Source: an uncultured Armatimonadetes bacterium
Lineage (GTDB): Bacteria > Armatimonadota > UBA5829 > DTJY01
Assembly (NCBI GenBank): GCA_963717145.1
Contig: OY970325.1
Coordinates: forward strand, 2,400,001-2,464,000
Direction: 5' to 3'
Length of the DNA: 64,000 bases
How positions within the stretch are numbered: the first letter of the stretch is position 1; every line of letters begins with the position of its first letter. The notes beneath the pieces are model-generated. The model was not told where the DNA came from and searched no databases. It saw only the letters and a list, made by a program, of their open reading frames with translations. Positions 1 through 64,000 of the stretch are shown here, in pieces. Both the position numbers and the translations under genes were made by a program.

Positions 1-1
1 T

Positions 2-400
2 CTGCCCGGGAAGAAGCCCGCGAGCCTGCTGTCGGTCGGCGGATACGTCGTCTTCAAGCAGGAGGACAAGCGCAGGCGGGACATGACCATGGAGTTCGCG
101 CGATTCCTGACGAACAAGGAGAACGGGCGGGCGCTGTCCGTGATCGGGCAGCTTCCGGCGCGGAAGTCGGCGGGCGACATCTATCCCGGCGACGTGGACA
201 TGGCCGTCGTGGCGGGACTGCTCCCGGTCGCACACGAGTATTTCACCGCCGCCGGGCCCGAGCTTGGCCAGGTGCTGAACAACATCTATCAGCAGATCTT
301 CACTCACTCGAAGACGCCCGTTGAGGCGCTGAGTGATGCCGAGAAGCGAGCCAACGAGATCATCGCCCGCGAGCGCCTGGACAGAGGGTTGAAGCCATGA
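2..400 (+). CDS. ABC sugar transporter substrate-binding protein, C-terminal part (truncated by window edge)
   Basis: Frame open from position 2; typical SBP C-terminus (LPARKS...KTPVEALSDAEKRANEII); overlaps start of the downstream permease (ATGA). Confidence 0.75.
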   Translation: MPGKKPASLLSVGGYVVFKQEDKRRRDMTMEFARFLTNKENGRALSVIGQLPARKSAGDIYPGDVDMAVVAGLLPVAHEYFTAAGPELGQVLNNIYQQIFTHSKTPVEALSDAEKRANEIIARERLDRGLKP

Positions 401-1284
401 ACCGCAACTCTCTCATTCGAAGAATCATCCGGGCGCGATGGGCATACATCTTCATCGCCCCCGCGGTCCTGCACTTCCTCATATTCAACGTATATCCGAT
501 CGTCTCGACGGTCTATCTCAGCTTCGTCCGGTTCAACCTCCAGGGGAACACATTCGTCGGCCTGCAGAACTACCAGATCACGATGGCCGACGCGGTCTTC
601 TGGAAGTCGATGGCGAACACGGCGCTCTATGCGATGGTCGTCGTGCCGGTTGGGATCGGCATCTCGCTCTTCCTATCGGCGCTGATCTTCCCGCTCCGCA
701 CGTCGGCGCAGAACTTCTACAAGGGCGCATTCTACCTGCCCGGAATCGTGTCGGCGGTCGTGGTCTCGATGATCTGGCTCTGGATGTTCGACTCGGCGCA
801 CGGCCTGCTGAACTACATGCTCTCCGTCGGCGGGCTGAACCCGATCTCGTGGCTCGGCGAATCGCGGACCGCCCTGCCCTCGCTGATGTTCATGGCGGTG
901 GCGGGCGGCGGCGGATCGGCGATCATCCTCTACCTCGCGGCGATGGGCGGCATCCCGGCGACCCTCTATGAGGCCGCGCAGATCGACGGCGCGACGAGGT
1001 GGACCGAGTTCTGGAAGATCACGCTCCCGCTCCTGAAGCCGACGACGCTCTATCTGGCTGTGATGGGCACGATCGGCTCGTTCCAGGTGTTCACCAGCAT
1101 CTACATGATGACGCGCGGCGGCCCGAACTACGCGACCTCGACCATCGTATACTCGATCTACCAAACCGCGTTCGAGTTCCTGAAGCTCGGCCGGGCGTCG
1201 GCGATGGCGCTCATCCTGGCGGTGATCATCATCGCGGCGAGCGCGATTCAGTTCAAGCTCCTCGGCACGGAGGTCGAATACTGA
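397..1284 (+). CDS. Carbohydrate ABC transporter permease (MalF/UgpA-like)
   Basis: Six hydrophobic segments; EAA loop LYEAAQIDGATRW. Confidence 0.93.
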   Translation: MNRNSLIRRIIRARWAYIFIAPAVLHFLIFNVYPIVSTVYLSFVRFNLQGNTFVGLQNYQITMADAVFWKSMANTALYAMVVVPVGIGISLFLSALIFPLRTSAQNFYKGAFYLPGIVSAVVVSMIWLWMFDSAHGLLNYMLSVGGLNPISWLGESRTALPSLMFMAVAGGGGSAIILYLAAMGGIPATLYEAAQIDGATRWTEFWKITLPLLKPTTLYLAVMGTIGSFQVFTSIYMMTRGGPNYATSTIVYSIYQTAFEFLKLGRASAMALILAVIIIAASAIQFKLLGTEVEY

Positions 1285-2150
1285 TGGGCAGTCCGACTCG
1301 TCTGACAAGTCCGACCGGTCTGACACGTCCGCGGGTATCCCCGTTCACGGTGGCGGCTTATGTCATCCTGACGCTGTGGGCTTTGTGGGCGCTCCTGCCG
1401 CTGTTCTGGATGATCTCGACCTCGTTCAAGGAGGTCCGGGCGGCGATCAAGATCCCGCCCGAGTGGCTTCCGGCTCATCCGACTTTGATCAACTACGAGC
1501 ACCTCTTCGCACGCGCGCCGGCGTTCAGATGGTTCGCGAACAGCGCCATCGTGGCGGTCGCACACACGCTCACGATGCTCTTCTTCTGCTCGATGGCGGG
1601 CTACGCGTTCGCCAAGAAGGAGTTCCCCGGCAAGACCGCGATCTTCTGGAGCCTGCTCAGCACGATGATGATCCCCGGCATGGTGCTGCTTGTGCCGCTG
1701 TTCCTGCTGGTCTCGCGCATGGGGCTGATCAACAACTTCGGCGGGCTGATCCTGCCGGGGATGGTCGGCGCGTTCGGCGTATTCCTGATGAAGCAGTTCA
1801 TGGGGACGCTGCCGAACGAGCTGATCGACGCCGCGCGGATCGACGGCGCGGGCGAATTCGGGGTCTACTCGCGGGTGATCCTGCCGCTCTCGAAGCCGGC
1901 GCTGGCGGTGCTCGGGATCTTCAGCTTCATGGGCGCGTGGAACGACTTCCTCTGGCCGCTGCTGATCACTCAGTCGAAGGAGATGCGCACGCTCGCGGTC
2001 GGGCTCGCGACGCTCCAGCAGGAGTCGATGACCGACTTCGGCCTCCTGATGGCGGGCTCGGCGTTCGCGGCGGTCCCGATGATCATCGTCTTCTTCGCAT
2101 TCCAGAAGCACTTCCTCAAGGGCCTCACCATCGGCGCGCTCAAGGGATGA
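1284..2150 (+). CDS. Carbohydrate ABC transporter permease (MalG/UgpE-like)
   Basis: ATG overlaps upstream TGA; EAA-type motif LIDAARIDGAGEF; WNDFLWP motif. Confidence 0.93.
   Translation: MGSPTRLTSPTGLTRPRVSPFTVAAYVILTLWALWALLPLFWMISTSFKEVRAAIKIPPEWLPAHPTLINYEHLFARAPAFRWFANSAIVAVAHTLTMLFFCSMAGYAFAKKEFPGKTAIFWSLLSTMMIPGMVLLVPLFLLVSRMGLINNFGGLILPGMVGAFGVFLMKQFMGTLPNELIDAARIDGAGEFGVYSRVILPLSKPALAVLGIFSFMGAWNDFLWPLLITQSKEMRTLAVGLATLQQESMTDFGLLMAGSAFAAVPMIIVFFAFQKHFLKGLTIGALKG
1289..1326. repeat. Degenerate 9-bp tandem repeat (gtccgac/gtctgac units), translated in the permease N-terminus
   Basis: cagtccgactcgtctgacaagtccgaccggtctgacac; related tract at 9992-10028. Confidence 0.6.
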
Positions 2151-2177
2151 GTGCAGGTAACGAGTGAAGGCTGAGCC

Positions 2178-2223
2178 GTGGTGTTTCGGGGTCTCGTCTG
2201 CGAAGGAAAGCCCGAAACACCAC
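2178..2223. terminator. Hairpin between convergent genes (probable terminator or REP remnant)
   Basis: gtggtgtttcggg...cccgaaacaccac inverted repeat. Confidence 0.55.
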
Positions 2224-2240
2224 GCCAACTATGGTCGACA

Positions 2241-3176
2241 TCACGCATCGGGCGATTCCGATGGTTCTTCCGGCGAGACTGGCTGGCTGTCGCTGGTTCC
2301 AGCCTCCAGAGCTTCAATAACCTGTTGATCCAGCATCTCGCGGGCCTCCTCATTGGAGAGCACTACCCTGAGTGCCGGTACCTCGGTGCCCTTCTGGCCA
2401 TCGTGAACCTGATACCTCTCCAGTAGATTGTCAGCAAGTGCAAAATCGATGAGCCCGTTGGTGTCGATACCAGGCGCCGAGTTGAAATTGCGAATCACGT
2501 TCCCAACACCGACGTAGGGCAGTTTCGTCTGCCCACGACCGACGAAAGTGACCAGATTGGTCATAGCTGAGTCCATTGGTCCCGCCATTGGCAGCTCAGC
2601 TACCTGCTCGTCTGAGGGAGTCTTGCTGAGATCAAGTACCCTGGTGAACGACAGACCGGCATCGTCCAGATCTTCGGCCAAGGCCTTCAGCAAGTGCCCC
2701 TGGATGGATCTCACCTCGCGGATGACATCATTCCACCGGTTCGGGCCCTCTGTCTGGCTGATCTCGCCATCCTTGGCCATGCGAAAGACCCTGTCAAAGA
2801 AGCTGCTCGCCTTGCGCACACAGCCGTGCACGCGGATGGAGAACAGCGGGCGATTGTCCCAATACGCGTTCTTCAGCGCATCAAGTGTGTTTTCGGCCTC
2901 GTCCCAAGTCATCTCCTTTCTGGGGTTAGCAGCGCTCATGACATCCCGGATCAAGTCCTGAGTCATCTTCCAGATGCTCAGATAGGTCTCGAGTCTTCTC
3001 TTGTAGTAGTCGGAAGCCAACCCGAGTTCAACCTTCTGAACCTCAATGTCCCCTGCAAACTTACTTTTCACCCACTCGTTAATCATGGGCACGAAGAGCG
3101 CTCCTAGCACGAGCACAGCGATGGCAAACAAGGACAGATTGCCAGCATACTCCAGCAGACTAACCACTTCCGCCAT
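2241..3176 (-). CDS. Orphan membrane-anchored protein, possible winged-helix-like C-terminal domain
   Basis: AGGAGG RBS before ATG 3176; one N-terminal TM helix; visibly lower GC than neighbours. Confidence 0.7.
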   Translation of the reverse strand: MAEVVSLLEYAGNLSLFAIAVLVLGALFVPMINEWVKSKFAGDIEVQKVELGLASDYYKRRLETYLSIWKMTQDLIRDVMSAANPRKEMTWDEAENTLDALKNAYWDNRPLFSIRVHGCVRKASSFFDRVFRMAKDGEISQTEGPNRWNDVIREVRSIQGHLLKALAEDLDDAGLSFTRVLDLSKTPSDEQVAELPMAGPMDSAMTNLVTFVGRGQTKLPYVGVGNVIRNFNSAPGIDTNGLIDFALADNLLERYQVHDGQKGTEVPALRVVLSNEEAREMLDQQVIEALEAGTSDSQPVSPEEPSESPDA

Positions 3177-3234
3177 CAACAACACCTCCTGGGATGGTGA
3201 TTGTCCCGCTTGTGGTAGCCGGTGACTCGCAGGC

Positions 3235-3263
3235 ATTGTAAGCTCATACTTCTTCTTTGTCAA
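3235..3263 (-). promoter_or_regulatory. Sigma70-type promoter
   Basis: TTGACA-N17-TACAAT upstream of the 3176 start. Confidence 0.7.
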
Positions 3264-3339
3264 CCCGTATCATTAATCGGCGATACCCTCGCAATTGTAC
3301 CTGCAGAACCTCTGGTGGAGCGCCGATAATGAGGATAGT

Positions 3340-3522
3340 AGTGCGTCCCACGAGGGAAACCCCGTCCCCGACGCCGTGGGGGACGTCCTGATCGGCGGGG
3401 TGGACGGCCTGATCGCCGGGATGGACGGCCCTTTCAATGGGGTCGATGGCCTTCTCGCCGATGTGGACATCCATCCCCGTGAGAGGGACGCAGCGATTGC
3501 CGAGAGGGACATCCCAATCTGA
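3340..3522 (+). repeat. 21-bp periodic degenerate tract (possibly a short heptad-repeat ORF 3295-3522)
   Basis: GAC/GAT recurs every 21 nt; translation DVLIGGV DGLIAGM DGPFNGV DGLLADV DIHPRER DAAIAER DIPI. Confidence 0.6.
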
Positions 3523-3540
3523 AAACAGGAGGTAGTAAGC

Positions 3541-4197
3541 ATGGCTGGAGGTTATGATTATATTCCGCGAGTCGATGCCACATTCGTGGACTGGATGGAG
3601 AATTTCGTCAGCATGTTGACCAGCAACATGGGGATGGTGGGCCTGTTGGCCGCAGATATCACGCCGGTCGAGAGCGCGAAGGACATCTTCGCGGACGCCC
3701 TCAACAACCAGACTACGCAACAGGCCATGGCGAAATCCGCCGTCGAGAACAAACAGACCCGGCGCGGCGAACTCGAGCATGTGCTTCGCCCGCTGGTCCA
3801 GCGCATCCAGAATCATCCCGGCATGACGAACCAGCTCAGGGGCCTTCTGGGGATCACCGTCATGGGCCAAGGCGGTCAGCAGGTCACGGGCGCGGGACCG
3901 GATGTTCCGAGCGTCTTCCTGGAGATGAAGCCGGGCCAGGTGATCGTTCACTTCGGCACGGATGCGTCGAACGAGATGCACAACGGCAAGCCGGGTTGGG
4001 CACGCGGGTGCCTGATCTATCGCAAGAAATCGGGCGAGTCGAACTTCAGCATGATCGCCTACGACACCGCTTCGCCGTATGTGGACACGGTGTCGGGCAC
4101 GGCGGTCGATGCGACGTACAAGGTCGCGTACCGAGGCACGGATGAGAACGACATCGGCGCGTCTTCCCCCGAGCAGACGGTGGCGGCGGGAGGATAG
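3541..4197 (+). CDS. Hypothetical protein (DYIP...F..W..NF helical N-terminus plus fibronectin-III-like beta C-terminus)
   Basis: AGGAGG RBS; C-terminal pattern GCLIYRK...DTASPYVD...YKVAY...IG..S resembles FN3. Confidence 0.8.
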   Translation: MAGGYDYIPRVDATFVDWMENFVSMLTSNMGMVGLLAADITPVESAKDIFADALNNQTTQQAMAKSAVENKQTRRGELEHVLRPLVQRIQNHPGMTNQLRGLLGITVMGQGGQQVTGAGPDVPSVFLEMKPGQVIVHFGTDASNEMHNGKPGWARGCLIYRKKSGESNFSMIAYDTASPYVDTVSGTAVDATYKVAYRGTDENDIGASSPEQTVAAGG

Positions 4198-4203
4198 GCG
4201 GGA

Positions 4204-4236
4204 AGTGTAGAGTTGGGAGTGTAGAGTGTAGAGTTG
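4204..4236. repeat. 7-bp tandem repeat (agtgtag/agttggg)
   Basis: agtgtag agttggg agtgtag agtgtag agttggg. Confidence 0.6.
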
Positions 4237-4265
4237 GGGCGGGAGGAGACTCCCGCCCCTTTTTC
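4236..4265 (+). terminator. Intrinsic terminator
   Basis: ggggcgggag-gaga-ctcccgcccc followed by a T run. Confidence 0.8.
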
Positions 4266-4268
4266 GTG

Positions 4269-7200
4269 CTACTTCACCCAGACCGTCGCCAGGCCGTGGG
4301 CCGGGACGGTGACCGTCACCTGGTCGCCGGAGAGCTTCAGACGGGAGAGCATGTCCTCGACGAGAGTGCACGACCAGGCCTCTTTGAACTTGCCCTTCGG
4401 AAGCGTGAGGGTCGCCTCGGTCTGCTTGCCGGAGAGTTCGCGGAGGCGGATGATCAGCCCCTCGCCGGATTCGGCCTGCTTCACCGCCTGGACGCTGACG
4501 TTCTCCGCCGAGACCGACAGCAGGCTCTTCGGGATGCCCGCCGATGCGCCCCTGCCCGCCATGCGCCATGCCACGAGCGGCTGCCTGACCGACTGACCGA
4601 ACCGCGAGGCCGCGACCGGGTCGTACTGGCGCATCGAGGTAAGCGAGAAGCTGAACTCCATGTCGCCCTGGGACGCCTTGTAGTTCGTGAACCAGTAGTT
4701 GTTGAACGCGTAGGCGTAGAGATGCCCGTTGTCGATCGGGAGCGGCGACTTGAAGGTGTCGCGGTTGATGTCGCCGATCGTGATCAGCGGGCTCTCGACG
4801 GCGCTCCAGACGACCGCGCACTTGTCGTCGGCGGCGGCGACGAAGTCCTGAGCGCAGTACCACTGCATGCACGCGCCGGGGAGCATCTGCGACTTCGGCT
4901 TGACCACTCCATCCGGCAGCTCGACGTAGAACTCCGGCTTGTCGAGGTTGAACGGGAAGGCGAAGTATCCGGCCTCCTTGTCGTAGGTCTCCTTCTTGTG
5001 CAGGCGGTTGATGAAATCGATGCGCTTGACGTTGTCGTGGAGAACGATGTCGGTCGTCCAGGTCGGCGTGTTGTAGGCCGAACCGGTGATCCGAACCGTA
5101 TCGCCGATCTCTGAGATCGTCACCGGCGGAGTCGAGGCATCGCGGGTGACATCGGCGGAACTCCCGCCCTGGCCCTTGACGTAGACGTACTGGTTGATGC
5201 CGTACGGCGCGGCCTGGTCGACCAGCTCAATCCTGAGTTCCTTGTCGAAGAGGCTTTCGATCGCGCCGGTGACCGGATCGATCTTCAGCGCGTAGTAAGT
5301 GTTCTCAAAGAAGCCACCATTCTCCAGCGACCTTCGCTGACTGTTTGTCGCAGGCGTGACGACGGCGTATCCCATCGGCGGGACGTTCTCGGCCCAGACG
5401 GGTTCCATCTCGTTCTTCGGGTTCATCGGCCGGACCCAGCCGCTGACGGGCCATCCGAGTGGGTTGTAGACCACCACCGAGCCGGCCCTCGCTCCGGCGA
5501 TCGCGGACAGGCGTGACAGCCCATCCTCGAGCAGCTTCTCGGCCAGACCATCGGCGCGCTGGGCGAACCGGCGCTTGTATATCCATTGGTGCTTCGTCTG
5601 ATCGTTCTCGGGCTCGCTGATGCTGCAGTGAGCGCCCCAGGTGTGCTCGTCGTAGAGGATCGCGTTCTTCCACGCCTCGTTGATGTCGGCCTTCGGGTAA
5701 TCGGCGATCTTGAAGGTCGAGAGCAGCGAGTAGATCTTCTCGGCGGTGGCGAGCTGCTCCTTGGCGATCCGCACCTCGGCCGACTCTTTGGCGGATGACC
5801 CCGCGCCGTCCTCCCAGTAAACGCCCCCATCGCCGGAAATCGTCGGGATGTCCTTCGCGAAGTTCTTCTCGATGTGCTGGAAGAACGATGGCCCGCGGGT
5901 GAATATGATCTGCGGGTATGCGTAGCGCCCGTTCCACTCATCAACGACCGACGCCAGGTTCGGCTGGAACGGCTGGTTGTCGCTAACTCCCCCGAACGCC
6001 AGGACCGCGTCATACGGATAGTCCGCCCGGTCGAAGCCCGACAGCAGCCCGAGGACTCGGGGAACCGCCGTCTCTACGCTCGCCTGCAGTCCGAGGTTCG
6101 CCGCGTGGGCATATCCGGGCGCGAACCAGGTCAGGACTTTGCCGCCGTCCGGTCCCTGCCAGTAGAACGGCTTGTTGAAGAGCTGGTTGAACGAATCGCC
6201 CCTCGTAAGGTTGAGTCCGGCGCTGAAGTACTTGATCCCCGCGCCAGAGAGCACCGTCGGGAGCGTCCAGACCTGGGTCGGCACGTCGCTGCTCACGGCC
6301 ATGTCGAACGGGATTCCGAGCTCCTTTGCGATACCGTGGGCGTAATAGAGGTCGCGGATGAACGACTCGTGGGAGCAGATGCCCGTGAGCATGTTCCCGT
6401 AGATCGCCTGGCAGCCGATCTGACCGGACTTCGCGCGAGCGATGAACTCGTCTCGTCGGTCCTTCGGCATCATCGAGAGGTAGTTGTCCTCGGGCCACGC
6501 GACCTCGGTGTTCCAGACGAAATCGGGGTACTGCTTGCAGAGGTCGAGGGCTAGGGACATGTTCCGGTTGTGTAGATCGATCACGCGCTCCTGCCAGTCG
6601 GTGTAGCCGACATCGATGTGCGAACTCGGCTGCACATACAGCCGCCAGTGTCTCTGAGGCTTCAACTCGCAGGAGGCGGACACCAGACTGCTCCCGCACG
6701 AGACGGTAACTTCGAGAGGCGCGGGCGACTTGACCTCATCGACTTCGAGATCGGATTCGGCGATTCCGAGGAGGTTCGGCTTGAGGCTGATGGTCTGGCC
6801 GGTGGACTTGACCACCGCCGAGGCCTCGGTCACGCCGGCGGAGAACTCGGCGTTAAGCTTGACGACTTGCTTGATCTTCCCATCCCTCTTGACGAGGAAC
6901 ATCGTCGGGGTGAGCGATACCTTGTTCACTCCATACGGAGGCATCAATCCGTTCGGGTCATTCGTGACGCTGAGCGCGTCGTAGAGCATCCACGAGCCCT
7001 CGACAACCTTGAGTGCGATCGTGTTCTCTCCCTTGCGGAACATCGTCGGCGGGAGGGTGAGCTTGATGACGTGCTCCTTGCCCTGCGCGCAGTCTGAGAG
7101 AACGTTGTCGCCCGATCCCTGAGGCAGGGGGAACCGGCCGCTCTGGCCGTTGACGGACAGATCGAGGACCGGGGCGTCTCCCCCGTGCGTGCTCACCAGG

Positions 7201-7520
7201 TCGATCGTCAGGCCGAATACGCCTGTGGGCTCGCCTGAGAGATCGAAGAGCACCTGGAACGGATGGGCGCGACTCCCCGCCCACGCGTCGGTCGGACCGG
7301 GATGGATGAACGGCCAGTCCTTCGCAGGATCGCTCTTGCCCACGATGAAGGCGACATCCTTCGGATAGGTCCCATTGTAAGCGCCGTAGTCGTGCGGAAT
7401 GGCGAGGTCCTCGTAGCAGTTGTCGAACTGGCCGATCTGCCAGAGGGTTGTCTCAGCCGCGCAGAGCCCGGTCGCCAGGATCAGTATTGCGCACAGAATC
7501 AGTAGAGCACGGGGAATCAT
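4269..7520 (-). CDS. Secreted glycoside hydrolase family 38-like (alpha-mannosidase-like) with N-terminal PL4 domain III-like module
   Basis: Signal peptide; HPGPTDAWAG...YDAL module; SSHIDVGYTD metal motif; YDEHTWG; C-terminal VKQAE...IRLRE. Confidence 0.8.
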   Translation of the reverse strand: MIPRALLILCAILILATGLCAAETTLWQIGQFDNCYEDLAIPHDYGAYNGTYPKDVAFIVGKSDPAKDWPFIHPGPTDAWAGSRAHPFQVLFDLSGEPTGVFGLTIDLVSTHGGDAPVLDLSVNGQSGRFPLPQGSGDNVLSDCAQGKEHVIKLTLPPTMFRKGENTIALKVVEGSWMLYDALSVTNDPNGLMPPYGVNKVSLTPTMFLVKRDGKIKQVVKLNAEFSAGVTEASAVVKSTGQTISLKPNLLGIAESDLEVDEVKSPAPLEVTVSCGSSLVSASCELKPQRHWRLYVQPSSHIDVGYTDWQERVIDLHNRNMSLALDLCKQYPDFVWNTEVAWPEDNYLSMMPKDRRDEFIARAKSGQIGCQAIYGNMLTGICSHESFIRDLYYAHGIAKELGIPFDMAVSSDVPTQVWTLPTVLSGAGIKYFSAGLNLTRGDSFNQLFNKPFYWQGPDGGKVLTWFAPGYAHAANLGLQASVETAVPRVLGLLSGFDRADYPYDAVLAFGGVSDNQPFQPNLASVVDEWNGRYAYPQIIFTRGPSFFQHIEKNFAKDIPTISGDGGVYWEDGAGSSAKESAEVRIAKEQLATAEKIYSLLSTFKIADYPKADINEAWKNAILYDEHTWGAHCSISEPENDQTKHQWIYKRRFAQRADGLAEKLLEDGLSRLSAIAGARAGSVVVYNPLGWPVSGWVRPMNPKNEMEPVWAENVPPMGYAVVTPATNSQRRSLENGGFFENTYYALKIDPVTGAIESLFDKELRIELVDQAAPYGINQYVYVKGQGGSSADVTRDASTPPVTISEIGDTVRITGSAYNTPTWTTDIVLHDNVKRIDFINRLHKKETYDKEAGYFAFPFNLDKPEFYVELPDGVVKPKSQMLPGACMQWYCAQDFVAAADDKCAVVWSAVESPLITIGDINRDTFKSPLPIDNGHLYAYAFNNYWFTNYKASQGDMEFSFSLTSMRQYDPVAASRFGQSVRQPLVAWRMAGRGASAGIPKSLLSVSAENVSVQAVKQAESGEGLIIRLRELSGKQTEATLTLPKGKFKEAWSCTLVEDMLSRLKLSGDQVTVTVPAHGLATVWVK

Positions 7521-7593
7521 GGTATCGCCTCCCGAGGGATTGCTGGTTTGATTGAGGTTTAGACAGCGGACGGTGGTTGTCCTGCGCGCTATT

Positions 7594-7735
7594 GTAGGGA
7601 ACGGCCGCCGTCCCGTTCCGTTTCGTGACGCATGCGAACGGTGGGTGCTGGTTTCCGACAGAGCGGAACGGGACGGCGGCCGTTCCCTACGTGGATGGCG
7701 TTACGTGGCGGAACGGAACAGCGGCCGTTCCCTAC
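7594..7735. repeat. GTAG-type REP doublet plus extra arm (family A)
   Basis: gtagggaacggccgccgtcccgttccg ... cggaacgggacggcggccgttccctac; third arm 7709-7735; homologue at 31271-31345. Confidence 0.85.
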
Positions 7736-9987
7736 GCGTGGAGGTGTCCGAGGAGGAGGATCGCGGCCTTTTTGTCGAGTGGCGTGTTGTTGCTCCCACA
7801 CTTGGAGGACTGTATGCACGACGGGCAGCCCTCTTCGCAGGGGCACTCCTGAAGGACCCTAAGCGTCGATTCCAGCAGTTCGCCCGAGCGATCGAACGCC
7901 GCCTCGCTGATGCCGACTCCCCCGGCGTGCGCATCGTAGATGAAGATGGTCGCGCCGCCGGTGTCGGGGTGGATCGGGCATGACGACCCGCCGATGTCCT
8001 GTCGGTCGCACATCGAGTACAGCGGCATCAGGCCGATCAACGCGTGCTCCAGCCCGTGGATTCCGCCCTCGGGGTCGAGCCCCTGACTCCTGACCGCTTC
8101 GATGACCGCATCATCGAGCACGAACCAGACCGCCTCCGTGTGAAACGACTGCGGTGGGAGGTCGAGGTCCCACACCTCGAGCACTTCGCCGGTGAGCAGG
8201 CGCTTCTTCCGGTAGCCGGTGACGTGATCGGTGACGACGATCTCGCCGTATGTGAGCCGGGACGCGCCCTGACGGCGCTCGGAGTGCGACTTCTTGACGG
8301 CGGTAACGGTCGTGCTCCTGGGCGTCGTGTAGTGATCAACTTCGCGCGGGATGACAACGGCCGACCGATCGTCGCGATCGAGCTTCGAGACGACGTACGA
8401 TTCGCCCTGGTGGAGGTAGACCGCCCCCTCGTGGAGGACCTGGAACGCGCTCGCCTCCTCGACGCTCCCCAGGGGACGGCTCTTGTCCGCCGAGTCGTAC
8501 ACCTGATACGCTTGGCCGCCCGTCGAGCGGATGTTGACCTTCGCGGCGGGATACCCGTCGCCGATCCAGTACCACTTGTCCAGATGGGTCACGCACCGGG
8601 CCTCTCGGAGCACATCGAGCGTCTCATCCATTCCGTCGCCGAAGAGATTGCGATCCCACTCGGTGATCGGCAGCTCGTACGCGGCGCATTGGAGATGCTC
8701 GACGGCCACATACGGGTTGAACGGATCGACGACCGCGCGCTCGCTCGTCTTGCCGAAGAAGTACTCGGGATGGCGCATCAGGAACTGATCGAGCGGATTA
8801 TCGAGTCCGATGAGCACCGCGAGCGATGATCGGACTCCCCTGCCCGCCCGTCCGGCCTGCTGCCAGGTGCTCGCGACCGTGCCCGGGTAGCCGGTGATGA
8901 CGCACCCTTCGAGATCGCCGACATCGACGCCGAGTTCGAGCGCGTTGGTGGCAGTCACGCCGATCAGCCGCCCATCGAACAGGCCCTGCTCGATCTCCCT
9001 GCGCTGAGCCGGAGTGTATCCCCCTCGGTACGACATGATCTTGTCCGCGAGCGAAGCCTGCTCCAACTGAACCTTCGCGTATCGGTAGATCAACTCCGCC
9101 ACGACACGCGCCTTCGCGAAGGTGATATTCCTGATCCCGTGCCTGACCATCTCGGCGAACAGCCACGCAGCCTCGAAGTTCGCGCTCTTCCGCTCGCCCT
9201 CACCGATGTACGGCGGGTTCCAGAAGGCGAACCACTTCTCACCCGAGGGCGAGCCGTCGTCGTCGATGATCTCGGCCTTGACGCCGGTGAGCAGCGTCAT
9301 CAGCTCGCCCGGATTCGCGATGGTCGCCGAGCAGGAGATGAACTGGGGCGCGCACCCGTAGTGCCGGCAGATGCGCCTGAGCCGCCTCATGACGTTCGAC
9401 ACATTGGCACCGAAGACTCCACGGTAGGTGTGCATCTCGTCGATGACGACATAGGCCAGGTTATGGAAGAAATCGGCCCAGTTGGTATGGTAAGGCATGA
9501 TGCCGAGGTGCAGCATATCGGGATTCGTCGACACGATGTGGCTGTTCCGCCTGATCGCTCGGCGCTCGGCTTGCGGAGTGTCGCCGTCGTAGATGCCGAA
9601 GCGGATCCCGTCGAGCCCGAAGTCGCGCAGTTTCCTCAACTGGTCCTGTGCGAGCGCCTTGGTTGGGAAGAGATAGAGTGCGCGCTTCGAACGGTCGCCG
9701 AGCAGCTTGTGCAGGACGGGCAGGTTGTAGCAGAGCGTCTTCCCGCTGGCGGTCGAGGTCACGATGGTGGTGTGCGCACCCGCCAGGCTCTTGTTGACAG
9801 CCTGAGCCTGATGGAGGTAGAGGCGGCCGATCCCCATCCCGGCGAGCGACTCGCTCAGCCTGGGGTGCAAATCGGCGGCAAGGTCGGCATGGCGCGCGTC
9901 CCGGGCGGGGATTCGCTCGATGTGGACGAGCTGGCCGCGGTATTCGCGGGATTGTCTGAGCTGATCGAGGAACTCTTGGGGAGACAT
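7732..9987 (-). CDS. DEAD/DEAH helicase with DUF1998 Zn-binding domain (MrfA/SftH/Hrq1 family)
   Basis: TASGKT, PTKALAQDQ, DEMH, SAT, TNALELGVD, QQAGRAGR, C-terminal CPCEEGCPSC. Confidence 0.92.
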   Translation of the reverse strand: MSPQEFLDQLRQSREYRGQLVHIERIPARDARHADLAADLHPRLSESLAGMGIGRLYLHQAQAVNKSLAGAHTTIVTSTASGKTLCYNLPVLHKLLGDRSKRALYLFPTKALAQDQLRKLRDFGLDGIRFGIYDGDTPQAERRAIRRNSHIVSTNPDMLHLGIMPYHTNWADFFHNLAYVVIDEMHTYRGVFGANVSNVMRRLRRICRHYGCAPQFISCSATIANPGELMTLLTGVKAEIIDDDGSPSGEKWFAFWNPPYIGEGERKSANFEAAWLFAEMVRHGIRNITFAKARVVAELIYRYAKVQLEQASLADKIMSYRGGYTPAQRREIEQGLFDGRLIGVTATNALELGVDVGDLEGCVITGYPGTVASTWQQAGRAGRGVRSSLAVLIGLDNPLDQFLMRHPEYFFGKTSERAVVDPFNPYVAVEHLQCAAYELPITEWDRNLFGDGMDETLDVLREARCVTHLDKWYWIGDGYPAAKVNIRSTGGQAYQVYDSADKSRPLGSVEEASAFQVLHEGAVYLHQGESYVVSKLDRDDRSAVVIPREVDHYTTPRSTTVTAVKKSHSERRQGASRLTYGEIVVTDHVTGYRKKRLLTGEVLEVWDLDLPPQSFHTEAVWFVLDDAVIEAVRSQGLDPEGGIHGLEHALIGLMPLYSMCDRQDIGGSSCPIHPDTGGATIFIYDAHAGGVGISEAAFDRSGELLESTLRVLQECPCEEGCPSCIQSSKCGSNNTPLDKKAAILLLGHLHA

Positions 9988-9991
9988 TAAC

Positions 9992-10028
9992 GTGTCCGAC
10001 TCATCCGACCTGTCTGACCTGTCGGAAC
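9992..10028. repeat. Degenerate 9-bp tandem repeat upstream of helicase start
   Basis: gtgtccgactcatccgacctgtctgacctgtcggaac. Confidence 0.55.
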
Positions 10029-10086
10029 ATGACCTAGCCCGCATTATTCATGACGTGCTCAAGTCAGCGCAGGCTGTCATTGCGGG

Positions 10087-10839
10087 CTAGCGTTCGACCA
10101 TGCGCACGAGCCCGATGCTCAGCACGTAGAGAACGATCATCGGCCCGCACATCATCATCATCGTCATCGCATCGCCGGATGGAGTCGCAGCGGCGGCCAC
10201 GACGCCGATGACAACAATGGCCTGACGCCAATTCCGTACCAGGAAGGCGGAACTGACGATTCCGATCTTGCCGAGGAACATGAGCACCACGGGCATCTGG
10301 AAGATCACGCCGAACGCCAGATACATCTTCACCAGGAAGAGAAGGCTCTGCTGCACGTTGGGCATGAACTTCGCGTTCGGCGGGTTCTGGGCGATGAGCC
10401 ATCTGATCCCCATCGGCATGACGTAGTATGCGGTCACGAGACCCACAAGGAACAGAATGACTGAGAGCGGTGCGATGAGTTTCACCGACCGTCGCTCCTT
10501 GCGCGTCATGCCGGGGGCGATGAACCTCCAGCCCTCCATCGTGATCAACGGGAGCGACAGGATGACGCCGATCAGGACTGAAATCTGCATCTTGATCGTG
10601 AACGCTTCGGTGATGCCGGTGAGCAGGAACTCGCTCTTGGTCTTCTCAAGCAGCGGAACGATCGGGGACGTCAGGAAGCTGAAGAAACGCTGGTAGAAGA
10701 CCCATCCGGCGACCATGCCCACGCTGATGTAGACCGCGCACCGAATCAGACGTGTTCGCAGTTCGACCAGATGCTCCATCAGTTCGAGCTGTCTGCCCGG
10801 CGCCTCGTCTTCTGTCTCTACGATCGCAGTATCTGTCAT
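10087..10839 (-). CDS. tatC: Twin-arginine translocase subunit TatC
   Basis: LMEHLVELRTRL, FIAPGMT..E, FGVIFQMP, ATPSGD motifs; six TM helices. Confidence 0.95.
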   Translation of the reverse strand: MTDTAIVETEDEAPGRQLELMEHLVELRTRLIRCAVYISVGMVAGWVFYQRFFSFLTSPIVPLLEKTKSEFLLTGITEAFTIKMQISVLIGVILSLPLITMEGWRFIAPGMTRKERRSVKLIAPLSVILFLVGLVTAYYVMPMGIRWLIAQNPPNAKFMPNVQQSLLFLVKMYLAFGVIFQMPVVLMFLGKIGIVSSAFLVRNWRQAIVVIGVVAAAATPSGDAMTMMMMCGPMIVLYVLSIGLVRMVER

Positions 10840-10866
10840 GCCTGCTGCCCCATTCGCGTGACCCAT

Positions 10867-10930
10867 GTAGTGGCCGTGCCTCTGTGCCGGCCTACGTCGT
10901 TGCTGGCCGGCACGGAGGCACGGTCACTGC
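10867..10930. repeat. GTAG-type REP doublet (family C)
   Basis: gtagtggccgtgcctctgtgccggcc...ggccggcacggaggcacggtcactgc; further copies at 21318, 21429, 32776, 43234, 55441. Confidence 0.85.
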
Positions 10931-11025
10931 GGGGATTGAAGGACGTTTCCCACACAAGCAACGAGAGGCGGGAGATTGACTTCCCGCCCTCGTCACCAAC
11001 TCTTATCTATGTTGGAGATAAGCGC

Positions 11026-12357
11026 TCAGTGCACCAACTCCACCTTCTGCTTGATCTCGAAGGTCACCTTGGCCGTATCGCTCGTACTGCCGGAGTTCCC
11101 GAACGAACTCGATTGCCCGGAGTTGAACATACCGCCCGGAGGCGCCTCGTCCGGCATGTTGAAGCCCGAATCGCTGGGAGGGCCGCCGGAACCGGAAGAC
11201 GACAACGACGGGAACTTCGTGGTGTACGAACTCATCAGCTTCTCGCTGAGCGATTCGACCGTAGCATTCGGTACCTGCGCGGTGATCATTGCTGTTGTTT
11301 CGGACGAGATCACCTTGCCGACCTGGAATGCGAAATACGTGATCCTCTCGCCTCTGATCGGAACCGGATCCGTGAGAACCGGGGAGTTGGGGAGCTTCTT
11401 CGTGCCGGAGTAGGTGCTCCTGATCTTGGCGCACGGATAGCCGCCTTGCCACTCCACGCCTTCCAGCGTACTCGTGACATTCATGGCCAGATTGCTCCCG
11501 GATGTCCAATCCTGAAAGATGTTGTCGAGGTCGGTCCACGAGTCGCCAATTCGCACGCGCTGGACTGGAAGATTGGGCATCTCGACGACGACTTTGTCAC
11601 CAGCGGCTCGCGACTCGATGTTGCCGACTGTCCGACCGCATCCATCCTCGATCCGATAGGCCGCCTTCGCCTTGACATTCGGTATCGGCGCCATCCGGCC
11701 GCCGCTGCCGAGCTTGATGTCGCCATCGAGCTTCTGTCGGACAAGGGCGGTCCCATCGGGGCGGATGTCTTCCGTGCTCTGGGCGACCACCATCTCAACG
11801 GCCTCGATCGCCTGACCAACCGTGTCGGCAAGCTCCTTGGCGCCGCTGATGTCAGACAGATTTGTCTCCGTATAGAATTTGTACTTGCTTACCGGCCCCA
11901 CCTTGTGGTCGAAACGGAGCAACAGACCGGAAGCGGGCATCAACTCGGATGCTTTGTTCTTGACTGTTACCGATATCTGCTTTGGATCGCCAAATATCTT
12001 GCCGCTAGCATCGAACGCCTGCACCGCAAGGGCATGTGATCCTTCTCTTGCTTGACGCTGGGCCAGCGGGAGCTTCGTATCCGGATCGAGGGCCTTGGTA
12101 TCCCACACGAAAACGAAGGCATCCGACTTGACGTCCAGCGCAAGCGCACTCCTTCGGTGACCGTCGATCATTATCGAGACATAGCCGCCACTGGGAACCG
12201 ACGAGGCCGGGACTACGACCCTCACCGTCTCGCGAACGGTCGCTCCATTCAGCGGCCGGGATATCTCGATCTGTGACTGAGCATATAGCGATCCAGACAC
12301 GCCGATGATGAGGGTCATCAACAGCGTCAATGTCAGGACCGACCAACCTTTGGACAT
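11026..12357 (-). CDS. Secreted hypothetical protein with N-terminal Ig-like (Big) domain
   Basis: Signal peptide; ISRPLNGATVRETV...WDT...GSHALAVQAFD Ig-like pattern; Ser/Gly/Pro-rich tail. Confidence 0.7.
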   Translation of the reverse strand: MSKGWSVLTLTLLMTLIIGVSGSLYAQSQIEISRPLNGATVRETVRVVVPASSVPSGGYVSIMIDGHRRSALALDVKSDAFVFVWDTKALDPDTKLPLAQRQAREGSHALAVQAFDASGKIFGDPKQISVTVKNKASELMPASGLLLRFDHKVGPVSKYKFYTETNLSDISGAKELADTVGQAIEAVEMVVAQSTEDIRPDGTALVRQKLDGDIKLGSGGRMAPIPNVKAKAAYRIEDGCGRTVGNIESRAAGDKVVVEMPNLPVQRVRIGDSWTDLDNIFQDWTSGSNLAMNVTSTLEGVEWQGGYPCAKIRSTYSGTKKLPNSPVLTDPVPIRGERITYFAFQVGKVISSETTAMITAQVPNATVESLSEKLMSSYTTKFPSLSSSGSGGPPSDSGFNMPDEAPPGGMFNSGQSSSFGNSGSTSDTAKVTFEIKQKVELVH

Positions 12358-12456
12358 ACTGAAGTCCTCCGAAACCTTATTGTAGAGTCGCGTCGCACAA
12401 GCGCCGCGTCCAATGCCGCAGGAAGTGCAAACTTCGAGGGTCCGCTCACGCATTTA

Positions 12457-12485
12457 ATGGTAACATACGCCCCAGGCAAAGTCAA
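12457..12485 (-). promoter_or_regulatory. Sigma70-type promoter
   Basis: TTGACT-N17-TACCAT with extended -10 TG. Confidence 0.55.
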
Positions 12486-12559
12486 TCCGGCGAGCGGCCC
12501 TGGACACGGCGCACACGAGTTCCCACTTTATGACTTCGCGCAGGCATGAACTGTTCCCC

Positions 12560-12633
12560 TTGGAGTGCGGTGGCTCGACACCGCTTTTCTCTGCGGTACA
12601 GATGCAAAGCGGTGTCGAGCCACCGCACTCCAA
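12560..12633. repeat. GGAG-type REP doublet (family D)
   Basis: ttggagtgcggtggctcgacaccgcttt...aaagcggtgtcgagccaccgcactccaa; copies at 37696 and 41234. Confidence 0.85.
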
Positions 12634-12639
12634 GGCGGC

Positions 12640-13803
12640 CTAGTCCACCTTCACCCACGATTCGGTCTCTGCGGACTTCTCGACGGCTTCGAGGATCATC
12701 TGGCACTTCAGGCCGTCGTAGAAGTTCGGCGCCGGGTTCTTCCCGGCGGCGATGCCGTTCATCAGGTTGTAGACCTGGTGCACGAAGGTCTGCTGCCAGC
12801 CGATGATGTGCCCCGCCGGCCACCATCCCTTGAGGTAGGGATGGGAGCCATCGGTCACCATTATGGTCTTCCAGCCCTGATAGGAAGCACTGTCCCTGCG
12901 GTTGAAGTACTCGATCTCGTTGTACCGCTCCAGGTTGAACCGGATGCTCCCCTCGCTGCCGTTGATCTCGATGTGAATGCCATTCTTGTTGCCGCCCGCG
13001 AACCTGGTGGCTTCGAACGTGCCGACCGCGCCGTTCTTGAACCGGGTCATGAACAGTGTGGCGTCGTCGACTGTGACCTCGCCCATCTCGCTCGATCCCT
13101 TGGCGCCTGCGAGGCCGACGACATTGGCCGACAGGAGCGGGCGCTTCTTGATGAACGTCTTCATCATGCCGCAGACGGAGTCGAACTCGCCGCAGAGGAA
13201 GCGCGCCATGTCGATGATGTGGGCGTCGAGGTCGCCGTGCGCGCCCGAGCCGGCGATCTCCTTCTGAAGTCGCCAGACGAGCGGGAAATCCGGTTCCATG
13301 ATCCAGTCCTGCAGATAGACTGCGCGGAAGTGGTACGGCGTGCCGATCATCCCGTCCTCGACCATCTGCCTGGCGAGCGCCATCGCGGGAACAGTGCGGT
13401 AGTTGAAGTCGATCATGTGGATGACGCCGGCCTTCTCGACCGCCTCGATCATCTCCCTGCACTCCGCGACGTTCATCGCCATCGGCTTCTCGCAGAAGAT
13501 GTGCTTGCCGTTCTTCGCGGCGGCGAGGGCGATCTCCTTGTGCGTATCGTTGCCGGTGGAGATGTCCACCAGTTCGATGTCATCGGCCTCGACAACGCGC
13601 TTGTAGCCCTCACTCGACCGCTCCCAGCCGTACTGGTCGCCATACTTCCGCGCATCGGCCGCGTCCAGGCCGCAGATCTCCTTCATGACCGGCTCGGCTT
13701 CGACATCGGGGAATGCGAATGCGCAGTCCCGATACCCGACGCTGTGTGCCTTGCCCATAAACATATAGCCAACCAATCCTACGTTGACTTTTCTCTTCGC
13801 CAT
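12640..13803 (-). CDS. Gfo/Idh/MocA family oxidoreductase
   Basis: GYMFMGKAH, CEKPMA, GAHGDLDAHIID motifs; AGGAGG RBS. Confidence 0.93.
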   Translation of the reverse strand: MAKRKVNVGLVGYMFMGKAHSVGYRDCAFAFPDVEAEPVMKEICGLDAADARKYGDQYGWERSSEGYKRVVEADDIELVDISTGNDTHKEIALAAAKNGKHIFCEKPMAMNVAECREMIEAVEKAGVIHMIDFNYRTVPAMALARQMVEDGMIGTPYHFRAVYLQDWIMEPDFPLVWRLQKEIAGSGAHGDLDAHIIDMARFLCGEFDSVCGMMKTFIKKRPLLSANVVGLAGAKGSSEMGEVTVDDATLFMTRFKNGAVGTFEATRFAGGNKNGIHIEINGSEGSIRFNLERYNEIEYFNRRDSASYQGWKTIMVTDGSHPYLKGWWPAGHIIGWQQTFVHQVYNLMNGIAAGKNPAPNFYDGLKCQMILEAVEKSAETESWVKVD

Positions 13804-13824
13804 GTTGCTCCTCCTTATGCTGAT

Positions 13825-13921
13825 GTAGGAGGGGTTTTCCGGGATGATCGTGCCCGGTAACCCCGAATCCGAGGTAACATCGGGGTTACCGGGCACGATC
13901 ATCCCGGAAAACCCCTCCTAC
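13825..13921. repeat. Perfect 42-bp-arm GTAG-type palindrome (family E)
   Basis: gtaggaggggttttccgggatgatcgtgcccggtaaccccga, 13-nt loop, exact reverse complement. Confidence 0.9.
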
Positions 13922-14066
13922 GCCTGGAACCATAAACATCCACATTCCCGCCATATAGAAAGAAGGTCCGGGCCGGCCCTCACAGTGCTGCGGGGCGGAC
14001 GCCGGACCTGTCTACATCCTTCATATGGAGGTTCCGCTCGCGCGGAACCTATGTCGATCGCCGATG

Positions 14067-15047
14067 TTACTCGTCGCCCGGCGGTGTAGGAGGCGCCTGA
14101 TCAGAAACCGGAGGCGGCGGACCTTCATCGCTCGGAGGAGTGATCACGGGCATCGGCATCTCGGGCTTCTTAGGGTCGATCTTATTGTCGATCTTGGCGG
14201 CATTCTTCACGCCAAGCAGCCAGTCCTGCCACTTCTCGCCGCGCTTCTGAACCATGATCTTGTCGACGAGTTCCTTGCGATCGGCGCCGGTAGCATCCTT
14301 GCCAAGCGCAGTCAACTTGATCAGGTGATAGCCATGGCTCGACTGCACTACGCCGCTCATCTCGCCGACTTTCAGCTTGAAGGCGGCTTCTTCGAACTTG
14401 GGATCCATGTAGTTCTTGCCGAAGAACCCGAGATCGCCACCCTTCTCCTTGTTTCCGGTGTCGTCGGAATACTTCTTTGCGGCCTCACCGAAGTCCAGGC
14501 CACCCTGAATCTCCTTGGCGATCTGCTCGATCTTGGCCTTGGATTCCTCTTCCTTCTTGGTCTTGTCAGCGGGGTCCTGCGTGTAGGGCACGCGGATCAG
14601 AATGTGGCTTGCCTTGATGAAGCCCGACAGGTCCTCGTCGGTCACCTTGATCTGCTTATCCAGAATGCCTTCCATCTGAAGCTGGAACTTCACTCTCGCG
14701 AAGTAGTGACTCGGAGTCATGCCGATACCACGGAGCGCCTCCTCGAAGGTCTGCCCCGGCGGTATTCGCGTCTTGATCTCGTCAAGCTTGGCGTTGATCT
14801 CTGCAACGGTGACCACGACGCCGGCTTTCCTGGCTTCCTGGCCCACGAGGCGCTGATCGAGCAGTTCCTCGAGTACCATCGAGGCGTTCCAGTCGAACAG
14901 GGTGTCTGCAAGCATCTGCTTGGTCACCTTCTCCCCATTAACTGTAGCCACGACGTCGGGTGTACCCTTCATCGTCGCTGCGAAAACAGGCAGAGCTGAA
15001 ATCAGTACTACGGTTAGTGCGAAGATAATAAGTCTTCTTGCGAGCAT
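14067..15047 (-). CDS. PrsA/SurA-like parvulin peptidyl-prolyl isomerase (foldase)
   Basis: Signal peptide; VATVNGEKV; ASHILI...YSDD...GGDLG...FEEAAF...GYHLIK. Confidence 0.9.
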   Translation of the reverse strand: MLARRLIIFALTVVLISALPVFAATMKGTPDVVATVNGEKVTKQMLADTLFDWNASMVLEELLDQRLVGQEARKAGVVVTVAEINAKLDEIKTRIPPGQTFEEALRGIGMTPSHYFARVKFQLQMEGILDKQIKVTDEDLSGFIKASHILIRVPYTQDPADKTKKEEESKAKIEQIAKEIQGGLDFGEAAKKYSDDTGNKEKGGDLGFFGKNYMDPKFEEAAFKLKVGEMSGVVQSSHGYHLIKLTALGKDATGADRKELVDKIMVQKRGEKWQDWLLGVKNAAKIDNKIDPKKPEMPMPVITPPSDEGPPPPVSDQAPPTPPGDE

Positions 15048-15079
15048 ACGGTGTCTCCTTTCGAAGCGGAATCCCACAT

Positions 15080-15108
15080 ATATTACAACAATCGCCCTTT
15101 CAGGTCAA
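15080..15108 (-). promoter_or_regulatory. Sigma70-type promoter
   Basis: TTGACC-N17-TAATAT. Confidence 0.55.
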
Positions 15109-16026
15109 TAACCCTTTTTCTTGCAGGCGCTCGACCTCCTCTCGTGTCGGCATGGAACGCTGCGCGCCGAGCCTGGTGACCGAGATCGCCGCCGCGCTGC
15201 AGGCAAACCCTGAAGCGGCCCGGATATCCATCCCGGATGAAAGTGCTACTCCCAACGCCCCGGTGAAGGCATCGCCCGCTGCGGTGGTATCGACGGCCTG
15301 GACCTTCGGCGCGGGTATGAACGTGTGCTCGCCCGCATCCACGACCAGAACACCCTTCGCTCCGAGCGTAAGTATGACGCTCTTCACGCCCATATCCACA
15401 AATCGCCTCACAACCGCCGGATCATCGGCCGGCTCATCGGCCTGCAGCCCGAGCAGATGCCTTGCCTCGGATTCATTGGGAAGCAGGACGTCCACCATCG
15501 CAAGCATATCCTTCGGAAGAGGACATGCCGGAGCGGGATTCAGGATCACTCGAACTCCCCGGTCGAATGCGAGCCGAACGGCGTGTTTCACCGTATCAAG
15601 CGGGACCTCGAGCTGGACGATGAGCGCATCGCACTCCGGGAGCACGTTCGCCGCACGGTCTACATCCCCCGGCGAGAGCGCTCCATTCGATCCGGGGGCG
15701 ACGGCGATCATGTTCTCCCCGCTGGAATCCACGAAAATCAGCGCCACTCCGGACGGCCTCTCGGGGTCTCGGACCACATATTCTGTTACGAGTCCTTCAC
15801 ATTCAAAGTTCCTGAGGGACGCGTCGCCGAAAACGTCGGATCCCACCCGAGCGACGAACACGACATCCGCGCCGAGCCGGGCCGCCGCGACGGCCTGGTT
15901 CGCGCCTTTCCCGCCGGGAACGGTGACGAACTCCCCGCCGATGACGGTCTCGCCCGGCATGGGCAGACGCCCGGTCTGCACCACCATATCGGTATTGCTC
16001 GACCCGACAACCATTATCTTGGACAC
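15100..16026 (-). CDS. rbsK: Ribokinase
   Basis: GSSNTD, GGKGANQAVAAARLG, NPAP, PNESE, DTTAAGDAF. Confidence 0.93.
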   Translation of the reverse strand: MSKIMVVGSSNTDMVVQTGRLPMPGETVIGGEFVTVPGGKGANQAVAAARLGADVVFVARVGSDVFGDASLRNFECEGLVTEYVVRDPERPSGVALIFVDSSGENMIAVAPGSNGALSPGDVDRAANVLPECDALIVQLEVPLDTVKHAVRLAFDRGVRVILNPAPACPLPKDMLAMVDVLLPNESEARHLLGLQADEPADDPAVVRRFVDMGVKSVILTLGAKGVLVVDAGEHTFIPAPKVQAVDTTAAGDAFTGALGVALSSGMDIRAASGFACSAAAISVTRLGAQRSMPTREEVERLQEKGLLT

Positions 16027-16039
16027 TAGCTAACCCCTC

Positions 16040-16445
16040 CGGGAAACACGAATCTCACGAATAAACGAATATCGGGAAAAACCCCGGAACCAGCCTGTAC
16101 TCGGCCGCAGGCTTGGTGCAGCAACGATAGCTCATACTCACAAGTACACGTTACACGAATGCAGAGCGAATCCTCGGGAAACACGAATCTCACGAATAAA
16201 CGAATATCGGGAAAAACCCCGGAACCAGCCTGTACTCGGCCGCAGGCTTGGTGCAGCAACGATAGCTCATACTCACAAGTACACGTTACACGAATGCAGA
16301 GCGAATCCTCGGGAAGACCCAAAAACCAGCTCGTGCTCATCGGCAAGCTCCGTTCAACAGCGATAGCTCATACTCACAAGTTGACGGTACACGAATGCAG
16401 AGCAGATCCCTCTTGATTCGTCCGTTCGTGTGATTCGTGTTTCCC
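16040..16445 (+). repeat. Left tandem array: two identical 135-bp units, one diverged unit, then an inverted end motif
   Basis: Units start at 16040, 16175, 16310; 16415-16445 is the reverse complement of the unit head. Confidence 0.92.
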
Positions 16446-16451
16446 TCGCCT

Positions 16452-16862
16452 TTACAGGACGATGCGCTTGTATTCGACCCTCTTCTTGCCGAAGTTGACT
16501 AGGATTCCCAGGCGCAGGCCGCTGGCTTTCAGATAGGAGAAGACCTGTGCCTCAAACAGGTCACTCAGTTCAGAAACAGCTTTCAACTCGACGATGATCG
16601 TTCCATCCACCACTATGTCGAGGCGGTAGTCGCCAACCTTGTCTCCCCTGTAATGGATTTCGATCGGCTTCTGACATTCGAAAGGGATTCCCAGATCCTC
16701 AAGCTCCCTGCATAGAACTCGCTCATAGACACTCTCCCCAAAGCCGGGACCCAATTCGTTGTGAACCGCAAACACAGCCGACATGAGTCGGTAAGACAGC
16801 TCAGCGTACAAGACGCGGTTCCCCAACTCAGATTGTTCCGTCTCCAGTCCCATTCGTGTCAT
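16452..16862 (-). CDS. GxxExxY protein (PD-(D/E)xK nuclease superfamily, PDDEXK_3)
   Basis: VHNELGPGFGESVY, DIVVD...IVELKAV, QVFSYLKAS...GILVNFG; start 16862 or 16853. Confidence 0.93.
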   Translation of the reverse strand: MTRMGLETEQSELGNRVLYAELSYRLMSAVFAVHNELGPGFGESVYERVLCRELEDLGIPFECQKPIEIHYRGDKVGDYRLDIVVDGTIIVELKAVSELSDLFEAQVFSYLKASGLRLGILVNFGKKRVEYKRIVL

Positions 16863-17181
16863 TCCCTCTCCATTCGTGTGCCGGTACCTTGAGAGCATGA
16901 GTTCCCGCAGCCGCAACGCCGGTTTTCCCCATACATTCGTCCATTCGTCTGATTCGTGTTTCCCTCTCCATTCGTGTGCCGGTACCTTGAGAGCATGAGT
17001 TCCCGCAGCCGCAACGCCGGTTTTCCCCATACATTCGTCCATTCGTCCGATTCGTGTTTCCCTCTCAATTCGTGTGCCGGTACCTTGAGAGCATGAGCCA
17101 TCGCCTGATAGCATGAGTTCCCGCGGTCCACAACGCCGGTTTTCCCCATACATTCGTCCATTCGTCTGATTCGTGTTTCCC
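16863..17181 (-). repeat. Right tandem array: 98, 98 and 119-bp units
   Basis: tccctctc at 16863, 16961, 17059; third unit carries a 20-nt insertion plus small changes. Confidence 0.92.
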
Positions 17182-17186
17182 CGGGT

Positions 17187-19559
17187 CTACGGCCAGGCTT
17201 CGTCCTCGCCGGCCAGTTCCTCGATGCGCGCCTCCCGCGAATAGACTCGTACCCGTGTCTGATCGGAGGCCGGGACCGTCACCTCGCCCACCATCCCGAG
17301 CTTCGAATGTCGCACCGTGAGCGTCTGATCCCGCATCGACGGGTTCACGAGCGTAAGCACCAGGTCGTCGTCCACCTCCTCGGTCGACTCGATCCATGAG
17401 CTGTCGAACACGTAGACCTCGCGGCTGTCCGCATCTATGACGATGTCACCGAACCCGTGGGTATACATGTCCGCGTAGAGTATCAGCCCGGCGCACCACG
17501 AATGTGCGAGCTGGAGCATCGAGCCCTTCGCGTGCGTCCAGTCGGTGTGGAACCACTGCTCCGTGATCATTCCCTTCCGCGCGTTGAAATCGCCGTCCGA
17601 GCGCGCGATGAACTGGTGGAAGCAAGCGAGATGATCCGCCGCGCGGCTGAGATAGTATGTGTCGCCCGTGTACTGCCACAAGCGGAGAAGCTCCGGGTGG
17701 CAGATCAGCCCGTAGTTGTGCAGGTGATTGTTCGATGGAGACGCAATGTCGGCGCCGAGCGTGCGGAAGTCGTACTTCCCGAGGATCGTGTCGTCCGCGA
17801 ACTGGGTGTTGTAGGTCCAGCGGAACGTCGCCACAAGGTCCGCCGCGTACTGCGCGAGTTCGAGCCACTTCTCATCCTGAGTCGCCTCGTAGAGATGAAC
17901 GCAGGCGATCAGCGCATTGTACGCGTCCTCAGAAGTCGGTGTGAGGTGGACATCCTCCGGTGCGCCATAGATGTACTCGTCCTCGATGAACCGCTTGTAG
18001 TACTCTCCCGCCTTGATCGCCGCGTCCCGATACGCGGTGTTGCCGGAATACTTCGCGCCCGCCAGGAGCGCCGGGATCCACATGATGCCGCCCGCGCCGT
18101 CCCATTCCTCGCACTGCCCGCTGTTGATGTTGTAGTACGAGCCGAAGTTCCCATCCTCGCGCTGGACCTTCAGGGCGAACTCGAGGTTCTTCTTCGCCGC
18201 CTCGGCCCAGTTGGGATGTGCCGCCGCTCCACCACCCTGTAGGGGCGTGCCTTGTGCCGCCTGAGACACCTCTGCGGGCGGCACAAGGCGCGCCCCTACA
18301 GGTGTCCCCTTCGCATATTCGAGCGCCTGGAAGTAGAACCAAGTCGCCTCGCTGACCGTCCGCGCCTGAATCCACTCCGGCTTGGGGTTCCAGCCGGTGC
18401 CCCAGCCGTTCTCCTGCGTCCACTCCGGATAGAAGAGCCCGCACGGAGAGATCCCCTCGTCCGCGATCTTGTTGAGCACCATCAATCCGGCTTCCGTGTA
18501 ATCTGTGTTCTGTACCCTCTCCCCGTACTTCCAGAGCGCGAAGGCATACGGAGCGCCGCTCACCCACGCGACGTGCATATGCGGGCGATCGACCTGCCCG
18601 GCCCCCTTGCCGAAGTACTTGTCGAACGCGCAGGTCTCGTAGAGCGCCTTCTGCTCCGGGTCATAGTGCCAGCGATGGAGTCCGTACGCCAGAAGCTCCT
18701 CGGCCTCCTCCATCGACACCCACGGGTTCGTCTCGTCCTCGGATGCATTGTAGATGTCGCGGATCAGGCCGTCGTACGCGTGGATGTCGCGCTCGTCGAC
18801 CATCGTGCTGAACGCGATCTGGACCGCTTCCCTGGGCATGACCGTCACGTCGAGGGCCTCGGGCGCGTTGGCATCCTCGCGGATAAAGCTGTATTTGACG
18901 GGCTCCTCCACGTAGGGGTAGTTGAGCATCAGGAACGTGCCGCTCGAATCGCCCCGGAATCCGACGCCGCTGTCGCCGTGGCTGAAGGGTTCGCGCGTCG
19001 CCAGACAAGTGGTCAGGTTGTCCGTCCAGCAGAAGACCGACGGGCAGGACGAGCGATCGGACCGGAACGCCCAGTAGTTCGAGACGAACTCATTGGGGTT
19101 GCCGCCCTCGAATGCGTATCGAGGATAACGTCGGACGCAACTCTCCGGGCGATTGTGCTTGTAGAACATCGCCGGCACCATCCACCTCGGGACGCCGGAA
19201 TCCGGCACGCGGAAGGCGATATGGAATCCGCACTCGATCGGATCCTCGCCGAGGTACGCGATCTGGATGCGCCATTCGAGCCGCTCGGCCATGTCTCCAG
19301 CGGGAACGATCCGCCCCTGGATCTGCCAGTCGTCCATCCCGGGGAACTCGCCGGTGAACTCCGCCATATCACCGGCGGACGCGCGCTTAATCGCCGCAGG
19401 TACCCGCTGGTCGCCGATGCGGATTGAGAGGAAGCTCTCCCCGCGCAACGCCGGGACCTCGCCCGTCTCGCGCTGATGGTAAATATTCGGGATGAGGGAA
19501 TCGCCCGGACCGGACTCGAAAGCAAGCTTGGTGTTACCGTGGATGAGGGTGGAATCCAT
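17187..19559 (-). CDS. Large uncharacterised protein, probable (alpha/alpha)-toroid glycoside hydrolase/epimerase-like fold
   Basis: AGGAGG RBS; repeated helical hairpin motifs (QREDGNF, YEATQDEKWLELA, YTGDTYYL); Trp/Tyr rich. Confidence 0.7.
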   Translation of the reverse strand: MDSTLIHGNTKLAFESGPGDSLIPNIYHQRETGEVPALRGESFLSIRIGDQRVPAAIKRASAGDMAEFTGEFPGMDDWQIQGRIVPAGDMAERLEWRIQIAYLGEDPIECGFHIAFRVPDSGVPRWMVPAMFYKHNRPESCVRRYPRYAFEGGNPNEFVSNYWAFRSDRSSCPSVFCWTDNLTTCLATREPFSHGDSGVGFRGDSSGTFLMLNYPYVEEPVKYSFIREDANAPEALDVTVMPREAVQIAFSTMVDERDIHAYDGLIRDIYNASEDETNPWVSMEEAEELLAYGLHRWHYDPEQKALYETCAFDKYFGKGAGQVDRPHMHVAWVSGAPYAFALWKYGERVQNTDYTEAGLMVLNKIADEGISPCGLFYPEWTQENGWGTGWNPKPEWIQARTVSEATWFYFQALEYAKGTPVGARLVPPAEVSQAAQGTPLQGGGAAAHPNWAEAAKKNLEFALKVQREDGNFGSYYNINSGQCEEWDGAGGIMWIPALLAGAKYSGNTAYRDAAIKAGEYYKRFIEDEYIYGAPEDVHLTPTSEDAYNALIACVHLYEATQDEKWLELAQYAADLVATFRWTYNTQFADDTILGKYDFRTLGADIASPSNNHLHNYGLICHPELLRLWQYTGDTYYLSRAADHLACFHQFIARSDGDFNARKGMITEQWFHTDWTHAKGSMLQLAHSWCAGLILYADMYTHGFGDIVIDADSREVYVFDSSWIESTEEVDDDLVLTLVNPSMRDQTLTVRHSKLGMVGEVTVPASDQTRVRVYSREARIEELAGEDEAWP
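18238..18300. repeat. GTAG-type REP doublet inserted in frame within a CDS (63 bp)
   Basis: tgtaggggcgtgccttgtgccgcc...gggcggcacaaggcgcgcccctaca. Confidence 0.85.
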
Positions 19560-19584
19560 GAAAAGGCCTCCTTGCTGCTTGAGG

Positions 19585-19613
19585 ATTATACCGCCGGGAG
19601 TACCCTCTGTCAA
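19585..19613 (-). promoter_or_regulatory. Consensus sigma70 promoter
   Basis: TTGACA-N17-TATAAT, perfect match. Confidence 0.85.
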
Positions 19614-19634
19614 ACCAGCCCGTCACGTCCGGCC

Positions 19635-19663
19635 TTGCGGTGGGATTGCCGGTGGAGTACAAT
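19635..19663 (+). promoter_or_regulatory. Divergent sigma70-type promoter for the kdpD-like gene
   Basis: TTGCGG-N17-TACAAT. Confidence 0.5.
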
Positions 19664-19679
19664 GTGGCGGGGGGACGCT

Positions 19680-21321
19680 ATGAATGCGGTCAGGGCATGG
19701 ATCGAGCGACATGGGTATCCGTTCGCGGTGGTGTGCATCGCGGCGGCGACGACGATCTTCTACCCCGGTCGCGCCTACTTCGCGAAGGGGCAGTGGGCTC
19801 TTCTCTATCTGCCGGTGATCGTACTGGTGGCGAGCGCGAGTGGCGTAACACCGGCCCTTGTGGCCGCGATACTCGCGTTCCTGTCGTGGAACTTCTTCTT
19901 CCTACCCCCGTACCACACGTTTATCATCGCAGATCCCAAGGACCTGATCTCGCTCTTCGTCTTCCTGCTCGTCGGGGTCGCGATGGGCCTGCAGACGGGA
20001 CGCATGAGGGCGCGCGAGACCCAGGCGCTGATCGGCGAGCGGGAGGCCACGCTGCTGAACCGATTCAGTTCCCACCTGGTCACGGAGATGAACACCGCCG
20101 GCTTGACGGACATGCTCCTCGGCGAGATCGCCTCCACGATAGGCGCCGATAAGGCGGCCCTCTATCTCTCGGACGACGAAGGGGAGTTCGCCTGCGCAGG
20201 GAAGTCGCCGGCGCTGATCGCCGAACCGGACGAGACGATCGACGATCTGGCGGCATGGGTCTACGAGCGCGCCAAGGCGATCGGTCTGCCTGCCGATAAG
20301 AGCGCGATGGGAGAGGACGCTTGGCCGATATCCGTGAGCCACGACGAGGTGTCACCCGGGATGACCCTCACCCCAACCCTCTCCCTCGAAGGGAGAGGGG
20401 GCGCAGAACTCCCTCTCCCTTCGAGGGAGAGGGTTGGGGTGAGGGTCAACCGGAGGGACATCCTGCTCCCCCTGCAGTCAGCATCGCGCGTGGAGGGAGT
20501 GCTCTACGTCGGCCCGAAGCGGAACGCGGCGCAGTACGATCCCCATGATGCAAGGCTGCTCGTCTCGATTGTGAACCAGGCGGCGGCGTTCCGGGAGCGA
20601 CGGCGGCTTCAACACGTCGCGAGCCGGGCCGAGGCGCTCCACGAGGCGGATCGGCTGAAGTCGGCGTTCCTCTCCTCCATCTCACACGAGTTGAAGACTC
20701 CCCTCGCCTCGGTAACGGCGACAATCACAGGCTTGCTCGAAGAAGACGTGGGCTGGGATACTGAGATGATACGCCAGGAACTCGGCGCTATCAGCGAGGA
20801 CCTGGATCGCCTGAACGACAGCATCAGCGCACTGCTCGATCTCTCCCGGCTGGAATCGGACGCGTGGTCTCCTCAAAGGGAGTGGTACGAGATCGGAGAC
20901 ATAGTCGGCTCGGCGGTCTCGAAGGTGCCTCAAAAGCAGCGGGACCGGATCAGCTTCCTGGTGCCCAGCGATCTTCCACCAATCCATGTCGACTTCCGAC
21001 AATGGGCTCGGGCGCTCCAGAATCTGCTCGAGAATGCGCTGGCCTACAGCGACCCCGACCGAGCCGGTGTTGATCGGAGCATCGGCGGATGACCGAGAGG
21101 TGCGCATCTGGGTCGAAGATCGCGGTCCCGGGATCGCCACGGAGGAGCGGACGAGGATCTTCGAGAAGTTCTACCGTGGCGCGGCCTCCGAGAAGGTGCC
21201 TTCGGGCACGGGTCTCGGGCTGGCGATTGCTCGGGAGATAGTCGACTCGCACGGCGGAAGCATCTTCGTCGAGGATGCCGAGCCGCACGGGTCGCGGTTT
21301 GTGATCGTGCTGCCGGCGTAG
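19680..21321 (+). pseudogene. kdpD: Short KdpD-like sensor histidine kinase (DUF4118 TM-GAF-HisKA-HATPase), frameshifted near 21055 (real or sequencing error)
   Basis: WNFFFLPPYHTF; SISHELKTPL; NLLENALAYS, then DRGPGI...FEKFYR...GTGLGLAI in the next frame. Confidence 0.75.
20362..20448. repeat. Perfect 38-bp-arm palindrome (CCCTCACCCCAACCCTCTCCC-type) in frame within kdpD
   Basis: 87 bp = 29 codons; arms are exact reverse complements around an 11-nt loop. Confidence 0.9.
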
Positions 21322-21455
21322 TGGCCGTGCCTCAGTGCCGGCCCACCACGTGTCGCGACATGGCCGGCACTGAGGCACGGCCACTGCAGTGAGGAACGAT
21401 GGGGATACCCGAGAAACGGCTGAAGACATGGCCGGCACAGAGGCACGGCCACTAC
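21318..21455. repeat. Family C REP doublet plus a duplicated arm (68-bp direct repeat including the kdpE 5' end)
   Basis: tggccggcac at 21361 and 21429. Confidence 0.85.
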
Positions 21456-21466
21456 AGTGAGGAACG

Positions 21467-22165
21467 ATGGGAATACCAGAGAAGCGGCTGAAGATCCTGG
21501 TGATCGACGATGAGGAGCAGATCCGGCGGGCGCTGAAGTCCATCCTCAGCGTACGGCACTACGACGTGATCCTCGCCACAAACGGGGACGAAGGCCTCGA
21601 CCTGGCCATCGACCATACGCCGGACCTGGTGATCCTGGACATATCGATGCCGGGGATGAGCGGGCTGGAGGTCTGCCGGGAATTGCGCGCCTGGTACAAC
21701 GGGCCGATCCTGGTGCTCTCGGTCCGCTCCGATGACGCAGACAAGATAAGCGCCCTCGACCTGGGAGCGGACGACTACCTCACGAAACCGTTCTCGGCGG
21801 GCGAACTGCTGGCTCGGATCCGGGCACTCCTGCGTCGGGCTTCCGGAGTCCCCGCGTCGCCGCCGGTGATATCCGCAGGGGACCTGGAGATCGACATCGC
21901 CACCCGCCGCGTGACCCGGGCGGGAGACGAGATCGAACTGACCCGGACCGAGTTCGACATCCTCGCCTACCTCGCACAGAATGCGGACCGAGTCGTGACC
22001 TCGAAGATGATCCTGGAGCACGTCTGGGGGCCCGAATACGGCGAGGACACCCAGACGCTGCGGGTACACGTCAGCCATCTGCGCAAGAAGATCGAGCCCC
22101 ACTCCGCAGTCCCGAAGTACATCCTCACCGAACCGGGCGTCGGCTTCCGGTTCTCCCTGTCCTGA
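21467..22165 (+). CDS. kdpE: KdpE-like OmpR-family response regulator
   Basis: REC domain (IDDE, LDISMP, LGADDYLTKPF) plus wHTH VWGPEY...LRVHVSHLRKKIE...YILTEPGVGFRF. Confidence 0.85.
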   Translation: MGIPEKRLKILVIDDEEQIRRALKSILSVRHYDVILATNGDEGLDLAIDHTPDLVILDISMPGMSGLEVCRELRAWYNGPILVLSVRSDDADKISALDLGADDYLTKPFSAGELLARIRALLRRASGVPASPPVISAGDLEIDIATRRVTRAGDEIELTRTEFDILAYLAQNADRVVTSKMILEHVWGPEYGEDTQTLRVHVSHLRKKIEPHSAVPKYILTEPGVGFRFSLS

Positions 22166-22332
22166 CAAGTCCACTCAGGAATAACAGCGGACGGGGAATA
22201 CACAGAATCTTAACACTTCCGAAGCTTTCTTCACGGTAAATGAACAGCCCGTCTTGGTAAAATGTTTGTTATGCGCCCGGATGCGGGACACAACCATCGT
22301 TCATCTGTGCAGCAGAGCTGTTGGAGGTTTCT

Positions 22333-24213
22333 GTGCTCAACTGGATCAGGCGATTGCTTATCGGCAGCCCGATACCATCATCGCGCGCCCTGCACGAGCG
22401 GCTGGTAAAGCTACTGGCTCTTCCTGTCTTCGCGTCCGACGCGATCTCTTCTGTGGCATATGCAACCGAGGAGATACTTCTGGCACTCGTCCTCGTCGGC
22501 ACGGCATTGGTGACCGGCACGAACATCTCGATCTACCTCTGCATTGCAATCGTTGTGCTGCTGGTGATCGTGGCGACCTCTTACCGGCAGACGATCTTCT
22601 CGTATCCATCCGGCGGCGGCGCGTACATAGTCGCCAAAGACAATCTCGGCACGATCCCCGGACTCACCGCGGGTTCGGCTCTGATGATCGATTACGTGCT
22701 CACCGTCTCTGTAAGCGTATCGGCGGGAGTCGCCGCGATCCTCTCATTCGTCCCGGACTACCAGCCTTATAGAGTCGCCATCGCCATCGCGGTCGTCGGC
22801 CTCATCGCTCTGGCCAACATGAGAGGCGTTCGAGAATCCGGCATGCTGTTTGCCACGCCGACCTATGCGTTCATCGGGAGCGCCCTGATCCTCATTGGCA
22901 CGGGGATATTCCGCATCATCACACATCCCGAGTTCGCCATTCCCGCGCCTCCTCCCGCGACGATTCCCGAGCCAACGCACGCAGGGGCGACCGGCATTCT
23001 CTTTGCCTTCTTCATCCTGCGGGCCTTCTCCAGTGGGTGTTCCGCCATGACCGGCACTGAGGCCGTGAGCAACGGAATCCCTGCCTTCCGGCCGCCGGAA
23101 TCGAAGAACGCCGCAACCACGCTCGTCTGGATGGCGGTAATCCTCGGCACGCTCTTCCTGGGGATCACCTACATCGCTTGGAAGGTCCACGTCATTCCGA
23201 TGGACCAAAATGCACCCGGATACCAGACTGTTCCATCGCAGATCGCATCGGCGCTCTTCGGCAGGAACTGGTTCTACTACCTGTTCCAGGGCGCAACCGC
23301 CGGGATACTCGTACTTGCGGCGAATACGAGTTTCGCCGACTTCCCGAGGCTCGGCTCAATCATGGCGCGCGATCGATTCCTGCCGAGACAGCTCTACAAT
23401 CTCGGGGACCGACTGGTCTTTTCGAATGGGATAATAGTACTCTCACTGCTGGCGTCGGGGTTGATCTACTTCTTCCACGGCGAGGTCAACGCCCTGATCC
23501 CGCTCTATGCGATCGGTGTGTTTCTGTCATTCACACTATCGCAGGCAGGGATGGTGAAGCACTTCCAGCGCTTCAGGGAACGTGGATGGAAGCGTGGGGC
23601 GATCGTAAGCGGCATCGGGGCGACCGCCACCGCGATTGTCTGTATCGTCCAGGCAGTGACGAAGGCCTCCGAGGGCGCATGGATCGTGCTGATCCTCATC
23701 CCGACGCTGGTATATGTGTTCTCAAGTATCCACAAGCACTACGTCACGCTCGGGAACGAACTACGGCTCACTCCTGAGGATGAGTTCGTGCCGATGGACA
23801 ACACGACTCTCGTACTTACCCCGTCGCTTCACAAGGGCGTTCTCCCCGCGCTCGAGTATGCGAAGACGCAGTCGTCGAGCGTGCGCGCGATCCACGTCGA
23901 AACCGATCCGATGGACACCGAGCTTCTCATCGAACGCTGGGACAAGTGGAGCGGCGGCATCCCGCTCATCATCCTCGAATCGCCGTACCGATCGCTCGTC
24001 GGGCCGCTGATGGAGTACCTGGACGAGGTCAGGGGGGAGAACGGAAATCAGATGGTCACGGTGGTGATCCCCGAGTTTGTGACCGGCAAGTGGTGGCACA
24101 GGGTACTGCACAACCAGTCGGGACTGATGCTCAAGTTTGCGCTGCTCTTCAAGGAAGGCGTCGTCACGACGAACATCCGATACCACGTCGGAAAGAAGCC
24201 GTCACGCAACTAG
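22333..24213 (+). CDS. APC-superfamily permease of KimA/YdaO type (putative K+ transporter)
   Basis: GGAGG plus GTG; FASDAISSVAYATEE, SYRQTI..YPSGGGAY, TGTEAVSNG, C-terminal SPYRSL...LHNQS. Confidence 0.85.
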   Translation: MLNWIRRLLIGSPIPSSRALHERLVKLLALPVFASDAISSVAYATEEILLALVLVGTALVTGTNISIYLCIAIVVLLVIVATSYRQTIFSYPSGGGAYIVAKDNLGTIPGLTAGSALMIDYVLTVSVSVSAGVAAILSFVPDYQPYRVAIAIAVVGLIALANMRGVRESGMLFATPTYAFIGSALILIGTGIFRIITHPEFAIPAPPPATIPEPTHAGATGILFAFFILRAFSSGCSAMTGTEAVSNGIPAFRPPESKNAATTLVWMAVILGTLFLGITYIAWKVHVIPMDQNAPGYQTVPSQIASALFGRNWFYYLFQGATAGILVLAANTSFADFPRLGSIMARDRFLPRQLYNLGDRLVFSNGIIVLSLLASGLIYFFHGEVNALIPLYAIGVFLSFTLSQAGMVKHFQRFRERGWKRGAIVSGIGATATAIVCIVQAVTKASEGAWIVLILIPTLVYVFSSIHKHYVTLGNELRLTPEDEFVPMDNTTLVLTPSLHKGVLPALEYAKTQSSSVRAIHVETDPMDTELLIERWDKWSGGIPLIILESPYRSLVGPLMEYLDEVRGENGNQMVTVVIPEFVTGKWWHRVLHNQSGLMLKFALLFKEGVVTTNIRYHVGKKPSRN

Positions 24214-24254
24214 AGGTCTCAACCGCCCGGCAGTCCCCGACCATGCTGATCGAC

Positions 24255-25352
24255 CTACTTGGCAAGGTGTGTATCACACCGTTTGAGCGCCTGCTGCCTG
24301 TTGTATCCGTCCGGGAGCTTCTCGTAGACCGCGCGGGCTTCCGCGTACTTGCCGTCGTTGTATAACTCGCTGCCGAGGGACGAGATCGCCTTCTGATAGT
24401 AGTACGGCTCGGCCTTGTGCTTCTCCGCATACTCCTGAAGCGTCTTCAGAGAAGCAGCTTTGTCCCCGGTCTTCTTCAGCGCCTCGACCTCCATGTAGCC
24501 GGCCTCCAAAGCGAAGACTCCTCCCCAGGCAGGATCGGAGAGCGCGTGCAGGATGGCGGCCCTCTTGTAGGGCGACGGCTCATCCCAGAGGTAGATGCTA
24601 TCGACAAATAGCTCATACGCGGCCTGCTCCATGTCGTTCCGCGGGGACACGATCTGCAGGACCAGGTCGGGCAATGTGATCTTCCCCTTCCATTCGATCC
24701 GAGTGTTCCCGACGGTGTCCGGATCTTCGCAGCGGTACACCGACTTGAGGATGTATGGCTCCAAAGGGAGTGACCTGCCGTACTGCCAGGTAAGGTCATG
24801 GTAGGCCGTCTGCGACTCACCGGGGCGGAACACGCGCCCGAAGTCCTTCGGCATGCCAGGCATCAGGAACTCGATCCCGCCGGGCATCTCCGCGCCGGAC
24901 TTGCGCACTAGGCCGGACCCTCCGGTCCAATACGCGAGTTCGCCGAGCACGATCTCCTTCTTGGAGGTGTTCGTCAGGGTGAGGATGGCGACGATCGGCT
25001 CGCCGTCCACGAAAACGCTCTTCGCAAGGGATACGCCAAAGCGCACGCCCCTCAGCGTCTTGTGCGCCGAGATGGGCACGTCCTTCGCCGGCGGCATCTT
25101 CGGGATCGTGGGCGGAACAGCCGACTTGGCGCGTTCGGCGAAACTCCCTCCATACGCAGAATCGGAGATGGCGCGCATCATGATCGCGGCCTTGCAGGAC
25201 TCGACGGGCGACCAGTCCCGGACGCGCAGGGCCCTGGCGTAGACCTCGCCCATCGCTTTCTCCTTCGGATCCGATGGCGGGGCATCGGCATCCGGGCGCG
25301 CGACGCCCATGGACAGTATGATGATCGCCAGAAGCGGGAAGAGTCTTCTCAT
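24255..25352 (-). CDS. Secreted hypothetical protein with C-terminal TPR-like helices
   Basis: Signal peptide; beta-rich middle (GEPIVAILTLTN); LGSELYNDGKYAEARAVYEK. Confidence 0.7.
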   Translation of the reverse strand: MRRLFPLLAIIILSMGVARPDADAPPSDPKEKAMGEVYARALRVRDWSPVESCKAAIMMRAISDSAYGGSFAERAKSAVPPTIPKMPPAKDVPISAHKTLRGVRFGVSLAKSVFVDGEPIVAILTLTNTSKKEIVLGELAYWTGGSGLVRKSGAEMPGGIEFLMPGMPKDFGRVFRPGESQTAYHDLTWQYGRSLPLEPYILKSVYRCEDPDTVGNTRIEWKGKITLPDLVLQIVSPRNDMEQAAYELFVDSIYLWDEPSPYKRAAILHALSDPAWGGVFALEAGYMEVEALKKTGDKAASLKTLQEYAEKHKAEPYYYQKAISSLGSELYNDGKYAEARAVYEKLPDGYNRQQALKRCDTHLAK

Positions 25353-25444
25353 GATCGCCTCAGTGTGGGACAGAGTATGCTCCTACTATTCGACGTCTCG
25401 GGCCTGGATTCCGTTACAGTTTCATTTCTTCATCGATCGTCCGC

Positions 25445-25473
25445 TTGACTTTCATCGTTCGCGCGACTATTCT
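25445..25473 (+). promoter_or_regulatory. Sigma70-type promoter
   Basis: TTGACT-N17-TATTCT. Confidence 0.55.
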
Positions 25474-25505
25474 TGTACCGGTACCAACCAAGGAGGATAT
25501 CGGAC

Positions 25506-27533
25506 TTGGCAAGTGTTACTACCAGATCACTACTCATCTCCCTCATCGCCGCGCTTTTGCTCGTCACGTGCGCCGCGTCGGCCGTCGTGGACAGCACGCG
25601 CAAAGAAGTGGAAGCCGCCGTCGCCGCAGTCAAGCCGGCGCTCGTCAAGATCACCGTCGTCGCCGTCGAATACGATCAGGGGCGCGAGGTGAAACTGGAG
25701 GCCTCCGGGAGCGGGGTCATCATCTCCAAAGAGGGGCACATCGTCACCAACCACCATGTCGCGGGCGATGCCAAGCAGATCACCTGCACCCTGGCCAATA
25801 AGTCCGAGATCGACGCCGTGCTCGTGGGCACGGATCCACTCTCCGACATCGCCGTCATCAAGCTCAAGCCGGCGAAACCACAGGTGTTCCCGGTCGCGAA
25901 GTTCGGCGATTCATCCGCGCTCAGGGTCGGCGACCGAGTCTTCGCGATGGGCAGTCCCCTCGCCTTCTCGCAGTCGGTCACGATGGGCGTGGTCAGCAAC
26001 ACCGAGTTGGTGATCCCCGAGCAGCTCTGGTGGTTCGACCTGACCCTCGACGGCGAGAACGTCGGCTCGATCGTGCGCTGGATCGCTCATGACGCTGCGA
26101 TCTACGGGGGCAACTCAGGCGGCCCGCTGGTCAACAGCGCCGGGCAGATCGTGGGGATCAATGAGATCGACATCGGGCTGAGCGGCGCGATCCCCGGAAA
26201 CCTTGCGAAGGAAGTCGCCGACCAGATCATCAAGTTCGGCAAGGTGAAGCGGAGTTGGATGGGCCTGATGACTCAGCCGCTCCTGAAGTCGTCCGACCGC
26301 AAAACCGGCGTGCTGATCGGCGGAACGGTCGAGGGATCGCCGGCGGAGAAGGCCGGATTCCAGCCGGGCGACATCCTCGTCAAGCTTGCGGGCAAGCCGT
26401 GTACCGTCCGATTCGGCGAGGAAGTGCCGATCTTCAACCACTTCCTCATGGGACTGGCGGCCGGGAAGACGATCGACGCGATCGTCGTCCGCGGCGGCAA
26501 GGACGTGTCGCTCAAGGTCACACCGATCGACCGGGAGAACGCGATCTCGAAGCCCCAAGAGTTCAAGCAGTGGGGAATCTGTGCGAGCAACATCACATTC
26601 TTCGAGGCCAAGGAGAAAAAGCGCCCGAACAAGGACGGAGTGCTCGTCACCAGCGTCGGGCCGGGCGGACCGGCGGGGAATGCGAAGCCCGGCATCCAGG
26701 AAGAGGATGTCATCGTGCGGGTGGCCGATAAGCCGGTCAAGAACGTGGGCGACCTGCGCAGGATCACCCTCGAAGTCACCACTGGGAAGACGGACCCCGT
26801 CCCCACGATCGTCGCTTTCGAGCGCGGATCGAGTCAGTTCCTCACGGTTGTCAAGATCGGGAAGCAGGACCTCAAGGATCCCGGCCTGGAGGTACGCAAG
26901 GCGTGGCTTCCGGCGGCGGTCCAGGTGCTCACGCGGGACATCGCGGAGGCGCTGGGGATGAAGGGACGGACGGGTGTGCGGGTGACTCAGGTCTACCCCA
27001 ACACGTCCGCCGACAAAGCCGGCCTGAAGGTCGGTGACATCATCGTTAGCCTCGACGGAACGCCGGTGGCCGCCTCTGAGCCGGAGGACGTGGAGGTGCT
27101 GCCCGCCATGATCCGCCAGTATAGGATCGGGACGGTCGCCGAGCTTGGTGTTGTCCGCAATGGCGCGGAGATGAAGATCCCGGTCGAACTTGTAGCGTCT
27201 CAGAAACTCGTCCGCGAGATGAAGAAGTACCGGGACGACGGCTTCGAGTTCACTGTGCGGGACATCAGCTTCTTCGATCGGGTAACGAATCATTGGACCG
27301 AGAAGCAGGCAGGCGTCCTCGTGGATTCGGTCACGGAGGGCGGATGGGCGTCGCTCGGCGGCCTCCTCACCGGTGACCTGATCGTCGGCCTGGACGGGCA
27401 GGATGTCGCGGACACGGCGAGCTTCGAGGCGATGATGAAGAAGCTGGCGGCGTCGAAGCCGAAAACCACGATCTTCCGCGTGAAGACGGACATTTCCGAG
27501 GCGTATGTGGAGTTGAAACCGAGTTGGAACTAG
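25506..27533 (+). CDS. HtrA/DegP-like serine protease with about four PDZ domains
   Basis: AGGAGG plus TTG; triad motifs TNHHV, DIAVIK, GNSGGPL; repeated PA..AG...GD.I PDZ signatures. Confidence 0.9.
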   Translation: MASVTTRSLLISLIAALLLVTCAASAVVDSTRKEVEAAVAAVKPALVKITVVAVEYDQGREVKLEASGSGVIISKEGHIVTNHHVAGDAKQITCTLANKSEIDAVLVGTDPLSDIAVIKLKPAKPQVFPVAKFGDSSALRVGDRVFAMGSPLAFSQSVTMGVVSNTELVIPEQLWWFDLTLDGENVGSIVRWIAHDAAIYGGNSGGPLVNSAGQIVGINEIDIGLSGAIPGNLAKEVADQIIKFGKVKRSWMGLMTQPLLKSSDRKTGVLIGGTVEGSPAEKAGFQPGDILVKLAGKPCTVRFGEEVPIFNHFLMGLAAGKTIDAIVVRGGKDVSLKVTPIDRENAISKPQEFKQWGICASNITFFEAKEKKRPNKDGVLVTSVGPGGPAGNAKPGIQEEDVIVRVADKPVKNVGDLRRITLEVTTGKTDPVPTIVAFERGSSQFLTVVKIGKQDLKDPGLEVRKAWLPAAVQVLTRDIAEALGMKGRTGVRVTQVYPNTSADKAGLKVGDIIVSLDGTPVAASEPEDVEVLPAMIRQYRIGTVAELGVVRNGAEMKIPVELVASQKLVREMKKYRDDGFEFTVRDISFFDRVTNHWTEKQAGVLVDSVTEGGWASLGGLLTGDLIVGLDGQDVADTASFEAMMKKLAASKPKTTIFRVKTDISEAYVELKPSWN

Positions 27534-27564
27534 GAGCAGGGAATAAGGAGTCAAGGAGCAGAGA

Positions 27565-28341
27565 ATGAAGAAGATGAGAATCGTTCTTGCGGTGTTGTGT
27601 CTGGCGGCGGTATGCGTTATGGTCGTCCCGGCGTCCGCCGATGAACTGGCTACGACGGGAAGACAGATCATTGCCAAGTGGCAGGATGCGATCGTCAGCG
27701 TTCAGCTTGTCGTGAAGACGACCGTCACCTATGAGGGCGAGCAGTCGCCTCCGGAGGAGCAGAAAGTCGAGGCCAATGCGGTGGTGATCGATCCATCGGG
27801 GCTCGTGGTCACGGCGCTCTCGGGGATCAGCCCGGATGAGTCGATCGCGGACTACATGGGCGAAGAGGCCGACAAGTATAAGATCTCGACCGAGGTCGCA
27901 GATGTCAAGATACTGATGGGCGGTGGGCAGGAGATTCCCGCGACGGTAGTGCTGCGGGACAAGGAACTCGACCTGGCGTTCATCCGTCCGACGACGAAGC
28001 CCGAAAAGCCGATGACCGCCGTCGACCTCGCGAAGGGGTCGAAGCCTGGTGTGCTCGATCAGGTACTCGGGCTCGCACGTCAGGGCATGGTGGCAAGCCG
28101 CGCGATATCCGCATCGTTCGACCGGATCGAGACCGTGGTGGAAAAGCCCCGGTTCTTCAGCATCCCGGACCAGGGCCTCGACATGGGCGCGAGCGTATTC
28201 ACGCTGGACGCCGGGTTCGCCGGCCTGGTGGTCCTTCGCCAACTCCCGGCCGCCGCGGGGAACACCGACTGGTACAGCAACTCGGTGCAGATCATCATTC
28301 CCGCCGCCGACATCCAGGAGGCCGCCAAGCAGGCGCCATAG
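27565..28341 (+). CDS. Secreted trypsin-like fold protein, catalytic His and Ser apparently lost
   Basis: AVVIDPSGLVVTALS, DKELDLAFI, LDMGASVFT. Confidence 0.7.
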   Translation: MKKMRIVLAVLCLAAVCVMVVPASADELATTGRQIIAKWQDAIVSVQLVVKTTVTYEGEQSPPEEQKVEANAVVIDPSGLVVTALSGISPDESIADYMGEEADKYKISTEVADVKILMGGGQEIPATVVLRDKELDLAFIRPTTKPEKPMTAVDLAKGSKPGVLDQVLGLARQGMVASRAISASFDRIETVVEKPRFFSIPDQGLDMGASVFTLDAGFAGLVVLRQLPAAAGNTDWYSNSVQIIIPAADIQEAAKQAP

Positions 28342-28367
28342 ATTCGCCCGGCGGGATACATGATTAC

Positions 28368-28397
28368 AGCAGGAGTGACATATGGTCACTCCTGCTG
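28368..28397. terminator. Hairpin downstream of the protease pair
   Basis: agcaggagtgac-atatg-gtcactcctgct. Confidence 0.55.
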
Positions 28398-28454
28398 CTC
28401 CGGCATGACCCACTGACTGGGAAATAAATGCATCCAAAAAATGTATCGAACTGC

Positions 28455-28483
28455 TTGACAACTCCTTAGGGTTGTGCGACAAT
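28455..28483 (+). promoter_or_regulatory. Sigma70-type promoter with overlapping palindrome
   Basis: TTGACA-N17-GACAAT with TG; acaactc-ctta-gggttgt overlaps the spacer. Confidence 0.55.
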
Positions 28484-28608
28484 CGAATTGGCATGCACAC
28501 TTGTAGTTGTCCTGCCTCACATAGCCCACACCCGCCGCTTACTCCACGGGCATAGTGACCGCATGCCACCGACTCAACAAGCGCAGCACGAGTAATGGAG
28601 TACCAGAC

Positions 28609-28974
28609 ATGGAAGTAGCAGTGAAGTTGAGCAGCCGTCTTGTGGACGGCACCCCAGTTATTGACGCAGAAGGCGAGCTGGACTACGTGGCGATACCGGC
28701 GTTCAGAGATGAGGTATCGGGCCTGATCGAGCAGGGACATACGAACATAGTGGTTGATATGTCTCAGGTCTGCTTCATGGACAGTGGCGGAATCACCGGC
28801 ATCATCTACACCATGAAGCGACTGGCCGGTTTGCATGGCCGCGTAACCCTTGCCGGCTGCAACGAGATGATCTTCCACAAGCTCGAGATAGCCGGGCTGA
28901 CCAGGATTTCCACTGCACTCAGATTTGCCCCAGATGTGGAGCAAGCTGTGCGGGAGCTTAGAAAAGCTTCATAG
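28609..28974 (+). CDS. STAS-domain anti-sigma factor antagonist
   Basis: GELD, VVDMSQVCFMDSGG. Confidence 0.9.
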   Translation: MEVAVKLSSRLVDGTPVIDAEGELDYVAIPAFRDEVSGLIEQGHTNIVVDMSQVCFMDSGGITGIIYTMKRLAGLHGRVTLAGCNEMIFHKLEIAGLTRISTALRFAPDVEQAVRELRKAS

Positions 28975-29022
28975 ACATCGTTCCCGTCCGACTTCAGCTT
29001 TTGTGAGTACGGAGCGCTGTTG

Positions 29023-31242
29023 ATGGACAACCGGCAAGCGCAAAGGGTCACAGGCGGAACTCGATCCGCGGGCAGCGCCCTCGAGGCGATGGGACATCTG
29101 CATCGTCTATCGTCGCTGATTGCGTCCGGGCGACTTGACGAGGCCGTCAGCACGGCTGTCGAGATTCCAATCCAATGCCTCGGCATTAGCGCCTCCGCTC
29201 TGCTCCTTCCCTCATCGAATCCCGACAGACTGCGCCTCATTACCAGTCGCAACCTGAGCGCCGACCTGCAGAGAGACGTGATCACGTTCTGCAGCGATGA
29301 TCTCATCGATTGGGTCATCAAGAACGGAGCGCCGAAGGCGATCAATGATTTCGCCGCGCTCCTTCCCGAGGCATCATCCCGCTATCTGCAATACGGCATG
29401 AGGGCCGCCGTTTGCGCACCGGTCGACATTGCCGGGGCATCACCCGGTGCGCTGCTGTGCGTTTCCCGGTCACCGAAGGCATTCGCGGTCTGGGAGGTAG
29501 AGCTGATCTCCCTGCTGGCCAACCAGATCACGTCGGTTCTCCGACAGCAACAGACGACGACCCCGGTCCCGAGCCCGCCCCCCGACGATCCAACTCCGGA
29601 GGTCGAGAGCGCCGGCGACATAGTTCAACGGGTGCTCACCGAAGCACTCTCTTCCGTTCATGCGGACGGTGGCTCGATCATGGCCAAACACGGCAACCGT
29701 CTGCGGATCATCGCCTCTCAGGGCCTTCATGCGGACGCGCCTCGATCCTCGAGCCTCTCGGACAAGACGATCACATCCTGGGTCGCTCTGCACGGCAAGC
29801 CCGTAACGCTGAACGGCAAAGTGCAGGACGAGCGATTCGCGCCCGCGGTAGCGCGCCCTGAGATCGTCTCCGCGATGTCCGTGCCTCTGACGAGCGGCAA
29901 CAGCATCGTCGGGGTTCTCAATGTGCACAGCACGCAAGCCTGGCGGTCATACACGCCTCGGGATCTGGGCACTCTCGGCAAGGTCGCCGGGCGTGTGGCT
30001 CTCGGCATCGAATACGCCAGGCTCTTCGAGGAGTCCAAGAGCCAGACTCGTTACCTGCGAAGCCTCTATAGGATCGCGCGCGCCATCACGTCCACCCTCG
30101 ACCTCGATAGTGTCGTGCAGGTGATCATCAAGTACATGTGCGAGCACTTGTCCTCGGACGTGTGCGCGTTGCTCATGTACGATCGCTCATACGACGAGAT
30201 CCAGCTCGCGGGGGGTTACTCGGCGTCCGGCGGTCCGGATGAGCAGTACATGCAGCTAATGAGGCCGGCAGTCAAGGCCGTGCGCCGTTCGAAGCGACCG
30301 TTGGAGTACCACGACCTGCTGAAGGCTCCGGAATACGCGAATGTCGAGGCCGTACACAGGCTCGGGCTCCGATCGGGAGTCGTGGCCGCACTCTCGGTCA
30401 AGGGACACATTGTCGGTTTCGTGGCCGCATTCCGCCGTCAACCGGGGGGATTCGCGCGCCAGGTGGTGAAGGTGCTGCCCGGCCTCGCGGAACTCGCGGC
30501 TATCGCGATCGAGAATGCCAGGCTGTATCAGCGGCAGGTCGATATCGCGCATCTGACGCAGAAGACCCTTGTGCCGATGTCCCTGCAAGACATCCCCGGC
30601 TTCGATATCGGCTACAAATACGCACCCGCTTACCAGGTCGGCGGTGACTATTGCGATATAATCAGACTGCAGGACGGGCGGTACGGGATCGCGATCGCGG
30701 ATGTGGCGGGCAAGGATATCAAGGCGGCGGCGCACATCGGGATGTGCCGGCACTCGCTCCGCGCCGTTGCTGATGAGATCAAATCGCCCGCCGTTCTGAT
30801 GAAGAAGATGAACCAGTGCGTGTGCGATCAGACCGAGCCCGAGGCGTTCATCAGCATGATCTACGCGATCCTCGATCCGGCAACAAGGAAGCTCACGCTC
30901 TGCTCTGCAGGCCACGAACCAGCCGTCGTTTTCCGCAAGAAATCCGTATGCCTGGAGGAACTGTCAACATTCAACCTGCTGCTCGGCATACGACCGCATG
31001 AGACTTACGGCCAACGAAGGACCTCGATACGACCTGGGGATATTCTCACACTGTACACAGACGGCTTGGTCGAGGCTCTCGCGAGCGGGGAGACTCCGGG
31101 TGTGGAGAAGCTCAAGAGCCTGCTCGTCGACTGCCACATGCAGCCGATGCAGGAGATAGCCGACACTCTCCACGATCAGGCGTCTGATCACACGACAAGG
31201 AACCCGGATGATATCGCGCTGATTCTGCTGAAGGCATTGTGA
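29023..31242 (+). CDS. GAF x3 plus PP2C (SpoIIE/RsbU-type) phosphatase
   Basis: VGGDYCD, IADVAGK, SAGHEP, YTDGLVE, DDIAL. Confidence 0.9.
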   Translation: MDNRQAQRVTGGTRSAGSALEAMGHLHRLSSLIASGRLDEAVSTAVEIPIQCLGISASALLLPSSNPDRLRLITSRNLSADLQRDVITFCSDDLIDWVIKNGAPKAINDFAALLPEASSRYLQYGMRAAVCAPVDIAGASPGALLCVSRSPKAFAVWEVELISLLANQITSVLRQQQTTTPVPSPPPDDPTPEVESAGDIVQRVLTEALSSVHADGGSIMAKHGNRLRIIASQGLHADAPRSSSLSDKTITSWVALHGKPVTLNGKVQDERFAPAVARPEIVSAMSVPLTSGNSIVGVLNVHSTQAWRSYTPRDLGTLGKVAGRVALGIEYARLFEESKSQTRYLRSLYRIARAITSTLDLDSVVQVIIKYMCEHLSSDVCALLMYDRSYDEIQLAGGYSASGGPDEQYMQLMRPAVKAVRRSKRPLEYHDLLKAPEYANVEAVHRLGLRSGVVAALSVKGHIVGFVAAFRRQPGGFARQVVKVLPGLAELAAIAIENARLYQRQVDIAHLTQKTLVPMSLQDIPGFDIGYKYAPAYQVGGDYCDIIRLQDGRYGIAIADVAGKDIKAAAHIGMCRHSLRAVADEIKSPAVLMKKMNQCVCDQTEPEAFISMIYAILDPATRKLTLCSAGHEPAVVFRKKSVCLEELSTFNLLLGIRPHETYGQRRTSIRPGDILTLYTDGLVEALASGETPGVEKLKSLLVDCHMQPMQEIADTLHDQASDHTTRNPDDIALILLKAL

Positions 31243-31256
31243 GTAACAACGCGAAT

Positions 31257-31359
31257 CTTCGGCCCGGCAAGTAGGGAACGGTCGCTGTCCCGTTCCGCTG
31301 GTGTCGTCTCCAACGATGCGGAAAGGGACGGCGACCGTTCCCTACTTGCTGGGCCGAAG
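31257..31359. repeat. Family A REP doublet within an extended inverted repeat between convergent genes
   Basis: cttcggcccggcaagtagggaacgg...ccgttccctacttgctgggccgaag. Confidence 0.85.
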
Positions 31360-31364
31360 GTTCG

Positions 31365-32756
<1,392 letters not shown>

Positions 32757-32775
32757 GGCTTACCTCGCGTATCCC

Positions 32776-32872
32776 GTAGTGGCCGTGCCTCCGTGCCGGC
32801 CTGCACCGGTCGCTGCAGTGCCACTATCCCAAACAAGATCGGTACAGGCCGGCACGGAGGCACGGCCACTAC
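32776..32872. repeat. Family C REP doublet
   Basis: gtagtggccgtgcctccgtgccggcc...ggccggcacggaggcacggccactac. Confidence 0.88.
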
Positions 32873-32878
32873 GGGTGG

Positions 32879-34069
32879 TCATCCTTTCTTCATCAGCGAC
32901 CAGTACATCCGTGACTGGAGGCCGTGGATCTTGACGGCCCCGGTCATCTCGCTCTGATCGAACGTCTTAGTATCGAACGACGCCAGGTCCTCGGAGTAGA
33001 GCGCGTACTTGCTGCTCCGTCCCTCGACCTTCGCCGATCCCTTGAAGAGCTGCATCCGGACCGTGCCGGTCACCCGCTCCTGAATCTTGTCGATGAACGC
33101 CTCGAGGTCGTCCTTGAGCGGGTCGAACCAGAGGCCTGCGTATGCCAGCTCGCCCCACTTCTGGTCGACCATCGTCTTGAACTGCCGCTCGTCCTTCGTG
33201 CAGACGAGGCCTTCGAGCGCCTTGTGAGCCATGATGAGGATCACCGCGGCCGGGCACTCGTAGTTCTCGCGCACCTTGAGCCCGAGCATCCGGTCCTCCA
33301 TGACATCGACTCGCCCGACACCGTTCCGACCGGCGATCTCATGCGCCGCCTTGACGAGTTCGACCGGACCCATCGCCCTGCCGTTGATAGCGACCGGGAC
33401 GCCCTTCTCGAAGGCGATCTCGACGGTCTCCGGCTCATTCCGGCTGTCCTGAATGCTTTTCGTCCACTGGAAGATCTCCTCCGGCGGCGTGTAGTTCGGC
33501 TCTTCGAGCCGTCCGCCCTCGATCGAGCGGCCCCACAGGTTCTCGTCGATGCTCCAGATCTTCTCGACCGTCTGCGCGATCGGGACGCCGTGCTCCCTGG
33601 CGTAGTCGATCTCCTCCGTGCGGGTGTAGTTGTGCTCCCGCATCGGTGCGATGATCGGCAGGTCGGGGCACATGGTGCGCCATACGAACTCGATTCTGAA
33701 CTGGTCGTTCCCCTTGCCGGTGCATCCGTGGCAGAACGCATCCGCGCCGACCTTCTTGGCGATCTCGGCGCTCTTCAGCGGCAATCAGCGGCCGGGCGAT
33801 GGAGGTGCTGATCGGATAGCCCTGGTAGTCGCCGTTCGCCTTGACCGCCGGGAAGCAGTAGTCCGTCACGAACTCGTCTTTGGCGTCGATGGTGTAGTGC
33901 TCGGTGCCGAGGGCGTCGCCCGCTCCTCCGCCTGCTTGATGTCCTCCTCGGGCTGACCGACGTCCACCGTGACGGTGACGATATGATCGAATCCGTAGTC
34001 CTCCTTCATCATCGGTATGCAGACGGACGTGTCGAGTCCCCCGGAATATGCGAGTACGACTTTCTTCAT
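32879..34069 (-). pseudogene. argG: Argininosuccinate synthase split by two indels (near 33915 and 33780), probably a sequencing artefact
   Basis: [10 protein letters not shown] in frame 1; [21 protein letters not shown] in frame 2; [10 protein letters not shown] and the remainder back in frame 1. Confidence 0.9.
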
Positions 34070-34079
34070 AGCTCCCCTC

Positions 34080-34120
34080 CCAGAATGGTTAATGGCTGAT
34101 GGTTGATGGTTGATGGCAGA
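34080..34120. repeat. 7-bp repeat tract (gatggtt) upstream of argG RBS
   Basis: cccagaatggttaatggctgatggttgatggttgatgg. Confidence 0.65.
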
Positions 34121-34147
34121 CCGGCTCCCATCGAACCATGCTCTTCG

Positions 34148-35587
34148 CTACATCACCAGTGCCATGACCGCCTTCTGGGCGTGCAGGCGGTTCTCAGCCT
34201 CGTCGAAGACGACCGACTGCGGGCCGTCGATCACCTCGTCGGTGATCTCCTCGCCCCTGTGCGCGGGCAGGCAGTGCAGGACGATGCTGTCGGCCTTCGA
34301 CACGTCCACGAGCGCCTGGTTGACCTGGTATGGCCGGAAGATCGGGAGGCGCACCTCGCTCTCGGCCTCCTGGCCCATGCTCGTCCAGACATCGGTGTAT
34401 ATCGCGTCGGCGTCCCGGGCGGCTTCCATCGGATCGGTCGTGATGGTGATCGTCGCGCCGTTCTCGTCCGCCTCGCGCTTGGCTGCCGTGTGGATCACCG
34501 TGTCGGGCTCGTATCCCTCTGGGCAGCCGACCGCGAAGTTCGCGCCGAGTTTCGCCGCGAGTAGCATCAGGCTGTGGCACGTGTTGCTGCTGCCGTCGCC
34601 GATGTACGCGACCTTGAGGCCCTTGGGATCGCCCTTCTTTTCGTATATTGTGAGGAAATCGGCCAGCGCCTGGCAAGGGTGCTCCAGGTCGGAGAGGCCG
34701 TTGATCACCGGTATGTTCGCGTATTTCGCGAGATCGACGACGGTCTGGTGCGAGAACACCCGCGCCATGATGCCCTGCACCATGCGCTCGAAGTTCCGAG
34801 CCGCGTCGGGAACGCTTTCCCGAGTGCCGAGCGCGATGTCGGACGGCTGGATGTAGATCGCATGTCCGCCGAGCTGAGTCATCCCCGTCTCGAAGGTCAC
34901 CCTGGTCCGCAGCGATGGCTTCTCGAAGATCATCGCGAGCGTCTTGCCGGGCAAGATCGGATGATCGACCTGGTACTGCAGCGTTCGGCCTTTGAGCAAT
35001 CCGGCAACCTGGAAGATGGCGTATACTTCGTCCCTGGTAAGGTCGCGGATGGAAAGTAGATCGCGGCCCCGCAGAGCATCGGTCGCTACGGTCGTTACAT
35101 CTGCATGCTTTGTTTCCATCGTGTACTCTCCTTCGCCGACCGCTTTCCTGGCTGTGCCAAGATCGATACCGGCTTCCACCAGTGCTTTTCCAGCTTCGCC
35201 TCTCCCAACCCGCAGGAGTCCGAGGAGCAGGTGCTCAGTGCCTATGCAGTCACAACTCAAGCGGCGGGCCTCGTCGTAAGCCATGTCAATCACCTGTTTA
35301 CCGCGCCGACTGAGCATCCTCTCCTGACGCTCTTTCCCATCACCCAGGCGCAGGCGCCTCCACATCTCGTCCCTGAGATCCCCGGGATCGACCTCGTTCT
35401 GTTCGAGGATACGCCATGCAACCGAGTCCGGCATGTGCAGCAGTCCGAGCAGCAGGTGCTCCGTCCCAACAATGGTAGAGCGAACCAAGTCCGCCTCCTC
35501 GTCGGCGTAAATAACGGCTCGTCGTGCCTTCTCTGTAAGTCTCTGCCACATGGTTCGTCGTGCCTTCTCTGTAAGCCTCTGCCACAT
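34148..35587 (-). CDS. argF: Clp N-terminal domain fused in frame to ornithine carbamoyltransferase (possible internal start at 35119)
   Basis: Two GTEHLLLGL repeats, then FEKPSLRTR, HPCQALAD, DVWTSMG, HCLP, FDEAENRLH. Confidence 0.9.
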   Translation of the reverse strand: MWQRLTEKARRTMWQRLTEKARRAVIYADEEADLVRSTIVGTEHLLLGLLHMPDSVAWRILEQNEVDPGDLRDEMWRRLRLGDGKERQERMLSRRGKQVIDMAYDEARRLSCDCIGTEHLLLGLLRVGRGEAGKALVEAGIDLGTARKAVGEGEYTMETKHADVTTVATDALRGRDLLSIRDLTRDEVYAIFQVAGLLKGRTLQYQVDHPILPGKTLAMIFEKPSLRTRVTFETGMTQLGGHAIYIQPSDIALGTRESVPDAARNFERMVQGIMARVFSHQTVVDLAKYANIPVINGLSDLEHPCQALADFLTIYEKKGDPKGLKVAYIGDGSSNTCHSLMLLAAKLGANFAVGCPEGYEPDTVIHTAAKREADENGATITITTDPMEAARDADAIYTDVWTSMGQEAESEVRLPIFRPYQVNQALVDVSKADSIVLHCLPAHRGEEITDEVIDGPQSVVFDEAENRLHAQKAVMALVM

Positions 35588-35598
35588 GGTATTCACTC

Positions 35599-35685
35599 CC
35601 CAGAATGGTCAATGGGGAATGGTTGATGGTTGATGACAACCAGTCACCCATCCCCCATGAACCATAAACCATCGACCATTTCCCA
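35599..35685. repeat. Inverted pair of 7-bp repeat tracts (gatggtt / aaccatc)
   Basis: gaatggtcaatggggaatggttgatggttgatga ... ccatgaaccataaaccatcgaccatt. Confidence 0.65.
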
Positions 35686-35690
35686 TCCGG

Positions 35691-36185
35691 CTACGTCGTC
35701 GGCATGCATGCCGCGCCGGCGCCGCTGCCGTTAGACTGGCCGAACGGGAGGCGGCCTGCCTGCAGATTGCGAAGCTGGCTCAGGATCGCGCTCGGATCGG
35801 CGCCCAGCCGGTTGAGCACGCCGGCTGCAAGTCCGCCGGTCTCTCGTGACAGGCCGAGGAGCAGATGCTCGGTGCCTATCCATTCGTCACTAAGCCGTCT
35901 GCCCTCAGCAAATGCGTGGTCAATGACCTGCTTCGCATCGACAGTCAACTGAATGTCGTCGCCAAGGTGGTCGCAGCCACGGGACACAGATTTCATCAGC
36001 TCCGACTTAACCGTGCCGAGGTCGATGCCAAGACGCTCGAGCAGACTCGCGGCAACACAGTCGTCCTCGCGGATGAGCGCAAGGAGCAGGTGTTCCGGCC
36101 CAACGTGATTGTAGCCCAGCTTTTCGGCTTCCTGCTGGGCCAGGAAGATCGCCTTCCTGGCATGCTGAGTGAGTTGTCTCCACAT
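35691..36185 (-). CDS. Stand-alone Clp N-terminal (double Clp-R repeat) domain protein
   Basis: AGGAGG RBS; LAQQEAEKLGYNHVGPEHLLL and EGRRLSDEWIGTEHLLLGL; no AAA+ domain. Confidence 0.88.
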   Translation of the reverse strand: MWRQLTQHARKAIFLAQQEAEKLGYNHVGPEHLLLALIREDDCVAASLLERLGIDLGTVKSELMKSVSRGCDHLGDDIQLTVDAKQVIDHAFAEGRRLSDEWIGTEHLLLGLSRETGGLAAGVLNRLGADPSAILSQLRNLQAGRLPFGQSNGSGAGAACMPTT

Positions 36186-36200
36186 ACTAATGCCTCCTGG

Positions 36201-36233
36201 TAAACTCGAAATTCGAAACTCGAAATCCGAAAT
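36201..36233. repeat. 7-bp tandem repeat (aaa[ct][tc]cg)
   Basis: aaactcgaaattcgaaactcgaaatccgaaatc. Confidence 0.65.
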
Positions 36234-37444
36234 CAGTCCAAGACTCCATTCACAATCCGGACGGCAGTGTCCACGTCTTCTCTGGTCACAATTAGCGGCG
36301 GGAGGAATCGGATGATGCTCGCACCGATCGCATTCACGATGAGCCCATCCCTCAGACACCTCGCAGCAATCTCCGAGGCATCGCTTCGGTTCGTCTCCAT
36401 GGCCACCATCAAACCGACTCCCCTGATCTCCTTGATATCGTCTCGCTTGTCCTTTAGACGCATGAGCGCGTCGCGAAAGTATGCGCCCACTTCGGCGGCA
36501 TTATCCACGAGGCGCTCGTCCTCGATGGCCTGCAGGGTCGCGAGTGCAGCCGCACACGCCAGCGGATTCCCTCCAAACGTCGAGGCGTGATTCCCCGGTT
36601 CGAATGCCGACGCGACTTTGTCGGTCGCGAGGCATGCGCCTATCGGAAATCCACCGCCGAGTGTCTTCGCCAGGCTCATGATGTCCGGCTTGATCCCATA
36701 GTGCTCGAAGCCGAACCACTTGCCGGTGCGTCCGAGACCTGTCTGCACCTCGTCAAGTATCAGCAGCAGGCCCCGGGCATCGCAGATCTGCCGGATCGAT
36801 CTCAGGTACTCCGTCGAGGCCGGATGCACCCCACTCTCACCCTGGATCGGCTCGAGCATAATCGCGCACGTGCTCGGACCGATCGCGGCTTCGAGCGCGG
36901 GGAGATCGTTGTAAGGCACGTACTTGAAGCCCGGCATCAGGGGCTCGAAATCCTTGTGATATTTCGGCTGGCCGGTAGCGGTCACCGTCGCGAGCGTTCG
37001 TCCATGGAACGACGCCTCCGCGGTGATGATCTCGAACCGCTCGGGGCCGTGGTGGAGCTTCGACCACTTGCGCGCGAGCTTGATGGCGGCTTCGTTCGCC
37101 TCGGCGCCGCTGTTGCAGAAGAACGCCTTGCCCATGCCGGACAGCCCGACCAGTTTCTTCGCGAGGGTCGGCCCCTGGGGCGTGAAGTAGAGGTTGCAGA
37201 CGTGCATCAGAGTGCCCGCCTGCTCCTGAATAGCGCCGACTACCGCCGGATGAGCGTGGCCCAAGCCGTTCACTGCGATCCCGGCGAGGAAGTCGAGGTA
37301 CTCCCTGCCCTCGGAGTCCCAGACCTTCATCCCCCGGCCTCGGACGAGCACCACCGGCTGACGTCCGTAGGTGTGCATGATGTAATCCGAATCCATCTGC
37401 ATCACCGTCTGTGTGTCAACCTCGGGTTTCGATATCACCGCCAT
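36233..37444 (-). CDS. argD: Acetylornithine aminotransferase
   Basis: FFCNSGAEANE, SFHGRT, LEPIQGE, DEVQTG, AKTLGGG, HASTFGGNP. Confidence 0.95.
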   Translation of the reverse strand: MAVISKPEVDTQTVMQMDSDYIMHTYGRQPVVLVRGRGMKVWDSEGREYLDFLAGIAVNGLGHAHPAVVGAIQEQAGTLMHVCNLYFTPQGPTLAKKLVGLSGMGKAFFCNSGAEANEAAIKLARKWSKLHHGPERFEIITAEASFHGRTLATVTATGQPKYHKDFEPLMPGFKYVPYNDLPALEAAIGPSTCAIMLEPIQGESGVHPASTEYLRSIRQICDARGLLLILDEVQTGLGRTGKWFGFEHYGIKPDIMSLAKTLGGGFPIGACLATDKVASAFEPGNHASTFGGNPLACAAALATLQAIEDERLVDNAAEVGAYFRDALMRLKDKRDDIKEIRGVGLMVAMETNRSDASEIAARCLRDGLIVNAIGASIIRFLPPLIVTREDVDTAVRIVNGVLD

Positions 37445-37469
37445 TTGTCCTCTCCTGCCAGATCATCGT

Positions 37470-37538
37470 GTGGGGGCGAACCATTGGCTGCCGGTGGCCA
37501 CCTCGTTGCACGTTCGGTAGCCAATGCTTCGCCCCTAC
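37470..37538. repeat. GTAG-type REP doublet (family H)
   Basis: ggggcgaaccattggctgcc...ggtagccaatgcttcgcccctac; homologue at 51738. Confidence 0.8.
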
Positions 37539-37544
37539 AGCATA

Positions 37545-37578
37545 GAAACGAAAAGAGACAGAGTCGTGCCTCTGCCTC
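37545..37578 (-). terminator. Intrinsic terminator in the argD leader (attenuator candidate)
   Basis: GAGGCAGAG-gcacga-CUCUGUCUC followed by UUUUCGUUUC. Confidence 0.7.
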
Positions 37579-37662
37579 TACAGTACGCTGAATCGCCGTA
37601 TTCCATTGTCATGCAGATCGGCTTTTTCATGTCCATCCGCCCTGACACTTGGTTGTTGATCT

Positions 37663-37691
37663 ATTCTACAGACCCCACGAGAAAATGTCAA
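37663..37691 (-). promoter_or_regulatory. Near-consensus sigma70 promoter upstream of argD
   Basis: TTGACA-N17-TAGAAT. Confidence 0.75.
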
Positions 37692-37695
37692 CCAT

Positions 37696-37777
37696 TTGGA
37701 GTGCGGTGGCTCGACACCGCTTTGTTCTTCGGCGGCTTGACGCCGTCCGCGAAAGCGGTGTCGAGCCACCGCACTCC
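37696..37777. repeat. Family D REP doublet
   Basis: tggagtgcggtggctcgacaccgcttt...aaagcggtgtcgagccaccgcactcca. Confidence 0.88.
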
Positions 37778-37780
37778 AGA

Positions 37781-38638
37781 TCATGCAATCATGGTGCCGA
37801 TGCCCTTGTCCGTGAACACCTCGATCAGAAGCGCATGAGGGATCGTGCCGTCGATGATGTGCGCCCGCTCGACCCCGCCGTCACGCGCCGTGACGCACGC
37901 CTCGACCTTCGGGATCATGCCCGAATCAACCGCGCCCGACCGGATCAGGCCGTGCGCCTGCTTGACGGTGAGCTGCGAAATCAGGCTCGACTTGTCGCTG
38001 AAATCCTTATAGATGCCGAGAACGTCGGTCAGCACAATCAGTTTTGACGCGACGAGAGCCGCCGCGAGTTTCCCCGCCGCGTGATCGGCATTGATGTTGT
38101 ACGTCTTACCGTCGCGACCGACCGCCACGGATGAGATAACGGGGATGTATCCCTCCCGGATCAGGGTCTGGATGAGGTCGGTGTTGATCTCCACCACGTC
38201 TCCTACGAATCCGAGATCGCCGCCCTCCGAGACCATCTTCTCCGCGACGAAAAGGTCGCCGTCCTTGCCGCTCAACCCGACGGCCTTACCGCCCTGCCGA
38301 TTGATCAGCGCCACGATGCCTTTGTTCGTCTTGCCGGTCAGGACCATCTCGACGATCTCCATCGTCTCCTCGTCGGTGACGCGCAGACCGCCAACAAAGG
38401 CGGGCTCCTTGCCGACCTTCTTCATCATCTCGCTGATCTCCGGCCCGCCGCCGTGAACGAGCACAGGCTGCATGCCGACATAGCGCATGAGCACGATATC
38501 GCGCATAACGCTTTCCTTGAGTTCGGGGTTGACCATGGCGTTGCCACCGTACTTGATGACGATGGTCTGCCCGGAGTACCGCCGTATGTATGGCAGCGCC
38601 TGAACCAGTATCTTGGCGTCCTCGATTGCCTTTTCCAC
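37781..38638 (-). CDS. argB: Acetylglutamate kinase
   Basis: VIKYGGNAM, VHGGGP, GLRVTD, YNINAD, GMIPKV; GGGAGG plus GTG. Confidence 0.96.
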   Translation of the reverse strand: MEKAIEDAKILVQALPYIRRYSGQTIVIKYGGNAMVNPELKESVMRDIVLMRYVGMQPVLVHGGGPEISEMMKKVGKEPAFVGGLRVTDEETMEIVEMVLTGKTNKGIVALINRQGGKAVGLSGKDGDLFVAEKMVSEGGDLGFVGDVVEINTDLIQTLIREGYIPVISSVAVGRDGKTYNINADHAAGKLAAALVASKLIVLTDVLGIYKDFSDKSSLISQLTVKQAHGLIRSGAVDSGMIPKVEACVTARDGGVERAHIIDGTIPHALLIEVFTDKGIGTMIA

Positions 38639-38651
38639 TAGAACCTCCCGG

Positions 38652-38763
38652 AGAACACAGATGACACAGATGGCAGATGATGGAACAGATGGAAGGGGAA
38701 CTGGGATTTCAACACCCATGAACTATCCTTATCATCCCTCTCCATCCGTGTCATCTGTGTTCT
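38652..38763. repeat. MITE-like element with 9-bp-periodic terminal inverted repeats
   Basis: agaacacagatgacacagatgg...ccatccgtgtcatctgtgttct. Confidence 0.65.
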
Positions 38764-38769
38764 TTTGCC

Positions 38770-39975
38770 TTACGTATGGTACTCCGCGTTGATGCGGATG
38801 TAGTCGTATGAGAAATCGCAGGTCCAGACGGTCGCGGATCCCTGCCCACTTCCGATTCTGAGCAGGACGGCGACCTCCCGATTGGTCAGGTATTCGTGTG
38901 CCTGCTGCTCCGAAAAGTCCGTCGGCTCGCCGTTCTCGATGAGCGCGATCGGCCCGAAGCTGAGCTTCACGTCGGCCGGATCGAAGTCGACGCCTGCCCT
39001 TCCGGCGGCGGCTAGCACCCTGCCCCAGTTCGGATCCTTGCCGAACATGGCCGTCTTCACGAGGGGCGAGTTGGCGATCGTCTTGGCCACCGACCGAGCA
39101 TCCTCGAAGGAACGAGCGCCTTCGACCTTGATCTCGATAAACTTCGTCGCCCCTTCGCCGTCCGATGCGATCTGTTTGGCCAGCGACGTGGTGACGAAGT
39201 CGAGCGCCTCCTGGAAGGCATCGAGTTCGGCGGTCCCCTGCCCAAACTGCGGGTAGCCGGCTGCTCCGTTCGCCAGGATGATGACGCTGTCGTTCGTGCT
39301 GCTGTCACCATCGACGGTCAGGCAGTTGAACGACGTCTCGACCGACTTCGACAGGCACGACTGCAGCAGGTCGGGCGCGAGGGCGGCATCCGTCGTGATG
39401 AACGCGAGCATCGTCGCCATGTTCGGGCAGATCATGCCCGCGCCCTTGGCGATCCCGCCGATGCGGATGACCTTCCCCCCGAGAGTGAATTCGACGCAAG
39501 CCGTCTTGGGCCGAGTATCGGTGGTCATGATCGCACGAGCGGCGAGTGGGCCGCCCCCGTCGCTCAGAGTCTCGCGTGCCTGCTTGATTCCGGCCAGAAT
39601 CTTGTCCATCGGAAGCCGTTTGCCGATGATACCCGTCGATGCGACGAGAACATCCTCCTCAGTCACCTCGAGGAGCCCGGCAGCCTCATTCGCCGTCCGC
39701 AATGCATCCTGGTGGCCGGCCTCTCCCGTGCAGGCATTCGCATTCCCGCTGTTGACGACGATCGCCCGCGCGGTCGCCCTGGGAAGCCTGAGAGAGTCGA
39801 TCTGCACCGACGCGGCCTTGACCACGTTCGTCGTAAAGACGCCCGCCGCCGATGCCTGGCGCTCCGAAACGATGAGCGCGAGGTCCTCTCCCTGCTCCTT
39901 GATCCCGGCTCGGACTCCCGACGCCAGGAATCCCGCGGGCGCGGTGACTGTACCTTCTATCTCTTTGAAACTCAT
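38770..39975 (-). CDS. argJ: Glutamate N-acetyltransferase / ornithine acetyltransferase
   Basis: NSGNANACTG, IMTTDT, KGAGMICPNMATML, DGEGATK, DPNWGR. Confidence 0.97.
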   Translation of the reverse strand: MSFKEIEGTVTAPAGFLASGVRAGIKEQGEDLALIVSERQASAAGVFTTNVVKAASVQIDSLRLPRATARAIVVNSGNANACTGEAGHQDALRTANEAAGLLEVTEEDVLVASTGIIGKRLPMDKILAGIKQARETLSDGGGPLAARAIMTTDTRPKTACVEFTLGGKVIRIGGIAKGAGMICPNMATMLAFITTDAALAPDLLQSCLSKSVETSFNCLTVDGDSSTNDSVIILANGAAGYPQFGQGTAELDAFQEALDFVTTSLAKQIASDGEGATKFIEIKVEGARSFEDARSVAKTIANSPLVKTAMFGKDPNWGRVLAAAGRAGVDFDPADVKLSFGPIALIENGEPTDFSEQQAHEYLTNREVAVLLRIGSGQGSATVWTCDFSYDYIRINAEYHT

Positions 39976-40001
39976 AGCGGTGTCCTCTGGTTTTCGCCAC
40001 G

Positions 40002-40031
40002 ATGATAGCATTACGGGCAACCGTTTGGCAA
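40002..40031 (-). promoter_or_regulatory. argJ promoter candidate
   Basis: TTGCCA-N18-TATCAT with extended -10 TG. Confidence 0.5.
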
Positions 40032-40037
40032 ACCTTT

Positions 40038-40122
40038 GGAGTGCGGAAGCGGGAGGGCGAGGCTCCGTCCGAGCCGGGATACATGGCTCGGACGGAGCCT
40101 CGCCCTCCCGCTTCCGCACTCC
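40038..40122. repeat. Perfect 38-bp-arm composite REP palindrome
   Basis: ggagtgcggaagcgggagggcgaggctccgtccgagcc, 9-nt loop, exact reverse complement. Confidence 0.88.
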
Positions 40123-40192
40123 GAAACACAAAAGGCCGGAGCAAGATGCCCCGGCCCGGAAAAGTGACGAGTGATGGCTATCCGAGCGCGGT

Positions 40193-41005
40193 CTAAGACC
40201 TACGAGCGGCGACGAGCCAATTGGTGTATCGGGAACCGAGCAGATTGTCTATGCCGACTCCACCTCGGGATGAGGACGAGTGGATGAACATGCCGTTGCC
40301 CATGTATATGCCCGCATGGTCGACCGCGCCACCCTTGCAGCAGAAGTAGAGCCGATCGCCGGCCTGAAGCTGGCTGAACGACACAGCCGTCCCAACGTTC
40401 GCCTGGTCCCGCGCGACTCTCGGCAGGCTGACACCGTGGCTGGCGAAGACGGCTTTGACGAACCCGGAGCAGTCCAGGCCACTGAATGAATAGCCGCCCC
40501 AAACATACGGGATGCCGAGGTATTTGATCGCGGTGTTGACGACCTGACTGCCCGATGCGCTCGACGCGGTCTGCGTGCCGACAACCTGGTAGTCGAGCAG
40601 GCTCACCGATTTCTTCGCGATCCATCCGGTGCTCCCGTTGGACATCAGGACGCCGTACCAGGCGCTGTTTTCGCCGACAATGGCGATATAGGTGTCCTTC
40701 GAGCACGTGTAGTACGTGCGGCCCTTCGAACTCGGGACTGACTCGATGTCCGCCTTGGCGGAGATGATAACGCCGACCCGGCCGATGGGCGCTTCTTTGC
40801 CTGAGGCCTTGGTCTGAGTCTCCGCTCGGTACTGCTGCGTGGAGGCGTTCGCTCTGGTTGCGCCCGTCGTCTCGTGATTCAAGCGCATTTCCGCGCTCTT
40901 CGACGGCGACGCATCGAGAGTTATGGTGAGAGTCTGTTCTGCAACCGCACAGGATCCGAGGATGGCAAGAAGCGCCAACCCCGGTAGTATCAACCTTCGC
41001 AACAT
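40193..41005 (-). CDS. SH3 plus NlpC/P60 cell-wall peptidase
   Basis: Signal peptide; WYGV...TGWI SH3-like; YLGIPYVWGG, DCSGF, HAGIY. Confidence 0.92.
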   Translation of the reverse strand: MLRRLILPGLALLAILGSCAVAEQTLTITLDASPSKSAEMRLNHETTGATRANASTQQYRAETQTKASGKEAPIGRVGVIISAKADIESVPSSKGRTYYTCSKDTYIAIVGENSAWYGVLMSNGSTGWIAKKSVSLLDYQVVGTQTASSASGSQVVNTAIKYLGIPYVWGGYSFSGLDCSGFVKAVFASHGVSLPRVARDQANVGTAVSFSQLQAGDRLYFCCKGGAVDHAGIYMGNGMFIHSSSSRGGVGIDNLLGSRYTNWLVAARRS

Positions 41006-41233
41006 TAAGTGCCCCCAGGAACCGGTATCTTTGGGTATATTCCCAAACAGAGGCAAGCGCTAACCATCTGAGCATGCCTCTGTATGATTATCGGCTCGGT
41101 AACGGCAAGAACCGTATACCTCGGCAACAATATCCGGCAGATATGCCTGGTGCGCCCTCTTGCGGCGCTGAAAAACGTCCAGGCCTGCCAATCTATAGAC
41201 GACGGAATCGGCCCCGCATGTTCCGTGCGGTCC

Positions 41234-41263
41234 TGGAGTGCGGTGTCGAGCCACCGCACTCCA
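41234..41263. repeat. Collapsed family D REP hairpin after rpsI
   Basis: tggagtgcggtg-tcgagc-caccgcactcca. Confidence 0.7.
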
Positions 41264-41269
41264 AAACGA

Positions 41270-41665
41270 TTAGCGCTTTGAGAACTGGAACGCGCGCCGT
41301 GCTCTCTTGCGGCCGTATTTCTTGCGCTCCTTGACTCGCGGGTCTCTGGTCAGGAAACCGAGACGGCGCAGAACGGTGCGATACTCGGGATCGGCCTCGA
41401 TGAGCGCCTTGGAGATCCCGTGGCGAATCGCGCCGGCCTGGCCGGATATGCCACCGCCCAAGACGTCGGCTCGGACGTCGAACCTGCCGGAAGCCTCGAC
41501 TGCCTCCATCGGCTGAACGATCAGCATCTCGAGCGTCTTGCGCCCGAGATACGCCTCAGCAGTCCGACCGTTGACGGTGATCGCGCCGGTGCCCGGCGAC
41601 AGCCATATCTTCGCGGTGGCGTTCTTCCTGTGACCCGTAGCGTAGTATCTTGCGTCTTTTGCCAC
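41270..41665 (-). CDS. rpsI: 30S ribosomal protein S9
   Basis: [20 protein letters not shown]...QFSKR. Confidence 0.98.
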
Positions 41666-41678
41666 TAAGATGTTCCTC

Positions 41679-42107
41679 CTAAATCTCCAGAGCCTCGGGC
41701 TGCTGCGCCTCGTGGGGATGCTCGGCGCCTCTGTAAACCCTCAGCTTCTTAAGCATGAGCGCCCCCAATGTGTTGTGCGGGAGCATACCCTTCACAACCT
41801 TCATGAGCAGCTTTTCAGGCTTGTCTGCCAGCATTCGGCCGTAGGTGGTGCTTCGGATGCCGCCCGGATACTGGGTATGCCAGTAGATCGGCGCGTCGGG
41901 CTTGCTGCGGCCGGTCATGACGACCTTGTCTGCGTTGATGATGATGACATGGTCCCCGGTGTCGATGTGCGGCGTGAAAATCGGCTTGTGCTTGCCGCGC
42001 AGTATCTTCGCGACTTGTGAGGCAAGGCGACCCATCGACTTCCCCTCAGCGTCGACGACATACCATTTCCGCACGATATCCTTTGGTTTTGCCGTGTATG
42101 TCCTCAT
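41679..42107 (-). CDS. rplM: 50S ribosomal protein L13
   Basis: WYVVDA...[23 protein letters not shown]. Confidence 0.98.
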
Positions 42108-42120
42108 GTTGCTACTCTCC

Positions 42121-42855
42121 CTAGTACTCCACATTGGTCAGGCACAATCCCTGTGGCGGGGCGCTCACACCGGCCGCCTGCCGGTCGCACGCATCGAGGA
42201 TGACTGATATCTCCTCGACGCGGCGCTTGCCCTGCCCGACCTCGACGATTGTGCCGATGATCGCTCTCGCCATGCCTGTCAGAAATGCATTCGCCTTGAT
42301 GACGAACAGAATCTGCTCTCTGTCCCTGCAGACCGTAATGCCTGCTAAGTGCCTGATCGTGCTTCCACCGCGCCGATAAGGCATCCCGAACGAGGCGAAA
42401 TCCCTCGTGCCCTCGAAATATCCGCTCGCTGCGGCCATCGCCTGCATATCGAGCGGCTGAACTATGTGCCAAGCATACCGCCCCATGATCGCGCACGGCT
42501 CCGGCGTGTTGAGCACCGTATAGACGTAGGTCCTCAGTTTCGCCGAGCGCCTCGCATGGAAGCTCTCGGGCGCTTCCTCGCAGCGCTTGATCCGAATGTC
42601 CGGTGACAGCCGGCCGTTCATTACGGTAACAAGGTTCGCGGTCGGGATCGATCCGGGCGCGCGGAGGTTCACCACTTGCCCGGTCGCATGTACTCCGGCG
42701 TCGGTCCGACCGGCTCCGACGACCTGAATCGGTCCTCCGAAGACCGCCTCCGCGGCGGCTTCGAGTTCCCCCTGCACCGTGCGCTTCGACGGCTGCTTCT
42801 GGAATCCGTAGAAGTCAGTGCCGTCATACCCGATGGTCGCCTTCACGTTGCGCAC
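42121..42855 (-). CDS. truA: tRNA pseudouridine(38-40) synthase
   Basis: [25 protein letters not shown]. Confidence 0.96.
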
Positions 42856-43211
42856 TAGTCGGCGGCCAACTCCAGCTTGACCATCGGAGCGGCATCGCCT
42901 CTCCGGAAGCCGATCTTAGTGATCCGGGTGTATCCTCCCGGCTTGGCGGAAAACTTGGGCGCGATAGTATCGAACAGAACCTTCACGAGATCCTCGTCGT
43001 TCAGCACGCGGCGAGCCTGCCTGCGAGAGTGCAGGTCGTTTGTCCTCGCGATGGTGATAATCTTCTCGGCGATGCTGCGCACATCCTTGGCCCTGGTTTC
43101 AGTGGTGCGAATCTCGCCCCGTTCGATGAGGGCGCGCACGAGTCCTTTGAGAAGGGCTCTCCGCTGATCACTCGGCAGACCGAATTTTCTCCCTGCTACT
43201 CTATGTCGCAT
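42855..43211 (-). CDS. rplQ: 50S ribosomal protein L17
   Basis: MRHR, GGYTRI, RRGDAAPM. Confidence 0.98.
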   Translation of the reverse strand: MRHRVAGRKFGLPSDQRRALLKGLVRALIERGEIRTTETRAKDVRSIAEKIITIARTNDLHSRRQARRVLNDEDLVKVLFDTIAPKFSAKPGGYTRITKIGFRRGDAAPMVKLELAAD

Positions 43212-43233
43212 TCGTCGTCACTTCACCTTTCAG

Positions 43234-43298
43234 GTAGTGGCCGTGCCTCCGTGCCGGCCAGGTCACCCCGACGGCCGGCACTGAGGCACGGCCACTAC
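43234..43298. repeat. Family C REP doublet between rpoA and rplQ
   Basis: gtagtggccgtgcctccgtgccggcc...ggccggcactgaggcacggccactac. Confidence 0.88.
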
Positions 43299-43309
43299 AG
43301 ATAGCTCAA

Positions 43310-44395
43310 TCATTCGGCCTCTGCCGAGATCTCTTCCTCTGCGACCTCGTCCTCTGCCTCATCCTCGCCCTCGTCCTCGATCTCGTTCTCTTCCGACTCA
43401 GGCGCTCCTTCGACGACTTCAGGAGGGACCGCACCCTCTTCGCCGACCTTCTTGAGGCTCAAGCCGAGTTGCGCGAGCTTATCCTTGACCTCATTCAACG
43501 ACTTGCGGCCGAAGTTGCGGATGTTCATCAGATCCTGCTCGCTGATCTGCACAAGCTCGCCGATGGTCAGGATGTTGGCCTTCTTCAGGCAGTTATAGGT
43601 TCGCACGGAGAAATCGAGTTCTTCGATCCTGGCATCCGGCGCTCTGATCTCGGACTCCTCGCCGAAGAGATCATCGCCCTCATAGGCAGTCGGGCCTCTC
43701 CCACCGGCAAAGTCGGTGAACATCCGAACGTGCCTGTCGAGCGTTCTGGCAGCCTCGCCGAGCGCCTCGATCGGCTGCATCGTGCCGTTCGTCCAGATCT
43801 CGAGAACGAGTCGTTCGAAATCCGACCTGTGGCCGACCCGCGTCGGTTCGACGATGTAGTTGGCCCTGCTTACCGGAGTGAACGCAGCCCCGACCGGAAT
43901 GACGCCGATGATCGGCTTGACCTTCTCCTGTTTGTCCGGCAGCACATATCCCTTGCCAAGCTCGACGGTCATTTCCATGGAGAGCGAAGCCGACTCGTCG
44001 CTGATCGTGGCGACGTAGGCCTCCGGATTCGCGACCTCGACGCCGGCTGGAGTGCGGATGTCCGCCCCTGTGACTTCGCCGGCGCCCTTCACGTCGATCC
44101 AGATCGTCTTCGGTTCTCTGGAAGACCCGTCATGCTCCATCTTGACGTGAATGCTCTTCAGGTTCAGAAGAAGCTCCGTGGTGTCTTCCTTCACGCCCGG
44201 GATCGTCGAGAACTCGTGCAGCACGCCATCGATCTTCACCGAAGTAATGGCAGCCCCGGTTATCGAGGACAGCAGTATGCGGCGAAGTGCATTGCCCAGC
44301 GTGACGCCGAACCCTCTCTCCAGCGGCTCGATGTCGAACTTGCCATATGTTTCTGCCTGTTCCAGTGCCTTGATGCCAGGCGCAATCTGTTCCAT
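43310..44395 (-). CDS. rpoA: RNA polymerase alpha subunit
   Basis: EPLERGFGVTLGNALRR, FSVRTYNCLK, NFGRKSL. Confidence 0.98.
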   Translation of the reverse strand: MEQIAPGIKALEQAETYGKFDIEPLERGFGVTLGNALRRILLSSITGAAITSVKIDGVLHEFSTIPGVKEDTTELLLNLKSIHVKMEHDGSSREPKTIWIDVKGAGEVTGADIRTPAGVEVANPEAYVATISDESASLSMEMTVELGKGYVLPDKQEKVKPIIGVIPVGAAFTPVSRANYIVEPTRVGHRSDFERLVLEIWTNGTMQPIEALGEAARTLDRHVRMFTDFAGGRGPTAYEGDDLFGEESEIRAPDARIEELDFSVRTYNCLKKANILTIGELVQISEQDLMNIRNFGRKSLNEVKDKLAQLGLSLKKVGEEGAVPPEVVEGAPESEENEIEDEGEDEAEDEVAEEEISAEAE

Positions 44396-44454
44396 AGTGT
44401 TATCTCCAATCCCCAGAAACTGGGACTACCGTTACTCATTCCTCGAACACGCAT

Positions 44455-44518
44455 GTAGCCCAGATCCCTGCGGGGCCTCGAACCTGGACTCGCCAACGGG
44501 CGCAATGCCCGGGACTAC
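44455..44518. repeat. Degenerate GTAG-type REP between rpsD and rpoA
   Basis: gtagcccag...ccgggactac termini. Confidence 0.45.
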
Positions 44519-44525
44519 GGCTAGG

Positions 44526-45155
44526 CTATCTGGAGTAGAACTCCACTATGAGAGTCTCCCGTACGTCCGTATCGATCTCATCGCGAGTGGGAATGCGAAG
44601 AACCGAACCTCTCCTGGCCTCAGGGTTGATCTCGAGCCACGATGGGCTCCGTGAACCGGCTGACGATTGGAGCGACTCCATGATCGGATGAAGATTCTTG
44701 CTCGACTCTTTGACCTCGATCACATCTCCCGGCTTGAGGATATACGAAGCAGTGTTGACCTTCCGTCCATTCACCTGGAAATGGGCGTGGCTGACCAACT
44801 CGCGAGCCTGCCGACGTGAGCATGCGAACCCGAGTCTGTAGACGGCGTTGTCCAAACGCAGTTCCAGCAACTGGAGCACTACCTCGCCGGTGATCCCGGT
44901 CTGGCGCATGGCTTCCTTCATATAACCGCGGAACTGCCCCTCGATGACACCATAGATTCGGCGCAGTTTCTGCTTCTCACGGAGCTGAACGCCATACTCC
45001 TTGATCTTCCTCTGGACGACCTGTCCGTGCTGACCGGGAGCGTAGCTCCTCCGCTCGAAGGAGCACTTCCTGGTGTAGCATCTCTCGCCCTTGAGGAAGA
45101 GCTTCGCGCCCTCTCGCCGACAGAGCCTGCATACGGATTCTGCTATTACAACCAT
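44526..45155 (-). CDS. rpsD: 30S ribosomal protein S4 (Cys-containing form)
   Basis: CRLCRREG, PGQHG, LREKQK, RLDN. Confidence 0.98.
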   Translation of the reverse strand: MVVIAESVCRLCRREGAKLFLKGERCYTRKCSFERRSYAPGQHGQVVQRKIKEYGVQLREKQKLRRIYGVIEGQFRGYMKEAMRQTGITGEVVLQLLELRLDNAVYRLGFACSRRQARELVSHAHFQVNGRKVNTASYILKPGDVIEVKESSKNLHPIMESLQSSAGSRSPSWLEINPEARRGSVLRIPTRDEIDTDVRETLIVEFYSR

Positions 45156-45175
45156 GTCTTCTACTCTCCTCAGCC

Positions 45176-45568
45176 CTATACTCTACGTCTCTTCGGCGGG
45201 CGGCAACCATTGTGCGGGATGGGCGTAACGTCCTTGATTGTGCTGACATCGAGACCCACGGCCTGGAGCGACCTGATGGCGGTCTCCCGACCGGAACCCG
45301 GACCCTTGACGTAAACGTCGACTCTCTTCAAGCCATGCTCCATAGCCTTGCGCGCAGCGGACTCGGCGGCCAACTGAGCCGCGAATGGAGTCCCCTTCCG
45401 GGAGCCTTTGAAGCCGACGGTCCCCGCACTCGCCCACGATATCACGTCGCCTTTCGCATCTGCTATCGCCACAACGGTATTGTTGAAAGTGGACTTGATA
45501 TGGGCGATGCCCTGGACGATATTCTTCTTCTCTTTTTGCTTGCCTCTCGCCGATACTTTCTTAGCCAA
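45176..45568 (-). CDS. rpsK: 30S ribosomal protein S11
   Basis: [22 protein letters not shown]. Confidence 0.98.
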
Positions 45569-45580
45569 TCGGAATCCTCC

Positions 45581-45952
45581 TTATTTCTTTCGCCTGATGC
45601 CGACGGTCCGTCTCGGGCCTTTTCGGGTACGAGCGTTCGTACTGGTCCTCTGGCCTCGGACGGGCAGCCCACGACGGTGTCGCAAGCCTCGGTACGATCC
45701 GATTTCCATCAGACGGCGGATATTGAGCGATACCTGGCGCTTGAGGTCGCCTTCCACGCGGAAATCGCGGTCGATCGTCTCCCTCAGTTTGTTGATCTCG
45801 GCTTCGGTCAGGTCGCGCACCCGAGTCGCGGGGGCAATACCCGTACCGGTCAGGATCTTCCTGCTGCTGGTAAGACCGATGCCGAAGATATACGTCAGTG
45901 CTGTTTCGATGTTCTTGTCACGAGGGAGATCGACTCCCGCAATTCTAGCCAA
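45581..45952 (-). CDS. rpsM: 30S ribosomal protein S13
   Basis: [20 protein letters not shown]. Confidence 0.98.
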
Positions 45953-45967
45953 GGGTTGTGCCTCCGT

Positions 45968-46081
45968 TTAGCCTTGTCGCTGCTTATGCTTCGGTTTGTC
46001 GCAAATGACCCGCACGACGCCCTCGCGGCGGATCACCTTACACTTATCACAGATCTTCTTTACAGATGCTCGAACTTTCAA
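45968..46081 (-). CDS. rpmJ: 50S ribosomal protein L36 (Zn-binding form), not in ORF track
   Basis: TTG start; [37 protein letters not shown]. Confidence 0.96.
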
Positions 46082-46123
46082 CTTGACTGCCTCCGGATCT
46101 GCACGACGCCGTGCCAACCCTTG

Positions 46124-46152
46124 ATTATATCTGAAAACTCACGCTTTTGCAA
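46124..46152 (-). promoter_or_regulatory. Promoter for rpmJ-alpha operon
   Basis: TTGCAA-N17-TATAAT. Confidence 0.7.
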
Positions 46153-46180
46153 GTACTCCGCCCGATCGGCTTATCCGCCA

Positions 46181-46948
46181 CTAGGCCGGTGTCTCTCCAT
46201 CCTGGAGAGTCAGGATGTCCGGGCCGGACTTCGTCACCGCCACGGTGTGCTCGAAATGAGCCGACAACCTTCGATCGCGCGTCACGACGGTCCATCTATC
46301 GGGCAGCCCCTCGACCTGATGTCCTCCGAGGTTCACCATCGGCTCGATGGCAAGGGTCATCCCCGCTTCGAGTCGCGGCCCCCGTCCGGGACGCCCGAAG
46401 TTCGGGACCTGCGGGTCCTCATGCAGGTCTCGCCCGATCCCATGACCGACGAGATCGCGAACTACCGAGTAGCCGTGAGACTCGGCGTACTGCTGAATCG
46501 CGTTCGAGATATCCGTCAGCCTGTTCCCTACTCTGGCCTGCCGAATGCCGCTGAAGAGCGACCCTCGGGCGACTTTCAGCAGCCTCGCGGCCTCCGAAGA
46601 GACATCTCCGATGGGGATCGTGATCGCCGAATCGCCGTGATAGCCGTCGACGATCGCCCCAAGGTCTACTCCGATGATATCGCCTTCGTTGAGCACTTTC
46701 GGACCTGGAATGCCGTGGACGACTTCCTCGTTCACGGCCACACAGAGCACTGTAGGGTAGCCTCTGTAACCTTTGAACGATGGAATCGCTCCGCTGCTCT
46801 CCAGGAACTCCTCGGCCAACCTGTCCAGATCGGCTGTGGTCGTCTTGCCCGGCACGATCGATTCCCTGATCGCCACCAACGCGGCTGCCACAACGCTCCC
46901 CGCGGCCCGCATCTTCTCGATTTCCGCGTTGCTCTTCAGTATGATCAT
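46181..46948 (-). CDS. map: Methionine aminopeptidase type I
   Basis: VVHGIP, GYHGDSA, GHGIG..LHE, AIEPM, AHFEHT. Confidence 0.96.
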   Translation of the reverse strand: MIILKSNAEIEKMRAAGSVVAAALVAIRESIVPGKTTTADLDRLAEEFLESSGAIPSFKGYRGYPTVLCVAVNEEVVHGIPGPKVLNEGDIIGVDLGAIVDGYHGDSAITIPIGDVSSEAARLLKVARGSLFSGIRQARVGNRLTDISNAIQQYAESHGYSVVRDLVGHGIGRDLHEDPQVPNFGRPGRGPRLEAGMTLAIEPMVNLGGHQVEGLPDRWTVVTRDRRLSAHFEHTVAVTKSGPDILTLQDGETPA

Positions 46949-46962
46949 GCCGGCGACCAGCC

Positions 46963-47038
46963 GGGAATGGTTGATGTCTGATGGCTGATGGTTGATGGGG
47001 ATGCCATCAACCATTGACCATCAACCATCAACCATTCC
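46963..47038. repeat. Inverted pair of 7-bp repeat tracts (gatggtt/aaccatc) at adk-map junction
   Basis: ggaatggttgatgtctgatggctgatggttgatgg...ccatcaaccattgaccatcaaccatcaaccattcc. Confidence 0.7.
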
Positions 47039-47659
47039 CAGCTTCTCCCTAACCAGGCCGAATATCTCCTCTACGCTTCCCGTGGCAGGTATCCTGATCA
47101 GGACACCTGCTCGGTCGTAGTAATCTATCAAAGGCGCTGTCTGTGCGCGGTAGACCTCGAGCCTGCGCTCTATGGCTTCAGGCTGGTCGTCCGCCCGGGT
47201 GATCAGCTCACCCTCGCATTTTCCGCACGTTTTCGAATCGGTCGCCCCATAGGTGGCGCCGCACGATCCGCAGACCCGTCGCCCGCTCAGTCGTCGAACG
47301 AGTTCCTCGTCCGGCACTTCGAAGCTCATGACGGCGTCCAGGCAGTCCCCGCTCTCGGAGAGCGCCTTGTCGAGCGCCTCGGCCTGGGCGACGGTCCGAG
47401 GAAAGCCGTCCAGCATGAAGCCTTTCTTGTACTCCGGCTGCCGGAGACATTCCGATACGATACCGATGACGACCTGGTCCGGGACGAGTTCGCCCTTTGT
47501 CATATATGATTCGGCACGGCGGCCAAGCTCGGTGCCCTGCTTGACCGCCTCGCGCAGCATATCTCCCGTCGAGATATGCGGTATGTCGTATTCCTTCTGG
47601 ATCAGGGAGGCCTGCGTACCCTTCCCTGCGCCCGGCGGGCCCAAAAGCACCAGTTTCAT
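47021..47659 (-). CDS. adk: Adenylate kinase
   Basis: GPPGAGKGTQ, HISTGDMLR, LDGFPR, Cys4 lid. Confidence 0.97.
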   Translation of the reverse strand: MKLVLLGPPGAGKGTQASLIQKEYDIPHISTGDMLREAVKQGTELGRRAESYMTKGELVPDQVVIGIVSECLRQPEYKKGFMLDGFPRTVAQAEALDKALSESGDCLDAVMSFEVPDEELVRRLSGRRVCGSCGATYGATDSKTCGKCEGELITRADDQPEAIERRLEVYRAQTAPLIDYYDRAGVLIRIPATGSVEEIFGLVREKLGMVDG

Positions 47660-47661
47660 GG

Positions 47662-48939
47662 TTACTTGATGAACCCCTCGTAGTGCCTCATCAGCAGGTG
47701 AGCTTCGATGGCCTGCATGGTCTCCAGAGCTACGCCCACGACGATCAGCAGCGACGTGCCTCCGACGAGATAGAAGGTCTGCACTCCGGTGATCGCCGGC
47801 GACCAGTACTGCATCAAGGCAATCGCTGCCAGGAAGACCGCGCCGGCAAGCGTGATCCGTGACATGACGCGATCCAGAAACTCCAGCGTCGGCTTGCCGG
47901 GCCTGATGCCCGGGATGAAGCTTCCGTATTTCTTCAGGTTATCCGCTACCTCGCTGACGTTGAACGTTACAGCGGTGTAGAAGTACGTGAAGAAGATGAT
48001 CAACGCGGCATAGAAAATCGCCGCAAATGCATTGTCCGCCGGATTCGACCACTTGGCGAACCCTTGGAAGAACTGACCGAACTTGCCCGTACCCGCGAAC
48101 GGTGCGATCGTCTGCGGCAGGAGCTGCAGAGAGATCGCGAAGATGATCGGGATGACTCCCGCGGAGTTCACCCTGAGCGGCAGGAACGATGTCGACCCAC
48201 CGTAGACCTTGTGGCCGACAACCCGTTTCACGTGTTGAATGGGTATCTTGCGCTGTGCCTGCTGGATGATAACGATGCCGACCACCGTTCCGAGGAACAG
48301 AATCCCCATGCCAATGACTCGGATAGGCGCGTAGGCGCCTCCCGACATCAGTTCCCATGTGCTCAGGATCTGCGGCGGAAGGCTGGCGACAATGCCGGCG
48401 AAAATGAGCATCGAGACGCCGTTTCCGATGCCCTTGTCCGTAATCTGCTCGCCGACCCACATCAGGAACGCAGTCCCGGCGGTCAGAGTCAGCACGATCT
48501 GCAGGAATGTCAGTGTGTTGACGTTGAGGACGCCTGTGCTCATCAGGTACTTGTTCATACCGATTGCCTGGAACGCCGCGAGGAAGCCGGTGAGATACCT
48601 GGTATACTGCGATATCTTCTTGCGCCCGTGTTCGCCTTCCTTTACCAATGCTTCGAGGCTCGGGACGGCTATTGTCAGGAGCTGCATGATAATCGACGCG
48701 TTGATGTACGGAGCGATACCCATCGCGAAGACGGTATACTTCTTGAGCGCTCCGCCCGAGAACACGTCAAGCATTCCCAAGACGCCGCCACCAGCGAACA
48801 GCTCGGCCATCTTCGCCTTATCGATACCCGGTACAGGAATGTGCAGCCCGACCACGAAGATCGCAAACATCCCAAAAACGAATAGGATGCGCTTTCTCAG
48901 GTCAGGAAGCTTGAACGCTGCTATCAGTGATGCCAGCAT
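47662..48939 (-). CDS. secY: Preprotein translocase SecY
   Basis: GIAPYINASII, GIGNGVS, AGVIPIIFA, IPGIRPG, GGTSLLI. Confidence 0.98.
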   Translation of the reverse strand: MLASLIAAFKLPDLRKRILFVFGMFAIFVVGLHIPVPGIDKAKMAELFAGGGVLGMLDVFSGGALKKYTVFAMGIAPYINASIIMQLLTIAVPSLEALVKEGEHGRKKISQYTRYLTGFLAAFQAIGMNKYLMSTGVLNVNTLTFLQIVLTLTAGTAFLMWVGEQITDKGIGNGVSMLIFAGIVASLPPQILSTWELMSGGAYAPIRVIGMGILFLGTVVGIVIIQQAQRKIPIQHVKRVVGHKVYGGSTSFLPLRVNSAGVIPIIFAISLQLLPQTIAPFAGTGKFGQFFQGFAKWSNPADNAFAAIFYAALIIFFTYFYTAVTFNVSEVADNLKKYGSFIPGIRPGKPTLEFLDRVMSRITLAGAVFLAAIALMQYWSPAITGVQTFYLVGGTSLLIVVGVALETMQAIEAHLLMRHYEGFIK

Positions 48940-48942
48940 GTC

Positions 48943-49377
48943 TTACAGTACCTCCGTCGTACCACCCTTGGCCTTGATCTTCTCTTCGGCACTCTGACTA
49001 AAATGGTGCGCGCGCACTGTGACTGCGCGATCGATGTCGCCGCGCCCAAGCACTCGCAACCCCGACCGAAGCTCGTGGATGATGCCCTTCTCCAGCAGGA
49101 GCTGAGGGGTGATGATCTCATCTTCGAGCTTGGCCAAAGTCTCAATGTTGACTATGGCATATTCTTTCTTGAATATGTTGTTGAAGCCGCGAGTGTGAGG
49201 GACCCGGCGATGAAGGGGCGTCTGTCCGCCTTCAAAACCGGCTCGAACCTTGTTCCGTGCCTTCTGGCCCTTGTGGCCCTTGCCGGCGGTCTTGCCCGTG
49301 CCCGAGCCTATCCCTCGCCCCACTCGCTTTCGCTCTCGTACAGATCCCTCCGCGGGTCTGAGTTCACTGAGTTTCAC
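48943..49377 (-). CDS. rplO: 50S ribosomal protein L15
   Basis: [18 protein letters not shown]. Confidence 0.98.
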
Positions 49378-49400
49378 AATCTGCCTCCTGGCTGGCTAGC

Positions 49401-49431
49401 TGTTGGGGAGGGAGTTGAACTCCCTCCCCAA
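49401..49431. repeat. Perfect hairpin between rpmD and rplO
   Basis: ttggggagggagtt-g-aactccctccccaa. Confidence 0.6.
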
Positions 49432-49441
49432 CGGTTACTGG

Positions 49442-49618
49442 TCAATCTACCTGCTCGACTTCCACCAGATGAGTGACCTTCCGGATCATCCCGCGGATCT
49501 GCGGGTTGTCCGGCTGGACCTTGGAGGAATTGAGCTTGCCCAGACCGAGCGCCTTGACGGTCAGTTTCTGGGTCTTTTCGAATCCTATCGTGCTCTTTCT
49601 CAGAGTGATCTTAAGCAT
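49442..49618 (-). CDS. rpmD: 50S ribosomal protein L30
   Basis: [12 protein letters not shown]...ALGL...[12 protein letters not shown]. Confidence 0.95.
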
Positions 49619-50214
49619 TCTCCTGACCCTCCGCCGCGACGACCGCAGTCTCCTCGCCCTCGGCTTCGGGCGCCCGGGACTCCGCTGGCCGCGGCCATGG
49701 TCCTCAGAACACCCTTGGGGAGCATATCCTCGATGGACTTCCCTCTGAGCCGGGCGACGTCTTCGGCCCTCTTCAACTGGCGCAACCCGTCCATGGTGGC
49801 ATGTGCCGTGTTGATCGCGTTGGACGAGCCCAGCGACTTGCCGAGCACATCGCGAACTCCCGCGCACTCGAGGATCGCTCTGACCGAACCGCCGGCGACG
49901 ACTCCCGTGCCGGGAGCGGCGGGCTTCATCAGGACCAGAGATGCTCCTGCGGTGCCCTGAACCTGGTGGGGAATGGTCGAACCGACGAACGGTACCTCGT
50001 AGAGGTTCTTCTTCGCATCCTCCATGCTCTTTCGCACCGCATCCGGAACGCTTCGAGCCTTGCCGAGCCCGATCCCGACGTGTCCGTTGTGGTCGCCGAC
50101 GACTGAGAGCACGCTCCAACTGAGGGTGCGTCCACCCTTGTGGGTCTTCTGCACCTTGTTGGTTCGTATGACGCGCTCTTCGAGGTCGAGCAAATCTGCT
50201 TTGATCTTCGGCAT
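49600..50214 (-). CDS. rpsE: 30S ribosomal protein S5 (3' end possibly frameshifted)
   Basis: [27 protein letters not shown]. Confidence 0.95.
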
Positions 50215-50230
50215 AGAAATCCTCCTAGAA

Positions 50231-50292
50231 CCGTAGGGGAGACCTTCCACGGTCTCCCGTGTCGGGCGGGCATTGAAGCACCGCCCCTACGG
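50231..50292. repeat. GTAG-type composite REP between rplR and rpsE
   Basis: ccgtagggg...cccctacgg with two internal hairpins. Confidence 0.75.
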
Positions 50293-50307
50293 AATATATC
50301 TGCTTCC

Positions 50308-50667
50308 CTAGAACTCCAGACCGCCGGATCGGGCGGCTTCGGCGAGGGTTTTCACTCTGCCGTGGAAGATATATCCGCCACGGTCGAATACCACTTGCTT
50401 GATGCCCTTTTCCTGGGCGCGCTTCGCTACCAGTTCGCCGACAGCCTTGGCCGCTTCAACGTTTCCGCCGCTCTTGATCTGCCCTTTGACTTCAGGATCC
50501 AGAGTCGAGGCGGCGACCAGCGTCTTGCCTTCTTTGTCATCCACGATCTGAGCGTAGATGTTGGTGAGGCTGCGGTAGACGTTAAGCCGCGGTCTCTCGG
50601 GGCTGCCGACCACTTTCTTGCGGACACGCGAGTGTCTGGACTGGCGCAATTCTTCTCTACTAGCCAT
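50308..50667 (-). CDS. rplR: 50S ribosomal protein L18
   Basis: [21 protein letters not shown]. Confidence 0.98.
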
Positions 50668-50687
50668 TGATTCTCAGCCTCCCAAGC

Positions 50688-51242
50688 TTACGTCTTGCCG
50701 CTCTTACCGACCTTGCGGCGCACAGTCTCGGTCGAGTATCTGATTCCCTTGCCCTTGTACGGCTCGGGCTTTCGGATAGCTCTGATCTCGGCGGCCTGTT
50801 GACCAACGACCTGCTTGTCGATGCCACGGACCTTGACCAGAGGCAGTCTGGTGTTCACTTCCTGGGCCACCTCGAATTCGATCCCCGGGCGCGGCGTTAC
50901 GTCGACGGGATGGGAGTATCCGACCTGAATATTCAGGTTCAGACCAGCCATCTGCGCGCGGTAACCTACGCCGTGAATCTCGAGTGTCTTCTCATAGCCC
51001 TTGGTGACGCCCTCGACCATGTTAGAGACGATAGTTCGTGTCAACCCGTGAAGGGATCGGTGCGTCTTTCCATCCGACGGCCGCTCGACGAGGACGTTGC
51101 CGCCCTCGACTTTGACGATCATCTCGGGATGGATGCTCTTCGTCAGCGTACCCTTCGGTCCCTTAACGGTGACCGAGCCGTCGCTGATCTGCACGTCTAC
51201 CCCGCCGGGAATAGGAATCGGCATCTTGCCTATTCTCGACAT
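50688..51242 (-). CDS. rplF: 50S ribosomal protein L6
   Basis: MSRIGK, GVGYRA, PEPYKGKGI. Confidence 0.98.
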   Translation of the reverse strand: MSRIGKMPIPIPGGVDVQISDGSVTVKGPKGTLTKSIHPEMIVKVEGGNVLVERPSDGKTHRSLHGLTRTIVSNMVEGVTKGYEKTLEIHGVGYRAQMAGLNLNIQVGYSHPVDVTPRPGIEFEVAQEVNTRLPLVKVRGIDKQVVGQQAAEIRAIRKPEPYKGKGIRYSTETVRRKVGKSGKT

Positions 51243-51254
51243 AGCTAAATCCTC

Positions 51255-51653
51255 CTACCACACATAGCACAGTATCTCGCCACCCACGTGAAGCCTTCGC
51301 GCCTCACGGTCGGTGATCACACCCCTGGAGGTGCTGATAATTGCGATCCCGAGGCCGCCGAGAACTCGTGGGAGATCTCCGCGCTTCGAGTAGACGCGCA
51401 GACCCGGCCTGCTCACCCGCTTCAGATTGGTGATAACCTTTTCCTTGTGCGGGCCGTACTTCAGGGCGATCTTCGCTCGGCTCTGTGCCTTGTCTTTGAC
51501 CAGTTCGTGAGTCTTGATGAACCCCTCCGACTGAAGAATCTTGATGATCTCCACGATCAGACGGGATGCAGGCACTTCGACTTGGTCGTGACCTGCTGAA
51601 TTCGCGTTGCGGATCCTGGTCAACAAATCCGCTACCGGGTCTGTAACTGCCAT
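51255..51653 (-). CDS. rpsH: 30S ribosomal protein S8
   Basis: [31 protein letters not shown]. Confidence 0.98.
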
Positions 51654-51737
51654 GTATAGTCCTCCATGCGCCTGGGCGCCAGGTCCGTCTCGAAAGACGT
51701 CCACGCCCGGTTCGCTCCCCCCACCGTTGGGGTCCCC

Positions 51738-51807
51738 GTAGGGGCGAAGCATTGGCTGCTGCCGGCCGACGATCTCGCTCTATCGGCAGCCAATGCTTCG
51801 CCCCTAC
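51738..51807. repeat. Family H REP doublet between rpsN and rpsH
   Basis: gtaggggcgaagcattggctgc...gcagccaatgcttcgcccctac. Confidence 0.85.
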
Positions 51808-51814
51808 AGAAGGT

Positions 51815-52000
51815 TTACCAGCTCGACTTGGTCACGCCGGGGACGAATCCCTGGTGAGCCAATTCTCTGAAACAAATCCTGCAGATGCCAAATTTCCGGA
51901 TGAATCCGCGAGGCCTGCCGCAGAGCCTGCAGCGGTTGTACTTGCGGACCTTGAACTTCGGCGTCTTATTGGCTTTTTCTATGAGTGCTTGCTTTGCCAA
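51815..52000 (-). CDS. rpsN: 30S ribosomal protein S14 type Z (Zn-binding)
   Basis: 61 aa; [16 protein letters not shown]. Confidence 0.97.
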
Positions 52001-52020
52001 CTGGCCTAATCTCCTCGCTG

Positions 52021-54102
52021 TTATTCTTCAGCTTTTTCTTTCTTACGCTGGTCTATGATCAACTGTGCCTGGTGTGCAGGCACCTGCTCGTAGTGTGACG
52101 GATCGACCTTGAATGTGCCGCGCCCTCTCGCGATCGAGCGCAGATCGATGGCGTATCTCTGCATCTCCGACTGGGGAACGGTGCCTCGGATGAGCTGCTT
52201 CCCATCCCCGATCTGTTCCATGCCCAATATCCGGCCTCTCTTGCCGTTCAGGTCGCCGATCACGTCGCCCATGTATTCTTCCGGCACGACTACTTCGACG
52301 GTCACAATCGGTTCGAGCAGCACTGGATTGGCCTTCTCGGCGGCGGCCTGGAAGGCGATGATTCCTGCCATCTTGAACGCCATTTCCGAGGAGTCCACTG
52401 TATGGAACGAGCCATCATACACGATGGCGCGGATATCTACGACAGGGAAGCCGGCGAGAATGCCTCTGTCCATCGCTTCCCTGATGCCTTTTTCGACGGC
52501 GGGTATGTACTGCCTCGGGATAGACCCGCCTACGACCTGGTCGACGTACTCGAAGCCCTCGCTGCGCTCTCTCGGCTGCAGCTCGACCCACGCGTCACCG
52601 TACTGCCCTCGGCCGCCGGTCTGCTTCTTGTGCTTCCCCTGGGCCTTGGCGCCGGTCATGATCGTCTCACGATACGGGATCTTCGGCATGGCGGTGTCGA
52701 CTTCGACGCCGAACTTGCTCTTCAGGCGATCGACAATGATATCGACATGAGTTTCTCCCATGCCGGAAACCAATGTCTCGCCGGTCTCCACCTCGCGCCG
52801 GTACTGGAACGTCGGATCTTCGTCCGCCAGCTTGACGAGGCCCGGACCGAGCTTGTCCTCATCGGTCTTCGTCTTGGCGAAGATCGCGACCGAGTAGATC
52901 GGCGCAGGAAACTCGATCGGCGGGTACACGATCGGCTTGCTTCGATCGCAGAGCGTATCTCCGGTCGATGTATCTGCCAGCTTGGCCACGGCGCCGATGT
53001 CGCCTGCATGAACCTCTGGGGTAGCTTCCTGGTTCTTGCCTCGCAGGAAATAGACCTGGCCGATGCGCTCGTCTGCGCCCCTGGTGGAGTTGAAGACGTG
53101 CGAATCGGACTTGAGCACCCCCGAGTATACCTTGAAATATGTCAGCTTGCCGACATACGGGTCGGCCAGTGTCTTGAATACGAGCGCAGAGAACGGCTCG
53201 GTGTCGGCCGCCTTGCGTTCTTCCTTCGCTTCCGACTGCGGGTTCGTTCCCTCAGCCGCGGGCACGTCGGCCGGCGATGGGAAGTCGCGGACGATGCAGT
53301 CGAGCGCTCCCGAGATGCCGATGTTCCTGACGGCCGATCCACAGAGTATGGGCACGACTTTGCCGGCCTTGACGCCGAGCATCAGACCGTGTGCGACCTC
53401 ATCATTGGTCAGCCCTTCGCCCTCGAGATACTTGTTCAGCAGGTCATCATCGTTCTCAGCGGCGGCTTCCACCAGCGCCTCACGGTACCGCGCGACGACG
53501 TCGGCCATGGCGCCGGGTATCTCGCCGACTGTCGGCTGCTTGCCGGTCCCGGTGACGGCCTTCATAGCGACGAGGTCTACGTATCCTTCAAAACTGTCTT
53601 GCGAGCCGATCGGCACCCAGATGGGAACCACTCGGTTGCCGAAACGGACCTTCAGGGCCTCGGCGACTGCAAAGAAGTCGGCGTTCTCTCTCTCCATCTT
53701 ATTGACGAAGATGCCCCTGGCGATCCCGATCTCATTGGCGATATCCCACGCCGACTCGGAGCCTACTTCTATGCCGGATACCGCGCAAACGACCAGCATC
53801 GCACCCTCGACGACTCGGAGCGCGCCCTTCACGTCACCGACGAAGTCCGTGTATCCCGGCGTGTCGATCAGGTTGATCTTCGAATTCTTCCACTCACACG
53901 GCGCGAGTGCGGCGTTGATGCTGATCTTGCGCTTGATCTCGTCCTGGTCATAGTCGGAGGTCGTGGTACCGTCATCAACCTTGCCCAGCCTGTCGATGGC
54001 GCCGGCGTTGAACATCAACGCCTCGGTAAGAGAGGTCTTGCCACAGCCGCCATGGCCGGCCAGTGCTATATTGCGTATGGATTCAGCGGTGTATGCTTTC
54101 AC
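52021..54102 (-). CDS. Elongation factor G paralogue (EF-G2 / EF-G II type)
   Basis: Five-domain EF-G layout; [46 protein letters not shown]. Confidence 0.93.
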
Positions 54103-54118
54103 CTGGATAGACCCCTTC

Positions 54119-54661
54119 CTAGCGCTCGCGGAACGGCATGCCCATTGCCTTCAGAAGGCCGCGGGCCTCCTCGTCGGTTCTGGCTGTCGTGGTTATGATG
54201 ATGTCCATGCCTCGGACCTTGTCGATCTTGTCGTAGTCGATCTCAGGGAAGATCAACTGCTCTTTGAGGCCCATCGCGAAATTCCCCCGGCCGTCGAATG
54301 AACTCGGGGAAACTCCCCCGAAGTCGCGGACTCTCGGCAGCGTCACGTTGAACAACTTGTCGAGGAATTCGTACATGCGGGTGCCGCGCAGGGTCACCTT
54401 GGCGCCGATGCGCATCCCGGTCCGAATCTTGAAGTTCGCAATGGACTTCTTGGCCTTCGTGATGACGGGCTTCTGGCCGGAGATGGTCGTCATGTCGCGG
54501 ACGGCGCCATCCAGCACCTTCGGGTCCTGGACCGCCTGGCCGACACCCATATTGATGACCACCCGGTCTACCCTGGGCACCTGCATGACGCTGTCATAGT
54601 TGAACTGCTTCATGAGCGCGGGTACCACTTCGTCTCTAAATTTGTCTTTAAGTCGAGCCAC
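54119..54661 (-). CDS. rplE: 50S ribosomal protein L5
   Basis: INMGVG, GQKPV, LPRVRDF, FDGRGN. Confidence 0.98.
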
Positions 54662-54674
54662 TTGTCATGCCCCC

Positions 54675-55016
54675 TCAGGTCTCGTCGATATACTCGTGGC
54701 AGTGCTTGCACGTGCGGACGTGCTTGTCCTCGACGCTCTCACTGCCGACGCGGGAAGGTTCGCCGCAACGCGGACAGATCAGCATAACCTTGCCGATCGC
54801 CAACGGCGCAGGCTTGGTGATGCGACCGGTCTGCATCTGCGGAGTCGCCCTCGTCCTGCTGCTCTGCCTGGGCTTCTGGTGCTTGGTCACCATATTCATG
54901 CCTTCTACGATGACCTCGCCCTTGGTCGGGAGCGTCTGGAGGACTTTCCCTTTGCCGCCCTTGTCTTTGCCGGCGAGCACCACTACCTGGTCGCCTTTTT
55001 TGATTCTCATTTTCAT
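54675..55016 (-). CDS. rplX: 50S ribosomal protein L24
   Basis: KKGDQVVVLAGKDKG KOW motif; CPRC...CKHC. Confidence 0.97.
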   Translation of the reverse strand: MKMRIKKGDQVVVLAGKDKGGKGKVLQTLPTKGEVIVEGMNMVTKHQKPRQSSRTRATPQMQTGRITKPAPLAIGKVMLICPRCGEPSRVGSESVEDKHVRTCKHCHEYIDET

Positions 55017-55030
55017 GTCGATTGCCTCAC

Positions 55031-55399
55031 CTACAGTACCTCGGGCGCGAGGGATATGATCTTCATGAAGTTCTTCTCTCGCAGTTCCCTCGCGACGGGG
55101 CCGAATATTCGGGTGCCCCTGGGCTCACCGGCCGGGTTGATGACCACAGCCGCATTGTCATCGAAGCGCAGTGTGGAGCCATCGTTCCTGCGGACAGGCT
55201 TCTTGGTGCGCACTACGACCGCCTTCACGACGTCGCCCTTCTTGACCGCCGCTCCGGGTGTAGCCGATTTCACTGCCCCGACGATGATATCGCCCACGTC
55301 GGCAAACTGGTTGTTGGAGCCCTTCATGACGCGGATGCACATAATCTCACGTGCACCCGAGTTGTCGGCTGCTTTCAAGCGTGTATACGGCTGTATCAT
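55031..55399 (-). CDS. rplN: 50S ribosomal protein L14
   Basis: [21 protein letters not shown]. Confidence 0.98.
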
Positions 55400-55440
55400 T
55401 ATTCGATACCCTTCTTACTATAAAAGACTTTCGATGTCCA

Positions 55441-55467
55441 GGGCCGGCACTGAGGCACGGCTTCTAC
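55441..55467. repeat. Single family C REP arm supplying the rpsQ stop
   Basis: gggccggcactgaggcacggcttctac. Confidence 0.75.
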
Positions 55468-55724
55468 TTGGCCTTCTCGACGACGCGCACGACTCTCCAG
55501 CGCTTCTCGCGACTGATCGGACGGGTCTCCATGATCTCGACGAGATCGCCCATGCCGATTTCGTTGCTCTCATCGTGCGCCTTGAGCTTCTTGGTCCGCC
55601 TCATGATCCGACCATATAGCGCATGGCGAATCCTCGATTCCACGGCGACGATGACGGTCTGATCCATCTTGTCGCTGATGACTCGGCCGCTGCGGACCTT
55701 GCGTCTGCTTCTGGCTTCCTCCAT
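55464..55724 (-). CDS. rpsQ: 30S ribosomal protein S17
   Basis: SDKMDQT, AHDE, ETRPIS. Confidence 0.97.
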
Positions 55725-55727
55725 GGG

Positions 55728-55949
55728 TTAACCTTGTCCTTTCGCCGCTTCGAGTTCTTTCTCTCGAATAATAGTCAGGATCCGGGCGATATTCTTGCGA
55801 GCCACAGAGAGCCTCTGGGGATTCTCGAGCTGCTTCATCGCGGATTCCCGCCGGGCAATGAAGAGGGTTTTCCTCTCATCCTGAAGCATCCGCTCCAGTT
55901 CCACGCCGGAAGCCTGTCGAAGCTGGTCTCTATGCTGAGCTACCTTCAT
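55728..55949 (-). CDS. rpmC: 50S ribosomal protein L29
   Basis: QLENP...RKNIARILT; operon position. Confidence 0.92.
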
Positions 55950-56370
55950 GAACCTCACCCAACTCCTTCTTCGTCACGAACTTCGTTGCGATAGGGAGCT
56001 TATGGGCAGCCAGTCTCATAGCTTCCTTGGCAAGCTCCTCATTGACTCCGGCCATCTCGAACAGCATTCGGCCGGGCTTTATGACGGCGACCCACACTTC
56101 GGGAGCGCCCTTACCGGATCCCATTCGGGTCTCAGCCGGCTTCTTGGAGACCGACTTGTCCGGGAAGATGCGGATCCAGATCTGGCCGCCCCTCTTGACG
56201 TGCCTCGTCATCGCAATTCGTGCTGCTTCTATCTGATTGCTGGTCATCCAGCAATGTTCGAGCGCCTGCAGACCGAAATCGCCGAAGTCGATATTCGTCC
56301 CGCCCTTGGCCTTGCCGGCGCGCGATCCACGATGCATCTTGCGATGCTTGACCTTCTTTGGCATCAACAT
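55930..56370 (-). CDS. rplP: 50S ribosomal protein L16
   Basis: [25 protein letters not shown]. Confidence 0.98.
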
Positions 56371-56372
56371 GG

Positions 56373-57209
56373 CTAACCAGCACCCCCCGTTCGATCTCCG
56401 CCGCCGCGACCGCCACGGCCTCCGCCGCCGCCACGACCGCCACCGCCACGGCCTCCTCCACCTCCGGGGCCGCGACCGCCGCCGCCGCCACCAGGTCCGC
56501 CACGGCGCTCACCTCTCGGGTAGCGCGGTGGCATGGCCTCGCCCTCGGGAGCCGTTGCCGTCACGTTCATGTCGGCTTTCTGGCCGGGCAGGATGTCGCC
56601 TCGGTAGATCCAGACTTTGATGCCGATGTTGCCGTACGTCGTCGCTGCCTCGGCGAATCCGTAATCTATATCTGCGCGCAGTGTGTGAAGCGGAATCTTG
56701 CCCTGCTTATCGCCCTCTTTGCGCGCGATTTCCGCCCCGCCGAGTCGACCGGAACACAGCACCTTGATGCCCTTCGCCCCCATGCGCATGGTGCGCTGGA
56801 TGGACTGGCGCATGGCTCTCCGGAACGCGATTCTCTTCTCGATCTGGCTCGCGATACTCTCCGCCACAAGCTGCCCGTCGAGTTCCGGCCGGCGGACCTC
56901 CTGTACGTTGACATGGACCTGCTTGCCGGTCATCCTCTCGAGGAAAAGTCTCAGATCGTCGACTCCCTTGCCTCCGCGGCCGATGATGATGCCGGGCCGG
57001 GCGGTGTGGAGCGTGATCTTGACTCGGTTCGCCGCGCGCTCTATCTCGATCCTCGCGATTGCGGCGGCGAAAAGCTTCTTCTTGATATACCGGCGCAGCT
57101 TGACGTCCTCGACCAGCGCATCCGCGTAACCCTTGTCCGCGTACCACTTGCTATCCCAGTCTCGGATGACGCCGATTCGGAATCCTATTGGATGGATCTT
57201 CTGACCCAT
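56373..57209 (-). CDS. rpsC: 30S ribosomal protein S3 with RGG-rich tail
   Basis: [39 protein letters not shown]. Confidence 0.98.
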
Positions 57210-57221
57210 GCTAACTCTCCT

Positions 57222-57764
57222 TTACTCCTCAACCGCCTCGGGAGTTGTCTCTCCCTGGGTCGCCGGGGTCTCAGCCGTCTCCTCGGCCTTCGTCGCTTTC
57301 TCCGGAGCAGCCTTCGCAGCTCGCTTCGGTGCGGCGGCCTTCGGGGCGGCGGCGACCTCGGTCTTCGCGCGGGCCGGCTTACGACCCTTGCCCTTGCCCT
57401 TGGCCTTCGGAGCGACTTCTTTTCTCAACGCCTCGTCTTCGGAGACGACCACCGTGATGTGGCTCGTTCTCTTAAGGATGTGGAACGCGGTGCCCCTCGC
57501 TCGCGGCTGAATGCGCTTGAGGGATGGTCCCTGATCGACCATTGCGCCCGACAGCCGCAGGATGTCGCGATCCAGGCTGTAGTTGTTCACAGCATTGGCG
57601 ACAGCCGACTCCAAGACCCGCTCGATGTACCGCGCGGCCCTGTTGGGTATGAATTTCAGCGTCGCGAGCGCATCGTTCGCGCTCTTCCCGCGTACTGCGT
57701 CCAGCACGAATCGTGCTTTCCTCGGCGGTACCCGCAGGTAACGACCGACTGCTTTAGCCTCCAT
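57222..57764 (-). CDS. rplV: 50S ribosomal protein L22 with long Ala/Lys/Glu tail
   Basis: PRKAR, SAVANA, PRARG, KRTSHI. Confidence 0.97.
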   Translation of the reverse strand: MEAKAVGRYLRVPPRKARFVLDAVRGKSANDALATLKFIPNRAARYIERVLESAVANAVNNYSLDRDILRLSGAMVDQGPSLKRIQPRARGTAFHILKRTSHITVVVSEDEALRKEVAPKAKGKGKGRKPARAKTEVAAAPKAAAPKRAAKAAPEKATKAEETAETPATQGETTPEAVEE

Positions 57765-57797
57765 TGCATCCTCCAAACCTATGAAGACAGACGGGAC

Positions 57798-58082
57798 CTA
57801 CCTCACAGAGGTCGATCTCTCCGTGTGTCCGCCATGCCCTCTGAACGTCCTGGTTACTGCAAACTCGCCGAGCTTGTGCCCCACCATGTTCTCGGTAATG
57901 AACACGGGCACGTGCTTGCGACCGTCGTGTACCGCGATGGTGTGACCTATCATCATCGGAAAGATCGTCGATCGTCGGGACCATGACTTGATGATCCGCT
58001 TCTCGCCTCTGGCGTTCATATCTTCGATCTTCTGTAGCAACTTCGGCTCAGCGTAGGGTCCCTTTTTTAGTGATCTACCCAC
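57798..58082 (-). CDS. rpsS: 30S ribosomal protein S19
   Basis: [23 protein letters not shown]. Confidence 0.98.
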
Positions 58083-58094
58083 TCAGCATCCTCC

Positions 58095-58919
58095 CTACTG
58101 TCGTTTCTTGACGATGAACTTATCGGTCGTCTTGTTGCGCCTGGTCTTGCGACCCTGGGCAATCTTGCCCCACGGTGTCATCGGACTCTTGCGGCCTACG
58201 GGCGACTTGCCCTCTCCACCACCGTGCGGATGGTCCCTCGGGTTCATGACAACGCCACGAACCGTCGGCCGGATCCCGAGATGTCGTGATCGACCGGCCT
58301 TGCCGAGCGAGATGTTCTCGTGATCGACGTTGCCGACCTGGCCGATGGTGGCTTTGCATGTCTGCAAGACCAGCCGCATTTCACTGGAGGGCAGTCTGAT
58401 CAGGCAGTACTTGCCTTCCTTGGCCATGAGCTGCGCCCCGACGCCGGCGCTTCGTACCATCTGGCCGCCCTTGCCGGGTCTCAGCTCGATGTTGTGAATA
58501 ATCGTACCGGTTGGAATATTGCTCAACGGCAGTACGTTGCCTGGCTTGATGTCCGCGGTTTCGCCGGAGATAACGTTATCGCCCACCTGGAGGCCGAGCG
58601 GCGCGAGGATATACCTCTTCTCGCCGTCGGCGTAATGCAGGAGCGCGATCCTGGCTGACCGGTTGGGATCATACTCGATCGTGGCAACCTTTGCCGGTAT
58701 GTCCGCTTTGTCTCGCTTGAAGTCGATAATCCTATAGAGGCGCTTGTGTCCCCCACCCTTGTGACGACAGGTGACGCGCCCGCTGGCATTCCGCCCGCCT
58801 GTCCTCTTTATGGGTTTTGTTAGCGACTTCTCCGGTTCGCTGGCCGTTAGCTCATCGAAGGCCGAAACCGTGGCGAATCTTCTACCCGGCGAAGTCGGTT
58901 TGAACTTCTTGATTGCCAC
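58095..58919 (-). CDS. rplB: 50S ribosomal protein L2
   Basis: [25 protein letters not shown]. Confidence 0.98.
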
Positions 58920-58924
58920 TAGTG

Positions 58925-59215
58925 TCACATCCCTTCGAATATGTCGAGTTTCTGTCCGGGCTTCAATGTAACGATGGCTTTCTTCCAATTGGAAGTCCGG
59001 CCCTGAGGATAGCGGCCTACCCTCTTTGTCTTGCCTCGGACGTTGAGAGTGTTGACCTTCTCAACACTCACGCTGAAGATCTGCTCGACTGCCTGAGCGA
59101 TCTCAATCTTGTTTGCATCTTTGTTGACCCGGAACGTATACTTCCCGTGCTCCGCGGTTTCAACGCTTTTCTCTGTCACCAGAGGCTGCTCGATGATCTC
59201 GTATGGGCTCTTCAT
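58925..59215 (-). CDS. rplW: 50S ribosomal protein L23
   Basis: [21 protein letters not shown]. Confidence 0.97.
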
Positions 59216-59838
59216 TTCGCGTGAACCTCCTGGATCTTGGTCAATGCAGCCTTCGTGAGGACTACCTGGTCGGCGTTCAGGAGATCATAGGTCGAGACCG
59301 ACGGCGCAATCCGCGTCTGCACCCAGGGTATGTTCCTGACCGACTTCACGACGATCTCATTCGGCTCACTTAGAATCAGCAGGACCTTTCCCGTCGCACC
59401 GATCTTGACAAGAATCTCGGCCATTCTCTTCGTGCTGATGGCATCGATCTGTAGTTCGTTCATCACGATGAGCGCCTTATCTCCCGCCTTGGACGAGAAT
59501 GCCGACCGAAGCGCGAGCCTTCGCATCTTCTTCGGCAGGTCTACGTCGTGAGTCCGAGGATGCGGACCCAACACGACTCCGCCGTGCCGGAAATGCGGGG
59601 CACGGGTGCTGCCCTGCCTGGCTCGACCGGTGCCTTTCTGGCGATACGGCTTGGCTCCTCCGCCACTCACTTCTGCGCGGGTCAACGTGTCGTGCGTGCC
59701 CCGGCGGAGCTTCGCGAGGTGTGCGATGACGGCCTGATGCATGATCGGCCCGTTTATCTCTACCTCGAACAGCTCCGGCTTAAGAACGGCCGTGCTAACC
59801 TTTGCTCCCTCAGCGTCCAGTACATCTACCCTGGGCAT
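59212..59838 (-). CDS. rplD: 50S ribosomal protein L4
   Basis: [24 protein letters not shown]. Confidence 0.98.
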
Positions 59839-59865
59839 GGCTTTCCTCCGTATTACATACGAGAC

Positions 59866-59924
59866 AGTAGCCGCAGGCTTCACGCCTGCATGTGCGTGGC
59901 GCAGGCATGAAGCCTGCGACTACT
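59866..59924. repeat. GTAG-type REP doublet between rplC and rplD
   Basis: agtagccgcaggcttcacgcctgc...gcaggcatgaagcctgcgactact. Confidence 0.82.
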
Positions 59925-59929
59925 ATCCA

Positions 59930-60547
59930 CTACATCTTGCTTATGATTACCAGGCCGCCGTTTGCGCCGGGTACTGCGCCCTTGATGAGCAACAGATTCT
60001 TGTCGGTATCCGCTCGGACCACGGTCAGTCCCTGAGTCGTGACCCGCTCGCCGCCCATGCGGCCTGGACGCTTCACACCCTTGAACGTTCGAGCTGCATC
60101 CGTCGCGCCGCCGGACTGCGGCTTGCGGTGGACCATCGAGCCATGTGTCATGTCGCCACCGTGGAAATGCCACCGCTTGACGGCGCCGGCGAAGCCTTTG
60201 CCCTTCGAAGTGCCGGTCACGCTGACCTTGTCCCCGACGGCGAAGACATCCACCTTAACTTCCTGACCCAACTGCATGTCGCCGACATCGTCCGTGCGGA
60301 ACTCTCGCAGACAGCGCTTCGGAGCTACTCCGGCCTTCTTCAAATGTCCCGCGGCCGGCTTGTTAAGCCGCTTCTCTTTGATGTCGCCGAAGCCGACCTG
60401 CACGGCGGTGTAGCCGTCGGTCTTCTCGGTGCGTATCTGTGTAACTACGACGGGGCCTGCCTCGATGACGGTCACAGGAACGACGCTGCCGTCCTCATTG
60501 AAGACATGGGTCATCCCGACCTTCTTGCCGACTATGGAATTGACCAT
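59930..60547 (-). CDS. rplC: 50S ribosomal protein L3
   Basis: GKKVGMT, DGYTAVQ, SKGKGF, THGS. Confidence 0.98.
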   Translation of the reverse strand: MVNSIVGKKVGMTHVFNEDGSVVPVTVIEAGPVVVTQIRTEKTDGYTAVQVGFGDIKEKRLNKPAAGHLKKAGVAPKRCLREFRTDDVGDMQLGQEVKVDVFAVGDKVSVTGTSKGKGFAGAVKRWHFHGGDMTHGSMVHRKPQSGGATDAARTFKGVKRPGRMGGERVTTQGLTVVRADTDKNLLLIKGAVPGANGGLVIISKM

Positions 60548-60670
60548 TTGCTTACTCCTCTATCCCACGCGGATACGGCAGACGACGCCTGCTTGCTCCG
60601 CACTAACCCGAATCGCCGCAGCCACTCTGAGCAGAGCGCAGAATGACCGCGCGGTCCTGCCCGATTCCGG

Positions 60671-60979
60671 CTAGAGCTTGATCTCGATGTCTACGCCACT
60701 CGGCAGATCCAGCCTCATCAGCGCGTCGATGGTCTTCGGACCCGGCTCAAGAATATCGATGAGCCGCTTGTGTGTCCTCATCTCGAAGTGCTCCATCGAT
60801 TCCTTGTCGATGTTCGGCGCTCTGTTCACACAAAAGATGTCCTTCTCGGTCGGCAGTAGCACTGGCCCTGAGATCCGGGCGCCTGTCCGGCGCGCGGTCT
60901 CGACGATCCGCTCTGCAGACTGATCCAGAATCCGATGGTCAAACGCTTTCAGCCGAATCCTGACCTTTTCTCTACGCAT
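60671..60979 (-). CDS. rpsJ: 30S ribosomal protein S10
   Basis: [24 protein letters not shown]. Confidence 0.98.
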
Positions 60980-61002
60980 ATAACGGTCCTCCGATAGTAA
61001 CC

Positions 61003-62205
<1,203 letters not shown>

Positions 62206-62258
62206 CTCTTATGCCTCCTTAAAAGCACCTATTACTCCCAGAGGACGCGAACTCGACA

Positions 62259-62287
62259 ATGATACCACATTAGCGAGAGATTGGAAA
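62259..62287 (-). promoter_or_regulatory. Internal tuf promoter candidate
   Basis: TTTCCA-N17-TATCAT with extended -10 TG. Confidence 0.45.
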
Positions 62288-62340
62288 GGCCTCGACAGCA
62301 TAAGCCCTAGCTTGCCGTCTTTCGGCCGTCCTGAACTCTC

Positions 62341-64000
62341 TCAGCGCGAGATGAGCTGTCGCCCCTGGGTTCTAGCAACCAGCTCTTCCGCGACCGATTT
62401 CGGGACCTCCTGGTATTTGGAGGGTTCCATCGTGTATGATGCCCTGCCTTGCGTTAAACTACGCAGTGCAGTGGCGTATCCGAACATCTCTGCAAGCGGC
62501 ACCTCGGCCTTGATCACCTGGGTGCCGCCCTGACCCGGCTCCATGCCGTGAATCTGACCGCGCCTCGAGTTCACGTCACCGATCACGTCGCCCATGAAGT
62601 TATCGGGCGTGACTACTTCGACAGCCATGACCGGCTCCTTGAGCGCCGGACCGGCCTTCTGGAGGGCGGCTTTCACCGCCATCGAACCTGCTATCTTGAA
62701 GGCCATCTCGGACGAGTCCACATCATGGAAAGACCCATCCACCAGAGTGACCTTGACATCTACTACCGGATAACCTGCGAGCAGGCCGGATTCCAGCGCC
62801 TCTTTGATGCCCGCTTCCGCCGGCCCGATAAACTCCTTGGGAATCGCGCCGCCGACGACCGCGTTCTTGAACTCGAATCCGCCGCCGGCCGGAAGGGGAT
62901 CGATCTCGACGACACAATGGCCGTACTGCCCGCGCCCACCGGTCTGTCGGACGAATCGCGCCTCAGCCCTCGCATGGGCGGTGCAGGTCTCCTTGTAAGC
63001 GACCTGGGGCCTCCCGTGGTTGGCCTCGACGTTGAACTCCCGAATGAGGCGGTCAAGGATGATCTCCAGATGGAGTTCGCCCATTCCGGAGACGATGGTC
63101 TGTCCGGTCTCTTCGTCGGTGCGGATGCGGAACGTGGGGTCTTCGGATGAAAGCCTGCCGAGTGCGATGCCGAGCTTATCCTGGTCGGCCTTCGTTTTCG
63201 GCTCTATGGCGATGGAGATAACCGGCTCGGGGAACTGGATCGATTCCAGAACGACCTGGTGCTTCTCATCACAGAGCGTGTCGCCGGTGGAGGTTGCCTG
63301 GAGGCCCACGACCGCGATAATGTCGCCTGCGTGGACTTCCGTCATGTCCTCACGGTGGTTCGCGTGCATCCTGAGGATGCGCCCGATCCGCTCGCGCCGT
63401 CCACTCTTGGCGTTAAAAACGTATGATCCCTTCTTGAGGGTCCCTGAATAAGATCTCAGGAAGGTGACCCTGCCGACATACGGGTCGGTCATGATCTTGA
63501 AGGCGAGTGCCGCGAACGGCTCATCGTCTGATGGGGCTCTGGTGACCACTTCACCGTTCTTCGGGTTGATGCCGGCGACGGCATCGACATCGAGTGGGGA
63601 CGGCAGATAATCGATGATGGCGTCCATGAGCGGCTGGACTCCCTTGTTCTTGAAGGCAGATCCGCAGAGGACGGGAACGATCTTGCCGGAAATGGTGCCC
63701 TGCCTGATGGCCGCGCTGATCTCGTCGGCAGTGACTTTCTCGCCTTCGAGGTACTTCTCCATGAGTTCTTCGTCGACGTCGGCCAACGCTTCGATCATGG
63801 CCTCTCTGTACTCGAGCGCGCTGTTCAGCACGTCTGCGGGCACATCGGCTTGATAGCTCTCAGCGCCGAGGTCATCGTCATTGTAGATGGTGGCTCTCAT
63901 GTGGATCAGGTCGACGAATCCCTTGAAGGCGCTTTCCGATCCGATCGGGACCTGCAGCGGCACTGCCTTAACGCCGAGCCGCTCTCTCATGCGCTCAACG
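62341..64000 (-). CDS. fusA: Elongation factor G (canonical), N-terminus outside window
   Basis: [39 protein letters not shown]; directly upstream of tuf. Confidence 0.97.

Follow-up and report, generated by a model that had tools for sequence, protein, structure and literature searches.

Between the ribokinase gene rbsK and the gene upstream of it, the genome of an uncultured Armatimonadetes bacterium carries a small GxxExxY gene enclosed by two arrays of homologous repeats in opposite orientations. This arrangement raises the question of whether the island is a mobile element and, if so, what its putative nuclease has to do with the repeats. An earlier note on the window (the whole stretch of 64,000 nucleotides analyzed) had proposed a compact nuclease-plus-repeat module, either mobile, with ends that the nuclease recognizes and amplifies, or producing structured RNAs from its arrays.

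Anatomy and insertion of the island

The locus has the following layout, in window coordinates.

15100..16026, minus strand: rbsK (ribokinase), downstream host gene (TIGR02152, 353 bits; GTG at 16026)
16041..17181, no strand: whole island, outer to outer terminal repeat, between the gene of 789 to 808 aa and rbsK
16040..16174, plus strand: left arm, copy 1, 135 bp
16175..16309, plus strand: left arm, copy 2, in tandem with copy 1 and 100% identical to it
16310..16410, plus strand: left arm, copy 3, diverged, older and partial (78% over 102 nt), without the terminal triplet
16416..16445, minus strand: extra terminal ACGAAT triplet, directly past the nuclease stop and inverted relative to the left arms
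16452..16862, minus strand: GxxExxY/PDDEXK_3 nuclease gene, 136 aa (ATG at 16862) or 133 aa (ATG at 16853)
16862..16959, minus strand: right arm, inner copy, 98 bp, middle shortened
16960..17057, minus strand: right arm, second copy, 98 bp, 99% identical to the inner copy, with one base different
17058..17181, minus strand: right arm, outer full-length copy, whose terminal box ends 6 nt from the upstream stop codon
17187..19613, minus strand: upstream host gene, weak GH127-like match below the cut-off, stop codon at 17187-17189

Left arm copy 1 contains, in this order, a terminal box (GGGAAAC followed by three ACGAAT hexamers at spacings of 9 and 8), a purine run, a variable middle, a CTCAT.CTC.CAAG box, and an inner ACACGAAT. 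The earlier note had described two identical left units of 135 bp with a diverged third and three right units of 98, 98, and 119 bp, and this description held in full: the right units start at 16862, 16960, and ca. 17058-17079 (spacing of 98 and 119), and the boxes that it had listed as common to the left and the reverse-complemented right units are reflected in 70 to 77% complementarity between the arms across these boxes. The arrays lie where it had placed them; a further terminal box, at 16416-16445, had been missed. The start region of the nuclease gene lies within the inner end of the right arm. As also described, the island has inverted ends, with GGGAAACACGAATC at 16041-16054 and its reverse complement at 17168-17181, and fits between the upstream stop codon and the rbsK ribosome binding site (RBS) (GGAGGGG at 16040-16034), which abuts the island end. 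The island and its arrays are real.

The sequence ccggg, noticed earlier at both junctions, is indeed present (16039-16043 and 17181-17185), but we rejected it as a target duplication because it overlaps the terminal repeats and is absent from the orthologous island and, by eye, from the other copies. No target-site duplication was visible by eye at the island or at family copies, where the sites are old and the genomes with empty sites share just 63 to 66% protein identity. An open frame through the right array (233 aa; 196 aa in the protein collection) was read as a by-product because the closest homologues of the nuclease have 133 aa. A promoter and terminator scan gave 2 and 3 sites versus 0.7 and 1.2 expected and was uninformative.

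In a search of 41 genomes, seven had the upstream gene. Three of them (G010, G009, and G007; 63 to 66% protein identity) have the empty sites for which the earlier note had suggested searching: the upstream gene overlaps or adjoins rbsK, and there is no island. The island is an insertion, since in these three relatives both neighbor genes are joined without it. The nearest relative (G001; 81%) does have the island, with a single arm on each side; its nuclease gene, 67% identical to that of the window, is frameshifted. Thus, the cassette entered the operon at the stop/start junction in an ancestor of this genome (G000) and its nearest relative.

The 100% identity of the 135-bp copies might indicate that the exact duplicates are an artefact of assembly, which would affect the copy number and not the element. 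However, the assembly is a single 5.37-Mb contig, the 98-bp copies differ by one base, and diverged tandem arms are also present elsewhere in this genome and in further genomes, so that we consider an artefact highly improbable. Contigs assembled from four read runs, all of relatives, do not span the stretch; one contig of run X4 joins the left arm, part of the gene, and the right arm, and the low cover over the nuclease gene in run X3 is not interpretable.

Other repeats were seen near the island. A GTAG-tagged REP-like pair lies in frame inside the upstream gene (ca. 18240-18300) and adds ca. 29 residues, because homologues align as residues 1-416 and 446-789. Within the gene at 19476-21092 (plus strand), which we take to encode a KdpD-like kinase, the stretch TLTPTLSLEGRGGAELPLPSRERVGVRV resembles an in-frame insertion of a hairpin repeat, and a 68-bp tandem duplication at 21357-21494, with a REP-like hairpin, overlaps the start of the response regulator gene.

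The dispersed arm family and its turnover

We searched the 5.37-Mb genome with the terminal-box pattern GAAAC-ACGAAT-nnn-ACGAAT-nn-RCGAAT, allowing up to 4 mismatches, and obtained 43 matches in 22 clusters. The unit had been presented as a local repeat; the arrays are real, but the unit belongs to a genome-wide family. Twelve of the 22 clusters are inverted pairs, 11 of them gene-less and spanning 65 to 417 bp. The island is the gene-bearing copy of this family, its gene lying between inverted arms that terminate in three to four phased hexamers (here ACGAAT), and gene-less arm pairs with the same ends are found at ca. 20 other intergenic sites. In an alignment of 29 arms (mean column identity of ca. 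67%), the triplet is fixed and the inner CACGAAT invariant; the middle is variable and the CTCAT..CAAG box less strict.

Tandem arm duplications of 113 to 123 bp are also present at clusters 3, 15, 19, 21, and 22, where, by eye, they restart at the outer terminus, and one GxxExxY homologue has five 43-bp arms in tandem. The three-unit arrays here are likewise the local tandem duplication of a single arm of ca. 115 bp. As a design feature, three copies per side did not hold up: the nearest relative has just a single arm on either side, and a minimal cassette of ca. 480 bp, which fills the space between the fmt stop codon and the RBS of a sugar kinase gene, makes do with a run of four ACGAAT units per side spaced by 8 to 10 bp.

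The second proposal of the earlier note was that the tandem units are processed into structured RNAs loaded on the nuclease. Their length (100 to 135 nt), the fixed boxes around a variable middle, and the position of the island inside an operon would suit such RNAs. However, four single units folded with z scores from −0.75 to +1.74, that is, with no stable structure; the 29 aligned arms had 0 consensus base pairs, and no Rfam match was found. The repeats differ little or not at all and are not separated by unique spacers; in this, as in the lack of a conserved RNA fold, they differ from guide-RNA or CRISPR-like arrays. Besides, the inner box pattern was found at only 9 of 237 loci, all in this genome and its nearest relative, and such RNAs would not fit into minimal cassettes. 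An RNA-guided or RNA-associated system is accordingly the least probable of all the explanations weighed. Single arms also contain neither a GTAG/CGTC tag nor a short palindromic unit.

Comparison with the nearest relative gave an idea of the age of the family. Of six gene-less sites of G001, four have an occupied ortholog in G000, a fifth is vacant there, and the sixth could not be matched by its flanks. Two more sites were compared starting from G000: the first is empty in G001, while the second is occupied by an element of the CGCTGA type that matches a paralogue in G001. Five sites persist between the two genera, and at one intergenic slot differing motif families replace each other. These retained, empty, and replaced slots indicate persistence of elements across genera with slow turnover. 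Nothing points to recent long-range movement, since the dispersed arms are only ca. 67% alike and four gene-less sites are common to both genomes. Broken GxxExxY cassettes occur as well. At G000:C1:4204880-4205660 and 366640-367330, the G001 counterpart is a GxxExxY cassette (L014 and L168), and the same two G000 slots hold a REP-flanked RAYT-like gene or a nucleotidyltransferase/HEPN-like pair (names from sequence reading alone).

Arms are located at stop codons and ahead of RBSs or promoters. By eye, some of them (G000 clusters 7, 11, 13, 15, and 21 and G001 locus L163) end a few bases upstream of −35/−10-like sequences. A separate short-hairpin family with ACGAAT runs of 8-bp period (CGAATA..AACGAATAAACGAAT) was also observed at G000:C1:1767091, 2399059, 3271722, 3854220, and 4041197, and no matching gene was identified for these five sites.

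Arm motifs and protein groups across genomes

The genome carries three GxxExxY genes, ca. 44% identical to each other when used as queries, and the two other paralogues are bracketed by inverted runs of CAGGAA and CAC(A/G)GAA, respectively. Loose patterns for the three motifs (ACGAAT first) had 46, 41, and 69 matches in 26, 23, and 34 clusters, versus 0, 1, and 1 in the reversed genome, which for the ACGAAT-type pair is not chance; each paralogue motif thus has its own dispersed copies. Around 20 of the 23 CAGGAA clusters sit, by eye, directly inside CAC(A/G)GA-type arms at near-constant spacing (e.g., G000:C1 425621-425804, 693647-693824, and 4874705-4874939), often with a third, GGGAGAAT-type repeat within. 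Either ordered nesting or spread as a composite would explain this arrangement.

In order to put the association of motif and protein into perspective, we surveyed 173 distinct genes using a profile of close homologues (core, from residue 16), with counts made by hand on loci that are kin, picked by similarity, and regardless of relatedness. There were 48 genes with at least 155 bits; setting aside the window gene and 12 with a flank of <150 nt, 35 remained, of which 33 had ACGAAT chains on both sides, one had GCGAAT, and one had none. Among the 12 with short flanks, ACGAAT was on both sides in 7. The 60 distant cellular genes (<120 bits) gave no ACGAAT, another shared hexamer in 36 cases, and no two-sided motif in 24, and distant viral loci (L128 to L157; 19 distinct genes) gave 15 without a call and 4 weak AT-rich calls. 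Of the boxes for which the earlier note had suggested testing GxxExxY loci of related genomes, the terminal motif is found there, while the inner boxes are restricted to loci of G000 and G001.

The dispersed copies showed a similar correspondence. Genomes G041 and G042, with an ACGAAT gene, have 78 and 97 ACGAAT pairs and no CACTAAT pairs, while G044 and G045, with a CACTAAT gene, have 15 and 21 CACTAAT pairs and only 2 and 1 ACGAAT pairs. Exact CGCTGAGA..CTGAA sites numbered 6, 11, 5, and 6 among the matches listed for four genomes with a CGCTGA-type gene and 0 in G000. In G100, whose gene has 10/10-spaced arms, there are 11 triplets of that spacing, and ACACGAAT pairs were found 41 times in G000, 12 times in G001, and once each in three genomes, with 0 in 36 of 41. 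The reciprocal results for G041 to G045, the CGCTGA counts, and the G100 spacing fit gene-matched repeat families. Such a match would also follow from plain co-inheritance of gene and arms.

The correspondence has exceptions. Among 12 genomes with at least 10 CRCGAAA pairs, GxxExxY matches are lacking in 2, and those found in 3 more all have other arms; the complete genome G174 has 17 ACGAAT triplets, yet both its genes have other arms. In G001, 12 motif pairs are retained alongside the frameshifted gene. Repeats outlasting their gene, as in G001, or another mobilizer could account for repeats without a matching gene.

Neighbors differed in 6 of 6 close homologous cassettes checked. Among 201 genomes of the phylum, only G000 scored better than 1e-50 with the close-homologue profile, and the named close homologues are from Chloroflexota, which suggests that the gene was gained laterally.

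A domesticated host function is another way to read this distribution, with the arrays recognized by the protein as marks, either for control of recombination or DNA uptake or for transcript processing at operon junctions, and with mobility ancient or incidental. The five persisting sites would agree with it, as would the placement of arms at stop codons and before RBSs or promoters, and the gene is on just 8 plasmid records out of 72,556 and on none of 50,697 phage records, as with domesticated RAYTs in the passages of PMC5581495 that deal with them. However, the patchy occurrence within the phylum, the unrelated neighbors of the cassettes, the broken copies, and the replacement of motif families at one slot make domestication quite improbable.

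Two observations on related loci may be added. On a 16-kb viral contig (L240 and L241), single arms from several motif families are stacked between phage structural genes and fill the spacers there; all of them run along the direction of transcription and begin right past stop codons. Many close homologues start with TN-rich or HEWTN peptides; these starts are the translated own ACGAAT arm, and annotated N termini therefore contain repeat sequence.

A predicted Cas4-type nuclease and its own repeats

The PD-(D/E)xK assignment made in the earlier note was sound. The protein matches only the GxxExxY/PDDEXK_3 family, over residues 20 to 134, well above the cut-offs (TIGR04256, 142.3 bits versus 35; PF13366/PDDEXK_3, 136.1 versus 22). 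Across 50 motif-diverse proteins (residues numbered from 16859), G39, E42, and Y45 of the GxxExxY motif are invariant, as are D81, E91, K93, and Y109, with Q105 nearly so, and the active site is intact. E42, D81, E91-x-K93, and Q105-xxx-Y109 fit RecB motifs I to III plus QhXXY, an assignment made by pattern rather than structural superposition. The AlphaFold model (pLDDT of 91) matched Cas4 SSO0001 best (E of 3e-4; Z of 8.1, rmsd of 4.3, 100 aligned); other RecB-like nucleases also match, the Z of 8.1 is barely above the other PD-(D/E)XK rows, and the scores are at a level common among PD-(D/E)XK folds. No solved structure was related by sequence at E values up to 1, and the structure atlas gave no usable look-alike outside PF13366. 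Together, motifs and model predict a minimal RecB/Cas4-type nuclease.

The likeness to Cas4/RecB (SSO0001, PDB 4ic1) covers the fold and the motifs E...D...ExK...QxxxY, as laid out in the relevant passages of PMC4176176, according to which Cas4 needs QhXXY and motifs I to III to cut single-stranded DNA. Unlike the Cas4 proteins described there, with four Fe-S cysteines and 171 to 362 aa, the protein here has ca. 135 aa and no adjacent cas genes, and no conserved cysteine of an Fe-S set was found among 60 close homologues.

Our preferred reading, to which we give a probability of roughly 0.6, is a slow mobile element family with a partnership like that of RAYT and REP or of Ssn and its repeats, in which an unrelated enzyme recognizes its own motif and the arms are copied with the help of host repair. 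Several 14-kDa protomers would bind the phased hexamers, and one strand would be cut at the outer end or close to it, with single-stranded or fold-back DNA as the probable substrate. The repair machinery of the host would then duplicate the arm in situ, producing the 135- and 98-bp arrays, and would rarely seed an arm copy at a new site, while internal deletion would leave gene-less copies able to outlast the gene. We know of no strand-joining chemistry for a hydrolytic nuclease. The mobile module of the earlier note is borne out by the empty sites, the differing neighbors, and a motif that tracks the protein group; from these and the conserved active site we infer that the GxxExxY protein does the cutting and moving, including recognition and amplification of the ends.

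The main rival is that another agent, be it a route of host repair or an unlinked transposase, copies the arms, with GxxExxY as a passenger and the motif match due to co-inheritance. Repeats without a matching gene would be expected in that case, and several kinds of cassette are attracted to the same intergenic slots. In addition, two arms far apart enclose 3.6 kb with unrelated host genes: at G000:C1:3409600-3413207 (L243), two single inverted ACGAAT arms lie around a 246-aa unknown gene and a GH65-like gene, possibly a composite element carrying cargo. In Geobacter metallireducens, ISGme8/9 elements are reported at fixed distances from paired tandem-repeat sites (PMC2700814, supplement legend). 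However, GxxExxY is the only nuclease-like gene catalogued inside ACGAAT arms, its catalytic residues are invariant, and three paralogues with three separate motifs are kept in one genome. The ISKra4-type MITE of this genome, tried as a relative of the arms, has unrelated ends. On balance, we regard a mere passenger as unlikely.

The slow mobile element that we favor has parallels among known systems. RAYT (TnpA-REP) genes with REP/REPIN/BIME or long terminal inverted repeats make up REPtrons and TIRtrons, and, judging from the corresponding passages of PMC3733652 and PMC5581495, these resemble our family in several ways: a small gene, present as a single copy, lies between inverted repeats that are also dispersed in gene-less form; a genome can have several enzymes, each with its own repeat; and both form tandem clusters and are rare on plasmids. 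As in REPINs, inverted doublets fold back (z of −13.2 for the one whole gene-less pair folded; 12 of the 22 clusters are inverted pairs). In contrast to the HUH/Y1 transposase of RAYTs, the enzyme here is of the PD-(D/E)XK RecB/Cas4 type, and the units are untagged, phased hexamer runs instead of the GTAG-tagged palindromes of REPs. Family scans of the protein gave no HUH/Y1 transposase, GIY-YIG domain, or other known transposase.

Ssn, as presented in parts of PMC11893778, is likewise a small single-domain nuclease whose own repeat (NTS/SRM) is both flanking and dispersed, with homologue-specific variants; there too, mobility has been proposed, and a role in control of recombination or DNA uptake is reported. 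It differs in being a GIY-YIG enzyme with a hairpin motif of 20 to 50 nt, whereas our enzyme is unrelated and its single arms are unstructured. Insertion sequences and their MITEs resemble the family in terminal inverted repeats, gene-bearing and gene-less copies, and empty sites in relatives, but here there is no DDE or known transposase, no target duplication was seen, and there are no near-identical dispersed copies. The paired octa- and heptanucleotide sites of G. metallireducens also are runs of 4 to 5 short motifs on opposite strands at variable distance; their sequences are different, they are read there as regulator binding sites, and the passages and legends consulted in PMC2700814 contain no link to a nuclease.

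PF13366 is listed as “Unknown” in the consulted part of a 2012 survey (PMC3424549), and “GxxExxY” appears, in the text passages found, in a passing mention beside a gene that another tool named cas4. The literature searched, which covered few subscription papers, held no description of a link between GxxExxY and repeats, and a family of elements combining a nuclease with its own repeat is apparently undescribed.

More tentatively, and at somewhat less than even odds, GxxExxY may be a large family of sequence-specific, Cas4-like nucleases of ca. 130 residues with a hexamer code (ACGAAT, CAGGAA, CACGGAA, CGCTGA, CACTAAT, and others), each mobilizing its own repeat class by transposase-free cutting and host repair, with several orthogonal systems per cell. 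The value of this genome lies in the empty sites at the locus and in three motif-specific systems in one cell; since the three paralogues are intact and have three motifs, specificity is addressable within one genome. With its many natural motif variants, such a family of 14-kDa nucleases could serve as a tool. If true, our reading would give a function to a widespread “unknown” family, explain a common class of bacterial intergenic repeats, and add a third, unrelated enzyme chemistry to the pattern of a small gene with its own repeat represented by RAYT and Ssn.

Follow-up and report, generated by a model that had tools for sequence, protein, structure and literature searches.

The gene encoding the sole ornithine carbamoyltransferase (OTCase, ArgF) of an uncultured member of the Armatimonadota carries, in frame at its 5' end, a double Clp_N repeat that resembles the N-terminal domain (NTD) of ClpC. 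Comparison with relatives confirmed that this ClpN-ArgF fusion is a real, conserved architecture. Protein arginine phosphorylation is a degradation tag that is read by ClpC and, as recently recognized, also a signal read by the repressor ClpC2. The reading that we prefer, tentatively and at somewhat less than an even chance, is that the fused domain is a tethered reader of phospho-arginine (pArg) or of other ClpC partners, mounted on OTCase.

The fusion lies in the window, the whole stretch of 64,000 nucleotides that was analysed, within an arginine cluster with the gene order argJ-argB-argD-clpNs-clpN::argF-argG-argH (Table 1). The initial annotation had described a stand-alone double Clp_N gene between argD and argF, here called clpNs, followed by a ClpN domain in frame with OTCase, and both the reading frames and the Pfam and NCBIfam matches agreed with this description. 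A search of Rfam over positions 31000-41000 of the window gave no family. An attenuator based on arginine codons in the argB-argD leader was considered and rejected; the pair of AGA codons on one arm of the hairpin was specific to this genome and to two others (G004 and G009), and the small open reading frame found in G006 and G001 ended ahead of the hairpin.

Table 1. Features of the clpNs and clpN-argF region, in window coordinates
Feature	Position	Strand	Remarks
argD, acetylornithine aminotransferase	36233..37444	(-)	Aminotran_3, 435 bits; directly upstream of clpNs
ClpNs, 164 aa	35691..36185	(-)	double Clp_N repeat and C-terminal tail; between argD and the fusion
ClpNs tail motif LRNLQAGRLPF	35742..35774	(-)	residues 138-148; starts a segment predicted to be disordered
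clpN-argF fusion gene	34148..35596	(-)	482-codon frame from GTG 35596; stop at 34148-34150
36-bp tandem duplication	35519..35590	(-)	2.0 copies, 97% matches
ClpC-NTD-type domain, double Clp_N repeat	35132..35551	(-)	residues 16-155 (482-residue numbering)
Inter-domain linker	35069..35131	(-)	residues 156-176; poorly conserved; holds AAGGAG and ATG 35119 (residue 160)
Ornithine carbamoyltransferase domain	34151..35068	(-)	residues 177-482

On the 482-codon frame, Pfam found two Clp_N stretches with a score of 75.9 bits, followed by OTCace_N at residues 178-319 and by OTCace at residues 325-480. The likely start of the fusion is ATG 35587 rather than GTG 35596, with GGGGAG located 8 nt 5' of this ATG and a product of 479 aa, which is the length of a database entry (P0002). 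The tandem duplication doubles the opening 12 codons of the ClpN domain (MWQRLTEKARR), its ATG included. Relatives do not have the duplication; they align only from query residue 13-15 onward and have MWQRFT once, at the start. The OTCase assignment was supported by two NCBIfam models, NF001986 (421.5 bits, cut-off 306) and TIGR00658 (409.6 bits, cut-off 280.85). The translation of this part contains SLRTR, HPCQ, DVWTSMG and HCLPAHRGEE, which we take to be the carbamoyltransferase catalytic motifs (SxRTR, HPxQ, DxxxSMG and HCLP), and the corresponding columns were invariant across 39 fused orthologues. The only other carbamoyltransferase-like match in the genome was partial, with 29% identity. 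No AAA family in Pfam matched either the fusion or ClpNs, and the NCBIfam matches to ClpB, ClpK and ClpG covered the N-domain only and fell far under the cut-off, so neither protein belongs to the Clp/Hsp100 AAA+ unfoldases. Similarly, Pfam found in neither protein an N-terminal DNA-binding or dimerisation domain of the kind present in the ClpC2-type repressor.

An assembly artefact, in which an indel masks a stop between separate clpN and argF genes, has a practically negligible probability. The same assembly does contain two compensating indels in argG, 1.2 kb from the fusion. However, ClpN and ArgF were found in one stop-to-stop frame in 55 of 60 ArgF loci of relatives, loci that were picked because they showed signs of fusion rather than sampled at random, and a metagenome contig from another study (X1, record 5) spans positions 34917-35548, crossing the junction with a single gap of 9 nt, in frame, at 35080. 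As far as the architecture is concerned, the hidden stop near 35120 that the initial annotation had allowed for is refuted by the in-frame junction in both sources. A random, lineage-wide expansion of ClpN genes, which it had also considered, is refuted as well, as the 8 Clp_N repeat matches of the genome fell in four open frames only (ClpC, ClpB, clpN-argF and ClpNs) and the fusion recurs at the loci of relatives. None of the public sequencing runs contained the stretch (best share of words 0.09) and no RNA run was listed; the metagenome contigs that could be aligned came from relatives.

When 401 genomes of the phylum were scanned, the best 150 of 308 ArgF matches included 71 fused genes. 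The fusion occurs in at least 12 families. At four loci of one family, the fusion stood without any other arg gene within ~3 kb. The linker of the relatives ranged from 18 to 170 aa and the number of domain copies on ArgF from one to three. A tree calculated from 88 rows and 137 columns, covering the fused domains, the stand-alone domains and the ClpC NTDs, placed the ClpC NTDs on very short branches among the fused domains, and is compatible with either a single or a multiple origin of the fusion. The named database proteins that are fused came from Chthonomonadaceae or Chthonomonadales only, and every one found carries the plain label 'ornithine carbamoyltransferase'. Full-text literature searches gave no paper describing a ClpN-ArgF fusion, and the ESM Atlas gave no usable match. 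The same module was also seen on FolD, on a pyridoxamine-phosphate-oxidase-like protein and on PIG-L, an observation that counts against an arginine-specific role.

The ClpN domain has repeatedly been lost or become degenerate. It is missing from three genomes (G002, G003 and G008) and decayed in one genus (g80), and in the nearest relative (G001) the frame is broken within the domain. The domain is therefore dispensable. These cases bear on the explanation that the domain is vestigial in this genome, where plain ArgF made from ATG 35119 would do the work while the upstream ClpN decays, which we consider very unlikely. In its favor, besides the losses and the broken frame of G001, are 1) the AAGGAG Shine-Dalgarno (SD) sequence and ATG, which exist as the initial annotation had pointed out, 2) the rate of the fused domain at non-synonymous sites, ~5 times that of ArgF or ClpNs (dN 0.45, 0.09 and 0.12, respectively, against the closest genus, with 49% identity in the fused domain), 3) the 36-bp duplication at the domain start and 4) the neighbouring argG with its two indels. 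However, the frame is open across all 467 codons, the fold-critical and pocket residues are retained, AlphaFold2 predicts the domain at a pLDDT of ~90, and a dN of 0.45, set against a dS of 0.75-1.07 in the neighbourhood, suggests that the domain is still constrained. Moreover, across 54 fused loci there was no conserved Met with an SD sequence at the place of 35119, and within the family the ATG and SD occur in this genome only, none of the other members examined having conserved them. Consequently, although the internal start signal is present, the plain ArgF product proposed in the initial annotation is without support.

By sequence comparison, both the fused and the stand-alone domains are of the ClpC-NTD type, and the ancestry of the fused domain lies in the ClpC NTD. 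The fused domain aligned without gaps to residues 1-138 of the M. tuberculosis ClpC1 NTD (E 1.7e-23), and ClpC/ClpC1 NTDs were the best PDB matches of the fusion (E 1.7e-23) and of ClpNs (1.1e-30), the ClpB NTD being weaker in the same search (2.8e-6 and 7e-13, respectively). The four EH motifs noted in the initial annotation are indeed kept, the fusion having GTEH twice and ClpNs having GPEH and GTEH. The residues at the two basic positions are likewise as it had read them, namely K23 and R98 in the fusion and H8 and D83 in ClpNs. Since Clp_N domains generally share a Glu-His motif, little can be concluded from its retention.

As described in PMC12583610, the pArg pocket comprises the N-terminal Thr residues of helices 1 and 5, the Glu of both (T)EH motifs and basic residues in their vicinity (in S. 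aureus, T7, R9, E32, E106 and K85). The landmark set used here was drawn from that paper and from PMC13345244, and is a selection rather than the full contact list of the ClpC-NTD:pArg structure. At these landmarks, most of which are preserved, the fusion has T21, K23, E46, S96, R98, K100 and E121, while ClpNs has T6, H8, E31, T81, D83, K85 and E106. Across 54 fused domains, T6 was Thr in 48 and Ser in 6, T81 was Thr in 30 and Ser in 15, E31 and E106 were each present in 50 and K85 in 43. The fused domain of this genome departs from the landmarks at two positions, where it has K and S, and it carries the N-terminal duplication.

Ten genomes were compared, and in six of them the fused domain closest to ArgF was 81-95% identical in protein sequence to the ClpC NTD of the same genome, while the four-fold synonymous sites were just 34-68% identical. 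We read this combination of high protein identity and near-saturated synonymous sites as suggesting selection to stay ClpC-like. In this genome, the identity of the fused domain to its own ClpC NTD was 51% only. The likeness could also mean that the fused domains act as decoys, copies of the ClpC NTD that soak up adaptors, pArg clients or natural cyclic peptides that target the NTD and so buffer ClpC, with OTCase serving as an abundant, oligomeric carrier. The high identity over near-saturated synonymous sites would suit such a function, as would the one to three tandem copies on ArgF, the existence of proteins made of 6-8 Clp_N repeats alone (P0001 and P0005) and the sequestration of cyclomarin-type antibiotics by ClpC2 reported in PMC13345244. 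Nevertheless, we judge this function improbable; it leaves unexplained both the choice of ArgF as the carrier across the phylum and the co-occurrence with McsB described below, and a domain with 51% identity would be a poor mimic of ClpC.

The genome encodes the arginine kinase system McsA-McsB-ClpC, in an operon. The gene for McsB (PF00217, E 5.3e-48) lies just upstream of clpC and is preceded by a McsA-like gene (E 2.3e-15). The best NCBIfam match of McsB was 'protein arginine kinase' at 262.6 bits, under the curated cut-off of 385. Among the best 150 of 308 ArgF matches, McsB was present in 63 of 71 fused genomes versus 45 of 79 plain ones and, within the class of this organism, in 24 of 25 versus 11 of 22. 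In its own family, all 7 fused genomes and none of the 3 plain genomes had McsB. The association between the fusion and McsB is only suggestive, as the relatives are not independent of one another. McsB had no match in 8 of the 71 fused genomes from the same best 150, and was wholly absent from two families that have fused members (f10, 0/32; f9, 0/7), indicating that the fusion survives without McsB. Conversely, the fusion was often lost despite the retention of McsB (11 genomes of the same class, among the best 150 of 308 ArgF matches).

The initial annotation had proposed that these domains are repurposed sensors of arginine or pArg. The ClpC-NTD type, the Thr and Glu landmarks, the presence of McsA-McsB-ClpC and the co-occurrence with McsB are all consistent with the pArg part of this proposal, while free-arginine sensing and feedback control found no support. 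On the preferred reading, that of a tethered reader, a copy of the ClpC NTD would be held on a flexible linker at the N-terminus of the cell's only OTCase and would do the job of the ClpC NTD there, recognizing the pArg marks made by the McsA/McsB kinase and possibly other ClpC-NTD partners too. Each trimer of OTCase would thereby present at least three readers, and the carbamoylation step of arginine synthesis would be physically coupled to stress response and proteolysis by McsB-ClpC(P). We infer the binding of pArg by the fused domain and all of the effects downstream of it. The most likely consequence would be that stress brings OTCase into assemblies marked with pArg, where the enzyme would be sequestered or turned over, and OTCase may be targeted for proteolysis as raised in the initial annotation. 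Competition of the fused domain with ClpC for pArg clients may be a side effect.

AlphaFold2 predicted two well-folded domains in the fusion, joined by a linker with a pLDDT of 49 (pTM 0.70), and this model, together with the variation in linker and copy number, is more in keeping with a tethered module than with an allosteric domain that is docked. In a wider version of the idea of the initial annotation, the fused domain might instead be a small-molecule sensor. It would bind free arginine, free pArg or carbamoyl phosphate, which is chemically similar, and would feed the attached OTCase or tune it allosterically. It is located on an arginine enzyme that uses carbamoyl phosphate, ClpC-type NTDs bind free pArg with a micromolar Kd according to PMC9604228 and PMC13345244, and in one relative (G003) the stand-alone ClpNs gene comes first in a merged argD-pyrR-pyrB-pyrC-carA-carB-...-argF cluster. 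However, a linker of 18-170 aa and one to three copies are difficult to reconcile with a sensor, as are the low-confidence linker and the pTM, the occurrence of the module on FolD, PIG-L and oxidase-like enzymes, and the failure of non-phosphorylated arginine to activate ClpC via the NTD in a published assay (PMC12583610). We therefore regard the sensor as unlikely.

The stand-alone protein is a paralogue that arose within the family and in which the Arg of the second pocket has been replaced by Glu or Asp and a conserved, disordered GxLPF tail has been gained. ClpNs has two Clp_N stretches (104 bits, Pfam), begins directly with the Clp_N fold and has AGGAGG 7 nt ahead of its ATG. Its orthologue family consisted of 49 clusters at E<=6e-49, beyond which the score dropped sharply to 1.7e-25. 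A GxLPF-like motif was found in 48 of the 49 orthologue clusters, whereas none of the 39 fused proteins compared had one at the equivalent position. L138, G144, L146 and P147 were at least 90% conserved, and residues 145-164 had a pLDDT <50. ClpNs is retained even in the absence of McsB and of the fused domain, and it probably acts through another partner.

Among known systems, the ClpC/ClpC1 NTD has the same fold family and length as the fused domains, which keep T6/E106, T81(S)/E31 and K85 and in some genomes reach 95% identity to their cognate ClpC NTD; the difference is that OTCase follows the fused domain in place of the AAA+ modules. The plant proteins ClpT1 and ClpT2 are, like ClpNs, stand-alone double Clp-N proteins. 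They bind the ClpP core, and a small additional segment may mediate partner binding. However, their similarity to ClpNs is weak (E 4e-5 and 5e-4) compared with that of the ClpC NTDs (E 1e-30). The C-terminal 306 residues of the fusion are a standard ArgF in an argJBD-F-GH cluster, whereas an ordinary anabolic ArgF has ~300-330 aa and no N-terminal domain. Actinobacterial ClpC2 likewise uses a ClpC-NTD-like domain outside the unfoldase as a ligand-reading module and keeps one or both pArg pockets. In PMC13345244, it is described as a ClpC1-NTD-like domain fused to a DNA-binding domain that acts as a pArg sensor, a pArg-responsive repressor and an antibiotic sponge. ClpC2 matches the fused domain less well (E 7.7e-14) than do the ClpC NTDs (1.7e-23), and it differs in having a transcription factor rather than an enzyme as the partner, a reversed domain order and an origin in another phylum.

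In its widest form, which we hold to be rather doubtful, the reader-enzyme fusion would allow McsB marks, or the free pArg released by ClpCP, to recruit, sequester or switch OTCase, which commits carbamoyl phosphate to arginine, with three to nine readers per trimer also competing with ClpC, so that arginine synthesis and arginine-tag proteolysis would form a single circuit in the Armatimonadota. The fusion is conserved throughout a poorly studied phylum and is easy to express, making the question directly testable. The plain OTCase labels of the named database proteins also make it relevant to annotation. If the proposal is correct, the reader-enzyme fusion would be a bacterial counterpart of the SH2-domain enzymes, and the occurrence of this portable reader on FolD, on PIG-L and on oxidase-like enzymes would widen the circuit to other pathways. 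It would also be the first direct link of protein arginine phosphorylation to a biosynthetic pathway, and the pathway concerned is the one that produces the very amino acid that is phosphorylated.

The coordinates proposed in the initial annotation for the stand-alone double Clp_N protein (ClpNs) and for the fusion of Clp_N repeats to ornithine carbamoyltransferase (OTCase, ArgF) were borne out by translation and domain scans. The fusion scored above the curated OTCase models, with 421.5 bits against NF001986 (cut-off 306) and 409.6 bits against TIGR00658 (cut-off 280.85). The probable start was ATG 35587, with GGGGAG 8 nt upstream, giving a product of 479 aa, which matches the length of database entry P0002. 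The first 12 codons of the fused domain are present twice through a 36-bp tandem duplication at 35519-35590; relatives carry them once.

Genes of the arginine cluster and their positions in the window
Feature	Position	Strand	Remarks
argJ	38770-40131	-	
argB	37781-38719	-	
argD	36233-37444	-	
ClpNs	35691-36185	-	164 aa; two Clp_N repeats, no other known domain (family profile scan)
clpN::argF	34148-35596	-	482-codon frame; two Clp_N repeats, OTCace_N (178-319), OTCace (325-480)
argG	between clpN::argF and argH	-	pieces 33866-34069, 33435-33869, 32879-33784
argH	31365-32756	-	

The fusion is real and phylum-wide, not an artefact. ArgF matches in this genome and 40 relatives of the same class often covered both domains without a stop; same-class matches showing one TAA had it at the match edge and were counted as fused. 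A double-repeat HMM was built and run on the stop-to-stop frames of 60 ArgF loci, a non-random sample comprising the 20 best rows of the same-class search and 40 selected from the phylum scan by a match start at or before query residue 20 or an open frame no shorter than 480 codons. ClpN was in the frame of ArgF at 55 of these loci and absent from it at 5; there was one copy in 50, including relative G001, where the domain is cut by a frame break, two in 4 and three in 1. ArgF was matched at E<=1e-60 in 308 of 401 phylum genomes, and fusions accounted for 71 of the best 150 of these 308 ArgF rows. In 51 of the 71 the match covered both domains (36 also HMM-checked; G001 was placed here despite a match start at residue 63), and 20 were called because the open frame reached 480 codons or more (18 HMM-checked; G372 and G282 by frame length alone). 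Homologue names pointed to Armatimonadota (Chthonomonadaceae, Chthonomonadales, 'Armatimonadetes bacterium'), and named fused proteins carry the plain label 'ornithine carbamoyltransferase'. An indel hiding a stop was not borne out, as the relatives' loci have the same frame and a relative's 636-nt metagenome contig (X1 record 5) crosses the junction, covering 34917-35548 with a sole in-frame gap of 9 nt at 35080. The window's own stretch was not found among public sequencing runs. Random lineage-wide ClpN expansion is refuted: Clp_N repeat matches in the genome, one contig of 5.37 Mb, number only 8 and are confined to four open frames (ClpC, ClpB, clpN::argF and ClpNs), and the fusion recurs at 55/60 loci.

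Both domains are ClpC-type N-terminal domains (NTDs). The fused domain aligned without gaps to residues 1-138 of the M. tuberculosis ClpC1 NTD (E 1.7e-23) and ClpNs matched a plant ClpC1 NTD (E 1.1e-30), while ClpB, ClpC2 and ClpT scored much more weakly than ClpC NTDs. The four EH motifs noted initially in the two proteins were present, and the basic positions do read K/R in the fusion and H/D in ClpNs. Glu-His is a general feature of Clp_N, so only the Thr/Ser and basic positions are informative on a phospho-arginine (pArg) pocket. In S. aureus numbering, PMC12583610 assigns T7, R9 and E106 to pocket pArg1, E32 with R122 close by to pArg2, and an anchoring role to K85; PMC13345244 shows one pocket Thr to be essential in ClpC2, the actinobacterial pArg-responsive repressor. 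The fusion has T21, K23, E46, S96, R98, K100 and E121 at the corresponding positions. Among 54 fused domains, position T6 was T in 48 and S in 6, E31 was E in 50, T81 was T in 30 and S in 15, R83 was R in 32, K85 was K in 43, and E106 was E in 50. Comparison with ClpC of the same genome is more telling than these counts. The ArgF-proximal domain was 81-95% identical in protein sequence to its own ClpC NTD in 6 of 10 genomes, with only 34-68% identity at four-fold synonymous sites, and in those six selection keeps the domain ClpC-like, or gene conversion does so in the highest cases. It had diverged in the other four, including the present genome (51%).

Relative to the closest genus, dN was 0.45 for the fused domain, 0.12 for ClpNs and 0.09 for ArgF. 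The domain looks to be under weaker constraint in this lineage than elsewhere because of this fast non-synonymous change, the duplicated start and the frame break in G001. The same features would suit a vestigial domain in this genome, but its frame is open throughout, its predicted fold is confident and its landmarks are retained.

The AAGGAG and ATG at 35119 proposed as an internal start for plain ArgF exist, but this Met with its Shine-Dalgarno sequence is not conserved in relatives. AlphaFold2 (39-sequence alignment) predicted both domains of the fusion confidently (mean pLDDT 92.1), with a linker pLDDT of 49 and a pTM of only 0.70, and linkers among fused loci were 18-170 aa and poorly conserved. 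These models suggest a domain tethered, rather than docked, on OTCase. The same module, mostly doubled, is fused elsewhere to FolD, a Pyridox_ox_2 protein and PIG-L among database representatives; some proteins consist solely of 6-8 Clp_N repeats. The variable linker, the one to three copies, the low linker pLDDT and pTM and the reuse on other enzymes therefore point to a portable module for binding rather than to an allosteric domain specific to arginine.

In family f29 (L052-L063, L069) the variable linker keeps the peptide PSQRMAPP...(I/L)ADVL about 16 residues ahead of the OTCase domain; its conserved Arg, in a disordered linker and beside a putative pArg reader, might be phosphorylated and then read in cis. 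The 170-aa linker of L052 and L053 (G207, G294) resembles an additional folded domain between ClpN and ArgF. Database representatives also included an ArgD-ArgF fusion, P0198 (721 aa; Aminotran_3, OTCace_N and OTCace), and P0213 (720 aa), matching it in length and ArgF position.

The genome encodes McsB, the arginine kinase (PF00217, E 5.3e-48; best NCBIfam match 'protein arginine kinase' at 262.6 bits, under the curated 385), immediately upstream of clpC, with an McsA-like gene ahead of mcsB. McsB was found in 216 of 401 genomes. Among the best 150 of 308 ArgF rows, it was found in 63 fused genomes and not in 8, vs 45 and 34 of the plain-ArgF genomes, all counts being on related, not independent, genomes. 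Within the class it was present in 24/25 fused vs 11/22 plain genomes of these rows, two genomes of uncertain fusion state being omitted, and within the family in 7/7 fused and 0/3 plain (G002, G003 and G008, the last a complete single contig). Families f10 (McsB 0/32) and f9 (0/7) have fused members, and the fusion was frequently lost while McsB was retained. The distribution is suggestive of a functional link between the fusion and McsB-ClpC. In G013 (f2), where McsB was not found, the usual place of mcsB directly upstream of clpC is taken by a stand-alone ClpN frame of 159 codons (C1:1287-1739).

ClpN genes were also found in relatives' arg operons, as the initial annotation had suggested checking: clpNs lies immediately upstream of the fusion in 7 genomes of the family. 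In other families, a stand-alone ClpN ORF adjoins ArgF in six loci (L050, L052-L054, L057-L058, L065); these fall apart from ClpNs, a single clade, in the tree. ClpNs is a discrete, slow-evolving family of 49 database clusters (E<=6e-49, 53-95% identity, 156-172 aa; next match 1.7e-25). Position 83 is Glu/Asp in 38 of 40 clusters caught by the residue pattern, and K, R or H occupies position 8. In 48/49 clusters vs 0/39 fused proteins, the last helix is followed by a GxLPF-like motif, which lies in a tail predicted to be disordered (residues 145-164, AlphaFold2 pLDDT <50), through which ClpNs is predicted to bind a partner. ClpNs is retained in G003 and G008, although McsB and the fused domain have been lost from both; in G003 it stands at the head of a merged cluster, argD-clpNs-pyrR-pyrB-pyrC-carA-carB-pyrK-pyrD-pyrF-argF.

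Elsewhere in the cluster, argG at 33770-33925 (minus strand) has two compensating 1-nt indels that put residues ~56-99 in another frame, the main frame having two stops. Close relatives' contigs differ at precisely these two sites, lacking one base at 33778 and having an additional T after 33917. The break reflects an assembly error or else a gene that became a pseudogene very recently; if real, it would leave the strain unable to make arginine from citrulline. The argB-argD leader (37445-37780, minus strand) contains a promoter-like TTGACA-17-TAGAAT (11/12) at 37691-37663, a small ORF from ATG 37630 (N-terminus MK[KMT]P in five genera) and a G+C hairpin with a T run at 37579-37554, in positions conserved in G006, G001, G004 and G009. 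No Rfam match was found for the leader, a candidate leader-peptide/terminator attenuator for argD-clpNs-clpN::argF-argG-argH; a simple Arg-codon attenuator was rejected. An inverted repeat of ~25 bp, perfect, immediately after the argB stop (37700-37780; GAGTGCGGTGGCTCGACACCGCTTT ... AAAGCGGTGTCGAGCCACCGCACTC) may be a terminator or repeat element. Heptad repeats (CATCAAC/CAACCAT)n occur in intergenic spacers on both strands (34085-34115, 35619-35679, 46967-47035) and closely precede the ribosome-binding sites of clpN::argF and argG; a 17-mer gave 11 matches at <=2 mismatches vs 0 expected from shuffles.

The two closest known counterparts of the fused domain are the ClpC NTD and ClpC2, in which, according to PMC13345244, a ClpC1-NTD-like domain joined to a DNA-binding domain senses pArg. 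Full-text searches found no description of a biosynthetic enzyme that carries a domain of the ClpC-NTD type. As rival readings, the domain might act as a decoy or, as initially proposed for arginine or pArg, as a small-molecule sensor. The likeliest reading, held tentatively, is that the ClpN-OTCase fusion is a tethered reader of pArg or of ClpC partners.
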